A stretch of DNA of 64,000 nt. Source: a virus. Positions 1-64,000 of this stretch are shown here, piece by piece. The position numbers and the translations under genes are program-made. The stretch covers positions 1-64,000 of the IMG/VR virus record IMGVR_UViG_3300036770_000877; one strand, 5' to 3'. Within the stretch, counting starts at the first letter, position 1; every line of letters starts with the position of its first letter. The notes under the pieces are model-generated. The model was not told where the DNA came from and searched no databases. It saw only the letters and a program-made list of their open reading frames with translations.

Positions 1-613
1 TTGAAGTCCAATGAGATGGGACAGTAATAGTTCCAGTAAACTTAACTATAAAATCCTCATACCTACCACACACTGGTGGCTGCATTGAATTTGAATTCCA
101 TACTCCACTACATATAACTGCGTCTGGAATTGCTACCCCTCCAAATCCCCTTGTGAGGTAGTAGACTGTATATTGTAATCCTGAGCTACCAGAATTTTGA
201 ACTGCTGATTGTGTTGTTTGAACATTTAGGTTGGCTATGTCCAGGTCATCTTGTGCATCATTTTTATCTTGCAATGCTGTTGCTACTATGGGTGTTTGAC
301 TATCTACTGCTGATTGTGCTGCATCCTTTTCTTGTAATGCTGTGGCTTCTGCTGTTACTGCTGCATCATATTGCATGTCTGCTGTATCTTTAGCCAGCTT
401 TGCAGCTACTGCAGCATCATACTTGCTCTCTGCAATATCAATTAATTCTTGAGTTTCTACCTTATCTGAAAGGTTATTTATCTTGGAATTTAGATCCGCA
501 ATTTCTTGCGCCGCTACAGAAATAGGGTCATCGGCACTGGCTTCTCCCATAAAAAGCCAGCCAAAAGCCAGAAAACACGCTAGTGTTATGCGGTATAGTC
601 TATTAATTTCCAA
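1..613 (-). CDS. Secreted coiled-coil + PA14-like domain protein (3' truncated by window edge; missing from ORF track)
   Basis: Manual translation is open from TTG613/ATT607 to the edge. It reads NRLYRITLACFLAFGWLFMGEASA|DD (signal peptide with AxA site), then an Ala/Gln/Asp coiled coil, then GLQYTVYY...YEDFIVKFTGTITVPSHW (PA14-type motif). Confidence 0.75.
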   Translation of the reverse strand, partial: MEINRLYRITLACFLAFGWLFMGEASADDPISVAAQEIADLNSKINNLSDKVETQELIDIAESKYDAAVAAKLAKDTADMQYDAAVTAEATALQEKDAAQSAVDSQTPIVATALQDKNDAQDDLDIANLNVQTTQSAVQNSGSSGLQYTVYYLTRGFGGVAIPDAVICSGVWNSNSMQPPVCGRYEDFIVKFTGTITVPSHWTS

Positions 614-620
614 TCTCCCA

Positions 621-648
621 TGTCAGAATGTCTGACAATTTAATTATA
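621..648 (-). promoter_or_regulatory. -10 promoter (TATAAT 648-643) with 7-bp inverted repeat TGTCAGA-ATG-TCTGACA at the predicted start site
   Basis: Motifs read directly in the intergenic gap between terminase and the PA14-like gene. Confidence 0.5.
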
Positions 649-662
649 CAGGAGAATGAATA

Positions 663-2456
663 CTAAATAACTTCCATATTCTCTAGAGCCTCAGCTAATT
701 CCTGCGGCATTCTTCTAGGTGGCCTAATTAAATTATCAATTCTATTTTTTTCTTCTTCAAGATAGTTGTCTCTTACTAATTCACCGTAAGTATGTATCTC
801 AACTTCCCTGTTTTTCTCCCGCTTTGAATGAACAATAGCATTATAAATTGATCCACAAACAGCATCCGCCAAGTCTTTGGATCCTTTTCTAGGGTGGTCA
901 ACCTTATCTCTCATAATACGAAGTTGTAGCAATTCATCAATAAGTAAGTCAATTCGTGGACCCTTAACTCTTTCTTCCGCCACTATCATCGCCATATCTT
1001 CATAGTGCTTCTTAGCAACAGATAGCAACTCTGTGTTCATTCCATATCCTCGCAACTGTTGCATCATGTCATGTGAGTTCCAACGGTCAAATGTGGTTAG
1101 CTTTATATTGAATCCACGTTGTCTTAAAGAAAGTATGTAGTCTTTAACATCAGTAAAGTCTACGCTTTTTGATGCAGTAGGTGTCCAAAATCTTACTGCA
1201 TCTACTACAACTACAGGTGCCGACTGAGCGTACTCATTTCCTACTTTCATGTTTACCCACTTCTCAACATGAGCCAAAGATACTGCACAATGGTCATGCT
1301 TTTGTGCAAGGTCTACGTGTATAAAATATTCCTTGTCATCTATTGGCTTAAACCATTCTGCAAACCTGCCAGATGAATCTACAGCTAGGTTGGGGTTATT
1401 AAATCCTGTTTCTATCTTTTCTCTAGACTTAAAGAAAGCGTCTACTGCATCTGGGGGCATGCAAGCATATCTAGATAAAGAGTCTTCTGGGCTCTTATAA
1501 AAGTCAATTTTAAAATCTTCTATGGTTCTTGTAGGGTTAATCTCCCATGTAGGTCTTTTCAATGCAAATACCTTGGGAACTTTATATGCAACTATGTGGT
1601 CTTCTTCCCACTGGATGCTAAACTTATTTCCTGGCTCTTCTTCTGGAAGGTCTGGGTTTAATATAAACTCATGTGTTTTTATTACCGTCTCTTTACTTGC
1701 GATAGACTCTTCATACTTCTGCTGAATAAAGTCATTCTTAAAACGGGGAAATGAGAGTAGGATTAGCTTACCAAAGTCTGGGAAACGTGATGTAAGAGAT
1801 GCACGGTACATATCATAGATAGACTGAGCAGTCTTAGCTTGATCGTGTCCCGTTGTATTTTCTAGGGCGAAGCCTGAAATCTCATCGAGAACAACTACAA
1901 TTACGTTATAACCTTCCCAGGCTTCTCTTTCTGAGTGGCCTGAGTGAACTGTAATACTCTTATCAAATTCAATAGATCCAGCTTTAGGATTATACTTACC
2001 AACAAACCATGGCGACTTTTCAATTCTTTGCTTAAATCCCTTAAAGAAAACGTTGTTAGCCTGCTGTGCGTTAATAGCAATATTAAGAATGTCTATAGCA
2101 TCTCCAGGTGGTTTTCCATAATATACCGCTGGATCCTTTAGACATAGGAGAAGATATGTAATATATGCTGCTGCAATTGTTGATGTATAGTCCTTACCAG
2201 AACCTTTACCTAATTGAAAGATAACTTCATTACAAGTTTGCTTCCATCTTTTTTCACCCTCTTCTTCACCCAACCACCTTATCAATGTATCTTTTTTATA
2301 CACCTGAGTCATTGCTTTGATCATGGTGTATTGATATGTAGATAGTGGTGGCAAACCAAGATAGTTTGTAGATGTAACAAACTCTTCAATAGTTACTGGC
2401 TGTTCTTCAAACTCATCGCCGTCTAGTACATCTAAAAAATCTTTAAAGTCAGCCAT
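663..2456 (-). CDS. Terminase large subunit
   Basis: Walker A GKGSGKD, Walker B VVVLDE, RNase-H-like nuclease motifs HVDLAQKHD and DHPRKGSKDLADA. Confidence 0.93.
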   Translation of the reverse strand: MADFKDFLDVLDGDEFEEQPVTIEEFVTSTNYLGLPPLSTYQYTMIKAMTQVYKKDTLIRWLGEEEGEKRWKQTCNEVIFQLGKGSGKDYTSTIAAAYITYLLLCLKDPAVYYGKPPGDAIDILNIAINAQQANNVFFKGFKQRIEKSPWFVGKYNPKAGSIEFDKSITVHSGHSEREAWEGYNVIVVVLDEISGFALENTTGHDQAKTAQSIYDMYRASLTSRFPDFGKLILLSFPRFKNDFIQQKYEESIASKETVIKTHEFILNPDLPEEEPGNKFSIQWEEDHIVAYKVPKVFALKRPTWEINPTRTIEDFKIDFYKSPEDSLSRYACMPPDAVDAFFKSREKIETGFNNPNLAVDSSGRFAEWFKPIDDKEYFIHVDLAQKHDHCAVSLAHVEKWVNMKVGNEYAQSAPVVVVDAVRFWTPTASKSVDFTDVKDYILSLRQRGFNIKLTTFDRWNSHDMMQQLRGYGMNTELLSVAKKHYEDMAMIVAEERVKGPRIDLLIDELLQLRIMRDKVDHPRKGSKDLADAVCGSIYNAIVHSKREKNREVEIHTYGELVRDNYLEEEKNRIDNLIRPPRRMPQELAEALENMEVI

Positions 2457-2976
2457 TGTTTACTTGAACAACCTCGACTGGCTCTACTACGCCAGATATG
2501 CGAGAAAGTCTTTGCTTAACTTCTCTCTGACACTTGTCACACTTAGATGTAACATCACGAAGAATTCCCATTAAAACTTCTTGCTTTTCTTCTGCTTCAG
2601 CAATTCTAGAGCCCATTTCTGTATTGTCAAGGAGTCCTGCCTTCTGCAGCATCTCCATCTGCTTACCTTGTATTTCAGCTACAAGCTTGATGGCTCCTAC
2701 TTTGGTCCTATAGTCTGCGGCTAAATCTGCTTGCTCTACTGTCTCCCACGCTTTATTTATAAGCATGCTGTAATGTTGATCTGATGCAGTTAATGCTTCT
2801 CTTGCACGTTCCTGAATAGTCTTATCATTTTGTGCGTAAGACTTCCACTCTTCTAAAGTTCTTACAACATCAGCTCTCTTTAGTTCGAGCTCTTTAGCTA
2901 TCTGGGCTGGGTTATAACCCTTTAAGCTCATCTCTACAACCTTGTTCATCTGGTCAAAAGGTTTTTCTAGTTCCAT
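2449..2976 (-). CDS. HTH + helical protein, candidate terminase small subunit
   Basis: N-terminal HTH (GYNPAQIAKELELKRADV), helical body, CxxC; overlaps the terminase large start. Confidence 0.5.
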   Translation of the reverse strand: MELEKPFDQMNKVVEMSLKGYNPAQIAKELELKRADVVRTLEEWKSYAQNDKTIQERAREALTASDQHYSMLINKAWETVEQADLAADYRTKVGAIKLVAEIQGKQMEMLQKAGLLDNTEMGSRIAEAEEKQEVLMGILRDVTSKCDKCQREVKQRLSRISGVVEPVEVVQVNNG

Positions 2977-3161
2977 TATTTACTCCCGTGATCTGTCTTA
3001 TAAAATCCAGAACCTTTAAATTGAATTCCAGGAACTCCATATACTCTTTTCATAGTGTCGCCACATTGCTCACACTCTACTGGTGTTTCTGGATCTTTAA
3101 ATCCACGAACAACATCTTTTATATTTTTGCAAGTTTGGCAAATATATTCATATGTTGGCAT
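2976..3161 (-). CDS. FmdB-family zinc-ribbon protein
   Basis: MPTYEYICxxC...CxxCG...RVYG...FKGSGFYKTD signature. Confidence 0.88.
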   Translation of the reverse strand: MPTYEYICQTCKNIKDVVRGFKDPETPVECEQCGDTMKRVYGVPGIQFKGSGFYKTDHGSK

Positions 3162-3412
3162 TAATCTGGCCTCACATCCCAGTTTTCATAATGTTCTTTC
3201 CAGGTATCTGTTTCATAAAAGTCCATCTGACTTGAAATAAAATCATCACCCTCTGGCAATCTTTTCTGAGTACGAGTACCCTGAATACCATACCACCTAA
3301 CAAGCTTTTCTCCGCAGGTGTCGCAGTTGTATCCTGGATCTTCTTCCTTTATACTTCTAAAATGAGTATATTGCACTTTACATTTCTTACACTCATATTG
3401 ATAAGATGGCAT
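3161..3412 (-). CDS. Second FmdB-like zinc-ribbon protein
   Basis: MPSYQYECKKC...CDTCG.KLVRWYG; divergent C-terminus. Confidence 0.75.
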   Translation of the reverse strand: MPSYQYECKKCKVQYTHFRSIKEEDPGYNCDTCGEKLVRWYGIQGTRTQKRLPEGDDFISSQMDFYETDTWKEHYENWDVRPD

Positions 3413-3947
3413 TATAACTCCTCATAACAGAAAAAATTTCTTTTTCTAAATCCTGTATGCTAGACTCATTAGATATCACTCTATCAAATTTGTACTCGTC
3501 CATTGCAGATTCAGATGCATGGGCATTAATAGGCTTATTATCATTTCTATTAATTCTCCAAACTTCCCCGCCATTTGCCTTAATAAAGTTAGCTTCATTT
3601 GGAAATCTTACATCTGTAATAACAAAATTCTTATATATCTCTTCTTCTTTAATTTGCTTGAATACTTGCTTTACCCAGAAGTCTTCTCCAAACATTTCTC
3701 TTCCAACTTCTGTGCCAAATACCTGAAGAAGTCTACGAACCTCTGTATTGGCTTTTGTTGGCTCCCAGCCAATCTCTCTTACGCTTCCAGAAATTCTTTG
3801 ACCATTACTAAGGATAGGGTCAAGTTTAATTATTGCTTTCCTAATATTATCTGCAAACGCAAGTCTCTTAAACCCATAATTCATTATTAATATTTCTGCA
3901 ATTGTATCTTTACCCGAACGGGCATAGCCACTAAGTCCAATAATCAT
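3393..3947 (-). CDS. Deoxynucleoside monophosphate kinase
   Basis: GLSGYARSGKDT P-loop, AFADNIR, RRLLQVFGTEVGR, ITDVRFPNEA, HASE. Confidence 0.92.
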   Translation of the reverse strand: MIIGLSGYARSGKDTIAEILIMNYGFKRLAFADNIRKAIIKLDPILSNGQRISGSVREIGWEPTKANTEVRRLLQVFGTEVGREMFGEDFWVKQVFKQIKEEEIYKNFVITDVRFPNEANFIKANGGEVWRINRNDNKPINAHASESAMDEYKFDRVISNESSIQDLEKEIFSVMRSYNAILSI

Positions 3948-4762
3948 TTCTTATCCTTTACCAATGTCAGGTGAACACTAGTCCACTTATATGTTCCATT
4001 ATCTAATTTAATATGTGGATGAGCAACCTTCTGATATTCTCTATCATGGATTGATCTTTCAAAGTCTATGAACTCCGTATCATCTATATCTTCGTCCAGA
4101 TAATCTACACAAGTCCATTCTATACCATCAAGCCACACTTTGTCTAGTCGATTTTTATCAAATAGCTGGACATTTGCAAACCCGTCGCCTTCTCCAGATA
4201 TCTTATATTCTGTAGAAATTGCTGCTACCCCTCCTGGCTTTAACACACGATAGGCTTCCTCGATTGCCTTTCTGATAGCTTTCTCATCGCCAAAATGCTC
4301 TAAGGAACTGCAACTAAATACTGCATCAAAAGAGTTGTCTTCATAGGGAAGGTCTGTTCCATCAACATGTTGCCATACCACACGCTTATGATTGTAGTTA
4401 TTGCTCATGTAAGGCCTAGCATCTACTAATAATTCTTTCTCGTACCAGTGTTGCCAAGATCCACCGTCAAGGTAGATGTCGGTTGCAAATACACGCTTTG
4501 CCACATTAGAAAGCATAGATATTGTTTCTTCTTTAGCAACACCAATGCCCAAAATTTCTGCATCTGGGTTAGACGTAATGCCCATCTTTTCAAATGAGAC
4601 CATAGCCATAGCTATCTCCCAAGTCTTTCTATTCTTGAGCTCGACTCCATCCATGGCTTGCGGGAACTGCTTTGTTCCTAAATAATTATACTTCTCACAC
4701 ACAGACTTAAAGAACGGATCATCAAAGTCTTTTATATTAGCAACCTTGCTAAGCTTTATCAT
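3944..4762 (-). CDS. Class I SAM-dependent methyltransferase (Methyltransf_11-like)
   Basis: ILGIGVAKE (degenerate motif I), DGTDLPYEDNSFDAVFSCSSLEHF, AYRVLKPGG. Confidence 0.88.
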   Translation of the reverse strand: MIKLSKVANIKDFDDPFFKSVCEKYNYLGTKQFPQAMDGVELKNRKTWEIAMAMVSFEKMGITSNPDAEILGIGVAKEETISMLSNVAKRVFATDIYLDGGSWQHWYEKELLVDARPYMSNNYNHKRVVWQHVDGTDLPYEDNSFDAVFSCSSLEHFGDEKAIRKAIEEAYRVLKPGGVAAISTEYKISGEGDGFANVQLFDKNRLDKVWLDGIEWTCVDYLDEDIDDTEFIDFERSIHDREYQKVAHPHIKLDNGTYKWTSVHLTLVKDKK

Positions 4763-4914
4763 AGTTTCCTCTGGTTTTTAATAAGGCCATACTTTTCAAG
4801 GTATCTCTGGATTGTCATATGGCTACATCCAGCCTCTTTAGCAATTTCAATAATGGTTTTTCTTTGGACTACATATCTTCTATATAGCCAATCTTTAGAT
4901 TCGTATAGTTTCAT
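4759..4914 (-). CDS. Small HTH DNA-binding protein (51 aa; below ORF-track cutoff)
   Basis: Manual translation MKLYESKDWLYRRYVVQRKTIIEIAKEAGCSHMTIQRYLEKYGLIKNQRKL; ATGA overlaps at both ends. Confidence 0.82.
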   Translation of the reverse strand: MKLYESKDWLYRRYVVQRKTIIEIAKEAGCSHMTIQRYLEKYGLIKNQRKL

Positions 4915-5477
4915 CGTGATGTTAGGTTATTGTAGGCATAGTAGGCGATACCAATTGCATCCCCCACATCATTATCTTCTAGATGAATGTTAAACTTATC
5001 ATTCACAAAGTCTAATGTCCTCTGTTTCCTAGTCTCCCTTATTTTATTTGAATACCAAGTATCTGACTTACCTGGAAATTCTAGTCTAAGCTTAGCTTTA
5101 TCTTCTTTCTTAAATGTTTTATTACCAATATAGTTTTGCCATGTAGTAGGTATTACGGTCACCACCTTAGTCCCGTCGTTCATAAGCTGGCTAATAATTG
5201 ATCCATAAACATAAGACAATTTAATTACAACATCTGGTGACTGCACAAATACAGCTCCTTCAATTGCAATATAGTCTGACCTTAAATGCTTCTTCATAGC
5301 CATTACCTTTTTACGGGCATCATAAATTTTTTCATAAATATCATTACCACGAATGTCTATCTTTCCATGCATAGCAAGCTTTCCATCATCAATGATAGCA
5401 AATGCTACAGAGTTTGTAGAAGCATCTATACCAATTACCCTGTGTGCTTTAGGCTTGATTAGATCCGCTAATCCCAT
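4911..5477 (-). CDS. ruvC: RuvC-like Holliday junction resolvase
   Basis: VIGIDASTNSVAFA, IAIEG, DVGDAIGIA acidic catalytic motifs. Confidence 0.88.
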   Translation of the reverse strand: MGLADLIKPKAHRVIGIDASTNSVAFAIIDDGKLAMHGKIDIRGNDIYEKIYDARKKVMAMKKHLRSDYIAIEGAVFVQSPDVVIKLSYVYGSIISQLMNDGTKVVTVIPTTWQNYIGNKTFKKEDKAKLRLEFPGKSDTWYSNKIRETRKQRTLDFVNDKFNIHLEDNDVGDAIGIAYYAYNNLTSR

Positions 5478-5763
5478 TTAACATCTCCAGCAACTCTTTA
5501 CGCTGCTTATCCTCATCATTCTTATCGCATGTAACACATACGGTCCCATAGTTATATCTACTTAGCTTAGTCTTGCATATAGCACAATGTCTAACTGATC
5601 CAAGCTTGATGGCTCTTCTCTCGTAGTACCGCTCCATTGTTCTTTTGTTTGTCGCAAGCCTGCAACATTCATCTGAGCAATACTTTTGATTATGTGTAGC
5701 CTTTACAAACTCCTGATTACACTCATCGTAGGCACATATTAAAGTTTCAGGACTGGTATTAAT
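5449..5763 (-). CDS. Double zinc-finger protein (true start uncertain, upstream of ORF-track ATG 5637)
   Basis: Frame is open 42 codons upstream of ATG5637 and encodes CAYDEC...THNQKYCSDECCR; a second Cys set CAIC...CVTC lies downstream. Confidence 0.65.
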   Translation of the reverse strand: MNTSPETLICAYDECNQEFVKATHNQKYCSDECCRLATNKRTMERYYERRAIKLGSVRHCAICKTKLSRYNYGTVCVTCDKNDEDKQRKELLEMLNGISGSNQA

Positions 5764-6506
5764 TTTTCAGTATCCTCCATATCAAAACATGTATTTTTGA
5801 CTGGGCAATCCTGACAGATCTTATTATTCTTTCTAAATGGCCTAGCTGGTAGATCTCTATCCTCCCAAGCCTTGCGTGTCTCACGCATCCAGTCATAACA
5901 CATATCAAGAAATTCTCTATTTGCAGCATTCATCTTTACTGGAATAACTAGCATCTGCTGGTTATCCTTGTTCTCATAGAGCAAGAATCCCTCTTCAGCC
6001 CCTCGCACATCCATGTAAATTAGGATCTGAAGTCTATGGTTATCTGAAGGCTTCATTGAGTTCTGTCTAAATAAGAATGCGTTGTCGCTGGTAGTCTTAA
6101 TTTCTCCAACTACTTCCTGACCTTCCCAATCTAGAATTACGTCAGCAAATCCCTTGATCGGTGGATCTTCTTTAACAATCTCTTGCTCAATAAACTTGAC
6201 TGTTCCTGTAGACTTAAATATCTCCTGAATTCTTTCATGTGCTGCAGTTCCGTTAGACATGTTAGCAATTGCTATAGCATCAAATGAATTAATAAACTCA
6301 GTTCCATCAAATGCAATGTACCAGTATCTTGCACAGTTTCCGTGCCCATATCCAATAGTAGAAGGAGAAAACGTAGTCTTCTTCATGAATTTTGGATTAT
6401 TGCTGCTACCAATATACCCATCTGTTAACATTTTTGCTAACTTCTCTGGGTCAAAATTTCCTGTGTTCTTCTTAAACTTTAAATTACTTACTAAATCTCT
6501 AGCCAT
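5739..6506 (-). CDS. Cas4-like PD-(D/E)xK exonuclease (solo)
   Basis: SPSTIGYGHGNCAR, GTAAHERIQ, GFADVIL...EIKT, QILIY, C-terminal CQDCPVKNTC (4-Cys Fe-S pattern). Confidence 0.88.
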   Translation of the reverse strand: MARDLVSNLKFKKNTGNFDPEKLAKMLTDGYIGSSNNPKFMKKTTFSPSTIGYGHGNCARYWYIAFDGTEFINSFDAIAIANMSNGTAAHERIQEIFKSTGTVKFIEQEIVKEDPPIKGFADVILDWEGQEVVGEIKTTSDNAFLFRQNSMKPSDNHRLQILIYMDVRGAEEGFLLYENKDNQQMLVIPVKMNAANREFLDMCYDWMRETRKAWEDRDLPARPFRKNNKICQDCPVKNTCFDMEDTEKLIPVLKL

Positions 6507-6820
6507 TATTTAACACCATATTTAAGAGCGGCTACAAGCTTGTCGATAGAATCGGCAACCGTGTAATACACGTTCTTCTTTTTGCTGGCGACTTCTCCTT
6601 TTTCCATAGTTGTATAATATCTAGCCAATATAGAAAGCTTGGCTGATATTGCCTGCAACTTAATTATTAGCACCGATGCCGCTGCTGGCGGAATATCTGG
6701 TTTTGTTACTACCTTAATTATAGCATCTAAAGCAGCGTCTAGTTCTGGGTCCTTCATAAACTCTTTTAGATCATTAAACTCAGTTACTTCGCTAATCTTT
6801 TCTAGTATGTTCTCGCTCAT
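6506..6820 (-). CDS. Hypothetical helical protein
   Basis: ORF track; start moved to ATG6820 (ATGA overlap with upstream small gene). Confidence 0.7.
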   Translation of the reverse strand: MSENILEKISEVTEFNDLKEFMKDPELDAALDAIIKVVTKPDIPPAAASVLIIKLQAISAKLSILARYYTTMEKGEVASKKKNVYYTVADSIDKLVAALKYGVK

Positions 6821-6975
6821 GCAAACATCCTCTGCACAATAGCGTATCCTATCCAAAGACCTACAATACCCATTAGACCAGCAAATACTGGTGGTGCTGG
6901 GATAGGAAGTTTGAATATACTAAACACTCCTCCAACTACGATACCCGTTACGGTTGTTAAGATTAATTCTCTCAT
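6817..6975 (-). CDS. XapX/DUF1427-like small membrane protein (52 aa; missing from track)
   Basis: Manual translation MRELILTTVTGIVVGGVFSIFKLPIPAPPVFAGLMGIVGLWIGYAIVQRMFA; two TM helices linked by LPIPAPP; ATGA overlaps at both ends. Confidence 0.8.
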   Translation of the reverse strand: MRELILTTVTGIVVGGVFSIFKLPIPAPPVFAGLMGIVGLWIGYAIVQRMFA

Positions 6976-7277
6976 TTGTGATTGTCCTCCCAATATGTTA
7001 TGAGTTCTTCAAGCATGGCCCACTCTACTATTCCTAGCCTAACCTTAGAATCTTCTCCAATAATAATCTTTAGGCATGGGTGCATGTTTCTATTTACTGC
7101 AAATGTATCTGTGCATATCTTTGCCCAGATATCTTTATTTAATGTGAAAGAAGATTTAGCTTCTTTATAATCTACTACAAATGAGTACCACTTGGCATCG
7201 CCTTTCTGGTACTTTCCCCGCCCAGAATTTTTCTGTGCTTTTGCCCCATCTCTTTTTATCTCTCCACGCTCAGACAT
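6972..7277 (-). CDS. Hjc-like PD-(D/E)xK resolvase/endonuclease
   Basis: MSERGE...NSGRG..KGDA...VVDYKE; start at ATG7277 (TAATG overlap). Confidence 0.7.
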   Translation of the reverse strand: MSERGEIKRDGAKAQKNSGRGKYQKGDAKWYSFVVDYKEAKSSFTLNKDIWAKICTDTFAVNRNMHPCLKIIIGEDSKVRLGIVEWAMLEELITYWEDNHK

Positions 7278-7462
7278 TACATCCTCGCTTTCGAAGTATG
7301 ATCTTGAGAACACTTCCATTCTAGCTCGCCAGTTCTTTCATCCCAAAAAGCTTTTTTGACAACCTCGTCACAATCATTACAACTAAAAGACCCATCTACG
7401 GAAACTTTATATGCTGCTCCAGATGGATTCTTTTTTAGCATAAAGTCCTCAAGCCTTGGCAT
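7277..7462 (-). CDS. Small zinc-ribbon protein
   Basis: CNDC...WKCSQDH. Confidence 0.65.
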   Translation of the reverse strand: MPRLEDFMLKKNPSGAAYKVSVDGSFSCNDCDEVVKKAFWDERTGELEWKCSQDHTSKARM

Positions 7463-8450
7463 ATATCTCAGCCTTTAACTTATCAACTACATCTGGGTTA
7501 TCTCTAAGGTATTGTACTGCCTTAGCACGACCCTGGAATCGCTCTTCGTTGACTGTATACCATGCTCCGCCCTTTTCAATGATGCCGAATTGTTCTGCAA
7601 CATCAAGGACCTCGCCAACCTGATCTACTCCTAAATTCTCGCCCTGAAAGTAGAAGTCATATTGTCCCGAAAGATTAGGGGGGCCGAGTTTGTTGTAATC
7701 AATAATCCAGTTAACTGGTCTTCCGACTCTTTGCTCGATAATCTTGTCGCCAACTTTAATACCAGCTTTAATAGCATTTGCTTCAGCTTCAGACGACCAG
7801 AGCTTAATGACAGTGGAAGAGAAGAACTTGACAGCCATTCCGCCTGTGGGGATGTGCGAAGCATGCATAGATCCAAACTGATTTCGTTGTTGTGAGATGA
7901 GAACAAGTAATGTGTTCTTGTTTGCGTAGTTGAGCATTTTGACTGCATGTGTCATATCCTTTGCTTCTGCACCAATCTGTTTGGTGTCTTCTAATTTCTT
8001 TAGCTCAGTGCTATCTTTTTCAAAGTAAATTGCTGGAAGCAACGCAGAGATAGAATCAACAACAATGATGTCTACTCCTGCTTCCATAAGTTGTGTAGCA
8101 ACATCAACCATGTCGTTGATAGTTTTTGCTGGAGAGTATATTAAGTCGTTTGAATTAACTCCAAGTTTTTCTGCCCAATCAGTTGAGTAAGAAGCCTCTG
8201 CATCAATCCAAGCACAAGTCTTTCCTTCTTTCTGTGCTTCTGCAATCATCTGTAGACAAAACGATGACTTACCTGCTGACTTATTTCCCCAAACTAATAT
8301 CTGTCGTCCGTGACCCAGGCCGCCCTTGAGTGCCATGTTTAGACCGATGCTTGGTGTTTTTTGTTTTGGTGTTTCCACCTCTAGTGCCGTCTGAACTCTT
8401 TGTCTTGTTTTTGGGTCCAGCTTTGACATTATTTCTGTAACTACGCTCAT
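7449..8450 (-). CDS. recA: RecA-family recombinase
   Basis: Walker A GNKSAGKS, WIDAE, IIVVDSISAL, TGGMAVKF, IEKGGAWY...FQGR. Confidence 0.95.
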   Translation of the reverse strand: MSVVTEIMSKLDPKTRQRVQTALEVETPKQKTPSIGLNMALKGGLGHGRQILVWGNKSAGKSSFCLQMIAEAQKEGKTCAWIDAEASYSTDWAEKLGVNSNDLIYSPAKTINDMVDVATQLMEAGVDIIVVDSISALLPAIYFEKDSTELKKLEDTKQIGAEAKDMTHAVKMLNYANKNTLLVLISQQRNQFGSMHASHIPTGGMAVKFFSSTVIKLWSSEAEANAIKAGIKVGDKIIEQRVGRPVNWIIDYNKLGPPNLSGQYDFYFQGENLGVDQVGEVLDVAEQFGIIEKGGAWYTVNEERFQGRAKAVQYLRDNPDVVDKLKAEIYAKA

Positions 8451-8604
8451 AAAAACTCTCTTCTAATTGTGAGGCAAATGCCTTCATGTCCTTGCTACGC
8501 ATTGTTGCAAGTTTTCTAATGATATTAAGTATGTCCTCTTCTTGTCCAGATTTTAGGACAAGGATCACTTCGTTATTGGTTCCGAATAAGAAGTAACCAT
8601 TCAT
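8281..8604 (-). CDS. Hypothetical protein, probably leaderless, 3' end overlapping recA by 170 nt
   Basis: Fills the mazG-recA gap; TGA-TATAAT lies 8 nt upstream of the ATG. Confidence 0.6.
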   Translation of the reverse strand: MNGYFLFGTNNEVILVLKSGQEEDILNIIRKLATMRSKDMKAFASQLEESFYERSYRNNVKAGPKNKTKSSDGTRGGNTKTKNTKHRSKHGTQGRPGSRTTDISLGK

Positions 8605-8621
8605 TTTATACTATTATATCA

Positions 8622-8942
8622 TTAAAACTTGTTTCCGTGAAGTGCTGGCCTTTCCATATTCTTCATAATCTTTTTATCCAAAATAAAGTCCAGAGAGTCT
8701 TTGATCTGCCCTGTATTTATCATTGCTTGATAAAGATCAACTAATCTAATAATGATATCAGCCATCTCCTCAACAACCTTTTCCCCACCTTGATCTTTTC
8801 TTATTGCTTCTAAAACTTCTGTAACTTCAGAATGAACTAGGGCAAGCTTGTTTCCAATTTTGTCATATGTAACTTCACCCTCCCAAAATCCTTTATTCTT
8901 CGCTATCAGATGTACTCGTCTCGCCATCAGGTCTAGACTCAT
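8622..8942 (-). CDS. MazG-like nucleotide pyrophosphohydrolase
   Basis: KLALVHSEVTEVLEAIRK...EEMADIIIR (ExxE...ExxD). Confidence 0.87.
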   Translation of the reverse strand: MSLDLMARRVHLIAKNKGFWEGEVTYDKIGNKLALVHSEVTEVLEAIRKDQGGEKVVEEMADIIIRLVDLYQAMINTGQIKDSLDFILDKKIMKNMERPALHGNKF

Positions 8943-9129
8943 TTTGATCTCCTTCTACTAATGAAATAATAAATGTTTTTTCTTCTTCATTTACTTCTAT
9001 GAATAAGCTTTTCTTATCTAACTCAGGCGACATATAATCCTCTATCTTAACAGAGACATTACCATTGCTTTGAATTGATGCAAGTAGCAGTCTTACTAGA
9101 TTGATTTCCAATCCCTCTTCTTGTGTCAT
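8893..9129 (-). CDS. Hypothetical protein
   Basis: ATGA-coupled to the dnaE stop. Confidence 0.6.
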   Translation of the reverse strand: MTQEEGLEINLVRLLLASIQSNGNVSVKIEDYMSPELDKKSLFIEVNEEEKTFIISLVEGDQNESRPDGETSTSDSEE

Positions 9130-12100
9130 TTTATATCCTTAACTACGATGGTTCCATCGTCTGTATTTGTAAAGGTTAGTTCAACCTTTAGCCCTGGCTT
9201 CATTTTTCCCAGAGCTCTTGCATACCCATGAGGGAACACAATAGATCTAATTAATTTCTTATTGGCATCAGTTACAATAGTATGTGCCATCATTTTTCCA
9301 GCCTTAGTCTTATAATTAGTAAAATCAATTACATAATAGTTATCATCCTTTAAATCAAACTTAGTTGAGTACAAGTAATTGACAAATGGGTCCGACCTGT
9401 CTTCTTTTACAACCTTTTCAATCTCAACAAATCTATGTATTCGATTATCCCCTACAAGAAAGAAATACATCTGTCCTGTTTCAATCTTAGTGGTTTCGCT
9501 ATCAAATACTCCGACTGATGCTGTCTCATCAACAATTTCTACACGAGACCATCCAGTTCCACGCTTAATAGACTTTACCATAGCCATAAATACAAATGTT
9601 CCTAGCTCAGAGAAGTCATCTAGGACACTTACTTGAGATTTAATATGTGGAGTAATACCGCTAATATCAAACTTAGGTATATTTAGATACTCATATAGAC
9701 TATCTTTCTCCCGCCCAGTTCTAGGGTTATCGTCAAATGCTGCGCCACCAATTGCATTAAGGGCGTCTATAGCACGGCTATTGATACCGCTATTTTTTGC
9801 ACCAGACTTTGATTTGAGATCAGCGTAGTTCTTGTACGGTCTATTGGCTATAATTTTTTTGCCAATATTTTCCGAAATATATTTTACATTTGCTAATCCA
9901 AACCTAATTGCATCCCCCTGTATACTAAAGTCTAAGTCAGACTCATTTACATGTGGAAGCAAAATTTTAATACCCAAACGCTTAGCTTCAATCAGGTAAT
10001 CAGTACGAGCATCTTTGTCGCCCTCGTTCTTTAGCATGGCGAACATAAACTCAGTCGGATAGTAAAGTTTTAACCAAGCAGTCCAATATGAAAGCAGAGA
10101 ATAAGCAACAGCGTGGGAACGGTTAAAAGAGTAACCAGCATGAGCTTCGAAAGAATGCCATAAGCCTTCTGCCGCCTCTTTTGATATATGTCGGCTTGCA
10201 CCAGCAACAAACTTCTCACGGAACTGATCAAACTCCTTCGCATCTTTCTTCTTACCAATAATCTTGCGTACCTTATCAGCCTCTGCCCATGACATGCCAC
10301 CAAGGTGTACGCAAGCCTGCATAACTTGCTCTTGATAAATAATAACACCGTATGTGTTCTGTGTAAACTCTTTCATGATTGGGTGGATATATGACACATC
10401 CTCATGCAGGTTTTTACGATTAATATAATTTGCACCTACTGTATTCATCGCTCCTGGACGAACAAGGGCGTTGGATGCTGCCAAATCTTCGAACTCGCTG
10501 ACACCCATTTTTATAAGTAGGTTTGTATAAGGTGTTGCTTCAGCCTGAAACACACCTTTAGTAAATCCTTGAGAAAGCATGTTATATACTTTCTTGTCAT
10601 CTAATTCTAATTCAGAAAGAACAATGCTTTTGCCATGTCTCTTTTGAACCATTTGTAATGTATCTGAAATAACAGAAAGTGTTTTTAGCCCAAGTACGTC
10701 GAGCTTAATTAGACCAATATCAGCAACTGTATCCATGTCGTATGCAACAACTGGAACACGTCCGCTAACCTTATCGCTAGGATCTGTACGAGTTTCAATG
10801 GGTGCATAGTTATTTAATTCTTTCTTTGCAACAACTACACCCGCAGCATGCATTCCAACTGAGCGAATACGGCCACGAAGTTCACGAGCAAGCTTAAGCA
10901 CCTCTGGATACTTCTGTCTAAACCACTTTGTATTATCTGATTCTTCAAAGTCTTCGAATGTATCTACAACCTTAAGAGCTTTATTTACTTCTCCTAATGG
11001 AACCATGAATACACGAGCAGCATCACGAACAACACCCTTATCTTTAAAGTATGTGAAAGTTGAGATAGATGCTACGTTTTTAAACTTCTTGCGTATGTAA
11101 TCTTTTACTTCTCCACGACGACGGTCTTCAAAGTCTGTGTCAATATCTGGAAAGTCATTACGCTCTTCATTAATAAATCGGAAGAACAGTAGGTCATACT
11201 TAATAGGATCAACCTCAGTAATTCCTAGCAAGTAACATACTAGGGATCCTGCAGCCGAACCACGACCTGGACCAACCTTAATGTTTTGAGACTTAGCCCA
11301 GTTAATCATGTCTGAGATAACTAAGAAGTACGGGGAGAAGTCTTTCTTACTAATAACTTCTAACTCTTCTTCTAGTCTTAGCTCATAAATATCATTACCC
11401 AACCAGCTAGAAGTTAGCTTCATATCTTCTAATGCCTTCCAGCAGATATCTCTAACTGTCTTGTCTGGGTCTTCCTTTGGGCGTGGAAGAATATTCAAAT
11501 CTTGTAAAAATTCATACTCTTGTATAGAGTTGGCAATTTCCATTGTATTGTCATAAATGTCTGTGCGTGTTATACCTTGTGCATGCATCTGCACTTCAAT
11601 TTCTTCTCTAGACATTACGTATACGTCTAGTTCCTCAAAACTAATCTTACGATCTGGGTATAGATAGTTATATCGCTCAAAGATGTTATCTATCTGACGA
11701 GACTTTTCGAAGTCCGCCTCTTTGTTAGCCTTTGGAGATGTAGAAAGAATAAGCATTGCTTCTTCCAACGCTCTCTCTTCTTTGGTTGAGAAGTGGCAGT
11801 CACCAGTAACAATAGGCTTAATACCAACTTCGTCTGCCAACTCTAATAGGAACTTATTAAGTTCAACTGGATTGTGTGGCTGAATCTCCATGTAAAAGTT
11901 ATCGCCAAATGTAGTCTTAAACCATTTGGCAAGCATCTTGGCTTCGTTAATCTCTCCACGCTCATGCGCTTTAGAGATAAGTCCATTCATACATCCAGAA
12001 AGAATAATGAGTCCTTCTTTGTACTCCGCCAAAATCTCACGGTCAATGCGTGGCTTGTGATAGTAGCCTTCTGTCCACGCTATCTCAGAAAGCTTATTTA

Positions 12101-12416
12101 AATTCTTTAGGCCTTGCTTGTTTTGGGCAAGTAGTATGATGTGGTTGAAAATTGATGTGTTGTCGTCACGCTTACTAGTATCTCGCTTATCGAATCTATC
12201 GGTTGCCGAGATATAAGCTTCAATACCTAGTATTGGCTTGATCCCCGTTTCCATTGCAGCTTTCTGCATATCTCTGTGACCAGATAATGTTCCATGATCT
12301 GTGATTGCAATTGCTGTTTGACCTAGATTTTTTGCAGCATTCATTAACTCTAATGGTGTATTTAAACCATCCATTACGGAATACTGTGAGTGCACATGCA
12401 AATGTGTGAAATTCAA
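9126..12416 (-). CDS. dnaE: DNA polymerase III alpha subunit (family C)
   Basis: PHP HLHVHSQYS/ITDHG/HIILLA/DCH, GPGRGSAAGS, FPDIDTDF, KLDVLGL, YSFNRSHAVAY. Confidence 0.97.
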   Translation of the reverse strand: MNFTHLHVHSQYSVMDGLNTPLELMNAAKNLGQTAIAITDHGTLSGHRDMQKAAMETGIKPILGIEAYISATDRFDKRDTSKRDDNTSIFNHIILLAQNKQGLKNLNKLSEIAWTEGYYHKPRIDREILAEYKEGLIILSGCMNGLISKAHERGEINEAKMLAKWFKTTFGDNFYMEIQPHNPVELNKFLLELADEVGIKPIVTGDCHFSTKEERALEEAMLILSTSPKANKEADFEKSRQIDNIFERYNYLYPDRKISFEELDVYVMSREEIEVQMHAQGITRTDIYDNTMEIANSIQEYEFLQDLNILPRPKEDPDKTVRDICWKALEDMKLTSSWLGNDIYELRLEEELEVISKKDFSPYFLVISDMINWAKSQNIKVGPGRGSAAGSLVCYLLGITEVDPIKYDLLFFRFINEERNDFPDIDTDFEDRRRGEVKDYIRKKFKNVASISTFTYFKDKGVVRDAARVFMVPLGEVNKALKVVDTFEDFEESDNTKWFRQKYPEVLKLARELRGRIRSVGMHAAGVVVAKKELNNYAPIETRTDPSDKVSGRVPVVAYDMDTVADIGLIKLDVLGLKTLSVISDTLQMVQKRHGKSIVLSELELDDKKVYNMLSQGFTKGVFQAEATPYTNLLIKMGVSEFEDLAASNALVRPGAMNTVGANYINRKNLHEDVSYIHPIMKEFTQNTYGVIIYQEQVMQACVHLGGMSWAEADKVRKIIGKKKDAKEFDQFREKFVAGASRHISKEAAEGLWHSFEAHAGYSFNRSHAVAYSLLSYWTAWLKLYYPTEFMFAMLKNEGDKDARTDYLIEAKRLGIKILLPHVNESDLDFSIQGDAIRFGLANVKYISENIGKKIIANRPYKNYADLKSKSGAKNSGINSRAIDALNAIGGAAFDDNPRTGREKDSLYEYLNIPKFDISGITPHIKSQVSVLDDFSELGTFVFMAMVKSIKRGTGWSRVEIVDETASVGVFDSETTKIETGQMYFFLVGDNRIHRFVEIEKVVKEDRSDPFVNYLYSTKFDLKDDNYYVIDFTNYKTKAGKMMAHTIVTDANKKLIRSIVFPHGYARALGKMKPGLKVELTFTNTDDGTIVVKDIK

Positions 12417-12435
12417 AATCTAACCTTTCTACTTG

Positions 12436-12461
12436 GAAAGGTGGGGGGCGAACCCCCCACC
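12436..12461 (-). terminator. Hairpin GGTGGGGGG-TTCG-CCCCCCACC followed by TTTC between ssb and dnaE
   Basis: Perfect 9-bp GC stem, UUCG loop, short U run (partial terminator or mRNA stabiliser). Confidence 0.7.
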
Positions 12462-12466
12462 AACTA

Positions 12467-13138
12467 CTACCACTCTACGTTGCTTGATGAACCTTCAGAT
12501 GACTCTGATGACTCTTCTGTTTCGCCAAACATATAGAACTTCTCTTGCTCTTCAACAGAGAGTTCCTTAACCGCTACCTTTTCCAATTCATAAAGTTCAT
12601 ACTTTGATGCATCGAACTTCTCCTTATCTTGGCCAAGGGAGATTGCGACATATTCTGTAGAAGTACCTGTACCGCTACGCTTTAGACGCCATGTTAGGTT
12701 TGAGATGCTGCCCATTTCGCCAGCATACTCGATGAGTGTTGGGGTAATTGACTTACCACTTGTTCCTTGTGAAAGAATTGCGACATAAGGATCTTCCTTA
12801 CCGTCGTCAACTAAAACATTGATGTATAGACGTGAGCGAGCTTTCCAGCCTGCCTTATAGTCTTTACGATGTTGGTCACAACCAAAGCAACGACCCTGAT
12901 CATCTGATGTGCATAGGGCTTTTGATTTATAATTCTTTGGATTTGTGTGTTCGGCTGCGATAAAACCTAGTCCAGCCTTTTCGTTATAATCTGGTGAATC
13001 TGGATCCAACTCTTGCAGGAATCGAATCTTTACGCTTTCGCCGTCTGCTAGCTTTACCCAACGAGCTTTTGAACCCTCTGAGTCGCTTGGCTTATCAAGT
13101 ACGGCATTGATGCTTTTTAGTCCTTTGACAATTGCCAT
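12467..13138 (-). CDS. gp32-like single-stranded DNA-binding protein
   Basis: KLADGESVKIRFL, His/Cys Zn-like set (HTNP...C...CFGC), acidic C-terminal tail; lies between primase and polymerase. Confidence 0.8.
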   Translation of the reverse strand: MAIVKGLKSINAVLDKPSDSEGSKARWVKLADGESVKIRFLQELDPDSPDYNEKAGLGFIAAEHTNPKNYKSKALCTSDDQGRCFGCDQHRKDYKAGWKARSRLYINVLVDDGKEDPYVAILSQGTSGKSITPTLIEYAGEMGSISNLTWRLKRSGTGTSTEYVAISLGQDKEKFDASKYELYELEKVAVKELSVEEQEKFYMFGETEESSESSEGSSSNVEW

Positions 13139-13204
13139 TTTTATATGTTTCCTTTTCTGATATTTGAGTCTATAAATGACTCTGTATTTCTATTATACAC
13201 CATC

Positions 13205-14230
13205 TTAGTAGATTTCCCAAGAGGCATATTCATAATTTGGTACTGCTTTTTCAATGCATTGTTTTATTTCTGCATCCGTCATGTCACCAATATCTTTAGC
13301 TCCATGTGGATACACAACTTGATAATCATAACTAGCCCATAATATATCTTTATTCTTAAGTCTATTAGCGATTGAATTGCCTAGGTCCCGCCCAGGATTC
13401 TTTCCATTATGAGTAGCCTTATCATCAAAATCTGTAGCAATAATGATCTTAGTAAAGTATTTATTTAATAATTCATAATTTGTAGGGCTCAAGTGCCCAC
13501 CTAGTGTAGCTACAACGTTTGGGTATCCAGCCTGATGAATACGCATAGCATCAAATGACGCTTCCGTAATAATAACAGTTGAAGATAAACGCTTAGCTCT
13601 ATGAACGTTAAACAAAGTCTTGGTCTTTGGCAATCCAGTAGAGTTCTTAAACTTTTTTTCTTTTACTCCACGACCAACAATACCTATTGCCATTCCGTCT
13701 GGAGAATGAACTGGAACTGTAACCATATCCATATTCTTTGAGTAACCAACCTGAAAGTATGTAATTGTATCGTCATTGAATCCACGAGAGTGCATGTATT
13801 CACGGCCCTCTTGTAATTCATTCATTTCTTTCCAAAGTTTGTCCAAGATGAGCGGATCAAATTGGACAAACTCTGGTTTCTCTTCTAGTACTTCGATGAT
13901 CTGTTCATCGAAATCTTGTAATGAGTCTGTTACACATTTAGATATAAGCCGAAGAGATTCAAACTCATTTCTTTTAGTAACAGTTTTAACTAGCTCAACT
14001 AATGAGCCGCTAGAACCACATGATGGGTTAAAACATAAGAATAATCCAGTAGTCTTAGATACTGAAAGGCTTGGTGTATTTTTATTACCGTGAATTGGGC
14101 ATAGGCATAGAAAATCGTTACCTGTCTCAGAAACTAGCGAGACAGAGACTGCCTTGAGGACTTTTTTAATTTGCCGTTCGGTATACTGCGTTGAAGCATC
14201 TTTCCGTTGGAGCAACCCTCTATTTGCCAT
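13205..14230 (-). CDS. DNA primase (CHC2 zinc finger + TOPRIM)
   Basis: CPIH..TPS..FLCFNPSC; ITEASFDA...VVATLG...IIATDFD...KDIGD. Confidence 0.9.
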   Translation of the reverse strand: MANRGLLQRKDASTQYTERQIKKVLKAVSVSLVSETGNDFLCLCPIHGNKNTPSLSVSKTTGLFLCFNPSCGSSGSLVELVKTVTKRNEFESLRLISKCVTDSLQDFDEQIIEVLEEKPEFVQFDPLILDKLWKEMNELQEGREYMHSRGFNDDTITYFQVGYSKNMDMVTVPVHSPDGMAIGIVGRGVKEKKFKNSTGLPKTKTLFNVHRAKRLSSTVIITEASFDAMRIHQAGYPNVVATLGGHLSPTNYELLNKYFTKIIIATDFDDKATHNGKNPGRDLGNSIANRLKNKDILWASYDYQVVYPHGAKDIGDMTDAEIKQCIEKAVPNYEYASWEIY

Positions 14231-14463
14231 GCTTTAGCCTTTCCTACATAAACACCGTGCATTGTGAGCACAAATGACCATATGTTCTCGTCGTTATTAT
14301 ATGATACCGAAAAAGCTGGGTCTATGTCAAGGACTTGTACATAGCCGTCTCCACGCATGGACTGTATGAGCATTTTCTCATATTGATATCTGAGACGGAT
14401 CATGTCCGAATCATCTCTAAATATTCCATCAATCTGGAATCTCTTTATTCTTTTGTGGGTCAA
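14134..14463 (-). CDS. Hypothetical protein between helicase and primase
   Basis: ORF track; TTG start. Confidence 0.65.
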   Translation of the reverse strand: MTHKRIKRFQIDGIFRDDSDMIRLRYQYEKMLIQSMRGDGYVQVLDIDPAFSVSYNNDENIWSFVLTMHGVYVGKAKAWQIEGCSNGKMLQRSIPNGKLKKSSRQSLSR

Positions 14464-14476
14464 ACTGTATGCCTAT

Positions 14477-15691
14477 CTACTCGTACAGTTCTTTAATTAT
14501 ACCCCTATCGATATCCCAGTCCAAAAAGAAGCTAAAGTCTCTGCCGTGACGGTTCTTTCTTGAAACCACCTCAATCATGTTAGTGTCTGGGTGGCGGTGA
14601 ACAGCCATAGCTATATCAGCATCATATTCAATTGCTTTTGACCACGCAACTTGGCTCATCATAGGAGGAGCATCGTGATCGGAAATATCATCCGCTGTTG
14701 CTGCAGTAATGTCAATTACAGGGATGTTATTGGTTACCGCAAGTAGTTTAAACTCACGGGAAATGTTTCGGTTACGCTCAACTTCAGAGTTAGAACGCTT
14801 GTTATCATTGAACAACTGATGATAGTCCAGAATAACCAAGTCTGGTCTATGTTGGTCAATCTTACCTTGAACCGTGGCTGGAGTAACCTCATTGGTGCCT
14901 TCGTTCGATACTAATATAAACCCACGTTTATCTTTAAATGATTTATCCGCCCAAGAACTGAAGTCGTCTAGATTTATATCACCCTTCTGCAGTTGACTTG
15001 CTCTGAATAAACCAGATCCTAGCATCGTATAAATACGGTCACGCATATTCTCTGGAGACATCTCCAAAGATATAATCATTGGCTTAAAGCCTTGTTCCCA
15101 AGCCTTACAAGCCAGATATGAGGTCATCCATGTTTTACCACGGCCTGGCCAACCAATAACGACCATAAGGTGCCCAGGAGCCATTCCAGTAGGGTATGCA
15201 GCATCTATTGCCTTAAACCCTGTAGGAATACCTGGAGAGCCACCCATGGCCAATGAGCGGTCTCTAACAGATAGATAGTGGTCTGTTGCTGCTTGAATAT
15301 CTGTAATATCCAAGTCTCTTACGTTATTGGTAAACTTACTTAATCCTGCTAACTGCATTTGCATTTGCTGCAGAACTCTTGCTGGAGCATTTTCCTTAAG
15401 AGAGCTTCCAGAGTTTAATAAAATAGTCTTAATCTTATTGCCAAGAAACTCGGACTTCATCTGCTCTAGATAAAATCCAGTTTCAGCAGATGTATCTACA
15501 GGATCAAAGTCTCTAAACTTATCCTGTAGAACACCTACATCAGGTACCGACCTAAACTTATAATAATAAGATTTTAACCCTTCCCAAACATCTTTATGGG
15601 ACTGAAAAACTTCATCTACGTTATCTGCAAGGAGAACACTAATGTCCTTGTTTTTGCATACTGCACTAATTACTGACGCTTCGGTGTTCAT
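14477..15691 (-). CDS. dnaB: DnaB-like replicative helicase
   Basis: GWPGRGKT, ISLEM, ILDYHQL, IEYDAD, KNRHG. Confidence 0.93.
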   Translation of the reverse strand: MNTEASVISAVCKNKDISVLLADNVDEVFQSHKDVWEGLKSYYYKFRSVPDVGVLQDKFRDFDPVDTSAETGFYLEQMKSEFLGNKIKTILLNSGSSLKENAPARVLQQMQMQLAGLSKFTNNVRDLDITDIQAATDHYLSVRDRSLAMGGSPGIPTGFKAIDAAYPTGMAPGHLMVVIGWPGRGKTWMTSYLACKAWEQGFKPMIISLEMSPENMRDRIYTMLGSGLFRASQLQKGDINLDDFSSWADKSFKDKRGFILVSNEGTNEVTPATVQGKIDQHRPDLVILDYHQLFNDNKRSNSEVERNRNISREFKLLAVTNNIPVIDITAATADDISDHDAPPMMSQVAWSKAIEYDADIAMAVHRHPDTNMIEVVSRKNRHGRDFSFFLDWDIDRGIIKELYE

Positions 15692-16019
15692 CCTTCTCCA
15701 TTTCTTGAACCATATCTCTGGTTAACTCTCTGAGCTTTTTGCGGTGCTCATCGTCTTCCGCCCTCTGCTCCATAATTTTGTTCATTACGTCAAAGTTATT
15801 AAAGAACCACATTATGGGGTGCCCATTCTTACTTGTCTTAAAATAATATTCAAGGAGCTCTTTGGCCCTGCTAAACCCTACAGAATCAATAACATCCTGC
15901 ATTCCCCACTTTTCTCTGTATCGATTGACAATAGGCCTTTTACCATACTTGTCCATATAAAGAGTCTCATATAATGAGATTAATGTGTATGAAAGCTTAG
16001 GATCAGTTTTTGCTGCCAT
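15666..16019 (-). CDS. Hypothetical protein (possible helicase loader/replication factor)
   Basis: ORF overlapping dnaB start; function suggested by position only. Confidence 0.6.
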   Translation of the reverse strand: MAAKTDPKLSYTLISLYETLYMDKYGKRPIVNRYREKWGMQDVIDSVGFSRAKELLEYYFKTSKNGHPIMWFFNNFDVMNKIMEQRAEDDEHRKKLRELTRDMVQEMEKDEHRSVSN

Positions 16020-16215
16020 TTAGTTCCTCAGCTATTTCAGAAGACTTCTCTGTTAATTTATCTTCTACAAACTTATATACACGATCTGTTGCTTCATTAA
16101 CAGACTCGCCTTTTCTGACATAATCTTGTATTCCAATATCTACACGAAGACTCTCAAAGTTGCCGAGGTTCTTAGTAAAACCCAATGTGACTGTAACCTT
16201 AGTGTCTTCAGTCAT
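16003..16215 (-). CDS. Hypothetical protein
   Basis: MTEDTKVTVTLGFTKNLGNFESLRVDIG; ATG16215 preceded by GGAG. Confidence 0.7.
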   Translation of the reverse strand: MTEDTKVTVTLGFTKNLGNFESLRVDIGIQDYVRKGESVNEATDRVYKFVEDKLTEKSSEIAEELNGSKN

Positions 16216-16489
16216 TATCTTCTCCTTCTTGTTGAACTGCAAATCCAAGTGTAGCACGTTTCTTAGGTGGTTGTCCAGAGTCCATCATGTCTCCTAATTC
16301 CATCCAGCCTTTAGCTACAGTAAGCATTCCTTCAATATTTCTTGAGTTAACAGCAACCTCCCCAGCTTCTTCTAAATAAATTGCTGCTCTAGAAAAAGCA
16401 AGATCGGTGTTTAGTCTGACGTCCATCATCTCTTCTTGCTCTACTGGCTGCTTCTTTTTTCTTTTAGGTGCGGCTTTTTTAGTTGTCAT
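16208..16489 (-). CDS. Hypothetical protein
   Basis: ORF track; basic N-terminus. Confidence 0.6.
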   Translation of the reverse strand: MTTKKAAPKRKKKQPVEQEEMMDVRLNTDLAFSRAAIYLEEAGEVAVNSRNIEGMLTVAKGWMELGDMMDSGQPPKKRATLGFAVQQEGEDND

Positions 16490-16492
16490 TTG

Positions 16493-17008
16493 TTACCACT
16501 CTGGTTGCTTCCATACTGGTATATAATCTCCATCTTCAGTTTGTTGATAAAGAATAGTTTCATTTTTGATCTTAGCCCTCAGCTCTTGTTTTGTAGGAAC
16601 ATCTTTAGAAGTAATTAGACCATCTTTTCTAGGCCTACCACGATGAAGTGTAGAAAGAAAATCTCTTACATCCATAACATCATCTTCTGATAAAAAGTAT
16701 TTCACAGGTTTACGCTTTTCGTCAAGAGTATAGGACATCTGTGGTCTTTTAACATGACCCTCTTCAATATACTCTAAAATACGATTACGATGTCTATTTA
16801 ATAAATCAGCAGTTTCATTAATGGTGTATGCATGCTGAAGACTTTTCTTAGCATCACTCCACGAATATCCCACACGCTTACTTTGGTTATAATTCCAAGC
16901 AGTCATCATATCTGATGATCTGTTAACATGAAGCTTCTTGTGAAGCTCCCCGTTTAGGAAAAAGTACCGTAAGCCTGTGCTCTTTCTGCTTCTTTTCTCA
17001 GTAGCCAT
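16493..17008 (-). CDS. HTH DNA-binding protein with AT-hook
   Basis: YTINETADLLNRHRNRILEYI (excisionase/MerR-like HTH) and HRGRPRK AT-hook. Confidence 0.72.
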   Translation of the reverse strand: MATEKRSRKSTGLRYFFLNGELHKKLHVNRSSDMMTAWNYNQSKRVGYSWSDAKKSLQHAYTINETADLLNRHRNRILEYIEEGHVKRPQMSYTLDEKRKPVKYFLSEDDVMDVRDFLSTLHRGRPRKDGLITSKDVPTKQELRAKIKNETILYQQTEDGDYIPVWKQPEW

Positions 17009-17145
17009 AAAGCGAACTTACTCCCTTGTTTGTGAAAAACCCAACGCTTAGCGCACATCAAACAATATAACTCTAGGTGGTCATATTGAGAGAATACTCT
17101 ATCAATAAAAACTCTTCCGCCCTTACATCGTTTGCATGTCATCAC
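16954..17145 (-). CDS. Small zinc-ribbon protein
   Basis: CKRCKGGRVFIDR...YCLMCAKRW. Confidence 0.7.
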   Translation of the reverse strand: MMTCKRCKGGRVFIDRVFSQYDHLELYCLMCAKRWVFHKQGSKFALWLLRKEAERAQAYGTFS

Positions 17146-17942
17146 AGCTTAAATACCTTACCATCTACTACACAAGAGTAGTCTGGTGCCACATGAATCA
17201 TTTGAACATGTGGGTAATCATTTACGATATGTGCTATCGCAAAACCCTTTTGCCAATCATGGTGCTGTGTATATTTCATACCTGGCCCCTTTTCATCGCA
17301 CATATGTCCGATTTCGTAGCCACGTAATGTTTCTCCATCTCCATTATTTCTTAACTCATAAGTAACTAAATGAGATGCAATTCTGTGTGAATGTCCACGG
17401 ATCAATGAGACCTGTAGATCTTCCATATCTTTTCTTACCGAACCTGTAGATGCAATTGAAATTCCATGGTGAACATGTATATCCCCAAAGCGTCGCTTAG
17501 GTAACTCATTATAATAAATGTATTCATATCCCAAAGAATCTAAGGACCATAACGATTCTGGCGTTACATCCTTTGCATAGTCTGGAAGCTTTTTGTCTAT
17601 GTAATCAAAAATTCTAATATCGTGATTTCCAAGTGCTGAAAATAACTGTGCTTCTGGAAGCATCTCACGAGTCCGTGCATAAAAATCTCTTGCACCCTTG
17701 GCCTCATGTCGCATCATTGGAACAATTAGATCTGCGCTATCTGTCTTATGTAAATTTAAAAACTCTGCTGATCGGCCTTCTGTATATTTACTGTAGCATG
17801 CTTGATCATCTGTATCTCCAAGATAGTCAACTACGTCTGGCTTAAACCATTTCATGACCTTGAACCAAAGCTCAATCATTTTGTCATCTTGGTATGGGAA
17901 CTGCTGGTCGGATGAAAGCATCCACTTTAAATCATTGCTCAT
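17142..17942 (-). CDS. Calcineurin-like metallophosphoesterase
   Basis: SSDQQ (degenerate DxH), LGDTDD, GNHD, HVHHG, GHSHR. Confidence 0.85.
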   Translation of the reverse strand: MSNDLKWMLSSDQQFPYQDDKMIELWFKVMKWFKPDVVDYLGDTDDQACYSKYTEGRSAEFLNLHKTDSADLIVPMMRHEAKGARDFYARTREMLPEAQLFSALGNHDIRIFDYIDKKLPDYAKDVTPESLWSLDSLGYEYIYYNELPKRRFGDIHVHHGISIASTGSVRKDMEDLQVSLIRGHSHRIASHLVTYELRNNGDGETLRGYEIGHMCDEKGPGMKYTQHHDWQKGFAIAHIVNDYPHVQMIHVAPDYSCVVDGKVFKL

Positions 17943-17969
17943 TAAAAGCCTTTCTCGCTCTTATATACT

Positions 17970-17999
17970 ATTCTACTAGTGCCCTGAGTATTCTGTCAA
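17970..17999 (-). promoter_or_regulatory. Sigma70-type promoter heading the replication operon: TTGACA-N18-TAGAAT
   Basis: -35 at 17999-17994, -10 at 17975-17970. Confidence 0.7.
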
Positions 18000-18259
18000 G
18001 CACTTTTATGGGCATATCTATGTTCTTTTTCAGTACATGGAAAAAGATTGTTTAAACTATTATTCTCTGTATCTTCATCTATATGATGAATTGTTTCCCA
18101 ATCATTTAATACTCTTCCTAAGCTTTTCTCTACTACAAGGCGGTGTTCATAGTACCACCCGCCATCAAATGACTTAGGATGCTCTGGGACCCAGATCACA
18201 ATGTATTTATTTAGTTTTTTAGTTTTACGTTTAGCCCAATTAGAAATTGGTCTATACAT
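17996..18259 (-). CDS. Free-standing HNH endonuclease (HNH_3-like)
   Basis: PEHP...YYEHRLVVEKSLGRVL...TIHHIDEDTENNSLNNL...EH. Confidence 0.85.
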   Translation of the reverse strand: MYRPISNWAKRKTKKLNKYIVIWVPEHPKSFDGGWYYEHRLVVEKSLGRVLNDWETIHHIDEDTENNSLNNLFPCTEKEHRYAHKSA

Positions 18260-18260
18260 A

Positions 18261-18860
18261 TCAATATGTTACTTCAACCCGAATTGTTGCGGTGAAGTAT
18301 AGCCTGAAATAAGGAGATGTATTAATTTGCTGAGGAGCATTTACTCCAGCTTTATAATCAGTATCTTTATTTGGAGTATAGGAAATTACTTTTCCAGAAG
18401 CCTTTACACCAGTCATTTTTGCTCCGTTAGCAGAATGTCTTGTAGATGGATCTAGCTTTTTGTGGTGCATCAAACTTCCTATGCTTACAGTTAAAATTGT
18501 AAATCCCTTTACTGGTTTCTTTGTAACAGATTCAACCATAGCCTGAGTAACTTCAAATGATTGAGACTGCCCAGTCTTTCTGAAGTCCGCTGATTTTGTT
18601 ATATCTAATGTTATCTGCTCTGTTGACTTTTGGCTTCCGCTTCCATCTGATCCATCTGGATTGTTTCCAGATACATTTGGTGTGCCAGACGTATTGCCCG
18701 TTGCCCCGCTTACTGTTACTACGGGGGCCTGAACAGCAGGAAGTCTATATATCTGAGCAATCTGTGATGCCAAGAAGTTAACATTTTGAATAAGCTTATT
18801 AAGCGTATTAATGTCGATAGGCTCTCCTGGCTCAAACGGCTTCAGGTAATTAATAGTCAA
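18261..18860 (-). CDS. Hypothetical protein (possibly virion-associated)
   Basis: ORF track; PFEPGEPIDINTLN N-terminus, Gly/Ser/Thr linker. Confidence 0.55.
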   Translation of the reverse strand: MTINYLKPFEPGEPIDINTLNKLIQNVNFLASQIAQIYRLPAVQAPVVTVSGATGNTSGTPNVSGNNPDGSDGSGSQKSTEQITLDITKSADFRKTGQSQSFEVTQAMVESVTKKPVKGFTILTVSIGSLMHHKKLDPSTRHSANGAKMTGVKASGKVISYTPNKDTDYKAGVNAPQQINTSPYFRLYFTATIRVEVTY

Positions 18861-19276
18861 TTTATAGGCTCCCCATTTTTATGTAAATCAGCTTCTTTAG
18901 CACTTACCTCAATAATATATTCAGGATCTACGCCAAACTTGGTAAAGAAATCTGGTGTAGTTATATGCTGTTTCATACCGTTTACCACTAAATATATTTT
19001 ACCATTTGATACGTCCTTGATCACACTGCCGTCCCTAAAGGCTAGAACGCCCCCTAGGACGATCTTTGACAGTGACTCTGGACTTCCATACCAAACTTTA
19101 AATCCCCAGCTCTTTACAGCCCTTTCGGAGATAATCCTATACTTTTTATTATTCTTAATAAAATAAGTATTCGTACCATCAAATACCGCTACGCCGCTTG
19201 GATATACGGTGGGCACTAAGGGTGGGTTTATTAAGTTAGTCTCTGGTCTCTTTTTCTTCCACATTGCTTTTTTCAT
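18857..19276 (-). CDS. Hypothetical protein with two internal beta-repeat units
   Basis: GVAVFDGTNTYFIKNNKKYRI / GSVIKDVSNGKIYLVVNGMKQHI repeats. Confidence 0.65.
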   Translation of the reverse strand: MKKAMWKKKRPETNLINPPLVPTVYPSGVAVFDGTNTYFIKNNKKYRIISERAVKSWGFKVWYGSPESLSKIVLGGVLAFRDGSVIKDVSNGKIYLVVNGMKQHITTPDFFTKFGVDPEYIIEVSAKEADLHKNGEPIN

Positions 19277-19400
19277 TAACTAGTTGAGTAATCTCTGCAC
19301 GATATACAGCAATCTGGGTCTCATAATTTGAGACAATTTCTCCAATTCTCTGTTGGAGGGCTTGTATAACAAGCTCAAGTTTCTTTGGTTGTTCTTCCAT
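19236..19400 (-). CDS. Small coiled-coil protein (54 aa; missing from track)
   Basis: Manual translation MEEQPKKLELVIQALQQRIGEIVSNYETQIAVYRAEITQLVNEKSNVEEKETRD; AGGAG RBS and TGA-TATACT promoter upstream. Confidence 0.75.
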   Translation of the reverse strand: MEEQPKKLELVIQALQQRIGEIVSNYETQIAVYRAEITQLVNEKSNVEEKETRD

Positions 19401-19430
19401 TTATTTCTCCTTTGTTTCAGTATATCATTA

Positions 19431-19631
19431 TTAGGAAGGATTGTCTAGACCATGTATGCGATTATATTCTTCAATGGTCAGCTCTTCGTCCGTAGCGACC
19501 TCTGGCCTGGTCCAGCTTGTCTGAAGCTCTGATCCGCATGTATCACAGTCAGCAATAGCTATATCTTTATCCAATGATTTAGGATGAAGTATTTTATCGT
19601 CTATGCAAATTGCACAAAAGAAATTTATCAT
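19431..19631 (-). CDS. Small zinc-ribbon protein
   Basis: CAIC...CDTCG; TAATG-coupled to the tail spike gene. Confidence 0.6.
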   Translation of the reverse strand: MINFFCAICIDDKILHPKSLDKDIAIADCDTCGSELQTSWTRPEVATDEELTIEEYNRIHGLDNPS

Positions 19632-22438
19632 TATGCGTTCTCCAATGTTTCTATTCTAGTCTTAAGATCTGATATCTCCTGCTTCATATCTCTAACAATA
19701 GGTATGAGAAGGTGAGATAACTCGTGAACATCTAAAAGCTGAGTTGGTCTGCCATACATATCTCTCTGAACAAAATATCCAAGTCCCGCTTCCTCTAGGT
19801 CTTCGGCTATTAGACCCATTCCGTGTGACCCACGGATTTCTTCTAAAACCTCTTCGTCATTTTTATAAACGAAGAATGCTGGTGTTATATCCAATATTCT
19901 TTCATAGTAATGCTTTGGCATGTATGTAATATTGTCCTTAAATCTTCTTGAAGACGTAGGACCAATTAAACTTGTAGTATATTCTAGGTTTACAGCTCTT
20001 ACAGTATTGCTTACCTCAAAAGCTCTGGCCATTCTCGTAGTATCAATAGATGCTCTAAATACGTTATCTTTTGTATTAATAACCATTCTAGCATTTGTTG
20101 TAGTGTATGAGTTACCAATTCTTAGGCCATAGTAATTGTTTGAATAGCTATAATCGTCGTCCCAGCCCAAAGCAATTTTATTTCCAAACATGATTCTTGG
20201 CCTGTTTGCTGTTTTAGCCTCTATATCTGTAACACCAGTAATTGTAAATCCTGCAATTGATCCAGAGTCTGCGGTTATAGATCCAGAGATTGTAGCAGAT
20301 GAAGCAGTTAAAACACCACCAGATGTTACAGAAAATGTTCCGTTACCATTATTAATAGCACGACCAGTAAGTGTTCCAGATGTAATATTATCTGCATTAA
20401 TTGTTCCAGCATAAACATAGGTAGAAACAACGTTATCTGCTAAAACTGTTCCAGTTGTTAATATTCCTCCATCAATTGTAGTTGCATTTGTAGTATTATT
20501 AATCTTTTTAATAATTTCAGATTTACTAAATGTTGATGCTGGTAAGGCGTTGTTGGCTGTATTTAATGCTGTTGTGGCATTTGTGTTAGCAGTATTAGCA
20601 GTGTTTACTGCAGTAGAAGCATTTGATGCAGCGTTATTTGCTGTTGTTTCAACTGCTGATAATGCTGATGTTGTAGCAGCATTTCCGCCTACTACGTTTA
20701 AAGTTCCAGTTATTGTAACAGATCCATTAGCCCCTACGCTAAAGTTTGGACCCATATATAGCTGTCCATTTGAATAAAGACCAATAGTCACACCATTTTG
20801 ATTTTGTGTTGTAATAGATGACGGACCAATTGTCCACCCACCTATTTGACCGCCATCAATTTTTACTTGTCCAGTATTTGAAAATAATGAGAATAAGGCA
20901 GTTCCACCAGTTGTAGAGTTATATCCAAAAATACCGCCGCTAACAATATCTACACGGCCACCAGTACCCGTTGCTCGAACTGTTCCACCATTTAATATAA
21001 GATCTGCACCAGAATTAATATTTATATTTGCAGAAAATGTAGAACCCTGTGTTACATTTAGAGATCCCTTTACCGTAAGAGCATTTCCATCCCAGCTTAA
21101 TTGATCTTTAAGACTAAACTTTCCAAGAGCATCAAAGTAGAAAGGTGTATTAGCATTATTGTACGTTCCAGTTCCATAGTATATTGCTGGTAATGCAGCA
21201 GTACCATCTATAGTAATTTTATTTACACCAGAATCATCTCCTACAAAAAGCTTTCCTACGATACCTGTATTTGTTTTTAATCTATCTGCATCAATTGTAT
21301 TAGCCATTAGCTTATCTCCAACTATTGTAGTTGCAGCAATTAGGTCTCCAACAATTGTTCCGTTTTCAATTGATGCTTGGCCAGATATTTTTCCTGGAGT
21401 TGCAGATCCTGGAGTACTCCAAGTACCTGCGTTACCGCTAGCATCTATAGCCCTTACACGAACATAGTAAGTAGTTCCAGTTGTAAGACCAGTAAATGAT
21501 GCTACTGTTCCAGTTATAGTTCTGTCTTGTAATACTGAAGTAAATGCACTAGATGTGGCGAGCTGGAATTGATATGCTCCTCTTCCAAGGTCAACGTCGT
21601 TTTCGCTATTTCTATTCCAATAAGCAATAATATTATTAAATCCTGGAACTACTGATAGTCCCGTTGGTGCAGCAGGAACTGTTGTATCTCCAGGTATTGT
21701 TACTGAAACTGGTGGCGTAGGAACATATGCACTAGGATTACTTCCATCTGTAGCATTAATTTGAAAATAATATGTTTGCCCAGATCTTAAATTAGATATT
21801 CTTTTTGTTGTTTGTCCTTTTTCAAGGAAGTCGTACCCATCCCATACCGTTGCGCTTGTGCCATATCGTATATAGTATCCTAGTAGATCTGTTGATGATG
21901 ATCCCGTCCAGGACAACATTACGTACCCTGTAGATCCGCTTGAATCTGTAGTATCAGAAAAACCTTGTACGGTTAATCCAGATGGTGTTGCAGGAGGTGT
22001 TGTATCAACATCAATTACTCCAGCAGAAACTGAGTCTGATGCTTCTGAAAATGCCGAAACGTTTCCGCTTCTATCGACTCCAGTAAACTTAAATGTAAAT
22101 GGACCAGTAACTCCTTCTGGAGCTGAATATGTTATTCCTGTGTTTAAGGCTGCAATAGATCCAAATTTTGTGTATGCTCCACCTGTGGAAACATAAACAT
22201 CAACTCTGTTAAAGTCAATCGGTGTTGAGTATAATGATTCTACCCACTTTACAAATACCCCGCCAATAACAGATGTGACGGTAGGCTTAGATGGAACTGG
22301 CGGTGGAGTTTGATCTCCAGTTACTGTGTAATTAAATGCTGCAGACCATTCACCAACTCTGCCATCATTAGCCTTTGCCCTAAACCTAAAACGCCATGTT
22401 CCTGGTGTTAAAGCAGATATTTTTTTCTTATACGCCAT
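19631..22438 (-). CDS. Tail spike/central fibre: FN3 repeats, beta-rich shaft, C-terminal S74-type intramolecular chaperone
   Basis: FN3 motifs (LRSGQTYYFQINA, LTTGTTYYVRVRA); SSRRFKDNI...GLIAEDL...coiled-coil end. Confidence 0.85.
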   Translation of the reverse strand: MAYKKKISALTPGTWRFRFRAKANDGRVGEWSAAFNYTVTGDQTPPPVPSKPTVTSVIGGVFVKWVESLYSTPIDFNRVDVYVSTGGAYTKFGSIAALNTGITYSAPEGVTGPFTFKFTGVDRSGNVSAFSEASDSVSAGVIDVDTTPPATPSGLTVQGFSDTTDSSGSTGYVMLSWTGSSSTDLLGYYIRYGTSATVWDGYDFLEKGQTTKRISNLRSGQTYYFQINATDGSNPSAYVPTPPVSVTIPGDTTVPAAPTGLSVVPGFNNIIAYWNRNSENDVDLGRGAYQFQLATSSAFTSVLQDRTITGTVASFTGLTTGTTYYVRVRAIDASGNAGTWSTPGSATPGKISGQASIENGTIVGDLIAATTIVGDKLMANTIDADRLKTNTGIVGKLFVGDDSGVNKITIDGTAALPAIYYGTGTYNNANTPFYFDALGKFSLKDQLSWDGNALTVKGSLNVTQGSTFSANININSGADLILNGGTVRATGTGGRVDIVSGGIFGYNSTTGGTALFSLFSNTGQVKIDGGQIGGWTIGPSSITTQNQNGVTIGLYSNGQLYMGPNFSVGANGSVTITGTLNVVGGNAATTSALSAVETTANNAASNASTAVNTANTANTNATTALNTANNALPASTFSKSEIIKKINNTTNATTIDGGILTTGTVLADNVVSTYVYAGTINADNITSGTLTGRAINNGNGTFSVTSGGVLTASSATISGSITADSGSIAGFTITGVTDIEAKTANRPRIMFGNKIALGWDDDYSYSNNYYGLRIGNSYTTTNARMVINTKDNVFRASIDTTRMARAFEVSNTVRAVNLEYTTSLIGPTSSRRFKDNITYMPKHYYERILDITPAFFVYKNDEEVLEEIRGSHGMGLIAEDLEEAGLGYFVQRDMYGRPTQLLDVHELSHLLIPIVRDMKQEISDLKTRIETLENA

Positions 22439-23394
22439 TAAATATTAAACCCCAGTCTATACTCAACATCAAATGGGACACCGCCTTCAACTACTAGCGG
22501 TGTTGTTAATAATGATCTGCTAACTAAAACTGGCTTGTCAACATTTGAGTACTGATCAAATCTCATTGCATCCATGGTAACCGTTGTTTCCGATGCGCCA
22601 GAAGAAACTACTACTGATAACTCTTGTGTGTTTTCAATATTAGGATCTCCTACACGAGATAACTGTGCAAAATTTATTGTTACTATATTGTATCCAAGGG
22701 AAATGCTTGCTGATGGTATTGAATACTGGAAATAGTTTAAACTGTCTACTGCTAACTTAATTACTATTGAGTTTGGTACTGATCCAGACACATGAAATGC
22801 AACCTTAATTTTATCAGAAGATATTAAGTAGTCTAGCGGAGTAGCTCCATACCAAGTAGATTGTTTTACGGAAGAAGATGGAACTACAAACTCTAGCCCA
22901 GAATCTCCTACACGAAGCCTTGGAGTTCCCTCTAAATCATTTGAATGAAATGTTACTCCTGCAGAAGTTTCCCAAGATTCGTAGTCTGAATCGAAAGTAG
23001 CAAAAATTTCTTGATTGTCATTAATGTCATTTAGGTCAGACAGATTTACGCCACCAGTAGTTGATAAACCTGCTTCATATACTACACCTTTAAATGTAGA
23101 AGGAAGAGTAGTTCTAAATACTATCTGTGTGGGTGTCTGTGTATAGTCAACTGTTTTAAATTGAACTGGTGTTGGAAACATCTCAAATCCCACAAACTCA
23201 TCTGTTGCTAGTGGAGTAGAGTCTCCACAACCAAGCACTATTCTTGATCCGTACTCTGAGCTCTGCCTAGACAAATAATTGATGACCTGCTCTTTGCCAT
23301 TGTTAGTTACAATGTTTTTTGATCTGGCAACCTCAATCCCATTTTTGTAAAAAATGTATTCACCCTTAAGAGATTTTGATAAATTCAACGTCAT
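22438..23394 (-). CDS. Minor tail protein
   Basis: SKNIVTNNGK...VYEAGL baseplate/tail-type N-terminus; position in tail module. Confidence 0.6.
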   Translation of the reverse strand: MTLNLSKSLKGEYIFYKNGIEVARSKNIVTNNGKEQVINYLSRQSSEYGSRIVLGCGDSTPLATDEFVGFEMFPTPVQFKTVDYTQTPTQIVFRTTLPSTFKGVVYEAGLSTTGGVNLSDLNDINDNQEIFATFDSDYESWETSAGVTFHSNDLEGTPRLRVGDSGLEFVVPSSSVKQSTWYGATPLDYLISSDKIKVAFHVSGSVPNSIVIKLAVDSLNYFQYSIPSASISLGYNIVTINFAQLSRVGDPNIENTQELSVVVSSGASETTVTMDAMRFDQYSNVDKPVLVSRSLLTTPLVVEGGVPFDVEYRLGFNI

Positions 23395-23755
23395 AGTCGT
23401 CAGCTCCTTTTACATCAGATATAATTGCAGTAACATTTGCAAGATACGTTCCGTCCCCAGTAAATGCTCCTTCTTGTTCAAAGAGTACGGAAGTTACGGC
23501 ACCTAGCTTTTCTTCTGCCTCTTCTCCATCATCTTCCTCTTCTTCAAACTCTCCAAACTTACCGTTCTTCTCGTAATCTTCTTTAGATACGGCTAATACG
23601 TTACCCTCTACGCCCTCAAACTCTATGGACAAATACCCAAATGGGTCTGTCTGCGATTTGCCGCCAACGATTTCTACGTCTAGGTCGTCTGGGGCAAATA
23701 GCTCCTCGTCGCTCTTTACGGTTCTATTGCCGTAGCTTATTTTTTTATTTGTCAT
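23366..23755 (-). CDS. Acidic hypothetical protein in tail module
   Basis: ORF track; overlapping neighbours. Confidence 0.55.
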   Translation of the reverse strand: MTNKKISYGNRTVKSDEELFAPDDLDVEIVGGKSQTDPFGYLSIEFEGVEGNVLAVSKEDYEKNGKFGEFEEEEDDGEEAEEKLGAVTSVLFEQEGAFTGDGTYLANVTAIISDVKGADDYDVEFIKIS

Positions 23756-26700
23756 ATCACTTCCTGAAGTCTAATATTAGTAGATATTCCATCACTAAAA
23801 GATTGACTTATACTAGTAATTATAAAGGAATGTGAAGAATAAGACAAGCCTAAATCTGGATAAGATACATCTACGGTATCCCCTAGTTGAAGTAGGGGGT
23901 TAGTAAATATATCTACATCAAGAATAATAGGATCATTAGTCTTTCCTGATTTTACTATGGCTGAATTAGCCTTAATAAATTCTGCTATATCCTTAGCCTG
24001 TGATTCTGCCTGTATCCATTCGCTATCTATTTCAAACTTCGAGTCGTCCCCGCTTGATTTAGATACTGTAGTCTTATATTCTTTAGGCTCAAACTTTTTA
24101 AGTGTATATCCTAGTAGTTTAGGGTACCCTGCGGCGGCAGTTCCTGGGAATGAGCTAGATATATCTAGAGGCTCATTTGTTTCATTTACTGCAGCAATTT
24201 TTGCCCTAAATGAATTAGACTCTAGTATTGTAGCCCCATATTGAGATACAGATGCACCAGCAGCAATCTTAATTGGAGATCCTGGTGGTTGAGTATAATC
24301 AAATTCTGCAATTCTAATTTCTCTAATATGTGGGTAGAACTCATAGTAGTCATAGTCATTTTCAAGACTGTTCTTACTTGGAACCCCCATGCTGCCAGCT
24401 GCAATTACTTCAGTCATAAATCCACGTATGGAATCTGCAAAGAAGGATCCGTCCTGCAATGTTGATTCATCATTTGCTCCCCACGCTGCAAACTTTGAGA
24501 AGAAAGCTGTACTGTCTCCTCTAACAAAGCAACCAGCCATGGTAGTAGGAGCCAGTGGAGTCTTGTCCTCTACCTGCAACACTAATTGCCCCATTATGTA
24601 AAGATCAATCCAGTTAGTTCCACCATTCTTTATTCTTACAACTTGCATATCATAATTTTGTTTTTCTACAAATGACACACTGTCTTTGTAAATTGTCTCG
24701 GCGCCATCTCTTTTAGCTCGTCCAGCTGGTGCGTCAGTAGATCCTAATATCTGCATTGTTCCATCAGACTTAATCTTATAAATCATTATGCTTTTATTCT
24801 TATCAGCCTTTTTATAAGATAGGGTTGTATCCTCTAGACCCAATTCAATAAAGTATCCAGTTTTATTAGACTCATTAAAGTCAAAGAATATGCCGCCTAT
24901 GCTATCAACATCTCCAACTTTTTCTGTTGGCTGCTGCTTGATAAACATCATGTTTGCTTCAAATCTCTTGTAGTTGTTCTTTTTAAGATTTACTGATCCT
25001 AGTTGTATATAGCTTCTTCTTTCGTCCTGCTTTAATTTATCCAGGGAGCTTGCTCCTGAATCATTATCTGTACTTAGCTTTAAGGCTCTATTTCCAAGAT
25101 CAAACTTAGGTGATGCTAGATTTTTTACAGCTGCAGATCCACCAATTTTAAACTGCTTTAATGACCAATCTCCATTATCTACAGAAACTGGATTATGAGC
25201 TTTAGCAGTAGTCATAAACTGACCACGCTTGACATTTGTTAATTTGCCATTATGAATGATTAGATTAATTCCTGGATCTGAATTAATTAATGATTGATAC
25301 TCTTCCATAGTTGCAATATTTTTTAATTCTTCCCCACGTCCGTCGTTATATGTAATCTTAAATTGAGTAGCACCATAATAAATAATTTCTCCATTTAGAT
25401 AAAAATACCCAGATAGCATTGGTAGGCCAAACAGCATTTTATAGACAGGCTCGTTATTTTTTTCTAGTATCTGATACAACTCTGGCTTTTGAATGTCGAT
25501 CTCTGTTGCTGTAGCAGATATTGGGTATGCCAATGGTACTGCTCCCAAAACCCACGATTGGTCTGGAGCCCACAAAACAGTAGCATATGTAGAACCTCTA
25601 AACATAACAGATTCTTTAGACTTGCCAGAACTTGCAAGGTTGTAGGATGTTATAAGATCGTTTTGTGTCTCAAATGATCTTCTGGAATACTTTATAGTAA
25701 GTGACCCCACTCTTGGCTTTGCAGATTGATTTACGCTAATTATATTTGGAATCAATGTCCCGTCTTGGGCATACGTTAACTTTTGTTCAACAGTTGCTGA
25801 ATCTAGTACTGATTTTCTAGATTTAAATACTGGTCTACCGTATTCGTCAAAATATAGAACGCATTGGTGTGATATACATAGTTGCTGTAATGCTTCCCAG
25901 AATGTTTGTTCCTTATTCATCCAAAATACAGGTACGCTATCTTTATCATCAGCATTTGCATCCAATATTAATTCATTTAATCCCACCCCGTCAAATGCTA
26001 CACGCATAAGCTTATTTAGAGAATAGTTAAATCCAATAACCATGTCTGGGGCTTGAGTTTGTTGAAGAACTTTAGCCATATCATAACAATCTGCTGTAGC
26101 ACTATCGTTTGCTGATATTGACCATGAGTCAACAAATCCAGTAAATTGTGGTATATCTGTATTGTCTATAACTGAATATATCTTTACACCTACACGCTTA
26201 TCCATCATTCCATAGTATTTAGCATCCGTCTTTTCATAGCTGAAATTATTAAATGTATTATCAAATACAATTTCTGCTGAATTAGCACTTATTGTGCCAA
26301 CTGGCAATACTTCGTGATCTTCATATAAAGTTTTATTTATAGACCACGAAACAACATCTTCGCTAATATCTATCTCAAGTCTAGGAGAGATTTCTATAAT
26401 CTCAAGTGGTACATATCCAACATTTACTGATTCAACAAGAACTTTTATACCAGTAATAGTTTGTGTATTAGAGGAAATGCTTGGAGCAGTATGTCTTGTT
26501 GTGCTCCAGGATGTAGCACCACGATATAAAATTAATCCACCATTTGTAAGTGGGGTTGTAGATGAGAATGATTCTACCCATGCATTATTTATTCTTAAAT
26601 AAACCTTGTATGATTGTGGTGTAGAATGAAATGTCTCAAACTTTAATACTATCTTATTTATCTTTATATCTCTATCATAAATAGCATAGATAGATTTATT

Positions 26701-27129
26701 TACTGCTGTTGAAGACTGTCCCTTACGTATATGAGCCCAATATTTATATCCGTCATCTTTAGATACAAAGTAGTTTCTTGCTGCTCCATTTTGATTATAT
26801 GTAGTATTACCAGAAGTAGATCCAGCAATTGCCTTTACAATTCCGCCAACCTTCTGACCATTATGAACAGCATACTCGCTAGGTCTAACTAGGCTTACTA
26901 CTGATGTTAGTGGATACAAAGACTCATAGTACTTGTTATAGACCGAAGAAGTCTCTATAACCTTTAGGTCAGAAGTGTCATTGTCCCACTCATAAAGCTT
27001 GACATCATCTATACCCATCTCATTAATTCCTGCTGAAACATTGTAATTCCACTCAAGCCATACCTTCTGTGATGGCTCTAGGTTATGAGACGTATCTATC
27101 TTAGTTTTGATTGCTGGGAAGTTTAACAT
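23752..27129 (-). CDS. Large minor tail protein (hub/Tal-like)
   Basis: Second gene after tape measure; LYFDEYG and NPLLQLGDTVDV...IITSI tail-tip motifs. Confidence 0.72.
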   Translation of the reverse strand: MLNFPAIKTKIDTSHNLEPSQKVWLEWNYNVSAGINEMGIDDVKLYEWDNDTSDLKVIETSSVYNKYYESLYPLTSVVSLVRPSEYAVHNGQKVGGIVKAIAGSTSGNTTYNQNGAARNYFVSKDDGYKYWAHIRKGQSSTAVNKSIYAIYDRDIKINKIVLKFETFHSTPQSYKVYLRINNAWVESFSSTTPLTNGGLILYRGATSWSTTRHTAPSISSNTQTITGIKVLVESVNVGYVPLEIIEISPRLEIDISEDVVSWSINKTLYEDHEVLPVGTISANSAEIVFDNTFNNFSYEKTDAKYYGMMDKRVGVKIYSVIDNTDIPQFTGFVDSWSISANDSATADCYDMAKVLQQTQAPDMVIGFNYSLNKLMRVAFDGVGLNELILDANADDKDSVPVFWMNKEQTFWEALQQLCISHQCVLYFDEYGRPVFKSRKSVLDSATVEQKLTYAQDGTLIPNIISVNQSAKPRVGSLTIKYSRRSFETQNDLITSYNLASSGKSKESVMFRGSTYATVLWAPDQSWVLGAVPLAYPISATATEIDIQKPELYQILEKNNEPVYKMLFGLPMLSGYFYLNGEIIYYGATQFKITYNDGRGEELKNIATMEEYQSLINSDPGINLIIHNGKLTNVKRGQFMTTAKAHNPVSVDNGDWSLKQFKIGGSAAVKNLASPKFDLGNRALKLSTDNDSGASSLDKLKQDERRSYIQLGSVNLKKNNYKRFEANMMFIKQQPTEKVGDVDSIGGIFFDFNESNKTGYFIELGLEDTTLSYKKADKNKSIMIYKIKSDGTMQILGSTDAPAGRAKRDGAETIYKDSVSFVEKQNYDMQVVRIKNGGTNWIDLYIMGQLVLQVEDKTPLAPTTMAGCFVRGDSTAFFSKFAAWGANDESTLQDGSFFADSIRGFMTEVIAAGSMGVPSKNSLENDYDYYEFYPHIREIRIAEFDYTQPPGSPIKIAAGASVSQYGATILESNSFRAKIAAVNETNEPLDISSSFPGTAAAGYPKLLGYTLKKFEPKEYKTTVSKSSGDDSKFEIDSEWIQAESQAKDIAEFIKANSAIVKSGKTNDPIILDVDIFTNPLLQLGDTVDVSYPDLGLSYSSHSFIITSISQSFSDGISTNIRLQEVI

Positions 27130-27584
27130 TAAACCTCCTCTAATGATATGTTCATATTCATCCGTATGTATGGTGTAGTCGCACTTGGATTACGCTTGAC
27201 TATATCAAACGAGCATGATGAGAAATTAACTAAAAACTCCTGAAACGCATCAGTACCAGTTGTACTGAATTTTTGTACTATCTTAATGTAGAAAGGTTGC
27301 TTATTGTTCTTATAGAACTCATATATCTGACTTGCACCCCAACCACCGTCAACAGTATATGTTGATGTGTTTGGCACATCTTCCCAAGAAATATTAAACG
27401 TGTGCTTTTGCGCTATTACATTTTTACGCATTGTTCCATTTGCAGTTCTTTGTGATGTAGATATTTCATCAATTCCTACGCCCAAAGGTCTACGGTTATG
27501 ATCGGTTATCTTTGTGTATGAAGTAGCCCCAACTCCCTTTACATAAATAAGGGAATCTTTAAGTCCATTTACTACCCAACTCAT
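27129..27584 (-). CDS. Minor tail protein (distal-tail-like)
   Basis: Immediately after tape measure; RTANGTMRKNVIA motif. Confidence 0.65.
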   Translation of the reverse strand: MSWVVNGLKDSLIYVKGVGATSYTKITDHNRRPLGVGIDEISTSQRTANGTMRKNVIAQKHTFNISWEDVPNTSTYTVDGGWGASQIYEFYKNNKQPFYIKIVQKFSTTGTDAFQEFLVNFSSCSFDIVKRNPSATTPYIRMNMNISLEEV

Positions 27585-30500
27585 ATACTCAATCTCCTAT
27601 CATCAGTAGTTCTCTTGATTGCTGCACCAAGGTCTTTCTTAATTTTAGCAATAATTTCTTCTGGAGAGCAACCTGGATCAGTTATATTAATCTCATTAAT
27701 GTTAACTCTTACATCCCCCTCATTATAAGGACCAGCATTACGCATATTCTCAAATGCTCTTGGGTCAAGAGTTCTGTTATTAATCTTCTCCATGTTTGCT
27801 ACGCCGTATTTTGCTACCGCTCTGGCATTCATCATAAACTCTTTATTAGATGCAGCAACATTAATACTATCAGATACACTATTTCCTGCTCCAGTTATAT
27901 AGCCTCCACCATAATAACCACGTATCTTTCCACCCATCCATTTCTTATCTTGCCTAATAAGATCATTTTGAGTTTTATCATATCTATACTTTTCTCCAAA
28001 TATAGTCACAATCTCATTAGCTTCAAATGACTCTCCACGACCTGCTAGATATCCTAAAATTTTCTTCTTTTGATCAGCAGAAAGAGCAGTAGCTACTCCT
28101 TCGCTCTTGGTTCCTCTTCCATTATCAGCACTTGTAATTCCAACTGCAGCTGCCGTAGTAGTTATATCTCTTGGGCTCTTAGAAGTTCCTGGTCCACCAA
28201 TAATTCCACCTACGTTTGCTAAATCAGCTTCTAGCTGTCTAAATGAAGCCTTTAGTGTTTCCATTGCTTTAGTTAGGGCATCTCCAGAAAGAACTCCCTT
28301 AAACTTGGATTCAAAATTTCTAAACGCTTCGCTTTCTGTAAATTCTTTAAATGAAACTGTTACCTTTCCGTCTTTTTGGAATCCTCCCAAGACAGTCTTT
28401 ATAGCATCATCAATATTCTTTTCCATTTCTTTTGCTTTATTGGCAACGTTTCCAACTGCTCCCGCCCCAGCACTATCCAGCGCCTTGAGCTTGTCTTGCA
28501 GAGCTTTCTTCTTATCGTCTCTAGCAATTTCTTTTTCAGTCTGTGCCTTTTCTTGCAAGAATCTTGCAGACTCTGCTTGCATTTCTAGCTGAGCTCTTAA
28601 TGCTCCTTCCATATCTCCAGAGCTTAGTGCTCCAAGATAGTCTAGGGCTAGACTTCTACGCTTTTCTTCATACTTAAGCTGTAGCTCCTTAATCTTATTG
28701 ATATTCTTTTCTTTGCGCTCAATTTCTTCAAGAGCATCTAGTTGTGCCTGTATTGCTTTCTTGGCAGCATCGTTATTTGCGCTTGAAGAACCGCCAGCAA
28801 ACATTCCCTGAAGAGATGCGGCAAGGTCTGCCTTAGCTTTATCTAATGCCTGATTTGCTTGATATAGCTCAAAGTAAGCACGTATTCTCATTCCATCAAA
28901 ATCTTTAATTGCTTCTAGGCTAGGGATTATTCCTTCAATACGCATCTTTAGAGCCAGCATTTGAGCTTCTGCATCTACTCCATTACTCTTTAATCCATCG
29001 AGTACCGTCTTGTCTGTTCTAGTCAATCCAGATATTGAATTAGCAACTCCATCCACAGCATCCTGAGTTATAAGTCCAGAATCAGCAACATCTTTCATTG
29101 CTTGTGCGAATGTCTCTGCATCTGAATTAGCCATAGCATTATTAATTGCTTCTATAGCTTGTTTTGTAGCAGTTCCACTTAAAGCAGCGTTTCTTTGTGC
29201 GGAGTCTAGCTTTAAATAAGCATTTTGTAAATCAGTTAGATACTTAGCTTGATCTGGGGCAAATCCACTTACAGAAGTACCATTGATTGCCATACGCTTA
29301 GCCATTTCTGGATCTAAGCCAACTGCTGATGCCCCGCCTAATAATGACTGGAATTCAGAACCAGCAAGTACGTCGTTACCCCTGATTCTTTCTAGGTTTC
29401 TCTTAAGTGCTCCAGATTGTGATAAGCCAGACTCTCCAGTAAGAAGCATCTTAAGATCTGTTGCGAATCCTTCTTTACCTGCGGCCTTTAGAATAGCAGC
29501 CATCATTTGCTTAGCAGTTTCTTCAGAAACTCCAGCAGCAATATAACTTAGATATTGGCTTAGGAAATCATCTTGAACTTCTTTAAAACTATCCGCACCC
29601 TTTGTTTTTTCACGTAGTGCTCCTGTCGATGTAGAGGTTGCTGCTTCTAAAGCTGCTGCTGCCAATACTTCTAATGCACTTGCTGCTTCTTGAGATTTAC
29701 CAGTTACTTGTGTTAACTGTATATCTCCAATAGTCTTCAAGCTTAATCCTGCTGCTTTTGCATACTCTTTATCAATTTGATACTGCTTAATACTTAATGC
29801 TTGAATGTCTGCAAGCTTCTTAAAATGATCTATTGTTAACTTTATAACAGGAATTAATGCTCCGAGGGCTGCTCCAACTGCCATTCCTGGTCCGCCGAAC
29901 ATCATACCCATAGATGCACCCATCATTGCTCCGCCAGCAATATTTCCTGCAGCACCAGTTTGTGGAACCATAGAAGTGGCCATGCCTAGACCCATCATAG
30001 CCATAGATGATCCAAGACCTGCTCTTCCAGTAAAGATTCCTCTCATGCCATTCTTTGCTCGACCCAACAAACCAACCTTTGCGGCTGGACTATCGGCTGC
30101 TAAAGTAGATATACCAGCATTCTCAATGTTAATTATTTCTTGAATCTCTTTAACTTTTTCCTGTTCAAGTTGTGACTTCTTGGCTCTTAACTCCGCAATC
30201 TTAGCTTTTATCTGTGGATTCTTTACTGCATCTTCAGACAATACTCTACCTGACTCAGTTATAACCTGAACAACTCCATCTACCATCTTAACGGTAGCAG
30301 TACCCAATGATTTAGTTCCAGTTTTTACTTTTATCTCTTCAGCATTCATAACTGCATCAATTTGTGCCGATGCTTGAGCTATTGCCAAAGATAGTCTTCC
30401 TGTTCTTTCTACAGTTGTTGCTGCTGCATTCTTTAAGACACCGCCTTGCATAGCTGCAACCTCTCTCTTTGTTGCCTCAATAACTGCAGCGTCTGCACCG

Positions 30501-33145
30501 TTATCTTCAAATGCTCTTAATATGCTTGCGTTTGTTTCAGATATAACATCATCATAACTAGTTCCAATTCTTTCTCTAGCTAGTTGTGCTGCGGCTCTAG
30601 CTGCTGCGGCAGGGTCTTGAGTTGCTGCAAATTCTTTAGTCCAGGCATCTTTCATTTGATTTGCAAACTTTTCGCCTTCTACTGCGCTTACTTTATAAGC
30701 ATCATTAATTGCAGTCATGTTTGCAACATGTGTTGCCTGTATCTTTGCATACTCTTCGCTTGTCTGGAAAACTTGCTCTATACCAACATCATACTTACCA
30801 GGATCTCTCATTGCAGCACCCATAATTTTTTGTGCTTCTTTGTTTGTTCCTCTAGCAGCGATATCTCCTAGCATGGCTCTCTTTTGCTCTAAAGTTGTTC
30901 CAGGAGCAACAATTGTATTTGGCATGCTCTCTGCAAATGCGCCTTGAATCTGTGCTGCTATGCTATCTGCTGGAACAGCAATAACTGGAGCATTTAGTGC
31001 TTCTAGTGGATTATTTATATTACCAACTGTTGCTGTTTTTCTTCCGCCAGAAACTCCAGATACCTTTACTAGCTCTTCATCTGTTAATCCTATATCACCC
31101 ATAATTGCTCTACGTCTAGCTCTATTTAATAAGTGTGATCTTTCTATTCCAGTAGGCCTTACACCGCTTCCTGTTCCAAATTCTGGTTGGGGCAAGAATC
31201 TTGATCCACCAAATCCTGGGGCTACTTCTGCGCCAGCAGCATATGTATTTTGTAGCTCTACTAATTCTCTCATTCTAGAAATAAGATTTTGTATTTGCAT
31301 TGCAGCAGCTTTTGCTGCATCTGCTTCGCTATACATAGCGTTAGCAGCTTTATCTCCAGATAGCTTTACAGCCATCATTTGTTCATCTAATAATTCAAAC
31401 TTTTTAGTGCTTGTAAATAGTCTGCCTAAGAAGCCTATTGATTTAACAACGTATCCTATAAAGTTTAAGAATACACCAGAAAGCATGATAAGAGGTCCAG
31501 CAAGTCCTACTATGGCTCCTATAATTGTTAGTACTGTTTTTGCACCGTCTGGAAGATTATTAAATCCTTCCATTAATTTATTTACTACGCCAATTACCTT
31601 TGAGAATATTCCTAAGAATCCTTCTCCAGCTAAAGCTAAATTAGCTTTTAATGTTTCCATTTGTCTTGCAAACTTACCTGATGCTGACTCGGTAAGTGTT
31701 GTTAATTCTCGATCAGCAATTGCTGCTAGGTCTGCTGTTGATGCCCCCATTAATTCCATAACTTGCAATGTCTGACTTCCAGATTTTCCTAGATTGTCAA
31801 ACAGCGCAGACATACGAGCAAACTGGAATTTGCCAAACATCTGCTCAATTGCTTGTGCTCTAGCCAATGGGTTTAGTTGATTTAAGGCATCCTTTAATGC
31901 TGAAACAGTTCCAACTAAATCTCCCGCATTATTATTTACTATGCTCAAAACATCTATGCCAAAGCTGTTCATTAAATCTCTAGTTTTTTCTGTTGGATTA
32001 ATTATAGATGCAAGACCAGACTTCAATGCGTTTGCAGACTCAGAAGCATTAATTCCTCCTTCACGCATAGCTGTAAGGAACAATGCTAAATCTTTAACGT
32101 CTCCTCCAAGTTGTCTTACTACTGGACCAGCTTTTGGAATTGCTGTTACTAAGTCATTAAGGCTTGTTGAAGTTTGGTTTTCAACTGCGTTAAGGAAGTT
32201 AATAGATTCTGCTAATTCTTTTGTATTTAAATTAAAAGCACTTTGTAATGATAGAGTTGCAGACATAGCCTCTTGTCTATCTACTTCGCCAAGGATTGCT
32301 AGACGTGTTGTTTCTGCTACTGACTCTAATAGTTCGTTACCAGTTTTACCAGTTGCAGCAATATCAGCAGCCAAACCTATGGTTTCGTTTGCTGCTGCTC
32401 CAAGAGAAGCTGCTAGTTCTTTTGCAAGACCAGCTGTCTGTGTTTTAATTCTTTCAATTTCTGTTGTTGTTGCTCCACCAATATCACCATAAACCTTTGC
32501 CAAACGTGTGAGTTGTTTATCTGTTTCACGGAATGCATTTGATGCTGTTGCTGCAAAAATAGTTAAAGGTACTGTTAAACCTACTGTTAACTGACGGCCA
32601 GCCCACTGGGTATTTTTACCTAAGTTAATAAGCTCTGTAGAAACACCTTGAATGGATCTTCCAATAATTTTGAACTGCTCTGCACGTAGAGCTTTCATTG
32701 TTGATGGGTCAAGTCTATCTAGACCTGTGGGTGTTGACAAAACGTTTCTAGCTTCACCCTGTGGACCAACCGTCGTTGTTAATATAGATCTCTGCAATTT
32801 GACCTGCTCTTCAGCAAGTCTTCTGATCATTCCTCTTTGGCCCCGAACTTGTAAATTAAATTCTCGGAAATAATCTTTTAGCTTCAATCTACCTTGGTCT
32901 AAGTGCCGACCAAATTCTCTTGTTTCATTTGCTACGTCTACGAATGTCGAAGACCATAGACGGGTGTTACGCATACCCTCAATAAATTGGTTATTTAAAT
33001 TATTTAATGAGGCATATGAAGCAGACCCAAGCCCATTAAGTTGTGTTTGAAGCGTAGCAATTTCTGCGTTTGCACGACGAACTTCCCCGATTAAATCGGA
33101 AAAGTTGGCATTCGCATTAAAGCTAATTACAACTTGTTGGGCCAT
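27581..33145 (-). CDS. Tape measure protein
   Basis: 1854 aa, Ala/Gly-rich helical; WAGRQLTVGLT TP901-type core, hydrophobic segments; downstream of the chaperone genes. Confidence 0.93.
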   Translation of the reverse strand: MAQQVVISFNANANFSDLIGEVRRANAEIATLQTQLNGLGSASYASLNNLNNQFIEGMRNTRLWSSTFVDVANETREFGRHLDQGRLKLKDYFREFNLQVRGQRGMIRRLAEEQVKLQRSILTTTVGPQGEARNVLSTPTGLDRLDPSTMKALRAEQFKIIGRSIQGVSTELINLGKNTQWAGRQLTVGLTVPLTIFAATASNAFRETDKQLTRLAKVYGDIGGATTTEIERIKTQTAGLAKELAASLGAAANETIGLAADIAATGKTGNELLESVAETTRLAILGEVDRQEAMSATLSLQSAFNLNTKELAESINFLNAVENQTSTSLNDLVTAIPKAGPVVRQLGGDVKDLALFLTAMREGGINASESANALKSGLASIINPTEKTRDLMNSFGIDVLSIVNNNAGDLVGTVSALKDALNQLNPLARAQAIEQMFGKFQFARMSALFDNLGKSGSQTLQVMELMGASTADLAAIADRELTTLTESASGKFARQMETLKANLALAGEGFLGIFSKVIGVVNKLMEGFNNLPDGAKTVLTIIGAIVGLAGPLIMLSGVFLNFIGYVVKSIGFLGRLFTSTKKFELLDEQMMAVKLSGDKAANAMYSEADAAKAAAMQIQNLISRMRELVELQNTYAAGAEVAPGFGGSRFLPQPEFGTGSGVRPTGIERSHLLNRARRRAIMGDIGLTDEELVKVSGVSGGRKTATVGNINNPLEALNAPVIAVPADSIAAQIQGAFAESMPNTIVAPGTTLEQKRAMLGDIAARGTNKEAQKIMGAAMRDPGKYDVGIEQVFQTSEEYAKIQATHVANMTAINDAYKVSAVEGEKFANQMKDAWTKEFAATQDPAAAARAAAQLARERIGTSYDDVISETNASILRAFEDNGADAAVIEATKREVAAMQGGVLKNAAATTVERTGRLSLAIAQASAQIDAVMNAEEIKVKTGTKSLGTATVKMVDGVVQVITESGRVLSEDAVKNPQIKAKIAELRAKKSQLEQEKVKEIQEIINIENAGISTLAADSPAAKVGLLGRAKNGMRGIFTGRAGLGSSMAMMGLGMATSMVPQTGAAGNIAGGAMMGASMGMMFGGPGMAVGAALGALIPVIKLTIDHFKKLADIQALSIKQYQIDKEYAKAAGLSLKTIGDIQLTQVTGKSQEAASALEVLAAAALEAATSTSTGALREKTKGADSFKEVQDDFLSQYLSYIAAGVSEETAKQMMAAILKAAGKEGFATDLKMLLTGESGLSQSGALKRNLERIRGNDVLAGSEFQSLLGGASAVGLDPEMAKRMAINGTSVSGFAPDQAKYLTDLQNAYLKLDSAQRNAALSGTATKQAIEAINNAMANSDAETFAQAMKDVADSGLITQDAVDGVANSISGLTRTDKTVLDGLKSNGVDAEAQMLALKMRIEGIIPSLEAIKDFDGMRIRAYFELYQANQALDKAKADLAASLQGMFAGGSSSANNDAAKKAIQAQLDALEEIERKEKNINKIKELQLKYEEKRRSLALDYLGALSSGDMEGALRAQLEMQAESARFLQEKAQTEKEIARDDKKKALQDKLKALDSAGAGAVGNVANKAKEMEKNIDDAIKTVLGGFQKDGKVTVSFKEFTESEAFRNFESKFKGVLSGDALTKAMETLKASFRQLEADLANVGGIIGGPGTSKSPRDITTTAAAVGITSADNGRGTKSEGVATALSADQKKKILGYLAGRGESFEANEIVTIFGEKYRYDKTQNDLIRQDKKWMGGKIRGYYGGGYITGAGNSVSDSINVAASNKEFMMNARAVAKYGVANMEKINNRTLDPRAFENMRNAGPYNEGDVRVNINEINITDPGCSPEEIIAKIKKDLGAAIKRTTDDRRLSI

Positions 33146-33171
33146 ATGCTAATTATCCCAGATTTTCGATC

Positions 33172-33887
33172 CTAGTTCGCCCTAGCATCCCACTCTTCGT
33201 ACATTAAACCTTGGCCTACGCCAAAGCCTTCTTGTCTTGCAAGTGCACCCTTAAGGTTTGCTACGTCGTTTGTTGCAGGATCGTCTCCTAGTGCTTCCCT
33301 CCTAATGTCTTCAAATGTCTTGGCACCTGAAGAATTATTTTCATCTAAGTCTACCCCTTGAAGGGCAGCAAAGAATTTCTTATCTTCGTAGTCTTTTTTA
33401 TTTGCCTCTTCAAGAGTGTAAATAAGTTCGACTAGAGAAATACTCTCTTCTAATTCTTCGTAGTTTTTCCAAATACCAAGAAGGAAAGCTTGTTTTTCTA
33501 AGGCAGCGAGATCAAGATTCTCCCATGTGGTGGAAGACTTGGTTTTATTTGTTAGTTGGTCCCACTCATCTTGGCCGCTGCCGCTATTAAATTTGGGTCG
33601 CCTAGCTTAATACCTCCGCAGACCTCCATAATTTTCCAAATAGTCGGAACGTCTAGAGCTTCTTCTAGAGCATCTTTATTGTCTGCCAATTCTGGCAAGC
33701 TTTTTCTCAAAGCGATAGCGCTAGCCTCTAGAAAAATATCTATTGCTTCGTCTTCATCTTTTACTGTATCTAATTTTGTAACGACCTTCATAAATTCTTT
33801 TAGTCGTTTAATTGGCAGCGGTTTTAATGTTACCTTTCTGCCGTCCTGTAGTTCTACTTCTACAATATCGTATAGCTGGGTAGCCAA
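33172..33887 (-). CDS. Tail assembly chaperone long form (G-T) via -1 frameshift
   Basis: -1 frame is open from the slippery site CCCAAATTTA (33597-33588) to TAG 33174-33172, reading ...WENLDLAALEKQAFLLGIWKNYEELEESISL...; no independent start with an RBS seen. Confidence 0.8.
33552..33887 (-). CDS. Tail assembly chaperone short form (G)
   Basis: Between major tail and tape measure; AGGAGG RBS, TTG start. Confidence 0.85.
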   Translation of the reverse strand: MATQLYDIVEVELQDGRKVTLKPLPIKRLKEFMKVVTKLDTVKDEDEAIDIFLEASAIALRKSLPELADNKDALEEALDVPTIWKIMEVCGGIKLGDPNLIAAAAKMSGTN

Positions 33888-33931
33888 AGTGACCTCCTAA
33901 ATAGTCTTAATTATTATAGCAATAATAATAT

Positions 33932-33967
33932 AAAAAGACAAGACCCCCACCATTTCTGGAGGGGGTC
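33932..33967 (-). terminator. Intrinsic terminator after major tail gene
   Basis: GACCCCCTCCA-GAAA-TGGTGGGGGTC followed by TTGTCTTTTT. Confidence 0.8.
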
Positions 33968-33986
33968 GAGCCAATTTTGGTTAAAT

Positions 33987-34658
33987 TTAGCCGATCAAGC
34001 GATCAACGATTCTTCCATATGTGTCGGAATAGCGTGGGTCACCCAAGAGACGGAATGTCACTGGGAAAACTGTAGCTTCGTTACGACGCAATGAGTGTGT
34101 TGAAGATTCAACGGAAAGAACACGACGAGCATAGTAAATACGCTCACGGTCTCCACCTGTTGCGGTGGTTGGTGCGTTTCCAACTGCGATGAATTGACGC
34201 TCTGTTGGCTCTTCGTTAAGAGCACCTACTGAGAGATCAAGACGGGAGTCAGCTACGCTGTCATAAGACTTAAGATTAGATTCCTTTTCACCAAAGACCA
34301 CCATAAGGTTACGAAGTGTACCTTCTGTAAGAGTTGTACGAAGCATAACACGCTGTGAAGACTTGAAGAGCTTCGCAACGTCGAGCTGCTGGTCAACTTC
34401 TACTTCACCGTATGTTGGTTCATACATAACTTCAAGACCTTCGGATGTAAATCCTACGTCTTTCCATTTTGTTGAGTCCAAAACCTTACCTGATCCTAGG
34501 TTAGCATCGCTAACATATGAACCTGTTGGTTGTGGGCTAACTGCGAATGGATCTAGACCGTCCTGATATGAGTCAGACCAGTCTGGCGATGTTGAGTCCT
34601 TTGCAGAAATAAAAATTCTTGCTGCACCGATAATAATATTACGAACGTTTGTTGCCAT
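33987..34658 (-). CDS. Major tail (tube) protein
   Basis: RNIIIGAA...VGFTSEGLEVMYEP...EVDQ...FPVTFRLL; strong GGAGGTGA RBS; followed by a terminator. Confidence 0.85.
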   Translation of the reverse strand: MATNVRNIIIGAARIFISAKDSTSPDWSDSYQDGLDPFAVSPQPTGSYVSDANLGSGKVLDSTKWKDVGFTSEGLEVMYEPTYGEVEVDQQLDVAKLFKSSQRVMLRTTLTEGTLRNLMVVFGEKESNLKSYDSVADSRLDLSVGALNEEPTERQFIAVGNAPTTATGGDRERIYYARRVLSVESSTHSLRRNEATVFPVTFRLLGDPRYSDTYGRIVDRLIG

Positions 34659-34742
34659 TTATTTAATTTCACCTCCTCCTTTTTATAGGATATAAAGTTT
34701 TGCGGCATTTCCTCAAATCCAATAATACTTGAACTGGGGTTA

Positions 34743-35261
34743 TTAGGCAAATCTTCCTTCCGTATTTAAATTCCTTGTGTAGGCGTAGACTATTGATATG
34801 TCTGCCTCCAGGCGACCAGCCAATTCGTCGGCTGGATCTGGAGAGTTTGCCTCTGTCAGGGAAAAGTATTTATATCTAAAAGGGCTTGTGGGATTTACCG
34901 ACTTTACGTAGGTATTCACATTAGCCGCTGATTCATCAAATCTTCTAAATAGGTCTAGCATGATATTCATGATTTCTATTACCTTATCGAAGTCTGGAGC
35001 ATATATCTTAAATGTTAGTCTTTCTTTACATATAACCCACTCTACATCATATGACATTGTGTCAAAATCATAAACTAGGTAAGGAGCTTCTGGATTTGAT
35101 ATTAAATTCTTTGTTTCATCTTCTTGTGTTGGAAATATAGGCATCAATCTTTTTCCGCCAACTATTGGATAGTCTATTTCTGAAAGCGCACCGTTATCTT
35201 TTAGTTCTTTCCAAAGTATTCCTATAACATCAGATATCGCTGTTTTAGTATAATCAGCCAT
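34743..35261 (-). CDS. Putative tail terminator/completion protein
   Basis: Position immediately upstream of major tail; PYLVYD motif. Confidence 0.55.
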   Translation of the reverse strand: MADYTKTAISDVIGILWKELKDNGALSEIDYPIVGGKRLMPIFPTQEDETKNLISNPEAPYLVYDFDTMSYDVEWVICKERLTFKIYAPDFDKVIEIMNIMLDLFRRFDESAANVNTYVKSVNPTSPFRYKYFSLTEANSPDPADELAGRLEADISIVYAYTRNLNTEGRFA

Positions 35262-36003
35262 TTGTTACCTCGTCTGCATATTGATATGCTCTTGTTACTT
35301 GTCTAATATGTTTAGATACATTTGATTCTGCTATACGCTTAAATGATCCAGTAGAAGATTTTCCAGATACAGATGATGGCATTTCTCTACCCGCCAAAGC
35401 CTGGGCTGCTTCTATTCTTCCAATTATTCCAGATTCTTGTATATCAACTAACAGTCTTGAACTTGCTAAAAATCTATTTAATGTTTTTCTATAGGATCCC
35501 TTAACTTGTTTTCCTCCAGGAGTTTTTACAGTTACATATTTTCCTCTAGGAATAAATACTGGGTCTCCATCTTTTGAATAAAAATGTAATGCCTGAGCGT
35601 TCCTAGCAGTAATTCTTACGGGTTGTCCTTTTTCCATAACCTCAGCTTTAAATGTAAATTTGCTTCTTCTTGATCCATATTTGTTTGGTGAAAATGTTTT
35701 TGATGGTCTAAATTCAGATGATAGAACAATAGATCCAGATTTATATACTCCGTCTATTTTCCACAGTCTTCCCAACGTTTTACCTGTTTGATTCCATTCA
35801 TATACATGGTGCAACGATCTTGGGCTTAAACGTGCTTCCGAATCTATAAATTTACCTAAAGATACTTTAGCAATAGTTGTTATAGCCTGACCAATTTCTT
35901 TATCTACATCAAATGAGCGTGTGGCGGTAGCAACACCTTCAACATATGCCCCCACGTTTCTCATGGCATCCAAAGCATTAGAGTCAATCTTAAGAGAAGG
36001 CAC
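35254..36003 (-). CDS. Putative neck/tail-completion protein
   Basis: Position in head-tail connector block; basic; likely GTG start at 36003. Confidence 0.5.
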   Translation of the reverse strand: MPSLKIDSNALDAMRNVGAYVEGVATATRSFDVDKEIGQAITTIAKVSLGKFIDSEARLSPRSLHHVYEWNQTGKTLGRLWKIDGVYKSGSIVLSSEFRPSKTFSPNKYGSRRSKFTFKAEVMEKGQPVRITARNAQALHFYSKDGDPVFIPRGKYVTVKTPGGKQVKGSYRKTLNRFLASSRLLVDIQESGIIGRIEAAQALAGREMPSSVSGKSSTGSFKRIAESNVSKHIRQVTRAYQYADEVTNG

Positions 36004-36418
36004 CTTGAATGTCGCTCCTCTGAAGAGTATTCTCATACTCTAGTATTTGACCAAATCCATCCAGTATCGGTGTAGATCCCACAATGTTAAATATTGTAGC
36101 TGGACTGTTTAAAACTTCTGCCTCTTCCCATAAAACATTACCCTGCAAATCTTTAATGTTACTTATCTTAGCGTTTCTTGGTAACTTATCAAGTGTCATA
36201 ACCTTGATAATTTCTTCAATCACATATCTTGAATCTACTGTTTTATCGTTTGACGGAGTTCTTACTCCAGATGAAATAATTGATTTAGCAAGGCACGGAA
36301 CGGTTTCTGCGTATATCCACTGTCTTTTAACTTGACCTGTTCCTGTCTGGGCAATTTGAACACGATAAATATCCATTGTCATGGCATATTTAGCCTCTAC
36401 TGAATATGACCCAATCAT
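35990..36418 (-). CDS. Putative head-closure (stopper) protein
   Basis: All-beta small protein following the adaptor; DIY...GQVKRQW. Confidence 0.55.
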   Translation of the reverse strand: MIGSYSVEAKYAMTMDIYRVQIAQTGTGQVKRQWIYAETVPCLAKSIISSGVRTPSNDKTVDSRYVIEEIIKVMTLDKLPRNAKISNIKDLQGNVLWEEAEVLNSPATIFNIVGSTPILDGFGQILEYENTLQRSDIQGAFS

Positions 36419-37350
36419 TAGATCACCGCCATGTTTGTAGACTTAAACTCATCTAGGAGTTTGTCTGCGTAGAAGTTACCTGTCCCCCTGAAAGCTAGTT
36501 TAGAAAATTCCATATCTGTATCGCCATAAGATACGTTTTGTACAAATCTGGCTCTCCAAATATTATCTTTACCAAAATAGTCTTTCATCAACATGACCAT
36601 TGCCTGTTGAACTTTTTCTGGCACGAACTTCCATCCGAATACACCAGTAATCTCATATCTGTAACCATTGTAAAAATTACCACGAAGTGGATAAACAATG
36701 TCCAGCTTGCCGCCTTCATTGATATCATCTCCAATAGAAACAATTCTCAAGGAGTGGTTGGTATCTGTGATCTCCACGGGAAAATTAAAGCTGTTGGTAT
36801 TTGCTACTGTATCAATAACAGTTTTACCATTCTCTTTAATAGAAGTGTAGGAAATAATTCTTTCCCCCAAATAAAGAACGTCGGCGTCTTGGCCATACGC
36901 ATTTATTGTCTTTGTATATTTTCCAAACTTTACCCCAGTGTAGTTTTCTACCATAAAACGAGCAAACTTCTCTGCCTGTTGCATCTCGTGAAAATGAATA
37001 TAGTTATTATCTCCCTCTTCACGACCCGCATGCAATCTTGTATAAGCCTCAGAAATAGAAATATATGGAGTTATAACAGAATAGTAGTTTGTAGAAGTCA
37101 TTGGATTTCCATCAATAGAGTAGCTCCAGACAGCCTTTAGGGTCTTGTCTGTCATCACATAGTTGTCTAGAATCCTAAATGAATAGTGACCTTCATCATT
37201 TATTTCAGGGTTAGCAAATCCACTGATGATTAAAACATCAGTATCCCCATCATATATTGATACTGTTGGATTTGAATCCGCTAATCTTAACTCATCCTCT
37301 TCATATACATCAAGGTATATGTCTTGGGTGAGACCTGTGTATAACTCCAT
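36418..37350 (-). CDS. Head-tail adaptor protein
   Basis: AEKFARFMVENYTG...GVFGWKFVPEKVQQAMVML (gp6/gp15-like). Confidence 0.7.
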   Translation of the reverse strand: MELYTGLTQDIYLDVYEEDELRLADSNPTVSIYDGDTDVLIISGFANPEINDEGHYSFRILDNYVMTDKTLKAVWSYSIDGNPMTSTNYYSVITPYISISEAYTRLHAGREEGDNNYIHFHEMQQAEKFARFMVENYTGVKFGKYTKTINAYGQDADVLYLGERIISYTSIKENGKTVIDTVANTNSFNFPVEITDTNHSLRIVSIGDDINEGGKLDIVYPLRGNFYNGYRYEITGVFGWKFVPEKVQQAMVMLMKDYFGKDNIWRARFVQNVSYGDTDMEFSKLAFRGTGNFYADKLLDEFKSTNMAVI

Positions 37351-37357
37351 TAATTAA

Positions 37358-37756
37358 TTAGGAGTAAAACTCCTGTACCTCCTTGGGAGTGGCAAGTCTG
37401 AAACCTTCCTGTGTGTCAAAAATCTCCTGTGCGTCCTTCTCGGACATTACGATAAATGGATTTTCTTTTGTAAATGTAAACTCATTTACATCATATCTTG
37501 GATTCATTCTTTCCATCTTTACTAAGACTTGTCCACCTTTAAGCTCTGTTAGTGGCTTTGATCCCGTTGTTTTTCTTGGTTCTAAATCTGCTTCTGCTTT
37601 TTCTGCATTATTAAAACTATTATACATTTCGTAGCTTACGCCCTCTTCTGCGAGTAGGGCAACTAGGTCTGCCTTATTTTTGGCTGACTGGTGGTCTACC
37701 GCAAAATCTTCTGCGACCTTTCGAAGCTCTTCAAGCTTCATATTACTAAAAGACAT
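37358..37756 (-). CDS. Hypothetical protein after major capsid (Rho-N/HeH-like N-terminus)
   Basis: MKLEELRKVAEDFAV...KNKADLVALL. Confidence 0.65.
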   Translation of the reverse strand: MSFSNMKLEELRKVAEDFAVDHQSAKNKADLVALLAEEGVSYEMYNSFNNAEKAEADLEPRKTTGSKPLTELKGGQVLVKMERMNPRYDVNEFTFTKENPFIVMSEKDAQEIFDTQEGFRLATPKEVQEFYS

Positions 37757-37802
37757 TTATTCTCCTCTCAGTCTTTTCCTTCTAATTATAGCACCCATAT
37801 GA

Positions 37803-37837
37803 CTAAAGGGGAACCCCTTTTTGGAGTTCCCCTTTAG
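37803..37837 (-). terminator. Long hairpin after major capsid gene
   Basis: CTAAAGGGGAACTCC-AAAAA-GGGGTTCCCCTTTAG, 15-bp stem, no clear U-tract. Confidence 0.72.
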
Positions 37838-37859
37838 ACTATTTAGTTTTTAAAGGTTG

Positions 37860-38846
37860 TTAGGCATTAACTTTTACGTTCTTGACCACAACGAAAGCCT
37901 CTGGATTTTCAATTGCACATCCTGTTCTTACGAACATTGTGTATTCAATTGTATCCTTCTTTGGCTTGAATTCACGGTAAACCTGGATTTCACGCTTGAC
38001 ACCAACAACAAAGTTGTTAGCAAATGTCAAGTGGATATCTCCATGGTCACCTGTAGCACCTGAGTAATCTCCGTCTTGAGTCTCATCGATTAGAGGAACC
38101 TCAACGACTGGAATACCAAATGCGAATGGAATTACTCCACCTGGCGCACCTGCTGGTCCGTTTGGATTTCCACGAAGAATTGACGATGCAATGTCTTCTG
38201 GAGTTCCACCGTTACCAATGGTTGTCAAGTTATAGAGATAATCCTGCACAAGGTTTGAACCTGTAAAGAAACGTAGTTCATTACGACGTTGCTTGTACTT
38301 ACGTGGCATAGCCTTGATTGCATTGTTGAATACTGCCTTGCTGATGTTTGCACCGCCTGCGTTTACAACGTTAGCTGATTCAAGTGCAAGTGCACGGAAT
38401 CCCTTAAACGCTGACATTAGGCCTGAACCAGTTCCAACGCCGTTGATCAAAAGATCTTCGATGTCGTTACCAGCCTGAGTTGCCATAAGACGTGCAATGT
38501 GATCTTCGAGATCTGCACCTTCGATGTTATCTTCTAGTGCTTCGCTTGAAAGTTCCCAGTCAAGACGTAGTTTCTTTGTGGTAAGAGAAATCTTGGAGAA
38601 TGTAACTGCTGCATTAGCACCTGTTTGGGTAGCTTCTGTAGCAACTGTCATCAATCTAGTACCAACACCTACCTTATCAATGTCGGCAGTGTTAGAACGC
38701 ATACGAACTGTTCTGGCTGCACGGGCAAGGATTGTAGCATCAAACATGTAATCAATGAAACGGTTTGCCTGCTCTGTGTTTAGAAGACCACCATTTGCTG
38801 ATCCAACGTTAGTTGTGTCTACTACTTTTTGTAGAATATCGCTCAT
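37860..38846 (-). CDS. Major capsid protein (HK97 fold)
   Basis: GGLLNTEQANRFID, KKLRLDWELSSEALEDNIEG, EDLLINGVG; follows protease; start at ATG38846. Confidence 0.92.
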   Translation of the reverse strand: MSDILQKVVDTTNVGSANGGLLNTEQANRFIDYMFDATILARAARTVRMRSNTADIDKVGVGTRLMTVATEATQTGANAAVTFSKISLTTKKLRLDWELSSEALEDNIEGADLEDHIARLMATQAGNDIEDLLINGVGTGSGLMSAFKGFRALALESANVVNAGGANISKAVFNNAIKAMPRKYKQRRNELRFFTGSNLVQDYLYNLTTIGNGGTPEDIASSILRGNPNGPAGAPGGVIPFAFGIPVVEVPLIDETQDGDYSGATGDHGDIHLTFANNFVVGVKREIQVYREFKPKKDTIEYTMFVRTGCAIENPEAFVVVKNVKVNA

Positions 38847-38879
38847 TTTTTTATTTTTCACCTCCGTTATTTTTATAGA

Positions 38880-40190
38880 TTAGATGTTGCGGACGCTGAG
38901 GAAATGCCCGCCCCACTTACTTGTTGTTTTTTGTATTGTTACATCTGACCCGTCCAGATCAGAAGACTTGCGAATCGCAGTATCTTTCTCTACTCCGTCG
39001 ACCCTCTTTTCGACGCCTGAGATAGTTGACTTAATGTTATTGACAACCTCTGCGAGTTCATTATATTTATTGGTTACTTCAGCAATTTTCTGATCAACCT
39101 GTGTAGCAAGGCTTGATACTGCTTCCGCAGTAGCGGTCTTGCTAATTTCTGTTGAGATAAAGCTCTTCATTTCATCAAACATTTTTGCAAAGTCAGTCTC
39201 TTCAACTTCAACTTCGGAAATGTCTGCGGCTTCCTCAACAGCAGCAGGAGCTTCTTCGGCTTCTGCTTTCGGTGCCTCTTCGGTTGCTGGTGCTTCTGGA
39301 GCATCAGCTGACTTGGCGAGGTCCGTTTCTGTGACTTCTTCAACTTGAGCAACTTGCTCAGTTGTAGTCTCTTCAACGGTGTTTGTTGTATCTTCTGCCA
39401 CAGTAACACCTCCTTCTGTGTTTTGATTTGTTTCAACCTGTTTTGCAAAATCAGGTTGTACCTTAGACTGCTTGTATGCGTCAAGGATTCTTTCGATTTC
39501 TGCAGACTTATTTGTATCTGCTGTTTCTACCCAACCGATCATTTCAAGATTCTTATTTGTGGTTGGTGATGTAAATTCTGATTCTGTTGACAAATAAACT
39601 TCGTCTGTATCTTTATCGTAAAAAACATTTTCTACTTGAACTTCTGTTGCAATTCCTTTTAATACAGTTCCATCAATTGTCTTTTCAATAGAAACAATGT
39701 TTGATAATTGGTTTGCTGGATTGTCTACCAATGAAAGCTCTGTTAGATCATACTCTTTAATTACACGAATTGATTTTTCTAGTGTTGGATTATATTCATC
39801 AACGGCTTTTGTAATGTTCCCGCCGATTGAGAAACCTGATAGTGTGCCATCAAGAACTTTTTCCCAAGTATCTTGTGCGCCCTTTGATACATAAGCATTA
39901 ACAAATACTCCGCTGTATTCTTTTCCTGATGACTTGTCAAATAATTTTTCTTTACGGAAAGATACCATCTTACCTACTGCAAGAGGCTGGTGCATTTCAC
40001 GAATATTCCCACGGAATCTTTCGAATGCTTTAGCAGAAGCGTCTGAAGAAACAATGTCTCCATGCTGATCAATATTGTCTAGTGTGGCGAATCCTGATAC
40101 AATTCTTTTTTCCCTATCGATTTTTGCGATAGGCATCGATAGGCGGAGAGTGTCTCCGTCAGAATGCCAGTTTGCCTTTTTTATTTCCAT
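38880..40190 (-). CDS. Prohead maturation protease fused to scaffold-like C-terminus
   Basis: IVSGFAT..DQHGD..REMH..GFSIGG..ELSLVDNPAN; acidic Ala/Glu linker then coiled coil. Confidence 0.88.
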   Translation of the reverse strand: MEIKKANWHSDGDTLRLSMPIAKIDREKRIVSGFATLDNIDQHGDIVSSDASAKAFERFRGNIREMHQPLAVGKMVSFRKEKLFDKSSGKEYSGVFVNAYVSKGAQDTWEKVLDGTLSGFSIGGNITKAVDEYNPTLEKSIRVIKEYDLTELSLVDNPANQLSNIVSIEKTIDGTVLKGIATEVQVENVFYDKDTDEVYLSTESEFTSPTTNKNLEMIGWVETADTNKSAEIERILDAYKQSKVQPDFAKQVETNQNTEGGVTVAEDTTNTVEETTTEQVAQVEEVTETDLAKSADAPEAPATEEAPKAEAEEAPAAVEEAADISEVEVEETDFAKMFDEMKSFISTEISKTATAEAVSSLATQVDQKIAEVTNKYNELAEVVNNIKSTISGVEKRVDGVEKDTAIRKSSDLDGSDVTIQKTTSKWGGHFLSVRNI

Positions 40191-40231
40191 AGCAACACTA
40201 ATTTTATCAACTATTTGTTAGTAATGCAAAA

Positions 40232-41803
40232 TCAGGGCGTAATTCGACCTTCACCTTGAGGATTTCTTGCTTCACCGTTAGAGTCAGAAGCATTTGCTGT
40301 TCTCTCTTGATCTCTTCTTCGGTTTCCAGTTCCCCTCGCAGTTTGGTCAGAAGCCTGCTGTCCTGTTAGGACAACTGGCTCATCGCCGCCTGGTAAACCA
40401 GGCATTCCGAGTCTTGCACGAACTTCATTAGGCACAATGGTCTTCATTCGTAGGTATCTCTCATCAATCTTAGACTGGGTGTCTTCGTCTGTGAGTGTAA
40501 GTTCATTAAACTTTAAAACAAAAGCATCTGTAAATTCTGCAATTAGACGATTTAATTTCTTTTCTAAATTTCTTTGGGCTGGTCTAGCAACCTGCTCTTT
40601 AAATGTCTTATCTGCATCTTTAGCTGCTGCAAGAGAGACGCCCTCTGGCAGACCCAGTTTTGATATTGGGGTTCTATGTGCAATTAAAATTTCATCTCTA
40701 TTTGATTGACGATATTTGTTGAATGATGAATCTTGTACGTCCGCCTCAACAGCTTCCATCTTAAACTCAACCTTATTTCCTTCATCGTCTGCTGGAAGAG
40801 GAATATAAATTGATCTATGGTTCTTGCCCTTTAGATTGGTCTGGAAGAACTCAAGCAATTTGCGTTCTGCTTCACGGCTAAGAGTTGCACCCTTTACTGT
40901 AATTATATATCTTGGGACAGCTTTATTCTCAAAATAATCTAAATTAAATCTTGAAGCAAATTCATCTCCCGCTAGGGCAGTCTTTGCTGGAATAATATCT
41001 GGCACACCATAGTATCCATTTGTTGGTGTGTACTTCTTAATGTGAATAACTTCATTAGGACGAGCATCGTCTCCAATTGGATTAGGTGTCGAATCATCTT
41101 GAAAATTACGGAAGAATACTACCTTATTTCCGATTACCTGAACAAATCCATCTCTGTCCTTACGAACACGCATGGATGTTGCTGGAATATGTCCAACGAA
41201 ACCAATCTCTCCATTTACTTTTCGGCCAACTTCGATATAACCATTGCCAGTTGCTTCGAAATCTAGGTATACCTTTGTTAGTGTCTCTGTAAATGTATCC
41301 TCTTGGTTCATTGACTCAAGTAGGTCGTACAGGTCTTCTCTCATCCGCTCTAACTTAGCACGGAATCTTTGTAGGCTTTCTGGAGTATCAGAAAGATCTG
41401 CAATCTTTTCTTTCGTTGCACGAGTGTGCGAAAAATCATATCCCAAGCCAACAATATTTGCTGCCTTAGCATTACATGCCGCAAAGTGTGGCGATGATAC
41501 TTCGTAAATCTTAGCTAGATAATCTAGGTTGTATGGTGGAGTAATAACATCAAGGATGTCGTAACCCATAAGTATTTCTTGCTCATACTTTTTAGACCTT
41601 GCTTGTCCGTCTGCACCCTGTTGGAACTTCTGGATTAATCTTGTGTTCTTTCTTTTAAAGTTAGGAGAGAATCCACGATATTTAGATAGGTCCTCTGCCT
41701 TTACATAAAACGGATCTGACTCTTCTGCTGGTCTTTCTGTAAAGAAGTCTCCAGACAATACCGCAGATACTTCGTTTAAATTATCTTCTATTGCGTCTGA
41801 CAT
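40232..41803 (-). CDS. Portal protein
   Basis: TGNGYIEV, EVIHIKKYTP..YYGVPDI, YFENKAVP, PNEVRARLGMP. Confidence 0.92.
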   Translation of the reverse strand: MSDAIEDNLNEVSAVLSGDFFTERPAEESDPFYVKAEDLSKYRGFSPNFKRKNTRLIQKFQQGADGQARSKKYEQEILMGYDILDVITPPYNLDYLAKIYEVSSPHFAACNAKAANIVGLGYDFSHTRATKEKIADLSDTPESLQRFRAKLERMREDLYDLLESMNQEDTFTETLTKVYLDFEATGNGYIEVGRKVNGEIGFVGHIPATSMRVRKDRDGFVQVIGNKVVFFRNFQDDSTPNPIGDDARPNEVIHIKKYTPTNGYYGVPDIIPAKTALAGDEFASRFNLDYFENKAVPRYIITVKGATLSREAERKLLEFFQTNLKGKNHRSIYIPLPADDEGNKVEFKMEAVEADVQDSSFNKYRQSNRDEILIAHRTPISKLGLPEGVSLAAAKDADKTFKEQVARPAQRNLEKKLNRLIAEFTDAFVLKFNELTLTDEDTQSKIDERYLRMKTIVPNEVRARLGMPGLPGGDEPVVLTGQQASDQTARGTGNRRRDQERTANASDSNGEARNPQGEGRITP

Positions 41804-42132
41804 TAGTCGTTCCTCAAATTCTTTAGGCTATCTTTGTACTCACCAATATCCAGTGGATCTGGTGTTAGTCCCCACTTCAACCTCTGTTGCTGTTCTTCAT
41901 ACTCTTCATCGTTAATCTTTCTTTGTCCCGACAAAAATACTGCTTGGCCTGTTTGAATGCCATAACCTTTGATAGCTTCGGTAAGAGCGTTAATTCTATT
42001 TTGGTCTCCCTTAAATGCAGAAACTGATAAATAGTTTCCATTATCATCGCCTACCCAGCGTCCGTCTGGCATTTGCCACACATAAACCCCTAATCGGGTT
42101 TCTTCAACAATAGATGTTTTAATTGATTTCAT
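41803..42132 (-). CDS. Hypothetical protein coupled to portal (leaderless)
   Basis: TGG-TATCAT-6nt-ATG; TAATG overlap with portal. Confidence 0.7.
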   Translation of the reverse strand: MKSIKTSIVEETRLGVYVWQMPDGRWVGDDNGNYLSVSAFKGDQNRINALTEAIKGYGIQTGQAVFLSGQRKINDEEYEEQQQRLKWGLTPDPLDIGEYKDSLKNLRND

Positions 42133-42192
42133 ATAGTAATGATACCATCTTTTATTGCAAATAGCCAGAGTTTGTAATAGAATATGCCAAAA

Positions 42193-44637
42193 CTATGCTC
42201 TTTGCCAGGCAACTAGGTACGGAGTAAGGCCATAATCAATTATATTAAACGCAATTTGTTCCTCGCCCAAGCTTTCTTGGGGAGACCCTACAAGAACCTC
42301 ATACTCTGTTTCGGCATCAAACTGATCTAGGGTATATGCGGCCATAGCAAATAAGCCAAGAGTAATGTCCGTCTGATTTGCTCCCGCATCATCTGAACCC
42401 ACATATATATTAGATCCAGCATTAATCTTTGAAGTCGACGTTAATACAACATGTACCCAATCGTTTATCATAGCTTGATTGTTAAATGATTCTTGTCCAT
42501 TTACATACATCTTAGAAAATCCTGAATGCTGCCAAGAAGTCCCGTCCCAGTATAAAGATTTTGAGCCAGACTCCAAAATGTACGTATTTGCCACTAAAGG
42601 TACATTTATCTTAAATACCATGGAAATAGACTTAGTTCCGTTAAATCCTCCAGAATCATAATTACTTGATTGAGACGGGATTGTTAAATATGAATCTCCA
42701 GATAATCTAATACCAGACTGATCTAGTCTATCTAATACTTCGACATCATCATCAAATATAATCGCATCATCGATATTTACTATTGTTGCAGATTCATTTG
42801 TATTATCTGAAACCACCCGCTTCATTCCTTGGGTATATGCATATAGACCAATGTTTGACAAGATTGGCAGATCGTCTTCGGAGTCATTAGTAAATAATGT
42901 AGCTTTTATATTATATTCCGTTACCTGATTTGCAGGGTTATCTACCAGAGTAGGCATAGAAGCCATTCTAGGCCATTGTAAGCCGTTATTATAGGTAACT
43001 GATACATTTGATGAGGAAGTTGTATAAAAGGCCAGAGAACCGCTGTAATCGACAGCAGGCAATGTTATAAGGCCTTCTATCTTTCCATATTGAGACCATT
43101 TAAGATTGTTATTCATCTTGAGAATGAATGTTGCTTCTTCATTATATAATGTGTAATCAGTTAAGCTTTCATTCTGAATTCCTGATTTAATTGCTATCCA
43201 AGTTACTGGACATACGGCATATAGGTCATTTACTTTTCCTACATATAAATCTGTTATTGTTTGCAAGTAGTCTACGGATGTAAATATGCTTGATCCATTT
43301 AGGTATACATTAAGAGAGCCTACTTTATTTTCTATTAGGATCTCATTCCATCCCGCCGCAGGGCTTGTTGTAGTTGTAGTATCAATACCGTTTAGACTAA
43401 AAACAAAATCATCTGAGGCATCTACTCTAATATTAAAACTCTGGCTTGACTGAAAATTATACATCGATACTAGACCTTTTTCTGGTGCTAGTGGATTATG
43501 ATAAAAGCTTAGAGATACTGCTGTACCACTTTCTGCCAATCTTATAACTGTTGATAAATCAAGGTAGGCCCCAGCCCCCAGGGACAAGCAGTTTCTGGCA
43601 TCTACTACAGAATGAGTTTCAGTACCACCAGATACCGTAGCGTGTGATATGTATCTTAAAGATACTTGATTATTTGAATTAACAAGAGCGTTATCAAAAT
43701 CAAATCCTGTCCAATTATTGGCGAACTTATAGGCTAGCAGGCAGTCTTTATTACTTGGTTCATAGTAAACCTGAGAGTTTGCATTATAGTATCTGTCTTT
43801 AAGAATTGTTTTTCTTGATAAGTTCATGTGCTCTGCTGCACGAACATAATCTAATACATATCCATATAGAGCAACTGCGTCAACTGTTATGTCGTAATTA
43901 TCAGATCCATAAGTTCTCATGGCTCCTGGGTTTTGGCTAAACTGAAATATTTCAGATAAATCTGCAGATGATTTTGTTGATACATTTACTCCATTTACAA
44001 TTAAAGATATTCCATTAGATGAATAGTTGGCAACAATGTGATATCTCCTCTTCCAGTCTGGAACCTGATAAGAAACATAATAATTTATTAGTGGGTCTGG
44101 CCTAAAATAAATCTTGTTCTTATAAACATAAACTCCATAAGGAGCTAATACTGTTGCATTTAATATTTGATCATATGTCTCAAATGCAGCTAAGACATCT
44201 GAGTATGTGTCGTAGTCGTCAATTAAATCTGTATATGTCTGTATCAAAGAGTTTTCTGATGTTTGTAAGCTGGCTTTGTTTCCAAACAATACAATTTCTT
44301 CAGAGATAGAAAGAGAGTCTTCATTTAATTTAAAATAAAGCTCTACGCTAAATGATTGATTGCTTTTTCCTTTTGTCCATAGGCTACCGTCAATCCATGA
44401 CTGTCCCGACCCTGAAGCACCTGGTATTGGATAATAAATGCTAGCAGTAGAATCTGTTAGCCTAGTACCATAAATACCATTGGCTACCAATGGTATTGCT
44501 TCATCGAATATCGATCCAGTATATGCGCCATTAGAACCACTGCCTGTGGCCTCTCTAGCTATACCAGTCGTAACGTCGTCATCTAAAGGCCAAAAAGACA
44601 GCGGGTTCTGAGATATAATTACTTCTCTGTAACCCAT
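42193..44637 (-). CDS. LamG/concanavalin-A-like multidomain virion protein
   Basis: YREVIISQNPLSFWPLDD, FSVELYF, YHIVANY, DAVALY, DWVHVVLT. Confidence 0.75.
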   Translation of the reverse strand: MGYREVIISQNPLSFWPLDDDVTTGIAREATGSGSNGAYTGSIFDEAIPLVANGIYGTRLTDSTASIYYPIPGASGSGQSWIDGSLWTKGKSNQSFSVELYFKLNEDSLSISEEIVLFGNKASLQTSENSLIQTYTDLIDDYDTYSDVLAAFETYDQILNATVLAPYGVYVYKNKIYFRPDPLINYYVSYQVPDWKRRYHIVANYSSNGISLIVNGVNVSTKSSADLSEIFQFSQNPGAMRTYGSDNYDITVDAVALYGYVLDYVRAAEHMNLSRKTILKDRYYNANSQVYYEPSNKDCLLAYKFANNWTGFDFDNALVNSNNQVSLRYISHATVSGGTETHSVVDARNCLSLGAGAYLDLSTVIRLAESGTAVSLSFYHNPLAPEKGLVSMYNFQSSQSFNIRVDASDDFVFSLNGIDTTTTTSPAAGWNEILIENKVGSLNVYLNGSSIFTSVDYLQTITDLYVGKVNDLYAVCPVTWIAIKSGIQNESLTDYTLYNEEATFILKMNNNLKWSQYGKIEGLITLPAVDYSGSLAFYTTSSSNVSVTYNNGLQWPRMASMPTLVDNPANQVTEYNIKATLFTNDSEDDLPILSNIGLYAYTQGMKRVVSDNTNESATIVNIDDAIIFDDDVEVLDRLDQSGIRLSGDSYLTIPSQSSNYDSGGFNGTKSISMVFKINVPLVANTYILESGSKSLYWDGTSWQHSGFSKMYVNGQESFNNQAMINDWVHVVLTSTSKINAGSNIYVGSDDAGANQTDITLGLFAMAAYTLDQFDAETEYEVLVGSPQESLGEEQIAFNIIDYGLTPYLVAWQRA

Positions 44638-44651
44638 AATATTCCCTACTA

Positions 44652-44855
44652 CTAAGCTAGAACAGCTGTTATTTGAGCTTGCTTTTCTGCAATTGAAGCA
44701 TTGAGCTCAGCAATCTTATCTGAGTCAGGAGATGTCTTTGCATTTTCTGCAATTTTTTCTACCTCAAGTGCGTACATCTGGTATTCAAGACTTCTTGCAG
44801 CCGCCTCTTGGATAGCTGTTTTTTCGTCTTCAGTTAGTTTTGTGTATGTTGGCAT
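44652..44855 (-). CDS. Small helical protein
   Basis: AGGAGG RBS and TGA-TATAAT promoter upstream. Confidence 0.7.
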   Translation of the reverse strand: MPTYTKLTEDEKTAIQEAAARSLEYQMYALEVEKIAENAKTSPDSDKIAELNASIAEKQAQITAVLA

Positions 44856-44885
44856 TTTTCCTCCTTTCCAAATTATATCAGTATA

Positions 44886-45065
44886 TTATAAATCTGACAA
44901 TAGGTCTTGGCACACCTGCTTTTTTAATATAGCATCGTCCAATATTAACCTATTTGATTCTTTATCAGGGCCAACCTCATCTGCATATGGGGTAAGCCTT
45001 TCTATTAAATCTTCTAGTCTCTGTATTTCAGATAACAAGAATTCTGTTTTATCGCTTATGTTCAT
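44886..45065 (-). CDS. Small helical protein
   Basis: TAATG-coupled to the upstream FN3 gene. Confidence 0.55.
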   Translation of the reverse strand: MNISDKTEFLLSEIQRLEDLIERLTPYADEVGPDKESNRLILDDAILKKQVCQDLLSDL

Positions 45066-47101
45066 TATAGCCACGCAGTATAACTTGAGTAGGAAGAGTT
45101 TCCTGCAGAGTTAGTTGCTCTTGCCCTCCATCTAGCATAAGAATAAGTTGAGCTATTTCTTGTAACTGTTTTTGTTCCGCTTCCGCTTACGCTACCAGAA
45201 GCAGAAGCTTCAACGGTAGAGGTATTGGAATCAGAAAGTTGTAGATCCCAGTCATAACCAGTTGGTGTTCCACCAGAACCCTGGTTAATTGTAAGAGTCC
45301 AAGTATAGTATCCGTTTATGTATCCATCATAATTATTTGACACCGACGGTACCCCAGGAGTTGTAACTGCAGATGTTGTAGATGCAGTAGCTGGACCAGA
45401 CCAAGCGGAAGTTCCCCCTGGACCAACTGATCTAACCCAAACATACCATGTTGTTCCAGATGCTAAACCACTAATTGTTTTAGATGTACCAGTTTGATTA
45501 AAATCTACATAACTTCCTGGATTATAGTTGGTGCTATTATAGTAAATATCATATGAAGTAGTATTAGCCATTGCATTCCAAGATGCCGTTATTGAAGATG
45601 TTCCTCCAGAAGATGCACTTAGTCCAGTAGGAGCGCTTGGTGCTGGTACTGGATATGTTCCAGAACTTGTTCCAGTTCCGCTAGTAGCATCAGACAAACT
45701 AAGGCTACTTGATCCAGATAGTGTTCCAGCTAACGAGGCCCCCGTTGTATAAGCAGTAACTGAAGAAACAGATATATTAGTTCCAGCAAGTGTCAGGGAG
45801 TTTCCATTCACCTGTTGACTTCCAGAAGATCCATCTGCAACATAACTAACAATATAATAAGAAGCTCCACTAGAACTTGTCCAAGATATCGTTGCCTGCT
45901 TATTTGTATTTACTGCATAAACTCCTACAGAGTAACTGCTACCTGGTGTTGCTCCCCAGTTATCATTTGTAACATATCTAGCATTAGATCTGTATCCTTC
46001 TGAACCGCCGCTGATATAAGAAAAATAATAACTAGCATTAGATGTAGCATTCCAGGTATAACTAACGTTGTTTGAGGCAAATGTTAGTCCAGAAACTGAT
46101 GGTGTACCAGGAGTTGCTGTAGCATTTGATATGCTATAAGTAAAAGCACTTAATGTTGTAATTGTTGCAGTTGAGCTATAAGTATATCCAGATCTTTTAT
46201 CTGAAGTTGCTACAGAATACTGTACTGCGTAACCTTGATAATTTGTCGATCTTGGTGCAATTGTATAAAAAGTTGTAGACGAGTTAGCGTTGGTATAAAT
46301 TTCCGTTATTGTTTGACCAACTGAATACCCAGATGCCGAAACAGTTTTCCAAGGGGATCCCGATCCAAAAGTACCAACCCAAATTTCATATGAAGAAGCT
46401 CCAGCTACATGCTGCCACTGAATAATAACCTGCCTGTTTGAATTAACAGATCTAATACCTACTTGAACATTTCCAGCCGTACCAGTTCCAGAATATGTTC
46501 TATTTATTTGATCAAAGCTAGATATAGAACCGTTAGTTGTAGTATATTCATAAGCGGTTGTATTTGCGGTTGCTGACCATGATCCAGAGTAGGTACCCGT
46601 CCCAGTACTAATGCTTACAGAACTTGGAGAGCTTGGTGTAATTGTATAATCATAAACTGTTGCGGATGCAAGATATGGCAACTCTATAACTGATGTAGAA
46701 ACTGTAATAGGTGTTTGACCTCTACTGTTTGTTGCTGTTATGGTTACTGAAATAACTGTTTCAACATCATCTGATGTAGTTGTATACGTTTGAGATGTTG
46801 CACCAGATATATTTGCGCCATTTCTTTTCCATTGATAAGAGTATGAAGTTGGATTATATGCATCTTCATTTCTCCAAGTACCGCTACTAATTGAATAAGT
46901 TGATCCTAGTCTTCCTATAGAACCAACTGTAGCCACTATAGATGGGTATACAATTATGGATGGGTATTCTGGATAATTAATCTTCCATGAAGATCCATTC
47001 CAAATCCATCCTCTTACGGCTTTTTTAAATGTAGAATTGTTATAAACATTTAATTTTATTGCTTGCTTAAAATCTGAACCATTGTATATTTTTAAAGCCA
47101 T
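45065..47101 (-). CDS. Ser/Thr-rich Ig/FN3-domain fibre/adhesin protein
   Basis: YSYQWKRNGANISGATSQTY (Ig-like); APTGLSA...GLASGTTWYVWVRS (FN3). Confidence 0.75.
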   Translation of the reverse strand: MALKIYNGSDFKQAIKLNVYNNSTFKKAVRGWIWNGSSWKINYPEYPSIIVYPSIVATVGSIGRLGSTYSISSGTWRNEDAYNPTSYSYQWKRNGANISGATSQTYTTTSDDVETVISVTITATNSRGQTPITVSTSVIELPYLASATVYDYTITPSSPSSVSISTGTGTYSGSWSATANTTAYEYTTTNGSISSFDQINRTYSGTGTAGNVQVGIRSVNSNRQVIIQWQHVAGASSYEIWVGTFGSGSPWKTVSASGYSVGQTITEIYTNANSSTTFYTIAPRSTNYQGYAVQYSVATSDKRSGYTYSSTATITTLSAFTYSISNATATPGTPSVSGLTFASNNVSYTWNATSNASYYFSYISGGSEGYRSNARYVTNDNWGATPGSSYSVGVYAVNTNKQATISWTSSSGASYYIVSYVADGSSGSQQVNGNSLTLAGTNISVSSVTAYTTGASLAGTLSGSSSLSLSDATSGTGTSSGTYPVPAPSAPTGLSASSGGTSSITASWNAMANTTSYDIYYNSTNYNPGSYVDFNQTGTSKTISGLASGTTWYVWVRSVGPGGTSAWSGPATASTTSAVTTPGVPSVSNNYDGYINGYYTWTLTINQGSGGTPTGYDWDLQLSDSNTSTVEASASGSVSGSGTKTVTRNSSTYSYARWRARATNSAGNSSYSSYTAWL

Positions 47102-47103
47102 GG

Positions 47104-48999
47104 TTAAGCCTCATGCTGTATATATATGTCGCCAGCAACTAGATTAGAAACTGGTTGTGTTCCACTGCTATTATAATAAACCTTATTAGCATTTCCAGGT
47201 GTTGTACCATTAGAGTATGCTGATGTTGTTATTTGTGCCCATGAAGCCGTGGTGCCATTTGTTGTAAGAAAATAACCAGAAAATCCAGATTGAGAAGGAA
47301 GATCACTTACCGTAGTAGATCCACCCAAAGTAACGTTAGTTCCATTAATTGTTATGTAGTTATATTCTAGTTCGCTATTTAATACACTTGCTGTGCTTGT
47401 CAATATACCCGATGAATTTGTTTTTACAAATCCAGATATTACAAGCGGGGTTGTTATTGAACCAGTAAATATTGGAGATTCTGATGGAGCACGAGTATCT
47501 ATTTGATCTTGTAAGTTGCTTTTAGCATTATCTAGATATGATATCTCTGTATCGGTAATATTTGCTACCGCATTTTGTAATTTTACCCATGTGCCACCGT
47601 GGGCAAAACTCATAGTCCCATCTTGATGAGAGTGTGCTAGTGCACCATGATATGTTGAAGCACTTGGAAACTCTGTCTGATTGTTGTAATAAAAAGGAAT
47701 TATATTTGAAACAGCTGGTGCTGTAATTGCCCCTGTATCAGATATAGTTACAAGAGAGTCTTGTAAAAGCTTACCAGTTGTAGCATCAAATCTTACTATT
47801 GCGTTATCTGTTGAAGAAGCTGGACCTACTACATCTCCTAAACCGCCGCCTGTTGATGTTACCGTTGCCCATGAAACGCTTGTTCCATCTGTAGTTAAAT
47901 ACTTACCAGAATTTCCTGTTTGTGATGGATAAACTCCGCTTAATGTTGCTCCAGTAAAATTAACACTTCCAGTAAATGTTGGGGAAGCTAGTGGTGCCTT
48001 TAAGTCTAAAGCAGACTGAGTAGCGGTAGATATTGGCTTGTTAGCATCTGATGTATTATCGACATTTGCTAACCCAACCATTCCTTTTGTAATACCAGAT
48101 ACCGTTCCTGTAAATGTTGGATTATTTAATGGGGCTTTTGCTGCCAAAGAGTTTGTTACGGTTGTGGCAAATGATGCGTCTCCGCCTAATGCGTCTGATA
48201 ATTCTTTTAATGTATCTAGGGCTGCTGGAGCAGAGTTTACAAGATTGGATATTGCTGTATCTGTATATATGTTTGCTGCTGATTGTGCTGCCGCCGCAGA
48301 TCCATCTGCGTCATACAGAATGTCTGCTTCTGATTGTGTTAAATATTGTGGATGTGGGTCTGCTGCTGCTAGGTGTCCAGAAAGATCTCCACCAGTAGCA
48401 CTAATTGTAATTGTGTCTGTAAGTGGATCTGTTGTAATTGTAACATTGCTTCCAGCGGTAAGATTAAGAGTGTCAACTGTAGAGTCTGCAGATACTGTAG
48501 TCTGACCTGAAACTGCTATGTTAGAAAATGTATTTGGAACTACTGTTCCTACTGCTGCAACGTTTGCCCATTTGGTTCCTGTTGCAGTTGTGGAGTCGGA
48601 AACCAAAACATAATCGTTGGTTCCTGGAGTAATAATAGAAACACCGCCAGCGGTACCAATTGGGATAGCTCCCTTTACTCCGCTAATTGCTGATGTATTT
48701 AAATAATCTGTATGGACATGTGATAACCCTGAATAAAGGGTGTCATGTGTATGTGTATTTTGAGAATATCCTGCAAGGTCTGACGTCTCTAGGTATTCTG
48801 TATGGGTATGTGTTGTATTTGCATAAACCCCCTCATGTGTGTGAGTGGTTGTAGCGTAAACGCCATTATGAGTGTGGGTAGTCTGTGAATAATTATTTAA
48901 ACTAGTATCTACTGCTTGTGCGAGTAATTGAATGTCCTGTGGGACATTTGGGTCATCAGACGAGGTGGGATATGGGAATCCCTTACTGGTATTTGGCAT
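47104..48999 (-). CDS. Fibre shaft protein with HxH repeats
   Basis: Five HxH motifs; HLAAADPHPQY, APAALDTLKELSDAL, KAPLASPTFTG (P2 gpH-like fibre motifs). Confidence 0.75.
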   Translation of the reverse strand: MPNTSKGFPYPTSSDDPNVPQDIQLLAQAVDTSLNNYSQTTHTHNGVYATTTHTHEGVYANTTHTHTEYLETSDLAGYSQNTHTHDTLYSGLSHVHTDYLNTSAISGVKGAIPIGTAGGVSIITPGTNDYVLVSDSTTATGTKWANVAAVGTVVPNTFSNIAVSGQTTVSADSTVDTLNLTAGSNVTITTDPLTDTITISATGGDLSGHLAAADPHPQYLTQSEADILYDADGSAAAAQSAANIYTDTAISNLVNSAPAALDTLKELSDALGGDASFATTVTNSLAAKAPLNNPTFTGTVSGITKGMVGLANVDNTSDANKPISTATQSALDLKAPLASPTFTGSVNFTGATLSGVYPSQTGNSGKYLTTDGTSVSWATVTSTGGGLGDVVGPASSTDNAIVRFDATTGKLLQDSLVTISDTGAITAPAVSNIIPFYYNNQTEFPSASTYHGALAHSHQDGTMSFAHGGTWVKLQNAVANITDTEISYLDNAKSNLQDQIDTRAPSESPIFTGSITTPLVISGFVKTNSSGILTSTASVLNSELEYNYITINGTNVTLGGSTTVSDLPSQSGFSGYFLTTNGTTASWAQITTSAYSNGTTPGNANKVYYNSSGTQPVSNLVAGDIYIQHEA

Positions 49000-49041
49000 T
49001 TATTCTCCTTGGTCTATTATACCAATTATAAGTGCTAAAGG

Positions 49042-50580
49042 CTAAGAAAAGCTTATTGTTCCTGAACCAGACGTAAATGATGTTACTTTATATCCAGCAA
49101 CTGCTGTAGATGTTGAATATGCTAATCCAGCAGAGACATTTATTGTCTTATCATTTGGATATTTAACAATCACTATACCAGAACCACCATTTCTACCATA
49201 GTTAGTTGTATCTGTTCCTCCGCCGCCACCAGAACCAGTATTAGATGATGCAGCTGTAGCAGTAGTACCTTCTTGCTGACCACCGCCTTGTCCTGCTCCA
49301 GCACCTCCAGGAGCTCCACCTCCTACGTGTCCACCTCCACCACCGCCTGCTGCGTATACTACAGATGATCCAGTAATTGTTGAAGTAAACCCACTTCCTC
49401 CAGCACCTCCACGAGCAGCGCTAGTTCCATTTAATCCTGCGCTACCTTTACCACCTCCACCGCCTGCTCCTGCTGCGCTTCCTATATAACCAGCTCCTCC
49501 AGAATTACCTTGACCAGATGTTCCAGCACCTCCAGAAGACCCCTGACATCCCGCACCACCACCTGAACCACCAGGTCTACCATTGTTATCGTGTGGACCT
49601 CCTCCACCACCACCAACTGTTGTTAAATTATGAAATACTGAACTCTCTCCGTCTGTTCCATAACCAATCGACCCAGTTCTACCAAGGCCTCCAGATCCAA
49701 CTGTTACTGTGTAAGACAATGAAGGTGTAATAGATGTTGATCCAGAAAGAAGACCTCCAGCTCCACCGCCTCCGCCGCCTTCTCTATATGCTCCATTACC
49801 CAATCCTCCTCCACCTCCACCTGCAACAACAAGATAATCTGTTGTAAATGGTTGTGGAACTATAGAGGTAATGCTAAATGTTCTTGATGTAGGTTGGTTC
49901 GACCCATCACTTGCATTAAGAGTAAATGTATATGTCGTATCTGAAGAAATGTCTGGCAATGTTCCAGATATAACTCCTGTTGATGAATTTAACGTTATTC
50001 CAGAAGGTAAGGTAGAGCCACTTGCTAGAGAATAGGTAATACTATTATTTTCTTCATCAGAAGCTGCGACTGAAACAGATATTGATGTTTGTTCATAAAA
50101 TGCACCTAAAGAACCACTTGATGTTGTCCAAATTGGTGAATCATTAACAGTAACTATATCATAGTAAACTCCATAAAGATTTGATGGATTTGTAACCTTA
50201 ATATCATAGGGTTCTTTATCTTTTGATAACGGTCCAAACTGGGCCTGTATTAACTGTGTGTTTGATACAGTTGTAGTAGTTGCAACATATTCCGTTCCGT
50301 CATTTCCTACCAAAGTTGCAACTGCTCCAGTAGCAAAAGCAGTTCCTGTTATGTTTAATGAGTTAACAGAATTTGTTTCAAGAACTGAGCCAGTGTACCC
50401 TACAACCCCTGGAGTTTCTGCAATTATATTTTGCCAACCATAAGTGGGCCCTGTATAAAGCTCAAGTCTTTGAAGCTCACCATTTGAATATAATTTTCCA
50501 ACCCCTGGATTTGCTGGACGACCAGCTGTATTACCATAGGGAATTCCTCCACCAGTAATATCTGAGAATTTAATTGTCAT
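49042..50580 (-). CDS. Fibre tip protein: IPT/Ig + putative Ig + polyglycine domain
   Basis: LPSGITLNSSTGVISGT (putative Ig); DYLVVAGGGGGG...GSGIVIVKY; ATG50580 in ATGA overlap. Confidence 0.78.
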   Translation of the reverse strand: MTIKFSDITGGGIPYGNTAGRPANPGVGKLYSNGELQRLELYTGPTYGWQNIIAETPGVVGYTGSVLETNSVNSLNITGTAFATGAVATLVGNDGTEYVATTTTVSNTQLIQAQFGPLSKDKEPYDIKVTNPSNLYGVYYDIVTVNDSPIWTTSSGSLGAFYEQTSISVSVAASDEENNSITYSLASGSTLPSGITLNSSTGVISGTLPDISSDTTYTFTLNASDGSNQPTSRTFSITSIVPQPFTTDYLVVAGGGGGGLGNGAYREGGGGGGAGGLLSGSTSITPSLSYTVTVGSGGLGRTGSIGYGTDGESSVFHNLTTVGGGGGGPHDNNGRPGGSGGGAGCQGSSGGAGTSGQGNSGGAGYIGSAAGAGGGGGKGSAGLNGTSAARGGAGGSGFTSTITGSSVVYAAGGGGGGHVGGGAPGGAGAGQGGGQQEGTTATAASSNTGSGGGGGTDTTNYGRNGGSGIVIVKYPNDKTINVSAGLAYSTSTAVAGYKVTSFTSGSGTISFS

Positions 50581-50969
50581 CCTAGTCTCCATCCAAGAGT
50601 CGAACCAGTATATATTAATACCGCCGCTGCTTTATCTACGTCAATTATAGCATTTTCTGCTACCCCGTTAATATTTTTATTATTACGGTTAATAGTAATG
50701 TTATGTGTTCCCGCCGTTCCAGATGCATCAAAGATCTGAACTTCGTCTCCTAAAGAAGGGTTTAATGGAAGTGTAATAATTCTTTCAGATGAAGTGTCTA
50801 CAAAGTAGCGATAACCAACCTGGGCGGTTATATTAGAGGCTACGGTTGCAGAAACTTCTTTCTTTCTTTGAATAAGATCTGCTTGTGTTACATAATCTGG
50901 CGGAATAGCAGCCATTATACCTACATTTACCCATTCAGTTCCGCTCCACACTTTAATTGTTTTAGCCAT
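50577..50969 (-). CDS. Small adaptor protein with a T4 fibre-like domain
   Basis: YFVDTS...ITLPLNPSLGDEVQIFDASG...NITINRN...LIYTGSTLGW; same domain ends gene 54351-56219. Confidence 0.65.
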   Translation of the reverse strand: MAKTIKVWSGTEWVNVGIMAAIPPDYVTQADLIQRKKEVSATVASNITAQVGYRYFVDTSSERIITLPLNPSLGDEVQIFDASGTAGTHNITINRNNKNINGVAENAIIDVDKAAAVLIYTGSTLGWRLG

Positions 50970-52507
50970 TAGAATGTCACCGTTCCACTTCCTGCGGTAA
51001 ACTTGTAAACCTTATACCCAGGTCTACCAATAGTATCTAATGTATATGTTAATCCAGCACTAATACTTGAAATATTTAGATATGAATCTGGATATGCAAC
51101 AATAATCACTCCAGAGCCACCATTACCAGCTGGTGGCGCATCATCACCACGCATTGAACCTCCACCAGAACCTGTGTTGGCTGCACCACTAGTTGGAGTA
51201 CCTCCAGCATTTGCTCCATTTCCTCCAATACCAGACCCTCCAAGACCTATCGTTCCGTCTCCAGAACCACCGCCTCCGCCTCCATAGTAAAGAGTTGTTC
51301 CAGTAATAGAGCTGGCAATTCCAACACCTCCAGATGGAACGTTACCATTTCCGCCTGCTCCTCCACCGCCAGAAGAATTTTGAACTGTATATGAAACGCC
51401 AGGGTTATTTTGTGGAGATCCAGAAACTCCACCAGATCCAGTTGTTCCTGGTCCAGAGAATCCCCCTAAACCACCTCCTCCAGTAAATCCAAATGCTGAT
51501 GTTGGAAAACCATTTTGCTTGCTATTAGTTGCTGTAGATCCAACTCCACCAGCCCCCACTGTAAAAGTATATTGTGTTCCAGGTGTAACGGCAACTGTTC
51601 CTGTATAATAACCACCAGCTCCTCCTCCTGCTCCATAACAAGCACCAGGAGTTCCTTTAGCTCCAGAAGCACCTCCGCCTATTAAGAAATACTCTACGCT
51701 TGATGGAGCAACTACATTACTTACAACAACATTGAATGATCTAGATGAAGTATTAACTCCATCTGAAGCGGTAACAGTAAAAGAATAAGTTGTATCTGAT
51801 AAAATTTGAGGAGCTGTTCCAGTTAATAAACCAGTTGATGAGTTAATAGATATCCAAATAGGAAGATCAGATGATGAATAAATTATTGAGGTTCCATCTG
51901 GGTCTGTTGCAGAAACAGAAACGTTTAATTGTGTTCCTTCATAAATATTAGCAATATTTCCAGATGCTGTATTCCATATTGGAGTACCACCAGCGTCCAA
52001 AGAATTTTCTAATAAACCAAATTGTCCGTCTGGGTTTACAACTCTAATGTCATATGGTTCGTAGGCTACTGGTAAAACAGGTGTTGTCGCTGTTGCTGAA
52101 GTAACATCTATAAAAGTAGCAGTTGGAGAATTATATGAAATTAAATTTGTTCCAATAAATTGAACTGTTAATCCTGGTTTAAAATTTGAACCAGATATAG
52201 TAATCACTGTTCCAGATATTGCAGATGTTGTAGGCAATATGCTAGCAACTTGTGGAGCTGGATCTGTAGACACCTTTTCCCATCCTGCGACTCTATATGC
52301 AATTAAAGCATTCAATGTTGTGTCAAAGTATAAGTCGCCTATTGATGGTGATAAAGGTCTATTTAATGTTGTTCCACGCCCAACGTGTCCGTTTGCTGCC
52401 GTCGCATGTGTTGAAACTGCGGCGGATACAGCAGAAGAAACCTCAGCATCAGTAGCAATAGCTGTATTTGCTGATAGTATATTTGCTATATCTCTGGCTT
52501 TAGACAT
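50969..52507 (-). CDS. Fibre tip protein: IPT/Ig + putative Ig + polyglycine domain
   Basis: Paralog of 49042-50580; EYFLIGGGASG...GSGVIIVAY. Confidence 0.78.
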   Translation of the reverse strand: MSKARDIANILSANTAIATDAEVSSAVSAAVSTHATAANGHVGRGTTLNRPLSPSIGDLYFDTTLNALIAYRVAGWEKVSTDPAPQVASILPTTSAISGTVITISGSNFKPGLTVQFIGTNLISYNSPTATFIDVTSATATTPVLPVAYEPYDIRVVNPDGQFGLLENSLDAGGTPIWNTASGNIANIYEGTQLNVSVSATDPDGTSIIYSSSDLPIWISINSSTGLLTGTAPQILSDTTYSFTVTASDGVNTSSRSFNVVVSNVVAPSSVEYFLIGGGASGAKGTPGACYGAGGGAGGYYTGTVAVTPGTQYTFTVGAGGVGSTATNSKQNGFPTSAFGFTGGGGLGGFSGPGTTGSGGVSGSPQNNPGVSYTVQNSSGGGGAGGNGNVPSGGVGIASSITGTTLYYGGGGGGSGDGTIGLGGSGIGGNGANAGGTPTSGAANTGSGGGSMRGDDAPPAGNGGSGVIIVAYPDSYLNISSISAGLTYTLDTIGRPGYKVYKFTAGSGTVTF

Positions 52508-54351
52508 TATGCATTATTCAGGTATCTTACGATAACAATACCCGACCCTCCGTTTCCTCCAGTAGATCCAGTTGTATTTGTAAATCCTCCTCCGCCACCG
52601 CCAGTATTGGCAGCACCAGAAACTCCAGGCACTCCAGAACCATTTGATCCTGCACCACCACCGCCTTGACCTCCAGTGCTACCAGGATATGGAGATGTAT
52701 GAGCAGAACCGCCACCACCACCAGCAAACCAACCTGCAGCACCATATGTTGTACCAAAGTACGAGCTCATGTTTCTTCCTACACCACCATTACCATTTGA
52801 ACTTTGTGTTGTAGGTCCACCAGCTCCACCAGCTCCGCCTCCACCTGCTGAATAATAAGGAGGGCTTTGTGATGCACTACTTGGATCATCTCCTCCAGGA
52901 AATCCTTGACCAGGTGTATATCCACCACCTACGTAAGGACCGCTTGATGATTGAGTTCCTCCTGATCCGCTACCCCAAACATTTAGAGTTGTTGGTGGTT
53001 GCCAATCCCAACCATATGCACCTTGTCCTCCATTTGCAATAGAGACTCCAGTTATTGCTGGAGTTATGGATGTATTTTGACCATCCTTAGATGTTGATTG
53101 ATCTGAACCACCAGGTCTTGGAGTATATCCAGTGCCTCCCGCTCCTACTAAAACGCTATATGTTCCTGCTGGTGCTGTAATATTTTCGGCAAACATCAAG
53201 CCGCCAGCTCCACCGCCTGCTGCTCCACCAGCTCCGCCTCCTGCAATTAACATGTAGTCTGCTGAAACAGGTTTATTTATTTTAAGTGTTGAGGTTCCAG
53301 TTGTCGTAAAAACATGCATCTTATAGTTTCCAAAAGTTGTTATCGTTCCACCTTCCATTGCTGGACCTAAATAAAATATTCTATCTACATAGTTTCCACC
53401 AGTATCTATAGCTCTTACTGTTATTTCTGAAAATACTTCTTGAGATGGTGTTCCAGAAATAACGCCAGTTTCTTGATTTAAAGATAATCCACTAGGTAAA
53501 GTTCCATACACAATTGAATAATCAATATCTGTATTTTCAGTATCAGATGCTAATAATGTTGTAGAATAAGGAACTCCAGTAGAAATTACTGGCAGATTTG
53601 AATTTGTTTGCCATGATGGAGAAGATCCAGCAGTTATACTATTTGAAAGAATATGTAAATTAGATCCTGTAGGAGATGTTACTCCTGGATTTGTTACCTT
53701 TAAAGAATATGTTCCTGGTGCAAAGCTATCTGGTCTTACAAATGTAATTGATGTATTAGATACACGAGTAAATGATTTAGGTGTTATTTCATTATTATTT
53801 GAGTCTACTATTTTTAAATCTACGTTTAATGCAAAATTTCCACCAGTAATAGTTGCTGAATCATCTATATTTACTAAAGCTGTTGGTGTAACTGAAGATA
53901 AAAATGGTCCTGCGGTTGTTTGAGATGTAGTTGTATCTGCAGTAAATGTTGTTTTATAGCTAAATGAAAGCAGGTCTCCCTGTGACCCACCTATAACTAC
54001 TATTTTATTAAAGTTACCAGTAGCATTTAATGATGGGGACTTTGTGTATCCAACAACTGAGCCATCTCCTGAATATACATATATGTCGTAAGTAGCATCT
54101 CCAAGAGCTGAATTAATTGTGTAAGCTCCAGCAAAGTATTCTTTTGTAAATGTGGCAGTTGTAACTGACCCATTGAGAGTTACGTTAAAGTCATTTGCTC
54201 CTGTTGCTGGAAGCCATCCAGAAGATGTATAAATTTCTTGTACGCCGAGTGTACCATTATAAAATGTTTGGCCAATTGCTGGATTTGCAGGTCTATCTGA
54301 AGATGTACCAAAAGGTACCCCTCCAAGCGCAGATGTTCTAATATCGCTCAT
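52507..54351 (-). CDS. Fibre tip protein: IPT/Ig + putative Ig + polyglycine domain
   Basis: Third paralog; LPSGLSLNQETGVISGTP; DYMLIAGGGAGG...GSGIVIVRY. Confidence 0.78.
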   Translation of the reverse strand: MSDIRTSALGGVPFGTSSDRPANPAIGQTFYNGTLGVQEIYTSSGWLPATGANDFNVTLNGSVTTATFTKEYFAGAYTINSALGDATYDIYVYSGDGSVVGYTKSPSLNATGNFNKIVVIGGSQGDLLSFSYKTTFTADTTTSQTTAGPFLSSVTPTALVNIDDSATITGGNFALNVDLKIVDSNNNEITPKSFTRVSNTSITFVRPDSFAPGTYSLKVTNPGVTSPTGSNLHILSNSITAGSSPSWQTNSNLPVISTGVPYSTTLLASDTENTDIDYSIVYGTLPSGLSLNQETGVISGTPSQEVFSEITVRAIDTGGNYVDRIFYLGPAMEGGTITTFGNYKMHVFTTTGTSTLKINKPVSADYMLIAGGGAGGAAGGGAGGLMFAENITAPAGTYSVLVGAGGTGYTPRPGGSDQSTSKDGQNTSITPAITGVSIANGGQGAYGWDWQPPTTLNVWGSGSGGTQSSSGPYVGGGYTPGQGFPGGDDPSSASQSPPYYSAGGGGAGGAGGPTTQSSNGNGGVGRNMSSYFGTTYGAAGWFAGGGGGSAHTSPYPGSTGGQGGGGAGSNGSGVPGVSGAANTGGGGGGFTNTTGSTGGNGGSGIVIVRYLNNA

Positions 54352-56219
54352 TATCCAACCTTCCATCCATAGGTGCTACCAGTATAAAGTAATGTATACC
54401 AGCCACCATTATTGTCAATTATTAAATTGCCAGTCCCGCCATTTATTTTATTGCCGTTTCTAGCCACAGTTATATTATACGTTGAAGCGTTCCCAGAAGC
54501 ATCTACGATCTGAATCTCATCGTTTAGCGCAGGTGACGCAGGTAGCGTCAATGTAAGCGCAGAAGCCGATGTAACAAAATATCTCTTTTTAGCTACCAAG
54601 TTAGTGTTAGCAGATATTGATAATGGGGCTACTGAAGTATTGGCAGCAAGTAAGGCATCTGTTTCTGCCTGTGTATATGTATCTACTGCATTAAAATTAG
54701 TTACTGTAAGTACTTCAATTATATCCCCCGCCGTTGCGTCGGCAGTAAGAACAACTGTATGCTCTGTAGGTGTTGTATAGTCTGTAGTACGAATAAGCAG
54801 AATACCATTCATAAATACCTGCTCGTATCCAGGAATGAATGGAACAGTTGTAGTAAATGTATCTTGTTCTGCTACTGCTGTAAATACTTGACGACGTACT
54901 AGATTTGGATCAAATACGTCAACCTCATCATCTGAGTCAATCCATATCTGTCCTACTTCTGGAGATGTTGGAGCAGTTGTTTGATACAGGGCACCTGGTT
55001 GTGTAGATGCATCAATCTGATCAATAACGAATGCTGTTGTAGCAATTTGTGTAGTATCTGTTCCTACCGCTGCTGTCGGCGCTGTAGGTGTACCTGTAAA
55101 TGTAGGCGATGCTGATGGAGCCTTAGTTCCAAGAGCTGTTGTTACCGTGGCTGCAAATGATGCGTCATCATTAATAGCCGCTGCTAATTCATTTAAAGTA
55201 TCTAGTGTTGCAGGAGCTGCATCTACAATTGCAGCAGCCGCTGCTGAAGCAGCGTTATCTGCATAAGTCTTTGTAGCTAGGTCTGCGGTATTTGCAATAC
55301 CGTGAATATTAGTTGTGTCTGATTCATGTGATGATAAAGCAGATGCTGCAGCAGATTGTGCTGCTGCTGCTGATCCAGCGGGATCAAATAGGTTATCAAT
55401 AGTCTGATTAGTCCATAGCCCAGTAGTTGAGTTATATCTTAGTACCTGATTATTTTGCTTCCCGCTTATGTAGACATCATGAATTTCATCTAGCTCAAAC
55501 CCGTTTTGAACCTTTACAAAGATAGATCCTGTGTTTACTTGGGCTCTAGTTACAATACCTACAAATACTAAATGCTGTGGAGCATATGGCTTATTAGCCA
55601 AACCATAAATTACTGAACCTGGAGTAGATCCTAGCCATACTGGATCTCCTGGTTGAGCTGTTGAAGTATCAATGCCTTCAATAAGACCTTCGGTTACTAC
55701 CGTTCCAATTGCACCGTCTGCTACGGTATCTTCCATAATTCCAAAAGTTTTAGATGATGTTGATTCGGCAGAGTTTGAAGAAAGAACTACTCTAAGTTGA
55801 CCCGATGCTCCTACAGCCCCAGCTGCGGAAACTACCTGACCTTTATAAATAGTTGAACCAGTATTATTTACTACTTCTTGAGAAATTTTATTTGCAGTTC
55901 CACCAACACCAGTTAGTATTACTTGGTTTCCTACGTCGTCATATGTGGCGGTAAGGTTGACATGGTTTGCATGGTTAAAAAGGGCTGCCGAAGCATCCTG
56001 AGCCATTTCGTCTGTATATGTAGGAACAGTCTCTAATTGACGTACTCTATAGTCAAGGCTAGTGGTATTTGCCGAGTTGTTTATTCCAACCTTAGTCTCT
56101 AAGGCTTCAATGGCATCATTCGCATCCGCATGTTGCTGAGAGTGCGATGGAGCATCTAGTTCGTTTGTGCTGGCGGGATTTGTTAGGTTATCCAGCGAAG
56201 TCGGGAAATTGGTAGCCAT
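54351..56219 (-). CDS. Multidomain fibre shaft protein
   Basis: MATNFPTSLD, APATLDTLNELAAAI, PTFTGTPTAPTAAVGTDTTQIATTAFV, C-terminal adaptor domain. Confidence 0.75.
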   Translation of the reverse strand: MATNFPTSLDNLTNPASTNELDAPSHSQQHADANDAIEALETKVGINNSANTTSLDYRVRQLETVPTYTDEMAQDASAALFNHANHVNLTATYDDVGNQVILTGVGGTANKISQEVVNNTGSTIYKGQVVSAAGAVGASGQLRVVLSSNSAESTSSKTFGIMEDTVADGAIGTVVTEGLIEGIDTSTAQPGDPVWLGSTPGSVIYGLANKPYAPQHLVFVGIVTRAQVNTGSIFVKVQNGFELDEIHDVYISGKQNNQVLRYNSTTGLWTNQTIDNLFDPAGSAAAAQSAAASALSSHESDTTNIHGIANTADLATKTYADNAASAAAAAIVDAAPATLDTLNELAAAINDDASFAATVTTALGTKAPSASPTFTGTPTAPTAAVGTDTTQIATTAFVIDQIDASTQPGALYQTTAPTSPEVGQIWIDSDDEVDVFDPNLVRRQVFTAVAEQDTFTTTVPFIPGYEQVFMNGILLIRTTDYTTPTEHTVVLTADATAGDIIEVLTVTNFNAVDTYTQAETDALLAANTSVAPLSISANTNLVAKKRYFVTSASALTLTLPASPALNDEIQIVDASGNASTYNITVARNGNKINGGTGNLIIDNNGGWYTLLYTGSTYGWKVG

Positions 56220-56243
56220 ACCTTCCTATTATACCCCGAATAT

Positions 56244-56528
56244 CTACCAAAAGTGCTTTATGATAGCAGCTGAAGCCAAAATAGACCATCCTATATTAAA
56301 ATATATAATAGTAGGCAAAGTCTTGACTGTTGAAGTAAGTATCAAGGTCAAGCTTGATGCGAGAGCAAATATGTAAAGCCACCAAAACTGAACCCCGAAA
56401 AGAAGTCCAGGAAATATGATTGCAAGTTTTGTTGAGAATGCCCAGAACTCAATAATATTGGTTTTGTTCCAATATGACTTTTGTCCTAGTTGTTTTGTTA
56501 CTTCTACGATTTCTTTAGGCTTTATCAT
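56244..56528 (-). CDS. Small three-TM membrane protein
   Basis: Three hydrophobic segments, TLPTIIYFNIGW; ATGA overlap with upstream gene. Confidence 0.7.
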   Translation of the reverse strand: MIKPKEIVEVTKQLGQKSYWNKTNIIEFWAFSTKLAIIFPGLLFGVQFWWLYIFALASSLTLILTSTVKTLPTIIYFNIGWSILASAAIIKHFW

Positions 56529-57229
56529 TCGTAGCTTTTCTTTGCCCAAGCATTGTCTCTATACCACCCTAAAATTTTTCTTACGGACTTACTAGATGCT
56601 TTCCAACCTTCTAAAATAATATCTTTACAGTATTCTGAGATCCACTTATCTCTTTTAAATGGAATAATCTGGAAAAGAGGTGTTCCCATTTCTATGATAC
56701 CGCTAAAATCTTCTTTTAAAAATATTGAATAGTTTCCTGGAAATAAAGGATATTTATCAGTATCTATAATTGCAGACAAACCATAGAATGGTAGGTCTGG
56801 TCTATTAAATGGTTGAGTTATAAGTATGCTATATCCTGGTGGTGTTTTTATATATAACGGATGGCTTAATGTATAGTGAACATCTGAATATCCAGCCATT
56901 TTTGGCATAAATCCAGATTGGGCGCTATCTCTAACTCCAATTATGTTATCTTCTTTTTCTTTCCATCTTATATTTTGAATCCCAGTATTTTCATCTTTTA
57001 TCACATAAAGATCTGCCCATAGCTCAAAAATATATCCAGAAATCATAGCGTCCGTAAATGGCATACAAACTTTAAAAGTTTTTTTAGCATTTAGCAAATT
57101 TTCGTCTGGCGTCCCCATGAATCTAGGAGTTTTTTTAAACCACTCTGGAAGATAAGACTTTGCTGGCTTTGGAAAAGATATATCCCAAAGCCTGTCTGAT
57201 AGAGCAAACTTTATTGTTTTATTTTTCAT
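56525..57229 (-). CDS. DUF6065-like / dUTPase-fold-like protein
   Basis: KPAKSYLPEWFK, TFKVCMPFTDAM..GY, KTPPGYSILITQPFNR, IIDTD, GTPLFQIIPFKR; family recognised by eye. Confidence 0.55.
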   Translation of the reverse strand: MKNKTIKFALSDRLWDISFPKPAKSYLPEWFKKTPRFMGTPDENLLNAKKTFKVCMPFTDAMISGYIFELWADLYVIKDENTGIQNIRWKEKEDNIIGVRDSAQSGFMPKMAGYSDVHYTLSHPLYIKTPPGYSILITQPFNRPDLPFYGLSAIIDTDKYPLFPGNYSIFLKEDFSGIIEMGTPLFQIIPFKRDKWISEYCKDIILEGWKASSKSVRKILGWYRDNAWAKKSYE

Positions 57230-58808
57230 TATGGATATTTTCCTTTAGCCATTGATACATAGTTGGTGAAGCATCTGCTTCTTCCTGCCAAAGTTTACGG
57301 AATAGATCCCATGTCTTCCACGTATCTTTGCAGTATTCATAATAATCGATACCGTCATAGTGATGCCATCTTTCTACTGTATCTTTAGTAACAGGGAAAT
57401 AATTAAGTCCTGTAGCAATACAGTGGATTCCACCAACCCCGTCATATCTTTGACGATTAATGTGAATATCACCCATATCTTGGAATCCAATAACCATAGA
57501 TGGATTTAATTCTTGAAGATCTGGCTGGAATGTCTTATCTGTAATATCCTGCCAATATTTTGTATCTTGTCTATTTGAAAGAGCATAATGTTGAGCAACA
57601 AACTCCTTAAATCCAAGATACTGTCTACGTGTTGTCATATTATAAACATCACGATCTGTTTGTGTTACCGTTCCACGGCTTAATGTCTTTACTAGCTTAT
57701 CTAGAAACTCATGGACTGTAAATAGACCATTAGATTCTAGCGGCTCAATAAATCCAGCAGCAAATCCAATAGCAACAACATTCTTTACAAATGTGCGCTT
57801 ATGAATTCCCACCTTAAACTTAATATACCTGTATTCAAAATTATCTACATCACGATTTGGATCATGTATAGTCATCTTATCTGATCTTAAGTGATCCTTA
57901 AATTCCTGCAGAGCATCTTCCTTTGAGATGTACTTATCGCTAAATACATATCCTGTTCCGATACGTTCCCATGAAGGAATATTCCATACCCAGCCATTTT
58001 CAATGGCAATACAGTTAGTGTATGGCTCCATCTCTTTTTCCTTATCCGTATAAGGAATACGAGTAGCCCATGCGCTGTTATTTGGAAGCATATGCTCAAA
58101 ATCATCCCATGGCTCGTTCAATGCACCTTCGAGCAACATTGATTTAAATCCAGTACAGTCAATAAATAGATCTGCAGTTATCTTTTCTCCAGTAGTTAGA
58201 GTTACTGATTCAATTCCCGCATCATTTGTAGAAACCTCAGTTACTGTATCTGCTACTACTATAACTCCACGAGGAATACAGTAGTTATTCTTTAGCCACT
58301 GACCAAACTTAGTAGCGTCAAAGTGGTATGCGACATCTTGCTTAAAGTTAAAGTTACCCAACTTGCCCGATTCATTCCATGACAGCTTATTCTGTTCTGC
58401 CAAAGTAAGGGCGGGGAAGAAAGTGCGAGCATAATCTGCTACATCTAGATCTGGAAACTTAGCCTTCTTAACATACCAGTCATTAAGACCATTAACTGTT
58501 CCATCTAGGAATACCTTACCAAATGGGTAGTGGAATCCACCAGCATCCTTATTATAAAAATCTGTAAACTTAATAGACATCTTATATACAGCATCTGTTG
58601 CTGGCATAAAGTCTTTTTCATCAATACCAATCCAATTAGCCCATCCAGTAATCCCGCCTAATGTAGATTCTCCCACACCAATAATCGGATAATCTGGGGA
58701 TTCTATTACAACAATTTCCTTATCTGGAAATGCTCTAATCATGGAAGCGGCTGACATCCAGCCAGCTGACCCTCCACCAACAATAACAATCTTATTTAAA
58801 TTAATCAA
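57219..58808 (-). CDS. Flavin-dependent halogenase (tryptophan halogenase family, PrnA/RebH-like)
   Basis: GGGSAG, IGVGEST, catalytic Lys (AVYK76MSIKF), AYHFDA, DLFIDCTGF, GWVWNIP (WxWxIP), FIEPLESNG (Fx.Px.Sx.G). Confidence 0.93.
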   Translation of the reverse strand: MINLNKIVIVGGGSAGWMSAASMIRAFPDKEIVVIESPDYPIIGVGESTLGGITGWANWIGIDEKDFMPATDAVYKMSIKFTDFYNKDAGGFHYPFGKVFLDGTVNGLNDWYVKKAKFPDLDVADYARTFFPALTLAEQNKLSWNESGKLGNFNFKQDVAYHFDATKFGQWLKNNYCIPRGVIVVADTVTEVSTNDAGIESVTLTTGEKITADLFIDCTGFKSMLLEGALNEPWDDFEHMLPNNSAWATRIPYTDKEKEMEPYTNCIAIENGWVWNIPSWERIGTGYVFSDKYISKEDALQEFKDHLRSDKMTIHDPNRDVDNFEYRYIKFKVGIHKRTFVKNVVAIGFAAGFIEPLESNGLFTVHEFLDKLVKTLSRGTVTQTDRDVYNMTTRRQYLGFKEFVAQHYALSNRQDTKYWQDITDKTFQPDLQELNPSMVIGFQDMGDIHINRQRYDGVGGIHCIATGLNYFPVTKDTVERWHHYDGIDYYEYCKDTWKTWDLFRKLWQEEADASPTMYQWLKENIHNEK

Positions 58809-58824
58809 TGATATACCTATCTCT

Positions 58825-58877
58825 AAAAAGACTAATGCCTCTACTTATAGGTTACTATAATAGAGGCATTTTGTCAA
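58825..58877 (-). promoter_or_regulatory. Overlapping terminator hairpin and TTGACA-N17-TAACCT promoter upstream of the halogenase
   Basis: Inverted repeat AATGCCTCTATTATAG-TAAC-CTATAAGTAGAGGCATT then AGTCTTTTT; -35 at 58877-58872, -10 at 58854-58849. Confidence 0.65.
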
Positions 58878-58884
58878 TGCTTTT

Positions 58885-59169
58885 TTATGAAAGCTTTATC
58901 CAAGCTGTGGTTTCTTCGTCCCAGCGATAAACTCCATCTTGAGGGGCTAATCCTGCTGGAGATTCCCACTCATAAGTTTCTTCATTAAATATCCAGGAAT
59001 TCCATGGTTTAATATCTATAAATTTATTGGACTCAAAATCATATGTTGATCCAATATGAGCATCTCTTGTTGACTCTGTTACTCTTACGTATCCAGCAGA
59101 GTTAAAAGATTCATCTCCAACAATTATATTAACTACTGTATTATTTATTACTTGTGCAAACTTAATCAT
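58885..59169 (-). CDS. Small Trp-rich protein (putative fibre assembly/partner protein)
   Basis: FAQV.NNTVVNIIV...KFIDIKPWNSWIFNEETYEWESP...YRWDEETTAW; paralog of 63210-63503. Confidence 0.7.
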   Translation of the reverse strand: MIKFAQVINNTVVNIIVGDESFNSAGYVRVTESTRDAHIGSTYDFESNKFIDIKPWNSWIFNEETYEWESPAGLAPQDGVYRWDEETTAWIKLS

Positions 59170-60254
59170 ACGATATAGTACCTCACTATCACTGCACCAG
59201 ACACTGCATTTTCAGTGCTTGAACCACCAGTTCCTCTTCCTCCAGCGCCATAATATCTTTCTGTAGCATATACTCCAGCTCTTCCAGGGCTATGCTGAGC
59301 TCCGCCGCCGCCAGATCCATAATATCTAGTTGTTCCTTCAATGTCTGAAGCATGCCCAGGTCCACCTGGCCAATCGCTATTAAATGAATTTCTTGTAAAT
59401 GCGCTTGGTGAACCAGCTGCGCCTGCTCCACCTACTCCATAATGATCTCCATTATTATGCTGAACATTGCCACCAGCAAAACCTCCGTGATGGGTTGGTG
59501 AGCCTGTAGTACCTAATCCAGTTCCTGCTGTTTGTGCTATTCCAGCTCCTCCAGTATATAATGATCCATTACTGTGCGCTCCAGCTCCGCCACCATTACC
59601 TCCAGCAATTCCGTTTTCATTATTACACCTTCCGCCGCCGCCGCCGAGAGCGTAAACATTTCCAAAATAAGTTGAGCCACCTACTTGCCCCGTACCAGAA
59701 CTAGAACCACCATATCCAACTGTAACTGAAGTGGTTCCCACTGCTTGGTATGCATTAAGCTTAACAACGTTTCCGCCACCTCCGCCGCCTCCATAGTGTG
59801 CTCCACCTCCGCCGCCTCCAACTAAAAGAACATTGATTAGTGGAAGTGCGTTATTAGGTAATACAAAGTTTCCTGATGATGAGATTACGGAAGGGAATGA
59901 AGCAATTGCTAGTTTACCTATAGATGGGTCTGCATCAAACGGGTTATTGTAAACAGATGTTGCCTTAACTTGCGCCTTATACAAAGAAATCATATCATTT
60001 GTGGGGGCAATTATATCAACTCTTGTAAATGAATGGCTAATGTAGGTAAGTTTATTTAATGCTGCTCCAGTACTTGTTCCAGCTCCAACAAAATATGCAT
60101 AACCATTTTCTTGGTTAGTTGAGTAAAGAGCATAGTACCCTGCTGAACCTCCTTGAGACCAAGAGCGATTGAAAGTTTCCATATGAACAGAAGCTATAAA
60201 ATTTAAATTTGCTTGGCCTCCGCCAGCTTGAGAAGGAAAACTGTTAATTGCCAT
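59166..60254 (-). CDS. Polyglycine-domain fibre tip protein
   Basis: NVLLVGGGGGG...SGAVIVRYYIV. Confidence 0.75.
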   Translation of the reverse strand: MAINSFPSQAGGGQANLNFIASVHMETFNRSWSQGGSAGYYALYSTNQENGYAYFVGAGTSTGAALNKLTYISHSFTRVDIIAPTNDMISLYKAQVKATSVYNNPFDADPSIGKLAIASFPSVISSSGNFVLPNNALPLINVLLVGGGGGGAHYGGGGGGGNVVKLNAYQAVGTTSVTVGYGGSSSGTGQVGGSTYFGNVYALGGGGGRCNNENGIAGGNGGGAGAHSNGSLYTGGAGIAQTAGTGLGTTGSPTHHGGFAGGNVQHNNGDHYGVGGAGAAGSPSAFTRNSFNSDWPGGPGHASDIEGTTRYYGSGGGGAQHSPGRAGVYATERYYGAGGRGTGGSSTENAVSGAVIVRYYIV

Positions 60255-60586
60255 TAAACGTCAAGCTCCGCTCCAAAGACGTTGAATGATACTAGGCCAG
60301 ATGACGACTGAACTGTAACTACGTCATTTTGATTAAGTGTAATTCCAAGATTGAGCGATGTTGTTGAGTTTGAATTAACTTGAACATCATATGCTAGATA
60401 CATGTCGTCTGTTAATGTAGCTCCATCTGGGCGTACTGAAATTCTATATGTAGCAGAGTTTGCATCTCTATTCGCTACTGTAATACAGTTAATAATAGCG
60501 TCTTTTGTTCCGCTAACTGTGTAAATGTCCCAGCTAGTATTTGCTGCTGGTGACTTTTGTCCTAAAACCTTATATCTAATTGCCAT
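60254..60586 (-). CDS. Small beta-sandwich virion protein
   Basis: YKVLGQKSPAA...ITVANR...LGITL...SFNVFGAE. Confidence 0.6.
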   Translation of the reverse strand: MAIRYKVLGQKSPAANTSWDIYTVSGTKDAIINCITVANRDANSATYRISVRPDGATLTDDMYLAYDVQVNSNSTTSLNLGITLNQNDVVTVQSSSGLVSFNVFGAELDV

Positions 60587-60590
60587 ATTT

Positions 60591-60953
60591 TTATATTCCT
60601 ACCGTAAAGAATGGATGTAGCGATGCTCCCGCTCCAGATACCTGGTTAATTGCGGAAACTCTTGCAGATTCAATATCAGCTAACGCAGTCGCCCTGTCTG
60701 AGTTAACATCTGACAAAGAGTTTACACGCTTTGTCTCTAATGAAGCTAAAGAAGTTGTTGTCTTTGTATCAAGTTCTGTGATCTTTGCTGCTGTGGCTGC
60801 TACGATGTCATTAACACCTAGTAGTCCTCCAAGTTCGCCTAGAGCCTTAGCCATGTAAATCATGTCTTGGGCGTTCATAGCCGTGCTTGAAATTGCGCTT
60901 GTCATTTCTGACTTTAGCGCATCAATTTGTGTTGATAAACTATCGTATGCCAT
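60591..60953 (-). CDS. Coiled-coil fibre-associated protein
   Basis: Heptad-rich; ends LHPFFTVGI. Confidence 0.55.
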   Translation of the reverse strand: MAYDSLSTQIDALKSEMTSAISSTAMNAQDMIYMAKALGELGGLLGVNDIVAATAAKITELDTKTTTSLASLETKRVNSLSDVNSDRATALADIESARVSAINQVSGAGASLHPFFTVGI

Positions 60954-60991
60954 TCATAATCACCAACCTTAGTATAGCACGAGTCATATTA

Positions 60992-61582
60992 TTAGATCCC
61001 CAATCCTAGCTCTAGGCTTGTTATTCTAGCATTAAAGCTATTTACTGTGGCTGTTAGGGAAGCTATTTGAGATGCTACCTCCGCCGCAAAGTTGGGGTTG
61101 TCGTTTAGAGCGTCTGACAGTTCGCTAAGCGTATTAAGAAGGGCTGGGGCAGCTCCTACAAGATTTGATATTGACGTGTCAGTATACGAGTTAGCAGAAG
61201 ACAGAGCGTTGGCTGCCGCTGAGGTTGCAAAAGTCTGGGTAGCCAGGAGAGCTGTATTGGCAATACCATGAACATTTGTAGTTACTGAGTTGTGGGTAGA
61301 TATATCTGAAGCCACTGATGAATTTGTAGCAAGAACTGCGGTGTCTGCAATTCCGTGGACATCTGTAGTATCATTATTATGAGCAGTAATTGCTGATGTT
61401 AAGTCTGAGGCTAGTAAGTTAGCATAATTTAAAATTCCCCAGGCTGAGGATCCATTACCAATCTTAAACTTATTTAATGTAGTATCAATTCCAATTTCCC
61501 CCGCTTGAAGAACTGGATTATAGGTAGTCCAATTTGCTGTAGTGTCTCTACGCAACTTAAAAGTAACATTCATTGTTGTCAT
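60992..61582 (-). CDS. Fibre protein with Mtd_N-like N-terminal domain
   Basis: KLRRDTTANWTTYNPVLQAGEIGIDTTLNKFKIGNG; two HxxxTTxVHGIA repeats; APALLNTLSELSDAL. Confidence 0.72.
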   Translation of the reverse strand: MTTMNVTFKLRRDTTANWTTYNPVLQAGEIGIDTTLNKFKIGNGSSAWGILNYANLLASDLTSAITAHNNDTTDVHGIADTAVLATNSSVASDISTHNSVTTNVHGIANTALLATQTFATSAAANALSSANSYTDTSISNLVGAAPALLNTLSELSDALNDNPNFAAEVASQIASLTATVNSFNARITSLELGLGI

Positions 61583-61785
61583 GCTGGGTTTGCGTCCCCT
61601 CCGTCATAAGAGACCATTGATGCTAGTCCACCTGTAACTAAATCTCCATCATATGTATGAGTATGTTCAAATACTACTGCTGGATCTGTAAATAGTTCCC
61701 AAAAAACTCCAGTCCAACGCCATCTAATGCCGTTAGATTCATATGTTTGACCAACCGCAGGGCTGGATGGAAATATTGTAGCCAT
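61579..61785 (-). CDS. Small virion protein (leaderless)
   Basis: MATIFPSSPAVGQTY...WRWTGVFW...HTHTY; TATAAT-6nt-ATG61785. Confidence 0.6.
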   Translation of the reverse strand: MATIFPSSPAVGQTYESNGIRWRWTGVFWELFTDPAVVFEHTHTYDGDLVTGGLASMVSYDGGDANPA

Positions 61786-61792
61786 AAAACTA

Positions 61793-63196
61793 TTATACCC
61801 TAACAGCGTATGAAGGAACAGTAATCTGTGATTGTGTTTGTGCAACTAAATAATAGTTGCTATTCTCTGTATAGTGTGCATATTGTGTTGCGCTTCCAGG
61901 TGTCTTTGCAACATTAAGAACTGGTGTTGGAGCCCAATACTGTGGTTTTTCAACTGGTGTTGGAAGGAATCCTGTAGCGATATAATCAGCCTTTGAATAC
62001 TTGTTATTAAACTTATCATACAAGTGTGTGGCATCTTCGTGGTATGTTCTACCATTCATGTGTCCGAGGGTAGTAAATGATGGTCCCTCTGAGAGCCCGA
62101 CGGTCTTAAAGTTCTTAATAGTTGTATATGAGTTAGTTGCTGGGTCGTAATATCCAAACCAGTAGTCAAATAAGACTCTTGATCCCTTATCTACTGCTGT
62201 ATAACGAGCACCTGAAATATAAACCTTACCCTGATAGGTAAAGATAAATGTTTCGTCTGCAGAAACTGACGGGAACCCATTCATCTTAGCAATTGGAGAC
62301 CATGTATTTGTAGTACCATTCCACTTATAGGCTAGATTTCCATAGTAATGAGATGTAGGAACATTTGATGTTTCTAAATAGTGCTGTCCAAATGTGTAGA
62401 CATTTCCGTCTCCAGGAGCAGCCATAAGAATATTCATTGTATTTAATGAGTCTGGGTATGCAGCCTTTGCTGTTTGAGTAAATGAATGTGTTGACATATC
62501 TTTTTCAATAAATGTTGTATACATTGTCTGGCTATGAGATTGAACTCCACCGCTTGAATTGTATACGCCGCCGCCAATGACATAAACTTTATTGTTTACA
62601 TAATCATGTGCAAATGAAGCACCACGATAGTTATTTGAATATAAATCTTGTGAAGCAAATGTTGAGCAGTTTACTACCTTACCAGCATAGTAAGCATTTG
62701 TAGATACATTATATGTAGGGTATGTCCATGCATAGTCAGTCCCGCCAACATTTCTTGTTGTAATAGTATTTGTTAGCTGAGTTGCTGGGGTTGTAGGAAT
62801 AGTAATGCTTGGTGTAGTATTAGTATTTGAACTAAGACCAGAAGCTACTGTAGCATTTGAGTTTGCTGGCCAGTAGATATAATCGCTATCGCTAACAAGA
62901 ATTATCTTTGCCCATTGCTTTGATGGGTTAAAGTTAAATGTAGTAGTTAGGTCTGGGTTTTCAAAAGACTCGTCAATTACGTTTCCGTCGCCATCTAAAA
63001 TATTAATATAGGCAACATTTGTAGGATTTGCTCCTGTAAATGTTAGGTTATAAATACCAGCATTTACAAGCATACCTACGTTAAGAATAAATATTCTTTG
63101 TTTGATTTGTGTTGATGTAGATGGGGCCTTAAACGTCAAAGTACCGCCTAGTGCGGGTAAGGAGTTTTTAGATACTAGATCTAAGGTTACTGCCAT
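61793..63196 (-). CDS. Kelch-like beta-propeller protein
   Basis: NKVYVIGG, GNVYTFG, WNGTTNTWSPIAKM, GKVYISG, YDPATNSY. Confidence 0.65.
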   Translation of the reverse strand: MAVTLDLVSKNSLPALGGTLTFKAPSTSTQIKQRIFILNVGMLVNAGIYNLTFTGANPTNVAYINILDGDGNVIDESFENPDLTTTFNFNPSKQWAKIILVSDSDYIYWPANSNATVASGLSSNTNTTPSITIPTTPATQLTNTITTRNVGGTDYAWTYPTYNVSTNAYYAGKVVNCSTFASQDLYSNNYRGASFAHDYVNNKVYVIGGGVYNSSGGVQSHSQTMYTTFIEKDMSTHSFTQTAKAAYPDSLNTMNILMAAPGDGNVYTFGQHYLETSNVPTSHYYGNLAYKWNGTTNTWSPIAKMNGFPSVSADETFIFTYQGKVYISGARYTAVDKGSRVLFDYWFGYYDPATNSYTTIKNFKTVGLSEGPSFTTLGHMNGRTYHEDATHLYDKFNNKYSKADYIATGFLPTPVEKPQYWAPTPVLNVAKTPGSATQYAHYTENSNYYLVAQTQSQITVPSYAVRV

Positions 63197-63209
63197 TTAT
63201 TTCCTCCTA

Positions 63210-63503
63210 TTAAGAAACTTCAAGCCAATCTTGTTCTTGTTCGCTCCAGGCCCATTTTCCACTAGCAGGCTTTTCTTTTGGTGGAGTCCATTCAAAAGAT
63301 TCTTCATCTAGAGTCCACGAATCAAATGGCCTGGATATAATAAACTTATTTTTTTCTTTAGAATAAAGTGATCCTGGTCCAGCCCATCCAGTTTCTTCTG
63401 TAACTTCAACATAGATTCCTTCTATCTCATCGATAAGAGATGGAACTGCTACTATTACTGATTCAACAATATTTTCTGAATTAATTTTTGCAAAGTTTTT
63501 CAT
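63210..63503 (-). CDS. Small Trp-rich protein (paralog of 58885-59169)
   Basis: FAKINSENIVESVIV...KFIISRPFDSWTLDEESFEWTPP...KWAWSEQEQDW. Confidence 0.7.
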   Translation of the reverse strand: MKNFAKINSENIVESVIVAVPSLIDEIEGIYVEVTEETGWAGPGSLYSKEKNKFIISRPFDSWTLDEESFEWTPPKEKPASGKWAWSEQEQDWLEVS

Positions 63504-64000
63504 GGTATATAGTACCTCACTATAACAACTCCTTGATCTGATCTATAAGGATTATTATTTCCGCCGCCTGAATCATGACTATGTCCACCTGATCTTCCAC
63601 CAAATCCGTAACCAGAGAATCCTGCAGTGTATTGTTCTGATCCGCTTCCATTATGGTGACCAGCACCACGACCTCCACCAGCATAAGATAAGTTTGTTCC
63701 AGTTATGTCAGAGTTATGGGCTAGACCTCCATTGCCTCCGCTGCCGTCAGCACCATTTCCTCCAGCACCGCCTGCTCCACCGCCGCCGCCGCCTCTACTG
63801 TTATGACTATTTCCTCCAGTAGAATTTCCTCCAGCAAAACCTCCGTGATATACGGGAGAACCTGCTGTTCCTAAACCTGTTGATGAAGTTTGTGTTATTC
63901 CAGAACCACCAGAGAATTGGCTATTATGTGCACCTGCGCCACCACCATTTGCACCAGAATGACCATTTCCACCATGGTGATTTCCATAACCTCCACCTAA
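63500..64000 (-). CDS. Polyglycine-domain fibre tip protein (5' truncated; paralog of 59166-60254)
   Basis: Manual translation LGGGYGNHHGGNG...GLGTAGSPVYHGGFAGG...GVVIVRYYIP*, ATGA overlap with the next gene. Confidence 0.78.
   Translation of the reverse strand, partial: LGGGYGNHHGGNGHSGANGGGAGAHNSQFSGGSGITQTSSTGLGTAGSPVYHGGFAGGNSTGGNSHNSRGGGGGGAGGAGGNGADGSGGNGGLAHNSDITGTNLSYAGGGRGAGHHNGSGSEQYTAGFSGYGFGGRSGGHSHDSGGGNNNPYRSDQGVVIVRYYIP

Follow-up and report, generated by a model that had tools for sequence, protein, structure and literature searches.

Flavin-dependent halogenases encoded by viruses are found widely among aquatic phages, and one of them, VirX1, is valued as a biocatalyst; to our knowledge the role during infection is known for none of them. 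VirX1 forms trimers, and its active site is open, with a large accessible pocket; it prefers halides in the order I > Br > Cl and accepts many small aromatic compounds, its natural substrate not being known (PMC8407142). Its gene is carried by Syn10, a marine T4-like cyanophage, where it is followed by an overlapping gene for a protein with a dUTPase fold. A partner of this kind was described by Iyer et al. (2010), who noted a ‘dUTPase-fold protein with a conserved cysteine’ beside cyanophage halogenases and predicted secondary-metabolite synthesis for clusters of the Syn9 type (PMC2938197). The Syn9 cluster adjoins tail-fibre genes and contains two halogenases and ten dioxygenases, and here too the halogenase is directly followed by, and overlaps, the dUTPase-fold gene (gp43).

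The same pairing is found, with an additional membrane partner, in a window of 64,000 nucleotides from a 104.5-kb viral record (IMG/VR IMGVR_UViG_3300036770_000877). Three genes run on the minus strand. The first encodes a VirX1-like halogenase of 529 amino acids with a TTG start (57219-58808), a codon at which relatives use either ATG or TTG. Its stop overlaps by 11 nt (ATGAAAAATAA) a gene for a 234-amino acid DUF6065-type protein with a dUTPase-like fold (56525-57229). This in turn overlaps through ATGA a gene for a membrane protein of 94 amino acids (56244-56528), which we term tm94. These overlaps, which had been noted earlier and are confirmed by the coordinates of the open reading frames, suggest coupled translation. 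While the pairing of halogenase and dUTPase-fold protein is already known, we have not found tm94 described before. In contrast to the Syn9 cluster there is a single halogenase and no oxygenase array, a search of the record with PF13640 finding no 2OG oxygenase, and the protein that follows gp43 in Syn9 (gp44) is charged and soluble rather than a membrane protein. The carrier is also different from Syn10, being an uncultured WhiB-encoding phage of ~104 kb, probably with freshwater actinobacteria as hosts.

The halogenase scores 347.3 bits against Pfam Trp_halogenase (PF04820; cut-off 21; 1.8e-103), and a PHROG search assigns it to phrog_2928. It is 51% identical to the protein of Synechococcus phage Sf-CH11 and 38% to those of Syn9/Syn10. 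Among solved structures the best match is VirX1 itself (6QGM; E 1.6e-104), extending over residues 1-527. Alignments with all the tryptophan halogenases (the 5/6/7-halogenases such as PrnA, RebH, PyrH and Thal, whose C-terminal module binds tryptophan) end at about residue 420-433 of 529; VirX1 alone reaches 527, including the C-terminal part. The hallmarks listed in the earlier note are all present when the protein is aligned to VirX1. The GxGxxG motif is GGGSAG at residues 11-16 (also aligned with Th-Hal), and K76 (AVYKMSIKF) falls on VirX1 K79 (ATYKNSIRF), the position of K79 in PrnA. The WxWxIP motif is GWVWNIP in both proteins, as is FIEPLES, which includes the glutamate equivalent to PrnA E346. 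The following loop differs, ESTG in VirX1 being ESNG here. Judged by its sequence the enzyme thus looks to be a working one, with every catalytic hallmark of the VirX1-type flavin-dependent halogenases. A source of reduced flavin is not encoded with it; a search of the whole 104.5-kb record for Flavin_Reduct genes finds none, extending what had been seen in the window.

The second protein is more divergent. It matches DUF6065 (PF19541) with 18.8 bits, under the cut-off of 26.6, and phrog_7084 with 1.3e-34. A weak DUF6065 match is found in 36 of its 39 homologues, and a DUF6065-family protein at a related phage locus (L040; 130 bits) aligns with it and shares its motifs. As the window protein itself falls under the curated threshold, we treat it as a divergent relative of DUF6065 rather than a curated member. 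Syn9 gp43 is homologous to it (hhalign probability 97.2%, E 3e-11, 182 columns), the two sharing Cys-x-Pro, G-Y and GTP-x-x-Q-x-IP motifs.

The fold had been suggested before, and the model strongly favours it. An AlphaFold model (pLDDT 92) has only members of the dUTPase/dCTP-deaminase superfamily among its top 50 Foldseek matches and in the best 22 rows from VIA-align (Z 8.5 to 4.9, the next being 3.8). Thus a beta-barrel of this type is confidently predicted. Within the family Cys-x-Pro (Cys55-x-Pro57), Asp158 and Gln187 are invariant, C55 being conserved in 39/39 sequences. Comparison with the dUTPases by hhalign gives a probability of only 1.4-3.1%, and in the sole alignment obtained a motif III-like (I/V)-D-T-D and a motif IV-like G-T-P-x-x-Q align with the dUTPase motifs, placing Asp158 and Gln187 at the motif III and IV positions of the trimeric enzymes. 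Neither the Arg-Ser of motif II nor the P-loop-like motif V is recognizable in the sequence, none of the 39 homologues matches Pfam dUTPase or DCD, and we found no sequence-level tie of DUF6065 to solved structures. The protein also has ~100 extra residues, Cys55 and a helical C-terminus. On these sequence criteria it is not a canonical dUTP pyrophosphatase.

DUF6065 proteins occur in viruses without a halogenase, namely haloarchaeal viruses and some cyanophages including S-RIM4, and the genes adjoin those of ribonucleotide reductase in halovirus HF2 and in S-RIM4. No halogenase lies within 8 kb of the DUF6065 genes at the four bacterial loci recovered; three of the four bacterial genomes encode between 1 and 11 halogenases elsewhere. 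SapC was considered as a bacterial counterpart of DUF6065 and rejected (hhalign probability ~0.1%, with a two-sequence SapC alignment). Of two separate leads from a language model, DUF6552 and CBU_0592, the first found no support, PF20189 matching nothing in the record. We found no paper on DUF6065, DUF6552 or CBU_0592.

The third protein, tm94, is the most distinctive component. The model (pLDDT 70) has an amphipathic N-terminal helix (residues 4-13) followed by three transmembrane helices at 22-44, 49-65 and 72-93. When 1.84 billion representatives were searched with its profile, no more than 53 proteins, of 36-153 amino acids, were recovered, none of them fused to a halogenase or any other domain. 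Matches to tm94 comprise 1988 clusters at 78-97% identity, and 31 columns are invariant in 22 diverse sequences. It has no match in Pfam, PHROG or the PDB.

In size and in its three transmembrane helices tm94 resembles SemiSWEET and PnuC, to which the earlier note had likened it, yet the kinship finds no support in sequence, profile or fold. The PQ motif is absent, none of 22 family members matches the Pfam families (PF03083, PF04973), and comparison by hhalign with six PnuC proteins of bacteria gives a probability of 0.3%, from an alignment shallow enough (Neff 1.9) to miss a distant relationship. In Foldseek a SemiSWEET appears at rank 50 (E 5.4), with no match below E 1 for this model. A language model pointed to viral ‘PnuC’ clusters of 82-90 amino acids, at a score (0.83) that lies within the range of shuffled sequences. 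As a holin, too, tm94 would be atypical; only four residues follow the third helix, with no charged tail of the kind typical of holins, and no lysis-gene family was recognized among the ~20 annotated families that recur as neighbours.

The cassette lies within an array of fibre genes, its neighbours matching tail-fibre PHROGs and Gly_rich_2. How well is it delimited? Between the upstream gene, which also encodes 94 amino acids, and the halogenase there is an intergenic hairpin with a U-tract (58825-58877, minus strand; –20.9 kcal/mol), with a z-score of –4.8 and no equal among 200 shuffles. A TTGACA hexamer stands at its 5′ edge (58877-58872). The combination of TTGACA and hairpin is also found upstream of the halogenase at three related loci (L039, L053 and L064), where the stem sequences differ. 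The corresponding –10 element is a weak TAACCT that is missing from a scan for consensus promoters, and the region holds no excess of promoter-like sites (9 found, 12.9 expected from shuffles). Thus of the boundary originally proposed the hairpin is real, while the promoters do not rise above expectation; here the upstream fibre unit probably terminates, and the same stretch is probably the promoter region of the cassette. On the other side only 24 nt (56220-56243, minus strand; read directly) separate tm94 from the next fibre gene (54351-56219). They hold a TATAAT (56233-56228) together with a ribosome-binding site, AGGAAGG; a terminator scan finds none between the two genes. The description of the cassette as self-contained is therefore only half right, its downstream boundary being a mere hexamer, and read-through into the fibre genes is possible.

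How general is the arrangement? In a survey confined to IMG/VR neighbourhoods, with crude dereplication, a search seeded with tm94 finds a halogenase within 6 kb in 34 of 38 phage groups and a DUF6065-type gene nearby in 26. The order of halogenase (H), DUF6065 gene (D), tm94 (T), oxygenase (O), carbamoyltransferase (Cb) and other genes varies (H-T, H-D-T, H-T-D, H-D-x-x-T, H-O-O-O-T, Cb-D-D-T, D-H-D-H-T), with between 0 and 3 DUF6065 copies per locus. Five tm94 records have no halogenase within 6 kb. Four of these carry one elsewhere, two being complete genomes with terminal repeats in which it lies tens of kb from tm94, and the last is a fragment that is 51% complete. We conclude that tm94 is found almost only beside halogenases or in genomes encoding one. 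The proposal of a module rather than a lone auxiliary gene is thus upheld, for the trio recurs in many uncultured phages in varied orders and contexts. The full trio is not obligatory, as close relatives keep halogenase and tm94 with the DUF6065 gene elsewhere in the genome or not found. The converse does not hold. Most halogenase phages lack tm94, and it is absent from the cultured phage records, including all 65 that carry a halogenase among 50,697.

The partners evolve at very different rates. Mean identity is 72% for tm94, 41% for the halogenase and 32% for the DUF6065 proteins. In 30 pairs tm94 is at least 85% identical where the halogenases are at most 55% identical, showing that the pairing survives replacement of the enzyme. 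Divergence of tm94 and of the halogenase is nevertheless correlated (Spearman 0.59), so the co-occurrence partly reflects shared ancestry. Every sufficiently complete tm94 carrier tested encodes WhiB, and the genomes of the carriers are of two or more size classes (~100-108 kb and 137-158 kb) that differ in the genes flanking tm94. The recurrent neighbours include 2OG-Fe(II) oxygenases, collagen-repeat and fibre proteins, a carbamoyltransferase and a glycosyltransferase, with tm94 at the 3′ end of runs of such soluble tailoring enzymes (halogenase, DUF6065 protein, oxygenases, carbamoyltransferase, glycosyltransferase). In L096-type genomes thyX adjoins tm94.

The explanation that we favour, as slightly more likely than not, is a minimal halogenase ‘tailoring’ cassette of aquatic tailed phages. 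FADH2 would be supplied by a flavin reductase of the host, the record encoding none. From this, O2 and halide the halogenase would generate hypohalous acid, held at Lys76, and an electron-rich aromatic group would be halogenated in a pocket as large and open as that of VirX1. The same substrate may be acted on, or presented, by the DUF6065 protein, whose rapid divergence and varying number of copies fit a partner that determines specificity. By the positive-inside rule tm94 should lie in the cytoplasmic membrane with its N-terminus inside and a conserved face (Y19, W20, N24, E27, K34, S66-T73) towards the cytoplasm, where it would serve the halogenase, preferably as a conduit for halide, or for substrate or product, or alternatively as a membrane anchor for the enzyme. 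Against this explanation it counts that no transporter or channel is detectably similar to tm94, that most halogenase loci, including those of all the cultured records, work without it, and that DUF6065 proteins are present in viruses lacking a halogenase.

A more specific form of the proposal is that tm94 is a new miniature conduit, three helices that presumably oligomerize, feeding halide or substrate to the halogenase in phages of freshwater actinobacteria. We regard this as unlikely as it stands, yet it would explain the near-restriction of tm94 to genomes with a halogenase, and a constraint on it far stronger than that on the enzyme. It would explain too the presence of WhiB in the carriers, and the absence of tm94 from halogenase phages in culture, since most of these are pelagiphages and marine cyanophages, whose water is rich in halide.

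What is the substrate? One tentative answer, short of an even chance, is a protein or peptide produced together with the fibre genes. Tryptophan, tyrosine or histidine would be halogenated in a virion protein, such as a tail fibre, whose gene lies nearby, the DUF6065 protein acting as an adaptor that selects the fibre and tm94 being peripheral, perhaps in halide supply. The position of the cassette inside the fibre array, with no terminator ahead of the next fibre gene, is consistent with this. So is the location of the Syn9 halogenases after tail-fibre and fibre-assembly genes, the frequency of P4H-type oxygenases and collagen-repeat proteins at related loci, and the large accessible pocket of VirX1 (PMC8407142). 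Yet recognizable fibre genes are present in only 15 of 38 groups seeded with tm94 (6-kb flanks) and 15 of 48 seeded with the halogenase (4-kb flanks), and the cassette has a consensus –35 box of its own, unlike its neighbours. The window has no candidate fibre rich in histidine, tryptophan or tyrosine; the record likewise has neither an obviously odd fibre protein nor a 2OG oxygenase of the PF13640 type, and the membrane partner is left unexplained. We know of no report of a halogenated phage virion protein.

Alternatively the substrate could be a small metabolite, which we consider only slightly less likely. Here a host metabolite or amino acid-derived compound would be halogenated and otherwise modified, and tm94 would import the precursor or export the product. 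This agrees with the secondary-metabolite prediction for the Syn9-type clusters (PMC2938197), with the position of tm94 at the end of runs of tailoring enzymes, and with the many small aromatics accepted by VirX1 (PMC8407142). However, no scaffold-forming enzyme (NRPS, PKS or RiPP precursor) is seen here or at related loci, tm94 has no detectable transporter kinship, and the cassette has only three genes.

It is quite unlikely that the association is one of synteny alone, tm94 being a conserved membrane gene from the core of a single actinophage lineage, perhaps of holin-like or exclusion function, that borders a hypervariable island of exchanged halogenase and DUF6065 genes. Its confinement to WhiB-encoding phages, its far greater conservation than that of its neighbours, the exchange of halogenase alleles beside it and the five loci with no halogenase within 6 kb would all be expected. 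Against this, the carriers belong to more than one genome-size class with different flanks, four of the five loci lacking an adjacent halogenase have one elsewhere in the record, and halogenases are rare in phages overall (65 of the 50,697 cultured records); the lack of a holin-like tail and of lysis-gene neighbours tells the same way.

Nucleotide or DNA halogenation, in which the dUTPase-fold protein would bind a pyrimidine nucleotide and possibly activate C5 via its invariant cysteine, the halogenase then giving 5-halopyrimidine for phage DNA, is very unlikely: the fold, the residues resembling motifs III and IV, the ribonucleotide reductase neighbours in HF2 and S-RIM4 and thyX beside tm94 speak for it, but the hhalign probabilities are minimal, the phosphate-holding Arg-Ser and motif V are missing, no homologue matches a dUTPase or DCD family, the usual neighbours of the DUF6065 family are 2OG-Fe(II) oxygenases (some of a prolyl-hydroxylase-like Pfam type) rather than DNA-modification genes, viral proteins that are not enzymes, herpesvirus pp71 and ORF10 for instance, can have this fold as well, and we know of no flavin halogenase that acts on pyrimidines. 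Whatever probability remains falls to some other kind of substrate.

With this cassette the problem of the viral halogenases is reduced to three genes, and this provides a concrete handle on what they do in nature. The dUTPase-fold partner noted in 2010 is confirmed to occur beyond the marine cyanophages, in actinophage-like viruses that are probably of freshwater, and to this known pairing is added an uncharacterized membrane protein that hardly ever occurs where a halogenase is lacking. The cassette is thus a small, defined system for co-expression, with which the natural substrate, the supply of halide and possible complexes can be addressed. If tm94 is indeed a conduit for halide or substrate, it would represent a new family of minimal transporters, and a useful addition to halogenase biocatalysis.

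The three genes of the cassette are tightly packed on the minus strand, the orientation of all the genes around them, in a 104.5-kb IMG/VR record estimated to be 85% complete; a close relative (G075) is 104,393 bp long with direct terminal repeats. The halogenase gene (57219-58808, 529 aa) begins with TTG, and the same codon is ATG or TTG in relatives. The 234-aa gene (56525-57229) begins with an ATG 11 nt before the halogenase stop, and the gene for the 94-aa membrane protein tm94 (56244-56528) starts within an ATGA overlap. The upstream neighbours are a phrog_7759 gene of 94 aa and a fibre-type gene rich in glycine (Gly_rich_2), and past a 24-nt gap downstream a 622-aa gene matches many tail-fibre PHROGs. 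There is a significant hairpin upstream of the halogenase, and the recurrence of a TTGACA, hairpin and T-run layout with differing stem sequences in three other loci (L039, L053 and L064) supports a putative terminator plus promoter at this position. A consensus scan did not rank promoters in the cassette region above chance. No terminator was found downstream, and transcription may therefore continue from the cassette into the fibre genes. Two small phrog_7759-type paralogues (58885-59169 and 63210-63503, both minus strand; 5-6% Trp; N-termini MIKFAQVINNTVVNIIV and MKNFAKINSENIVESVIV) each directly follow a glycine-rich fibre-type gene, and are therefore probably fibre-assembly helpers; the family is present in 37 of the related loci.

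The halogenase scores 347 bits to Pfam Trp_halogenase and 502 bits to phrog_2928. The GGGSAG, K76, GWVWNIP and FIEPLES elements are all in place, as the earlier note had correctly read. The top match among solved structures is VirX1 of cyanophage Syn10 (residues 1-527, E = 1.6e-104), whereas the alignment with tryptophan halogenases ends at about residue 430. VirX1 is trimeric, its pocket is large and open, and its halide preference is iodide > bromide > chloride; it has no known natural substrate (PMC8407142). A Flavin_Reduct search found no flavin reductase in the record, and thus reduced flavin must be provided by the host. Host supply is likewise assumed for VirX1.

The 234-aa protein matches phrog_7084 (1.3e-34) but DUF6065 only weakly (18.8 bits, under the cut-off). 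Weak DUF6065 hits were also given by 36 of its 39 homologues, and a DUF6065-family protein of a related phage locus (L040) matches DUF6065 at 1e-37. An AlphaFold model built from 39 sequences is confident (pLDDT 92, pTM 0.87). The best 50 Foldseek matches are solely dUTPases and dCTP deaminases (best E = 3e-4), and in an independent all-against-all comparison with VIA-align this superfamily fills the top 22 places (Z 8.5 to 4.9; next Z 3.8). Thus the fold guessed from sequence was right. As a canonical dUTPase the protein fails, with hhalign probabilities of 1.4-3.1% against 14 bacterial dUTPases. In the only alignment obtained, motif III is matched by G-I-V-D-T-D and motif IV by G-T-P-x-x-Q. 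The Arg-Ser of motif II is not recognisable, nor is motif V at the C-terminus. Invariant residues of the family include K53, C55, P57, D60, G65, Y66, S134, D158, Q187 and R193, a pattern that looks enzyme-like.

A halogenase paired with a dUTPase-fold protein has been described before (Iyer et al., PMC2938197). In cyanophage Syn9 the stop codon of halogenase gp42 lies inside gp43, and an hhalign comparison of gp43 with the 234-aa family gives a probability of 97.2% across 182 columns. Syn10 has a comparable arrangement, in which a gene 'similar to gp43' comes after the 531-aa gene that corresponds to VirX1.

In the model of tm94 (pLDDT 70) a short helix at the N-terminus precedes three long hydrophobic ones. 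With four lysines at the N-terminus and none in the first loop, the positive-inside rule would place the N-terminus in the cytoplasm. Judged by its sequences tm94 is abundant and remarkably constant, with 1988 clusters (the best 120 of 1988 at 78-97% identity) and 31 invariant columns across 22 diverse sequences. When 1.84 billion representatives were searched with a profile, only 53 proteins were returned, every one small, and none a fusion. No relatives were found in Pfam, PHROG, NCBIfam or the PDB. The likeness to PnuC proposed earlier gained no support. A language model pointed to short viral 'PnuC' clusters, but the score (0.83) lies within the range reached by shuffled sequences, and hhalign gives a probability of 0.3%.

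How constant is the association of the three genes? IMG/VR loci were seeded by each gene, ORFs called and clustered, and 193 loci dereplicated into 92 groups. Among the 38 groups seeded by tm94 (6-kb flanks) the halogenase occurs in 34, a DUF6065-type gene in 26, tm94 in 35 and a 2OG oxygenase in 13. The corresponding numbers are 48, 21, 14 and 31 for 48 halogenase-seeded groups (4-kb flanks), and 5, 20, 2 and 13 for 20 DUF6065-seeded groups (5-kb flanks). Five tm94 records have no halogenase within 6 kb; four of these, including two complete genomes, encode one elsewhere, and the remaining record is a fragment, 51% complete. Among cultured phages a halogenase is present in 65 records and tm94 in 0. 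Thus tm94 depends on halogenases, while halogenases are independent of tm94. Over 35 groups tm94 averages 72% pairwise identity, compared with 41% in the halogenase and 32% in DUF6065, and in 30 pairs tm94 is nearly identical while the halogenases are at most 55% identical.

Gene order (H, halogenase; D, DUF6065-type; T, tm94; Cb, carbamoyltransferase) is diverse: H-D-T in the window and three further loci (L047, L050 and L052), and elsewhere H-T, H-T-D, H-T-D-D, H-D-x-x-T, H-O-O-O-T, Cb-D-D-T and D-H-D-H-T. Four loci (L166, L184, L185 and L187) have a run of halogenase (50% identity), DUF6065 (40%), a second, very different halogenase (27%) and then tm94 (65%); here the two halogenase types share one membrane partner. 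In L061, L063 and L069 (e.g. L069:3133-4575) a NodU/CmcH-type carbamoyltransferase and two DUF6065-type genes precede tm94, with a halogenase and DUF6065-type gene about 4 kb upstream. In two larger, WhiB-encoding phages from IMG/VR (L096:5962-9704, from a 156-kb record, and L097, from one of 145 kb), tm94 adjoins thyX and a dTDP-sugar set (RmlA-like nucleotidyltransferase, RmlC-like epimerase and RmlB-like dehydratase), the halogenase being elsewhere in the genome.

The DUF6065 partner is tied to the halogenase module more loosely than tm94. In close relatives its gene lies after tm94 or 10-16 kb off, or the fragment yielded no copy of it. It occurs without a halogenase in haloarchaeal myoviruses and S-RIM4, adjoining ribonucleotide reductase genes; 0 of 49 haloarchaeal virus records carrying the homologue gave a halogenase match. 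In Halorubrum phage HF2 (L002, record 47866-49003) the homologue and the ribonucleotide reductase gene are divergently transcribed, and the homologue adjoins tail/baseplate genes. Two Citromicrobium MAGs (G008 and G009; loci L199 and L200) have 10-11 tryptophan-halogenase paralogues in tandem groups, and one DUF6065-type and one SapC gene, with no halogenase within 8 kb of the former.

Two WhiB-family genes of the record that lie beyond the window (84721-84906, plus strand; 96757-96930, minus strand) support an actinobacterial host. WhiB is found in this genome and in 10 of 10 tm94 carriers at least 50% complete, so that tm94 appears limited to actinophage-like viruses; WhiB is absent from both halogenase-only records tested.

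What might the cassette modify? The fibre setting, in this phage as in Syn9, favours tailoring of a protein, and related loci carry prolyl-hydroxylase-type oxygenases and collagen-repeat genes; yet this genome lacks a 2OG oxygenase of PF13640 type, and its fibre composition is not unusual. Tailoring of a small molecule is in keeping with a membrane partner and with a carbamoyltransferase and a glycosyltransferase as neighbours, although there is no scaffold enzyme. For halogenation of a nucleotide the main arguments are the dUTPase-type fold and a few neighbourhoods, and the lack of phosphate-binding motifs speaks against it. Our analysis supports the cassette as a functional module, for which these three are candidate kinds of substrate. 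In our preferred readings tm94 may be a conduit that passes halide, substrate or product, or it may anchor the enzyme.
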